Assembly (NCBI GenBank): GCA_964247135.1
Contig: CAXTTL010000149.1
Coordinates: 1 to 11,974, forward strand
Origin: an uncultured Deinococcales bacterium
Lineage (GTDB): Bacteria > Deinococcota > Deinococci > Deinococcales > JAAFIG01
DNA length: 11,974 nt
Direction: 5' to 3'
Shown here: positions 1-11,974 of the stretch, in pieces
Layout: the number at the start of each line of letters is the position of its first letter
Numbering within the stretch: position 1 is the stretch's first letter
Made by a program: the position numbers and the translations under genes
The notes under the pieces: generated by a model
What the model was told of the DNA's origin: nothing
What the model saw: the letters and a program-made list of their open reading frames with translations, nothing else
Databases searched by the model: none

Positions 1-47
1 GAGCCTTTGACCTCACCTGAAAGTTTAGACTTTCTTGGTGCTGTCAT
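1..47 (-). CDS. 5' end of a gene running off the window (MTAPRKSKLSGEVKG...), product unknown
   Basis: ATG at 47-45 on the minus strand, open to the window edge. It is preceded by TAAGCT-N6, the leaderless geometry seen at the other genes. Only 15 codons are visible. Confidence 0.45.
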   Translation of the reverse strand, partial: MTAPRKSKLSGEVKG

Positions 48-109
48 GACACAAGCTTATTGATACCTTGAGAAATCAAAATATCATGTCCTAAACATTC
101 TCGAGCCGT

Positions 110-784
110 TTAAATTGTGTCTGCGAACAAACCTTGCGCCAAAAACCCAATAATCTCGAGGCTGGCTGCATCGATTTTATCGCCCATGATGGGTTTGATA
201 CCCGCGAACGCTTTTTCGTAACTTTTGACCGTCTCGAGCCAAGCTTTTTTGGTGGTGTACTCGAGCGTGGCTTTGCTCGGATTGTTGACGCGTTTAAACC
301 GTGCCGCCAAAACCGCGCTGGCTTTCTTGTATTCAGTTTGAATCTTGCTCGAGGTGAACGCCCCAGCTTTGGTGGTGGTCAGTTTGATTAATTTCTCGAG
401 ATGCAATTCGATGCTGGTCGCAAAGCGTGCCGGCATGTGCGCGAACATGGTGCCGCCGCCCGAAGTTTGGGATGCCAAATCGGATTCGGCAAGAATAAAA
501 TCCCACTCGAGTTTGCGCAGTTGAATCAGCCGCGCCTTCAGCTTGGGGAAATTTTGGAGTTTTGCCATACCCTGCGCGTTTTTACAATCCGCCCAGACGC
601 TTGCAGCCTGGTCTTGACCCGCCTCAGAACCGCCAAAATCGGTGCGCTTGCCGTACTCGGTCAAAAAATCATCGGGCAAAAATTTGAGGACAACATTGCA
701 AGCGGGTTTCCACTCGGCTTGTTGCTGCGCGAACACAACACCGAATAAAGCCAGCAAAACAATCAAAACCCGAGAAATCATCAT
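110..784 (-). CDS. Exported hypothetical protein (224 aa) with a Sec-type signal peptide
   Basis: Long ORF. N-terminus MMISRVLIVLLALFGVVFA/QQQ; two Cys; a GGGTMF motif loosely reminiscent of LprI/DUF1311 helical proteins (not established). TACACT-N6-ATG start. Confidence 0.75.
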   Translation of the reverse strand: MMISRVLIVLLALFGVVFAQQQAEWKPACNVVLKFLPDDFLTEYGKRTDFGGSEAGQDQAASVWADCKNAQGMAKLQNFPKLKARLIQLRKLEWDFILAESDLASQTSGGGTMFAHMPARFATSIELHLEKLIKLTTTKAGAFTSSKIQTEYKKASAVLAARFKRVNNPSKATLEYTTKKAWLETVKSYEKAFAGIKPIMGDKIDAASLEIIGFLAQGLFADTI

Positions 785-790
785 GCCTCG

Positions 791-796
791 AGTGTA
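791..796 (-). promoter_or_regulatory. -10 box TACACT for a leaderless transcript of 110..784
   Basis: TANNNT 6 nt upstream of ATG 784. It overlaps a CTCGAG (787-792) and a GTGTAA-N5-TTACAC inverted repeat. Confidence 0.6.
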
Positions 797-802
797 ACCG
801 AT

Positions 803-1576
803 TTACACCGCAGCGCTCATGCCACCATCGAAATTGATCGCGCAGCCCGAAACAAACGCCGCACGAGCACTGACCAAAAACGCAATCAAATCCGCGAATT
901 CCTCCGCTCGAGCCACGCGCCCAAGTGGAATGCCTTGCGCCAACCCCGCGTACACTTGCTCGAGCGTCTGCCCTGTGGCTGCCGCACGACGATTCCATTG
1001 ATCCGACTCGACCAGACCAATCATGATGCCATTCACCCGAATGTTGTCCTTGCCCAAATCCTTGCTCATCGCCTTCATCAGCGCCATTCCAGCCGCTCGA
1101 GACACGCTGGAAGGCATCGAACTGGCGGCAGGGGTTTTGCCACCCGTCGCCAAAATGTTGATGATGCTGCCACCACCCACCGCACGCAAATGCGGAATCA
1201 CCAACTTTGAGAGTCGGATTGCCGCATGAAATTTAAGGTCGAGGTCTTCAGCCCAGAGTTCGTCCGAAATGCTTTCAAACGGCATGGCGGCAGCTTTACC
1301 AGCATTGTTCACCAAGGCGTCAATCCTTCCAAAGTGCTGCATGGTCAAATCCACAAACTGCTTCAAATCCTCAAGCTTCGTGACGTCCGTCGTGACCGCC
1401 AGTGCCCGACCACCCGAGGCGTTGATGCCCTCCGCCACCGCCCGAAGTTTGTCCTGACCTCGAGCACAAATGGCAACACTTGCCCCCTCAAGCGCCAGTT
1501 TTTGCGCCGTTGCCGCGCCCAAACCATCCGAACCACCCGTGATGAGGACCACCTTATTTTGGAGTTCTAAATTCAT
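803..1576 (-). CDS. SDR family oxidoreductase (257 aa), atypical subgroup lacking YxxxK
   Basis: TGGSDGLG Rossmann motif, NNAG, IRVN, C-terminal DGG. The YxxxK position reads SSVSR. Start reassigned to MNLELQNK (1576) from typical SDR length and TAAACT-N5-ATG. Confidence 0.92.
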
Positions 1577-1581
1577 AAGAC

Positions 1582-1587
1582 AGTTTA
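1582..1587 (-). promoter_or_regulatory. -10 box TAAACT, leaderless SDR transcript
   Basis: TANNNT 5 nt upstream of ATG 1576, no SD. Confidence 0.65.
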
Positions 1588-1639
1588 ACGCCAAAATTGG
1601 TTTCACTCGAGATGCCCAAATAACTTCTTCACGAACGGG

Positions 1640-1645
1640 TATACT
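1640..1645 (+). promoter_or_regulatory. -10 box TATACT for rlmN
   Basis: Near-consensus hexamer 7 nt upstream of in-frame ATG 1653. Confidence 0.6.
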
Positions 1646-1657
1646 CCTCGAAATGCA

Positions 1658-1712
1658 GGGCGCAGCAAGCAGTGCCCCTACGAAATTGGGCACAGCCGCC
1701 CATACGGAATCA
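1658..1712 (-). repeat. Decayed tandem GTAG-family REP array at the rlmN 5' end
   Basis: The reverse complement of 1658-1681 is GTAG-GGGCAC-TGCTTGCT-GCGCCC. It is followed by a shortened direct copy GGGCACAGC-CGCCCATACGGAATC (1688-1711) and a GGGCA stub. Confidence 0.65.
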
Positions 1713-1724
1713 GGGCAAATTTTT

Positions 1725-2759
1725 ATGACTTACCTCCTAGACCACCACCCAGACCAATACCCGCTCGAGTCATACCGCCGCAAGCAATTGCTGGAATGGG
1801 TGTTCAAACACGGCATCTCGAGTTTTGGTGAAATCTCGAACCTGCCCAAAACGGCGATTGCGTTTCTCGAGGAAAACTTTGAGTTAACCGCATTCCCGAA
1901 AGTGGAGGTTTTTCCCAGCACCGACGGCTCGAGCAAGTATTTGTTTACGCTGCGCGACGGCAAGCAGATGGAAGCCGTTTTAATGCCTTACCAGGACCGC
2001 GTGACGATTTGCGTCTCGACGATGGTCGGATGCCCTGCGGGTTGCGCCTTTTGCGCGACTGGACGCATGGGTTTTGGGCGCAACCTGACGGCTGGTGAAA
2101 TTGTCGAACAGGTGCTGGTGGCAGCTCGAGATCAGGAACTTGCGCCCACCGAAATTCGCAATTTGGTCTTCATGGGCATGGGCGAACCGCTTTTAAATTA
2201 CGACAACACGCTCGAGGCAGCCCGAATTTTACTGCATCCTGACGGGCTTGGCATGAGTCAACGCCGCGTGACGCTCTCCACGGTTGGACTGCCCGATAAA
2301 ATTGTCAAACTCGCCAGTGAAGATGTTACGGTCAAGCTTGCCATCAGTTTGCACGCCCCAGACGAAGAAACCCGCAAGCAAATCATTCCCACCGCGCACG
2401 CGCACACCATCGAAGCCATTCTGGAATCGGCAAGGGAATACCAACGCGCTTCGGGACGCCGCGTGACCCTCGAGTACGCGATGCTGGCAGGCGTGAACGA
2501 CGCGATCTGGCAAGCCGAACTGCTCGCGGACATCCTGCGAGGGCTGGTGTCACACGTCAACCTGATCCCGATGAACCCTTGGGCGGAATCGGGTTTTAGA
2601 AGCTCATCAGAGACCCGAATTCAAGAATTTTACGACACCCTGCAAGCCCGAGGTGTGCCTGTCAGCGTGCGCCGCTCGAGGGGACGGGATGCGGGGGCGG
2701 CGTGTGGGCAGTTGGCGATTGCGAAAACGCCACGGGTGATCTCGAGCGATGGGGTTTGA
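1725..2759 (+). CDS. rlmN: 23S rRNA (A2503-C2)/tRNA methyltransferase RlmN, radical SAM (344 aa; possible alternative start at 1653, 368 aa)
   Basis: TICVS (resolving Cys), CPAGCAFC (CxxxCxxC), MGMGEP, SLHAP, NLIP and AACGQL (methyl-carrier Cys). Confidence 0.95.
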
Positions 2760-2760
2760 A

Positions 2761-3285
2761 TTACTGATCGCCGCTGGCTCGAGGTTTTGAACGCATCCTG
2801 AAAAAAGCAAAAATCAATGCCAGCAACGTGATGACGATTGGCACAAGGAAAATCAGCAGCAGCGAAGGCGTTGTTGGCGTTACGGTTCTGGCTTTGGTCG
2901 CTGCCCAAACCCAGGAGGCAATATTGAGGTTGGCAGGTCGGGGCAGGTCGCCTTTGAAACTGTAACGAAGCGCCTCTTGCGGGAAGGTACGGTCAACAAT
3001 GCCCAACTGGTACGACCCTGGCGGGACACTCAGCACAGCTTCGTACCGTCCAGGCAGGGTTTCTTTGAGTTTGATGGTTTGAACAGGGTCGTTGCTATTA
3101 AGGGCTTGAATCTCGAGGTCGATGATTGCCCCAGTGATTGCCGATCCGCTGTCCGCGCCCAACAAATTGACTTGCAATTGCGACGTTGCGGCTGTCGGGA
3201 ACGATGCCAGCACCCGAACAGGCTCGAGGTGCGCGAGGGCAAGCCCAGACAGGAGCATGAGCAAAACAACCAAAAATGGCTTCAT
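2761..3285 (-). CDS. Exported, C-terminally membrane-anchored protein with a YtkA/FixH-like beta domain and probable mature His1 (174 aa)
   Basis: Signal peptide MKPFLVVLLMLLSGLALA/H; LKETLPGRYEAVLSVPPGSYQLGI resembles YtkA-like domains; Thr/Pro linker, TM helix, basic tail RMRSKPR. TATGCT-N7-ATG supports the start at 3285. Confidence 0.7.
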   Translation of the reverse strand: MKPFLVVLLMLLSGLALAHLEPVRVLASFPTAATSQLQVNLLGADSGSAITGAIIDLEIQALNSNDPVQTIKLKETLPGRYEAVLSVPPGSYQLGIVDRTFPQEALRYSFKGDLPRPANLNIASWVWAATKARTVTPTTPSLLLIFLVPIVITLLALIFAFFRMRSKPRASGDQ

Positions 3286-3292
3286 GGCTTTG

Positions 3293-3298
3293 AGCATA
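3293..3298 (-). promoter_or_regulatory. -10 box TATGCT, internal leaderless start just after the xdhC stop
   Basis: TANNNT 7 nt upstream of ATG 3285. Confidence 0.5.
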
Positions 3299-3307
3299 CA
3301 ATCAGGT

Positions 3308-4123
3308 TCAACCCAGGCTTTCAACAAACTCGAGCATCGTTAAGAGTTGCGCGGCAACGGCAATGGCGATCACTTCGGGTTGCTTGCCGCGAATGCCAGG
3401 CACACCAATCGGCGTGGTCACTCGAGAGAGGTCGGCATCCGTAAAACCCCTGGCTTTTAACTGCGTTTGAAACCGCGTCCATTTGGCACTCGAGCCGATC
3501 AAACCAATGTATTTCAGGTCTGGGCGGTGCAATGCCGTCTCGAGAATCGTGATGTCTTCGCTGTGATCGTGTGTCAAAATCAAAACAAACGCTCCAGGTT
3601 TCAGCTCAGACATGACAAATTCGGGTGATGGATGTGGGAAGTTGAATGTGCGAATCTGAGCGATGCTCGAGAATCCTGTGAAGCGCGTGGTTTCCAGCAT
3701 GTCGCTTCGAGAATCGATGAGTAAAAGCTCGAGCGGCAACGCCGAGAGAATTCGCACCAACGCCAACCCCACATGTCCCACCCCAAAAATCGCCACCTGA
3801 GATCGTTCTGGAATCATCGGCTCGAGCAACAATTTCACCTCTCCCCCGCAGCATTGCACCCCAAATTCGGCAACCGCTTTTTCGGTCAAAGTCACCTCGA
3901 GAAACTCTGGAATTCGAGCAACACGCTCCAGCATCACTCGAGCTTTTTTGACCGCCACCGCCTCGAGATTCCCACCGCCCACACTGCCAAAAACCGCATC
4001 TCGAGAGACGATCATTTTTGCGCCCGCCGACCTTGGACTGTGACCCCGAACACTGGCAACCGTCACCATGACGCAAGATTCACCCCGAGCATTAAAATTT
4101 TTTAGCACCTCGAGCCAGTACAT
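3308..4123 (-). CDS. xdhC: Xanthine dehydrogenase accessory protein XdhC (Moco sulfuration/insertion)
   Basis: GHSPRSAGAKM, GSVGGGNLE, QCCGG, FGVGHVG, LTHDHSED, YIGLIGSSAK and PEVIAIAVAAQL. Directly downstream of xdhB, with SD GAGGGG. Confidence 0.93.
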   Translation of the reverse strand: MYWLEVLKNFNARGESCVMVTVASVRGHSPRSAGAKMIVSRDAVFGSVGGGNLEAVAVKKARVMLERVARIPEFLEVTLTEKAVAEFGVQCCGGEVKLLLEPMIPERSQVAIFGVGHVGLALVRILSALPLELLLIDSRSDMLETTRFTGFSSIAQIRTFNFPHPSPEFVMSELKPGAFVLILTHDHSEDITILETALHRPDLKYIGLIGSSAKWTRFQTQLKARGFTDADLSRVTTPIGVPGIRGKQPEVIAIAVAAQLLTMLEFVESLG

Positions 4124-4151
4124 CTTAGCCCCTCAACGTCTAGCCAAAACT

Positions 4152-4190
4152 CCCTTCTCCCGCTGGCGGGAGAAGGGTCGGGGATGAGGG
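4152..4190 (-). repeat. BoxC-like palindromic element (CCCTCATCCCCGACCCTTCTCCCGC-CA-GCGGGAGAAGGG)
   Basis: Perfect 12-bp arms 4152-4163/4166-4177 plus a pyrimidine-rich CCCTCATCCCCGA leader on the minus strand, 6 nt after the xdhB stop. Confidence 0.75.
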
Positions 4191-4196
4191 TGGCAT

Positions 4197-6494
4197 TCAA
4201 ACACGTTCCACTTCTCGAGCCGCATCTTTCACCAGTTCGATTGCGTTTAAAATCGCCTCTGGCGTGCTCGGGGCAGCCAACTTGACTTCCAACCCCCCAA
4301 AGCTCGAGATGGCATCTTTTAAAGCTCCACGGACGCTGATGGCAAGCATCAGTGGTGGTTCGCCCACGGCTTTGGAACCGAAAACGGCTTTGTCTTCGGT
4401 GGCTCGAGGCAGCAGGTCAACATGAAACTCGAGTGGAATGTCGGCGAGGGTCGGGATTTTGTAGGTGCTCGGCGCGAAGGTGCGAAGTTTGCCCGTGTCG
4501 TCCCAAACGAGTTCTTCCATCGTCAGCCAGCCCATGCCTTGAACAAATCCGCCCTCGACTTGTCCGCGATCCACGAGCGGGTTGATGCTGTCGCCGCAAT
4601 CGTGCAGAATGTCGGCGCGGCGCAAATGCCACATGCCGGTTAAGGAATCGAGTTCGACTTCGCTGACGGCAGCACCCCAGGCAAAGTACCTGAATGGTTC
4701 GCCGCGACCTGCAATTTTGTCGTAATGAATTTCTGGCGTGCGAAAAAACCCTGTGCTCGAGAGTGAAACCCGCTCAAGATAGGCTTTCAAAACCACTTTT
4801 TCAAACTCGATTTTTTGATCATGATGTACCGCAAAACCGTTTTCAAACTGTACCTCGTCGCTCAAGCAGCCCAGCATTTCGGCGGCGATTGGCGCGAGTC
4901 GTTCGCGCAAAACCTCGCAAGCATTTTTTACGGCGGCACCGTTCAAGTCCGTGCCACTCGAGGCGGCGGTGGCGCTGGTGTTTGGCACTTTGTCGGTGCG
5001 GGTTGGCATGACCCGAACTTGCTCGAGCTTGACGCCCAAAGTTTGCGCGGCGATTTGCGCGATTTTGGTGTGCAAGCCTTGTCCCATTTCTGTGCCGCCG
5101 TGGTTGACTTGAACGCTGCCATCGCTGTAAATCAGTACGAGTGCACCGGCTTGATTTAAAAAAGTGGTGGTGAAACTGATGCCAAACTTAACAGGTGTGA
5201 TCGCCATACCACGTCGCAAAAACGGGTGACTCGAGTTGAATTTTTTAACCTCGACTTGACGGTTTTCAAAGTCGCTCGAGGTTTTTAAGCTTTGCCAGAT
5301 GTTTTGAATTCGCACATCCGAAATGGTTTGCCCGTAATGCGTGGTGTGTTGCTCGAGTGAATTTTCGTTGTAAAAATTGAGTTCCCGCACCACTTCAGGG
5401 CGCTGGTTTGTGGCTCGAGCGACAGCATCCAGAATGTCTTCAATCAAGACCATGCCTTGTGGTCCACCAAACCCCCGAAACGCCGTGTGCGAGGTGACGT
5501 TGGTCTTGCAAACAAAACCCTTGACCATCAGGTTTGGAATAAAATACGCGTTGTCGCAGTGAAACATGGCGCGGGAAACGATGGCTTCGGACAAATCCAA
5601 ACTCCAACCGCCATCGGCGTAAATCTCGAGTTGTAACGCCTCGAGTTTGCCGTTTTGATCGAAACCCACACGGTACTTGCCGAGCATTGGGTGGCGTTTT
5701 CCAGTCAATTGCATGTCCATGTGTCTGGTCAGTCGAACGCGAACGGGGCGTTTGGTTTTGAGCGCCACGACTGCCGCCACCGCCGCGTAAGGATTGGCTT
5801 GAGATTCCTTGCCGCCAAACCCGCCACCCATCCGCAAACTTTGCACGCTGACCTTGTGTCGCGCCCAGCCGAGCACGTGCGCGACAACCGCTTGGGTCTC
5901 AGACGGGTGTTGGGTGCTCGAGTGAACAGTCATGCAGCCGTCCTCGTCCAGAAACGCAAGGCTGGCTTGCGTCTCGAGGTAAAAATGATCTTGACCACCG
6001 ACCAGAATTTCACCCTCGAGCGTCAGGGTTTGCGCCAGAATTTCGTCTGGCTGACCGCGCAGAATGGTCAACGGTTCGGTGTGATACGACAGCGCATCAA
6101 TCGCGTTTTGAATGCCCAAAATCGGCTCGAGGATTTCGTACTCGGGTTTGATCCGCGCCGCGCCCGCTCGAGCCGCATCGTCGGTTTCGGCAATCACCCA
6201 AGCGAGGGCTTGCCCAAAGTACATCACCTCGCTCGAGAGCAATGGTTCGTCGTGTTTGACCGCGCCCGTGTTGTTCTCGCCTGGAATGTCCGCTTCGGTC
6301 AGCACCGTCACCACACCCACCACCTCGAGCGCAGCAGCAACCTCGAGTTTTACAACCTTGGCTTTCGCGTGAATGGCTTGAACTGGGTACGCCACCAGCA
6401 CGCCTTTCATGTCCAAATCGGCGGTGTATTTTGCCACACCCGTAACATGCAGTTTTGCACTTTCGTGCGTCAAACTTTTCCCCACAGCTTTCAT
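4197..6494 (-). CDS. xdhB: Xanthine dehydrogenase molybdopterin-binding subunit
   Basis: QDHFYLE, GGGFGGKE, AFRGFGGPQG, GTEMGQG, SATAASSG, GQVEGG and SKAVGEPP (catalytic Glu). ATGA overlap with xdhA. Confidence 0.96.
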   Translation of the reverse strand: MKAVGKSLTHESAKLHVTGVAKYTADLDMKGVLVAYPVQAIHAKAKVVKLEVAAALEVVGVVTVLTEADIPGENNTGAVKHDEPLLSSEVMYFGQALAWVIAETDDAARAGAARIKPEYEILEPILGIQNAIDALSYHTEPLTILRGQPDEILAQTLTLEGEILVGGQDHFYLETQASLAFLDEDGCMTVHSSTQHPSETQAVVAHVLGWARHKVSVQSLRMGGGFGGKESQANPYAAVAAVVALKTKRPVRVRLTRHMDMQLTGKRHPMLGKYRVGFDQNGKLEALQLEIYADGGWSLDLSEAIVSRAMFHCDNAYFIPNLMVKGFVCKTNVTSHTAFRGFGGPQGMVLIEDILDAVARATNQRPEVVRELNFYNENSLEQHTTHYGQTISDVRIQNIWQSLKTSSDFENRQVEVKKFNSSHPFLRRGMAITPVKFGISFTTTFLNQAGALVLIYSDGSVQVNHGGTEMGQGLHTKIAQIAAQTLGVKLEQVRVMPTRTDKVPNTSATAASSGTDLNGAAVKNACEVLRERLAPIAAEMLGCLSDEVQFENGFAVHHDQKIEFEKVVLKAYLERVSLSSTGFFRTPEIHYDKIAGRGEPFRYFAWGAAVSEVELDSLTGMWHLRRADILHDCGDSINPLVDRGQVEGGFVQGMGWLTMEELVWDDTGKLRTFAPSTYKIPTLADIPLEFHVDLLPRATEDKAVFGSKAVGEPPLMLAISVRGALKDAISSFGGLEVKLAAPSTPEAILNAIELVKDAAREVERV

Positions 6495-7942
6495 GCGTTC
6501 ACCCCAGCATTCTCGAGCCAGAATTTCTCGAGTAAATTGGGAATGATTCTGGCGCGGTAACTGGCACTCGCACGAGCGTCGGAAATGGGTTTAAACTCGA
6601 GCGCCAGAACTTTCTTGGCGCTTTCGACAGTGGCATGATTCCAGGCTTGACCGATCAGCGTTCTCTCAGTCTCGAGCGCCCGAATGGGGGTGACTGCCAC
6701 ACCACCAAACGCCAATCGCGCTTTGGTCACAAGATTGTTTTCCGTCTCGAGGTGAAATGCCGCCATGACGGTGCTGATGTCGTCGTGACCGCGTTTGGCG
6801 ATTTTGTACATGGCTTGCAATTGTTGTTTGGAAGCCTGACCATGTAGGGGCGAGGCGTGCCTCGCCCCTACGGGATTGGTCACCCCAACATTCTCGAGCG
6901 GAATCCGAATGGTTTTGATCAATTCAAATGGCTCGAGCATCGTTTTTCGGTAGCCCAGAAAATAACCCGAGAGTGGCACAATCCGTTCTCCCCTGCTCGA
7001 AACCAGCACCAGCTCCGCCTCGAGTGCCAGCAAGACCACGGGCGCGTCACCGATTGGCGATGCCGTGCCGAGGTTGCCGCCCAGAGTGGCGCGGTTGCGA
7101 ATTTGACGCGAAGCAAACCAAGTCCAGAGTTCATTCAGCAGCGGAACCCGCAATTCAGTCTCGAGTCTGGAAAGTGGTACACCAGCGCCGATCTCGAGGA
7201 AAGCTTGTGACTCCCGAATCTCGAGCAGTTCGGGGCAAGCCTCGAGCGAGATCAGGTTTTCAAATTTCTTGAACGCCGTCGTGATCTCGAGCGCCATGTC
7301 TGTACCGCCAGCAATCACGCGGGCGTTGGGCAGTGTCTCGAGCAAGTGCAACGCTTCGGATAGCGTGTCAGGGCGGTGAAATCCATTCATTGAAAAAGCG
7401 GGTTTGCGGACACTCGAGGTTTTGAGTCGCTCGAGGAACGGGTCGTTTGGATTTGGTTTGGGCAGGGCGTGGGCGGCTTCACGAATTGGTCTGTAACCCG
7501 TGCAACGACAGAGGTTTCCGACCAAGGCGGCTTCGTCAAACCTTGGGTTGCCAGCATAATTTTCGCTAAACATGCTCATGACAAAACCTGGGGTGCAATA
7601 GCCGCATTGACTGCCGCCAGCGCTGGACATGGCGTTTTGAACCGCGTGAAGCGCCTCGGGTTGCCCAATCCCCTCAGCCGTCCAGACCTCGAGTCCGACC
7701 GCCGTGGCTGCCAGCATCAGGCAAGAATTCACGGCTTGATACTGGGGTTTGCCGCTGGCGTCTGGGGTTAACACCGCAACTGTACACGCGCCGCAATCGC
7801 CCTCCGCGCAGCCTTCTTTGGTTCCCGTCAAACCGCTTTCACGAATAAAATTTAAGAGCGTGGTGTTGTGATCCAGACCCTCGAGCGAGACTGAAACGCC
7901 GTTCAGTGAGAAATGGGTGGCGTGTTGAATTTGATCTGTCAT
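6491..7942 (-). CDS. xdhA: Xanthine dehydrogenase small subunit (2x[2Fe-2S] + FAD)
   Basis: GTKEGCAEGDCGAC, QCGYCTPG, GNLCRCTGY, AGGTD, QIRNRATLGGN and SDARASASYR. Confidence 0.95.
   Translation of the reverse strand: MTDQIQHATHFSLNGVSVSLEGLDHNTTLLNFIRESGLTGTKEGCAEGDCGACTVAVLTPDASGKPQYQAVNSCLMLAATAVGLEVWTAEGIGQPEALHAVQNAMSSAGGSQCGYCTPGFVMSMFSENYAGNPRFDEAALVGNLCRCTGYRPIREAAHALPKPNPNDPFLERLKTSSVRKPAFSMNGFHRPDTLSEALHLLETLPNARVIAGGTDMALEITTAFKKFENLISLEACPELLEIRESQAFLEIGAGVPLSRLETELRVPLLNELWTWFASRQIRNRATLGGNLGTASPIGDAPVVLLALEAELVLVSSRGERIVPLSGYFLGYRKTMLEPFELIKTIRIPLENVGVTNPVGARHASPLHGQASKQQLQAMYKIAKRGHDDISTVMAAFHLETENNLVTKARLAFGGVAVTPIRALETERTLIGQAWNHATVESAKKVLALEFKPISDARASASYRARIIPNLLEKFWLENAGVNA
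6844..6871. repeat. GTAG-family REP palindrome inside the xdhA coding sequence
   Basis: GTAGGGGCGAGGC-GT-GCCTCGCCCCTAC, perfect 13-bp arms, translated as VGARHASPL. Confidence 0.85.
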
Positions 7943-7965
7943 AATGAATTATAGACGCAGGAGGG
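7937..7965. promoter_or_regulatory. Compact divergent promoter between xdhA and the lipoprotein gene
   Basis: Minus strand: TATAAT (7953-7948) 5 nt before the xdhA ATG. Plus strand: TG-T-CATAAT (7937-7945), then SD AGGAGGG (7959-7965) before GTG 7976. Confidence 0.6.
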
Positions 7966-7975
7966 ATTCTCGTTC

Positions 7976-9124
7976 GTGAGCCACACCCGAAACCGTTGGA
8001 ATCTGGCGGCTCGAGCGGTATTGTTCGGGATTTTAATGTTGTTGGTGGCTTGTAACGATCCACCAAATTCCAAACAAACCACCAACCAACTCGAGCACCT
8101 GGGCAACCCGTTCCTCGAGAAACCAGTTATGGCGCGAAATGTTTGGGACATGAAGGTATTTGATGGTCAACTCTATTTTGGTCACGGTGACACCGTGGCG
8201 AATTCTGGACCGATCAAGTTGTTCAGGTTCGATACAACCACCAAACAGTTTATTTCCGATTTTACCGTCGATGACGAATCCATTAACGGTTTTGATGTGG
8301 TCGGCAATCAACTGGTCATCGCGGGTTCCGACCCGCAAGAAGCTTGGGAGTTGGGCAATTTTTACCGCCTCGAGGCGGGAACTTGGCACAAGCACCGCAC
8401 GATTCCTTGGGGGCTTCACGCCTATCAACTGACCGAATTTGAAGGCAAGCTGTTTGTTGGCATCAGCACCGATCACTTGCACCCGAGTTTGCTCTCCTCG
8501 AGCGACCAGGGATTGACCTGGCTCGACGCGACAAACAACCAATTTCTGGATCGTCCTTTCAACAAACTCATCGTGTTAAACCAGCAACTTTACGCCACCG
8601 GACTGCTCGAGACGGGGACACTCAAGCTCGAGCATGGCGTGTTTGAGGGTGCGAATATTCCTCTAACACAAATTGCGCCAGGCTTAACGCCCGATGCGCC
8701 AATGCTGATCCAAAAGCTCGAGTATTTTAAGGGTGGCGTGGTCTACACGGTTGGCAAGCGTCAAATGTACACGACCGACCCGAGCGAGGAGCGTTTTGAA
8801 ACAATCGCGCAAGCCGCGTTTTTCAGCAGCAATTTTCGGGACACCGTAGCGATTCCCTTGCCAAAGGACAGCGTCCCAACCGATATTCTTTTAAAAGATG
8901 CTCAGGTTTTGATTTTAACGCACCGCAAACTCGAGGTTGGTTTTGAAAACATTGTCATTCAAAGTGATGACGCGCATTCTTGGAAGGAAACCCTGCGTTT
9001 CTCGAGCGACAGTTTTGCGCGGTCATTCGAGTTTTTGAAGGCTCAATTTTATTTTGGTTTGGGTTGTTATTACACTGAACAAAACTGCAATGCGAACGGT
9101 GATGTCTTGCGGTTCACGCCATAA
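7976..9124 (+). CDS. Lipoprotein with Asp-box (BNR) repeats, probable beta-propeller, function unknown
   Basis: Lipobox LVAC; SSDQGLTW and QSDDAHSW Asp-boxes; repeated blade-like motifs (FDGQLYFG, FEGKLFVG, LNQQLYAT, LKAQFYFG); SD upstream. Confidence 0.75.
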   Translation: MSHTRNRWNLAARAVLFGILMLLVACNDPPNSKQTTNQLEHLGNPFLEKPVMARNVWDMKVFDGQLYFGHGDTVANSGPIKLFRFDTTTKQFISDFTVDDESINGFDVVGNQLVIAGSDPQEAWELGNFYRLEAGTWHKHRTIPWGLHAYQLTEFEGKLFVGISTDHLHPSLLSSSDQGLTWLDATNNQFLDRPFNKLIVLNQQLYATGLLETGTLKLEHGVFEGANIPLTQIAPGLTPDAPMLIQKLEYFKGGVVYTVGKRQMYTTDPSEERFETIAQAAFFSSNFRDTVAIPLPKDSVPTDILLKDAQVLILTHRKLEVGFENIVIQSDDAHSWKETLRFSSDSFARSFEFLKAQFYFGLGCYYTEQNCNANGDVLRFTP

Positions 9125-9240
9125 ACTCGAGCCTCTGGGCTTGCAAAAGCATTATTTTGAAAATCCCATGCATCAATCAGACAGGGGTAAAACTGTGTTG
9201 ACCTCGGTTTGTGAAGGATTTTTCTTAGAAAAAGATTTTG

Positions 9241-9299
9241 GTAGGGTGCGCCGTGCGCACCGTCATCTACGTACTCATGGTGCGCGAGGCGCACCCTAC
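9241..9299. repeat. Inverted REP doublet (REPIN-like) between convergent genes
   Basis: GTAG-GGTGCGC-CGT-GCGCACC (9241-9261), a 17-nt spacer, then GGTGCGC-GAG-GCGCACC-CTAC (9279-9299). Confidence 0.85.
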
Positions 9300-9364
9300 A
9301 GTTTTGGAGTTTTTGAAAGAATCATTCTGGTTTCTCGAGGGTCAACATCCTAGGTATCTCTGCA

Positions 9365-9913
9365 TCAATTGGGCTTACCGAAAGTCACCACCCAGTACGC
9401 ACCGCGTTTTGCCAGTCCAACTTGGGTAAAATCACCGTCCATGACGTTGTTGCAGTGGCGGTTGGGGCTGTTCATAAAACCGTTCACACCACTGACCGAA
9501 TCCTTGTTAACGACCGCCACAACGTCAGGTTGTCCCGCCGCAATATTCTCGCCAATCGGGTTGCCCTGATAGCCTGCCGCCATAATCCGTCCGACAACCG
9601 CGCCGTCACCCGCCCCATTGTGTGGATCGCCAGTGGTGATGTCAACGTTATTTTGTTCGAGCCAACGCGCGTGGCTGAGGGCGGCAAGCTCGAGTTTGTC
9701 GCTCGAGGTGTAATCTTTGCTGGCTGGAATCGCTGGGAAGGTTTCGTTGTTAAAAATGCAGGTTCGGGCAGCGTGTCTGGCGAGGTTCAATTCGTTTAAA
9801 AAATCGGCTTTGAGTTGTATGGTCAGTTCGTTTGCGCCGCCCTCGGTCAGTTTAAAGGTGTTGCACGAAACCAAGAATGCCAAAAGCAAAAATCCAACGA
9901 TGGGTCTTTTCAT
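9365..9913 (-). CDS. CAP/SCP-domain lipoprotein (182 aa)
   Basis: Lipobox LVSC; LNLAR...C, AALSHA, AGY...GENIAAGQ, SPNRHCNNVM, FTQVGLA and YWVVTFG. TAAAGT-N7-ATG supports the start at 9913. Confidence 0.88.
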   Translation of the reverse strand: MKRPIVGFLLLAFLVSCNTFKLTEGGANELTIQLKADFLNELNLARHAARTCIFNNETFPAIPASKDYTSSDKLELAALSHARWLEQNNVDITTGDPHNGAGDGAVVGRIMAAGYQGNPIGENIAAGQPDVVAVVNKDSVSGVNGFMNSPNRHCNNVMDGDFTQVGLAKRGAYWVVTFGKPN

Positions 9914-9920
9914 AGCAATC

Positions 9921-9926
9921 ACTTTA
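9921..9926 (-). promoter_or_regulatory. -10 box TAAAGT, leaderless CAP gene
   Basis: TANNNT 7 nt upstream of ATG 9913. Confidence 0.55.
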
Positions 9927-10040
9927 GCGTCAACTTAAACGTTTCAAGGCGAAAAACCAGCACAAATCGTTCAACACGAACTGTAAGACGGCTCGGGTTT
10001 ACACCTGAACGATTCTGGAACGCAAAGCCTCAAAACAACG

Positions 10041-10046
10041 TATCGT
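10041..10046 (+). promoter_or_regulatory. -10 box TATCGT, leaderless VWA-FHA gene
   Basis: TANNNT 7 nt upstream of ATG 10054, no SD. Confidence 0.55.
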
Positions 10047-10053
10047 ATCAAGA

Positions 10054-11943
10054 ATGAAATTCTTGTCCTCGAGTTTACGCTTTGGTTACATTGGCGCGAT
10101 TGCCTGCGTGGTCGCAGCCATTTTGTTCGAGCTGTTGTTTCCGAGTGCGACCACGACTCCAGCCGTGAACGTGCCGACAGATGTGGCACTGCTAATTGAC
10201 ACCAGCGGTTCGATGCAAGATCAGGGCAAAATCGATGAGGTCAAGCGTGCCGCCAGCGATTATGTCTCCAAGCAACCCAGCACGACCCGTGTGGCGGTGG
10301 TGCGTTTCTCGAGCGACGCCCAGATTGTCAGTCCGCTTGGGGCGGCGACCAGCGAGCATCTCAGCGCCATCAATTCGTTTAACGCCGACGGTGCGACCAA
10401 CATGGCAGATGGCTTGCAGACCGCAGCCCAGGCACTCGAGGCGGATGCTGGCACCCATACAAGCCGCACGATTTTACTCTTTACCGATGGCGAGCCAGGC
10501 TCGAACCTCGAACCCGCCGATGTTGCCAAACCCAAAACGGTGCAAGCCGCCGATGGCATTCGGGCTGGTGAGATTCGGATTGTGGCGGTCGGCACCAACG
10601 ATGCCGACATCAACTTCTTGGCTCAAGTCACAGGCGACCGAAACCTGTTCTTTGCCACCACCGCAGGGCAGTTTTCGGACGCCTTCCAAAAAGCCGACAA
10701 CGCCATTCGCGGCTTGTTCAAATCCAGCGGCGGCAGCGTGCTCGAGGTGCTCGGCGGTGGCTTGGCTCGAGGCGCTTTGACGGCTTTGATTCTAGCGGCG
10801 GCATTGTTGATTGCCGAGAACGTGCTGGGCTTGCGCGGACGCTGGTGGCGCGACCTGGCATGGATTCCGTTGGTGGCTGCCGCCCTCGGTGCGGGCGGCG
10901 CACTGATCGGGCAACTGTTGTTCGGTTTATTCGGCGGCGGCACGGTTGCCCGCGCGTTGGGCTGGGCGCTGTTTGGCGCGGCGGCAGGCGCAATGCTCGG
11001 GCTTGCTGACCGATCAAAGAGCAAAGCCACCCGTGGCGCGGTCGGCGGTGCCATCGGCGGCTTTCTGGGCGGTTTTGTCTTTGACATTCTGGCGCAAGGC
11101 TTGCAGGGCGGCTTGGGTGAGGTTGTGGCTCGAGTCTTGGGTTTGGGCGCACTGGGTTTTGCGATTGGTTTGATGTTGCAACTCGCGCAGCAGGCTTTAA
11201 AAACCGCCTGGCTTTCGGGCATCACCACCGGTCCTTACGAGGGCAAACAGTACATTCTGGGTAAACCCATCGTGACCGTCGGACGTTCGGACGGCAACGA
11301 CATCGGTTTGTACCGTGAGAAAACCCTGGCGTTGAAAGCGGGCGCATTTGCCTTCAACCAAGGACGTTGGACCTACGCTGGCACACCAGTCGAAGTGAAC
11401 GGCTCGAGCACCGCCAGCGCCACCTTGACGGGCGGCGACACGATTCAATTTGGCAACACGCAATTCTTGTTTGAAGAGCGCGGTGCAAACTCGAGCATCC
11501 CAGAACCGAGCAACCCGAGCATCCCAGAAACACCTGAAATCCAAAGTGTACCCTCGAGTGCACCCTCTAACCCAAACCAAACCGATGTCTTTCAGATCAA
11601 TCAAACCGGTAGCGCACCCATCGAAAGACCAAACAAAACGCCGTCGCTGGCAACAGGCTGGCAGTTGGTCGCGCCAACCCAAACCATCACCCTCGAGCTT
11701 GGCAAGACCCTGCACCTCGGACGCACCACCAGCAACGACATTGTTCTGCCAGATTCGAGCGTCAGCAGCAAACACGCCCTCCTGGAAGTGCGCGGCGAGG
11801 CTGTTTACTTGACCGATTTGGGCAGCACCAACGGCACGAGCGTCAACAAGCACCGAATTCAAACCAACACCAAAATCATGCTTCATGCCGGTGACCAGAT
11901 CGCTTTTGGCGCAAGTGCTTTTATGTTGCAAAAAACTAGCTGA
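10054..11943 (+). CDS. Membrane protein: TM - VWA (MIDAS) - 5 TM - degenerate FHA - Pro/Ser linker - FHA
   Basis: DTSGSM, GATN and LFTDG MIDAS motifs; Gly-rich hydrophobic helices; VTVGRSDGNDI (FHA1); LGRTTSNDIVLPDSSVSSKHA...DLGSTNGTSVN (canonical FHA2). Confidence 0.9.
   Translation: MKFLSSSLRFGYIGAIACVVAAILFELLFPSATTTPAVNVPTDVALLIDTSGSMQDQGKIDEVKRAASDYVSKQPSTTRVAVVRFSSDAQIVSPLGAATSEHLSAINSFNADGATNMADGLQTAAQALEADAGTHTSRTILLFTDGEPGSNLEPADVAKPKTVQAADGIRAGEIRIVAVGTNDADINFLAQVTGDRNLFFATTAGQFSDAFQKADNAIRGLFKSSGGSVLEVLGGGLARGALTALILAAALLIAENVLGLRGRWWRDLAWIPLVAAALGAGGALIGQLLFGLFGGGTVARALGWALFGAAAGAMLGLADRSKSKATRGAVGGAIGGFLGGFVFDILAQGLQGGLGEVVARVLGLGALGFAIGLMLQLAQQALKTAWLSGITTGPYEGKQYILGKPIVTVGRSDGNDIGLYREKTLALKAGAFAFNQGRWTYAGTPVEVNGSSTASATLTGGDTIQFGNTQFLFEERGANSSIPEPSNPSIPETPEIQSVPSSAPSNPNQTDVFQINQTGSAPIERPNKTPSLATGWQLVAPTQTITLELGKTLHLGRTTSNDIVLPDSSVSSKHALLEVRGEAVYLTDLGSTNGTSVNKHRIQTNTKIMLHAGDQIAFGASAFMLQKTS
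11488..11529 (+). repeat. Short in-frame duplication (24-nt period) in the FHA-FHA linker
   Basis: AACTCGAGCATCCCAGAA (11488-11505) and AACCCGAGCATCCCAGAA (11512-11529), giving SSIPEPSNPSIPE. Confidence 0.7.
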
Positions 11944-11974
11944 GCAAACACTGATACGATCTCCAGGGATTGAC

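Follow-up and report, generated by a model that had tools for sequence, protein, structure and literature searches.

Highly iterated palindromes (HIPs) have previously been known only from cyanobacteria, and their function has been an open question for three decades. The cyanobacterial words comprise HIP1 (GCGATCGC) and the alternates GGCGCC, GCsGC, GGGATCCC, rCCGGy, TCGATCGA and CAGGCCTG. A methylation ratchet has already been proposed for HIP1 and the alternate HIPs. Known DNA uptake signals are 9-12 bp long, asymmetric (not palindromic) and present at approximately one per kb. Dcm/Vsr in E. coli produces small enrichments of its target, with depletion of the T:G-derived neighbours. HIPs are reported to be distributed quasi-periodically over scales of 10-90 kb (Xu 2018), transformation is more efficient with HIP1, for which a part in uptake has been proposed (bioRxiv 10.1101/2024.09.10.611283; PMC13756078), and uptake sequences approximately double their encoded peptides and are missing from genes without homologues in related genomes (PMC2817400).

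The word CTCGAG is a second, independent example of a highly iterated palindrome. The window, that is, the whole stretch of DNA analysed (11,974 bases), contains exactly 100 copies, from 100-105 at one end to 11692-11697 at the other. An initial annotation had counted about 100 by hand against an expectation of about three, and both figures are correct: the mean over 200 shuffles that preserve dinucleotides was 2.14 (sd 1.40, largest 7), and none of them reached 100. The features of the window are:

100-11697, no strand: the CTCGAG population, 100 sites (8.4 per kb) throughout the window
1470-2759, plus strand: rlmN, with 9-10 CTCGAG, used for a codon alignment of 19 genomes
4197-6494, minus strand: xdhB, with 21 CTCGAG; 10 of 12 Leu-Glu dipeptides are written CTCGAG
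6491-7942, minus strand: xdhA, with 18 CTCGAG
2125-2130, no strand: example of a lineage-specific convergent gain; CCAGGG in all four aligned same-genus genomes
100-105, no strand: non-coding CTCGAG, outside open reading frames
787-792, no strand: non-coding CTCGAG, between two convergent or adjacent genes
9126-9131, no strand: non-coding CTCGAG, two bases past the stop of the 7976-9124 gene
9334-9339, no strand: non-coding CTCGAG, within a repeated element of ~170 bp

The gene labels given initially (SDR, radical-SAM RlmN, XdhC, XdhB, XdhA, CAP and VWA-FHA) were confirmed by Pfam, and recounting xdhB and xdhA returned the same 21 and 18 sites. The five sites described as intergenic (100, 787, 1606, 9126 and 9334) were all recovered in the computed list; the intergenic status of 1606 depends on the true start codons, because it lies within the maximal open reading frames of the SDR gene and rlmN. 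Genome-wide, the commonest post-stop offset of CTCGAG was +2, where 3,348 genes give 164 sites, versus approximately 35 at the offsets around it.

The whole genome (G000) carries 33,925 CTCGAG in 5.09 Mb, equal to 6.7 per kb (6,663 per Mb) or approximately one per 150 bp. This is its commonest hexamer; the runners-up are the word's own overlapping words, and the top unrelated hexamer occurs 6,081 times. The observed/expected ratio (O/E) was 24.8, 35.2 and 14.4 under Markov models of order 0, 1 and 2, so that the 'about 30-fold' of the initial annotation, which had proposed this check, was fair (25x at order 0, 35x at order 1). Dozens of other palindromes are avoided in G000 (for example, GAGCTC 0, GGGCCC 1 and GGATCC 7). 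A short palindrome that is the most frequent and most over-represented word of its length, as in the HIP class, is therefore present, and the observation of a hyper-abundant CTCGAG is confirmed.

The G000 assembly is fragmented (386 contigs, median 9 kb, 84% complete), which could suggest an assembly, adaptor or binning artefact. However, every contig carries the word, at 2.6-11.3 per kb, and only one of 2,358 two-kb windows lacks it. CTCGAG is likewise abundant in 19 separate genomes of five genera, one of them in a single contig, and the sites occupy orthologous, in-frame positions among relatives. An artefact is thus ruled out, its residual probability being close to nil, and the word is not confined to the window.

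All 19 of the 19 family genomes surveyed were enriched, at 4.3-6.8 CTCGAG per kb. The survey of Deinococcota suggested by the initial annotation showed a graded pattern beyond the family, with 2-3.6 per kb in further lineages and no enrichment in the two largest genera, presumably Thermus and Deinococcus. Loci named as Truepera, Meiothermus and Deinococcota were also CTCGAG-rich. The protein clusters nearest to RlmN are commonest in Deinococcota, and no photosystem reaction-centre genes were found in G000 (84% complete); together with the named loci, these show that the host is not a cyanobacterium, as the description of a HIP1-like system outside cyanobacteria had implied. In this family of Deinococcota, CTCGAG is a genuine highly iterated palindrome, present throughout the lineage. 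No prior report of its iteration was found, and the HIP literature searched does not list it.

The density of CTCGAG in G000 was 6.61 per kb in coding and 6.95 per kb in non-coding DNA. The non-coding DNA held 5,663 sites versus 177 expected, and trimmed intergenic DNA 3,067 versus 121 (25-32x expectation for non-coding DNA). Coding DNA held 28,217 sites versus 3,845-4,054 (approximately 7x) in five runs of a synonymous-codon shuffle, which preserved each protein sequence, and so each dipeptide, as well as the per-gene codon usage. By frame (0, 1 and 2), the 17,610, 4,220 and 6,387 sites observed compare with approximately 3,100, 295 and 550 in the shuffles, an enrichment of 5.7x, 14x and 12x. 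The enrichment thus extends to the three frames and non-coding DNA, as in the HIP class; it had been claimed for the window, holds genome-wide and persists under the codon- and dipeptide-preserving null. Codon or dipeptide bias is no explanation, given the equal density in non-coding DNA and the enrichment in each of the three frames.

The proteome nevertheless carries an imprint of the word. Leu-Glu (LE) is the most over-represented dipeptide of G000 (2.4x; O/E 2.37), whereas the reverse EL is unenriched (1.02), and 77% of LE pairs are written CTCGAG versus 11% expected. The xdhB product of the window has 12 LE versus a mean of 4.5 (range 1-9) in 80 homologues. Ten of the 12 are encoded by CTCGAG, and at eight of these positions just 0-11 of 78-80 homologues share the LE, the others mostly having ID, LD, YA, LQ, LH or IE. 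At tolerant protein positions the force on CTCGAG suffices to drive the residues to Leu-Glu, a striking case in which a DNA word overrides the protein sequence. If Leu-Glu or the codon pair CTC-GAG were selected, this would fit the predominance of frame 0, the commonest frame among coding sites; however, a protein-level or translational cause is refuted by the non-coding density, the enrichment in frames 1 and 2, the unenriched EL and the homologues without LE, and has a vanishingly small probability.

In a comparison with a congener (268.6 kb aligned, 85.9% identity), 78% of 1,944 CTCGAG were conserved versus 47% of all hexamers, and CTCGAG ranked first of 318 hexamers. Non-coding sites were conserved at 71% versus 43%, and ten window-level comparisons gave 63-86% versus 40-51%. 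Conservation above that of comparable words between relatives is thus shared with the HIP class. In the rlmN alignment of 19 genomes, 27 columns had CTCGAG in at least one genome; the sites were common within a genus and mostly different between genera, and they turn over. In the outgroup, four genomes resembling Deinococcus or Thermus (f3 g7 and f5 g9), rlmN had 0-1 sites. The convergent gain relative to orthologs that the initial annotation had suggested looking for was observed between genera, for example, at rlmN column 811 (site 2125-2130), where CTCGAG was independently gained in G012, a member of another genus.

For the six transition neighbours, CTCGAG was gained at 2.5-4.0x and lost at 0.12-0.19x the rate at which the same base change occurs in the background, with overall values of approximately 3x for gains and 0.17x for losses (about six times slower). 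The raised gain and lowered loss were equal at all six positions, across reading frames and in non-coding DNA, and both fit one S of 2.7-3.3 (S ~3), an estimate that assumes stationarity, takes as background the average over all aligned sites, and cannot separate binding-site selection from biased transmission because both yield the same substitution pattern. A weak but pervasive directional force on the DNA word, not on the proteins, maintains CTCGAG at approximately one per 150 bp. As initially inferred, a genome-wide process creates or retains the sites.

The flank preference was weak and symmetric (A at -3, G at -1, C at +6 and T at +8), and identical in non-coding DNA. The spacing was more even than random, at 0.33-0.67x the geometric expectation for 7-20 bp, 1.2-1.26x for 51-200 bp and 0.74x for 401-800 bp. 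Conservation was 0.70, 0.78 and 0.86 for sites 7-20, 21-170 and 171-300 bp from the next CTCGAG (rho 0.04, p 0.09); as it depends only weakly on neighbour distance, the even spacing is not clearly the result of selection for coverage. In CTCGAG-poor three-kb windows the GC was lower and the palindromes avoided elsewhere were 3-4x more numerous, which would be expected if this DNA had been acquired recently and was still unconverted. A methylase gene of 777 bp contained no CTCGAG.

Several DNA-level processes could supply the directional force. An abundant nucleoid-associated or chromosome-structuring protein might bind CTCGAG as a dimer, with the sites weakly selected for packing or segregation. 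The palindrome with symmetric flanks, in non-coding DNA as well, the short-range repulsion with an excess of 51-200 bp spacings, the conservation of coding and non-coding positions and an S of ~3 per step, which suits many weakly selected sites, are all compatible with such a protein, and a chromosome-structure role has been proposed for HIP1 (PMC5861425). No candidate protein was found, however, and conservation is nearly independent of neighbouring sites, so that we regard this explanation as unlikely. We know of no nucleoid protein with a strict 6-bp GC-rich word at such density. Hexamer-specific biased mismatch repair, by which a non-Vsr nuclease would correct one-off heteroduplexes towards functionless CTCGAG sites, is distinctly improbable. 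The symmetry of gain and loss at the six positions, the equal coding and non-coding density, the nearly autonomous conservation and the overriding of amino-acid identity at tolerant positions would all follow from it, but regular spacing is not predicted, the neighbours CTTGAG and CTCAAG are undepleted (both O/E 1.16), and the search for Vsr-type nucleases (PF03852) proposed in the initial annotation returned none in 19 family genomes, with no other candidate found.

A methylation-coupled ratchet, in which an orphan methyltransferase marks CTCGAG or the TCGA core and methyl-directed repair converts near-cognates, appears improbable to a similar degree. Each cyanobacterial HIP genome is reported to have a matching methyltransferase (PMC4390886), and methyltransferases are plentiful in this family: at least 11 candidates in G000, and D12-class and N6_Mtase-class genes in all five family genomes examined. 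However, a search with six Pfam families found no family-wide orthologous DNA methyltransferase in metagenome-assembled genomes 57-94% complete and one closed genome, although a hidden enzyme is possible since specificities are unreadable from sequence and most genomes are incomplete. The five G000 methyltransferases tested, none of them family-wide, were found in 5, 11, 4, 3 and 5 of 12 other family genomes, the one at 11 having only two close orthologues. The closed genome G011 lacked any match to PF01555. PF00145 matched nothing in G008, and no C5 methylase was family-wide. Between genera, identity among the N6_Mtase and D12 proteins was 24-41%, and most of them carry HsdM_N (type I). A word-specific methyltransferase in every carrier genome, as described for HIPs (Elhai 2015), was thus not found by gene content. 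The XhoI nuclease family (PF04555) matched four of 201 phylum genomes, but not G000 or two other family genomes within that sample; XhoI-linked methyltransferases occur elsewhere in Deinococcota, with no G000 homologue above 28% identity. Neither an XhoI-family nuclease with an adjacent methyltransferase nor a Vsr endonuclease with a C5 methyltransferase was found. Furthermore, C>T single-step replacements were equally frequent at position 3 and position 1 (30 versus 30), so the central CpG is not hypermutable, which argues against 5-methylcytosine, and the one-off transition neighbours were undepleted (O/E 1.16-1.73). The methylation-directed repair first suggested is unsupported. Judging by gene content, the force involves no conserved orphan methyltransferase, no Vsr-type repair and no XhoI-type restriction, and the pattern is HIP-like without the methylase link of HIP1.

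Our main reading, to which we give a probability of roughly 0.4, is that the directional force arises through a dimeric reader acting in DNA exchange or recombinational repair, as a molecular drive similar to that proposed for uptake signals. A dimeric DNA-binding protein, for which no candidate was identified, probably recognises the exact word with its weak symmetric flanks. DNA exchange or recombinational repair would be the likely setting, and CTCGAG-bearing DNA would then be preferentially transmitted or retained, as has been proposed for DNA uptake sequences and now HIP1. The enrichment of the encoded peptide and the paucity of the word in DNA that appears recently acquired are as seen for uptake sequences. 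Transformation machinery is present: of the 19 family genomes, 18 have an intact ComEC (PF03772; open frames of ~770 aa), the one without it being 79% complete. As 10 of 14 control genomes also matched, this is weak evidence that does not refute uptake. The unenriched genera, presumably Thermus and Deinococcus, are the phylum's classic naturally transformable members, which counts against it, as do the shorter length, palindromic form and higher density of CTCGAG compared with known uptake signals.

A more specific version, which we consider possible but doubtful, is that CTCGAG serves Deinococcota as a self-recognition word, independently of methylation, favoured by a dimeric receptor or recombination factor in natural transformation or double-strand-break repair and spread by molecular drive. 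If so, this drive would have rewritten ~13,000 protein positions to Leu-Glu, the word would be the first signal for uptake or recombination that is palindromic and 6 bp long, and an independent origin of HIPs would tie them in general to DNA exchange.

All earlier HIP cases being cyanobacterial, CTCGAG offers a different word at several times the density of HIP1 and with no obvious methylase partner. General HIP traits (the S ~3 force, conservation and proteome imprint) become separable from cyanobacterial particulars (the DmtA/DmtC methylases). The strength is graded across related genera, some of which, in the Meiothermus and Truepera groups (2-3.6 per kb), are probably culturable, and comparing gene content with CTCGAG density over ~200 genomes is a route to the reader. 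Unmodified, such DNA would be cut by XhoI into ~150 bp fragments. The density of the word could also mark the residence time of genes in these genomes.

Among known systems, XhoI/PaeR7I has the same six letters as its target; resident restriction targets are normally avoided, whereas CTCGAG is here the commonest hexamer. Dcm/Vsr (CCWGG, enterobacteria) is similar in that biased repair makes a methylase target more frequent, and differs in that the present family lacks detectable Vsr and a family-wide C5 methylase, with deamination-type neighbours undepleted. The E. coli Dcm/Vsr effect is an order of magnitude below the CTCGAG enrichment. The uptake sequences of Pasteurellaceae (USS) and Neisseriaceae (DUS) are, like CTCGAG, over-represented short words in coding and non-coding DNA. 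Their encoded peptides are approximately doubled, they are sparse in recently acquired genes, and molecular drive is thought possible (PMC2817400); similarly to DUS dialects, CTCGAG is common to a whole family with graded strength (PMC3630211). CTCGAG differs in being 6 bp, palindromic and at 6.7 per kb. Uptake bias has been shown experimentally for USS and DUS, whereas CTCGAG has no receptor candidate. Compared with HIP1, CTCGAG belongs to Deinococcota, is a hexamer rather than an octamer, has no methyltransferase found common to its carriers and is denser, at 6,663 per Mb versus the 300-2,700 reported for HIP1 and 1,000-2,000 for alternate HIPs (PMC4390886). It otherwise resembles HIP1 in an order-2 O/E of 14.4 at the low end of the reported 15-300x, in spreading by substitution and not insertion, and in being lineage-wide and graded among relatives (PMC4390886, PMC5861425, PMC13756078).

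Exactly 100 CTCGAG sites were found in the window, in agreement with the approximately 100 claimed by the initial annotation and against a mean of 2.14 (maximum of 7) in 200 dinucleotide-preserving shuffles. The earlier per-gene counts agreed on recount (xdhB, 21; xdhA, 18), and the gene labels were confirmed by Pfam. The enrichment is genome-wide and not confined to the window. The assembly (5.09 Mb in 386 contigs, 52.7% GC, 84% completeness) contains 33,925 sites (6.66 per kb), each contig carries 2.6–11.3 sites per kb, and one of 2,358 two-kb windows is empty. CTCGAG far outnumbers every other hexamer; the runners-up are words that overlap it, and the most frequent unrelated word occurs 6,081 times. 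The observed/expected ratio (O/E) was 24.8, 35.2 and 14.4 under Markov models of order 0, 1 and 2, respectively. Orders 3 (3.45) and 4 (1.24) were discarded, because CTCGAG itself dominates the sub-word counts and leaves these models uninformative. The flanks, with G at −1 and C at +6 each at ~39% and A at −3 and T at +8 each at ~37%, contribute little, and the unit is therefore the hexamer.

The enrichment is not a coding effect. The density was 6.61 per kb in coding and 6.95 per kb in non-coding DNA, the latter holding 5,663 sites compared with 177 expected from its own composition. Intergenic segments trimmed by 40 bp at each end held 3,067 sites (121 expected), and the flank preference was the same at 5,103 purely non-coding sites. 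As the gene calls were crude (4,564 ORF-based genes, 84% of the genome, with at least one window gene missed), the counts by frame are approximate: 17,610 for CTC-GAG, 4,220 for nCT-CGA-Gnn and 6,387 for nnC-TCG-AGn. The initial annotation had considered codon or dipeptide bias alone an unlikely explanation, and this was borne out by the 28,217 coding sites, compared with 3,845–4,054 in five within-gene synonymous-codon shuffles, which keep each protein sequence, and with it every dipeptide, as well as the codon usage of each gene, itself inflated by CTCGAG.

In the predicted proteome, no dipeptide is more over-represented than Leu-Glu (LE; 22,836 occurrences, O/E of 2.37), and the O/E of Glu-Leu (EL) is 1.02. 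LE is spelled CTCGAG in 77% of cases, against 11% expected, and EL is spelled GAG-CTC in none of 9,778. XdhB contains 12 LE, 10 of them written CTCGAG, compared with a mean of 4.5 (range 1–9) in 80 homologues. At eight of these ten CTCGAG-encoded positions, LE is present in just 0–11 of 78–80 homologues, which mostly have ID, LD, YA, LQ, LH or IE.

Adjacent sites are at least 7 bp apart. Relative to the geometric expectation, gaps of 7–20 bp occur at 0.33–0.67, those of 51–200 bp at 1.2–1.26 and those of 401–800 bp at 0.74, and 13 gaps exceed 1.6 kb (0.7 expected). The density is flat across genes, with an approximately two-fold rise in the first 25 bp downstream. The peak after the stop codon is at offset +2 (164 sites, compared with ~35 at neighbouring offsets, in 3,348 genes), which sets the last A of the stop codon at the favoured −3 position. 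In three-kb windows with few CTCGAG sites, GC is lower (rho −0.24) and the otherwise avoided palindromes are three to four times more abundant, as expected if CTCGAG accumulates with residence time.

Dozens of palindromes are near-absent from the genome, which suggests a long history of exposure to numerous restriction systems. They include GGGCCC (1 copy), CGGCCG (3), AGGCCT (4), CGTACG (5), GGATCC (7) and CCGCGG (11), and among short palindromes GGCC (O/E of 0.02) and CTAG (0.07). The reversed control word GAGCTC, the SacI site, has no copy in 5.09 Mb, compared with ~1,369 expected; 17 of the 18 other family genomes have 3–161 copies, and the remaining one (G008) has 568. Two repeats were also identified in the window:

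4140–4198, REP-like element of ~50 bp with a 13-bp GC-rich hairpin stem, without CTCGAG
9175–9355, MITE-like repeat of ~170 bp with a long internal palindrome, predicted fold of −72.7 kcal/mol

The REP-like element gave 69 BLAST hits in the genome and dozens per congener at 94–98% identity; the MITE-like repeat gave 56 hits in the genome, mostly to a 60-bp core.

Across five congeners (83–87% nucleotide identity), 63–86% of the window sites were kept, compared with 40–51% for all hexamers. In 268.6 kb aligned with one congener (85.9% identity), 78% of 1,944 sites were conserved, compared with 47% for all hexamers, and CTCGAG ranked first of the 318 hexamers that occurred 150 times or more. Conservation in this alignment was 82%, 66% and 78% in frames 0, 1 and 2, respectively, and 71% in non-coding DNA (43% for all hexamers). 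Turnover was also evident, with 423 sites not shared with the congener and 239 present in the congener only. In a codon alignment of rlmN from the 19 family genomes, CTCGAG occurs somewhere in 27 columns; the sites are shared within the genus and mostly different between genera, with independent gains in separate genera at several columns. The window site at 2125 is CCAGGG in four congeners and CTCGAG in the genome holding the window and in a member of another genus.

With the background taken from all aligned sites, the six transition neighbours were paired with CTCGAG in the other genome at 2.5–4.0 times the background rate of the same base change, and the matching loss was 0.12–0.19 times background; the polarity of gain and loss was available for the 12-kb window alone. 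Under a stationary two-state model, a single scaled coefficient of directional force (S) of 2.7–3.3 reproduces both (predicted gain 2.9–3.4, loss 0.13–0.20). Such a pattern is characteristic of either weak selection or a conversion-like drive, which S does not distinguish. Among the 423 non-conserved sites, 27.6% had at least three changes, compared with 11.6% for all hexamers; templated writing was not inferred from this excess, as a relaxation of constraint once a site is lost accounts for it equally well. The conservation of a site depended weakly on the distance to its neighbour, a relation confounded by local identity. One sequencing run contained 6% of the sampled words, only as contigs, which cannot show variants.

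All 19 family genomes, in five genera, are enriched, with 12,028–35,442 sites each at ~4.3–6.8 per kb (from rounded genome sizes), and one of them is a single contig. The rlmN GC ranges from 0.47 to 0.65 across the family genera with the enrichment kept in all, and CTCGAG therefore does not depend on a particular base composition. In a phylum sample of 201 genomes (one order, five families), density runs from <0.1 to 6.8 per kb and seems to have shifted independently several times. Site counts are 26–1,010 in the largest genus (83 genomes) and 1,455–2,803 in a genus of 30 small genomes, about equal to its GAGCTC control; three more genera of the latter's family have 3,336–18,927, with a control of 278–4,391. 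A further family spans 514–10,948 sites, and an atypical genus has 13,562 in 3.8 Mb. Judging by how many genomes they hold and how large these are, we take the low genera to be Deinococcus and Thermus, and the richer groups to be the Meiothermus group and Trueperaceae. The median density at 80 loci around XdhB homologues was 0.08 per kb; the densest were in a Truepera MAG (3.0 per kb), a Meiothermus MAG (2.9) and a Deinococcota MAG (2.5, 50% GC), followed by two bins without a name and one Trueperaceae MAG. Given these named loci and the sample densities, the trait is ancient in the phylum or has recurred in it, and is at its most extreme in this family.

The two protein clusters nearest RlmN were commonest in Deinococcota, and a photosystem reaction-centre gene was looked for in the 84% complete genome and not found. 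XdhB was dropped as a taxonomic marker, as its best matches, at ~60% identity, fall in cyanobacteria, Meiothermus and Acidobacteriota alike, and the gene looks transferred and so uninformative on the host. The closest homologues of XdhB (xdhBA, window 4197–7942) are 55–61% identical and belong to cyanobacteria, Deinococcota, Acidobacteriota and Verrucomicrobiota, which suggests that the xdh cluster moves between phyla. Among the viral matches listed, most were single chance hits and a few high-GC contigs reached 4–7 CTCGAG per kb; three IMG/VR contigs (L227, L283 and L236), with CTCGAG/GAGCTC counts of 24/0, 13/0 and 14/0 (4–5 CTCGAG per kb), could be phages of CTCGAG-rich hosts.

A model coupled to methylation, in which methyltransferase genes would maintain the word, has at least 11 DNA-methyltransferase candidates to draw on in this genome. 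The orphan methyltransferase and Vsr nuclease that the initial annotation had suggested searching for did not emerge: Vsr was found in 0 of 19 family genomes, and the five methyltransferases traced were all patchy (in 5, 11, 4, 3 and 5 of 12 other family genomes searched), the one found in 11 having only two close orthologues. A Pfam sweep of five family genomes from the five genera revealed no shared methyltransferase orthologue, with no match to PF01555 in the closed genome (G011), none to PF00145 in G008, and MT-A70 in just one of the five. N6_Mtase/Eco57I and D12 proteins were present in all five, at 24–41% identity between genera, most with HsdM_N (type I). These negatives rest on incomplete MAGs, and specificities are unpredictable from sequence. 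The XhoI nuclease family was found in 4 of 201 phylum genomes and none of this family, and methyltransferases neighbouring XhoI nucleases, used as probes, had no homologue above 28% identity in the genome. Two methyltransferase genes of the genome (G000) were also noted:

C189:4856–5632, minus strand, N4/N6 methyltransferase of 258 aa, 0 CTCGAG in 777 bp (~5 expected)
C320:2119–2985, minus strand, D12-class adenine methyltransferase, this copy with an in-frame TGA

The former is probably a recent acquisition; the latter is 73–82% identical across genera g1 and g3 and occurs in 6 of 13 family genomes. In two congeners (G002:C206 and G001:C199), an insert of ~2.4 kb separates rlmN from the gene that follows (window 2763–2765) and encodes a C5 DNA methyltransferase of 466–480 aa; it looks like a variable restriction-modification islet at this spot. 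The central CpG of CTCGAG was no more mutable than the outer positions in the congener alignment, and the one-off neighbours were not depleted in the genome. Together with the gene content, this gives no support to a conserved orphan methylase of the HIP1 type, to VSP repair combined with 5-methylcytosine, or to an XhoI system. We regard the methylation-coupled model as quite improbable, and equally so another form of biased repair.

The weak selection that S equally allows would suit a selected protein binding site, and both the exact palindrome and its weak but symmetric flanks suggest that a dimeric protein reads the word; selection on binding as the cause seems doubtful. Our first choice, with a probability of roughly 0.4 for the statement as a whole, is that CTCGAG would be read by a dimeric protein and spread by transmission or recombination drive, a choice based on parallels to DNA uptake sequences and on recent HIP1 work. 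As with uptake sequences, the peptide encoded by the word is approximately doubled (the available part of PMC2817400 describes the same for theirs), the word is sparse in foreign-looking DNA, its spacing is more even than random, and it is common to the whole family. According to the available parts of the sources, HIP1 enhances transformation (bioRxiv 10.1101/2024.09.10.611283) and has been proposed as a possible uptake signal (PMC13756078). The presence of ComEC in 18 of 19 family genomes is compatible with an uptake reading. Counting against uptake, CTCGAG is short, palindromic and far denser, unlike known uptake signals, and the genera taken for Thermus and Deinococcus are without enrichment.

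A full-text search, outside which lie most subscription journals and supplements, found CTCGAG nowhere described as over-represented, and no HIP-like element reported in Deinococcota. The word was absent from the available main texts of the HIP papers, whose supplementary tables could list it, and a term search of the available part of one restriction-site-avoidance paper did not find it as over-represented. CTCGAG is HIP-like in its pattern; compared with the cyanobacterial HIPs, no methylase partner was found, and new with this are the phylum, the word and the higher density.
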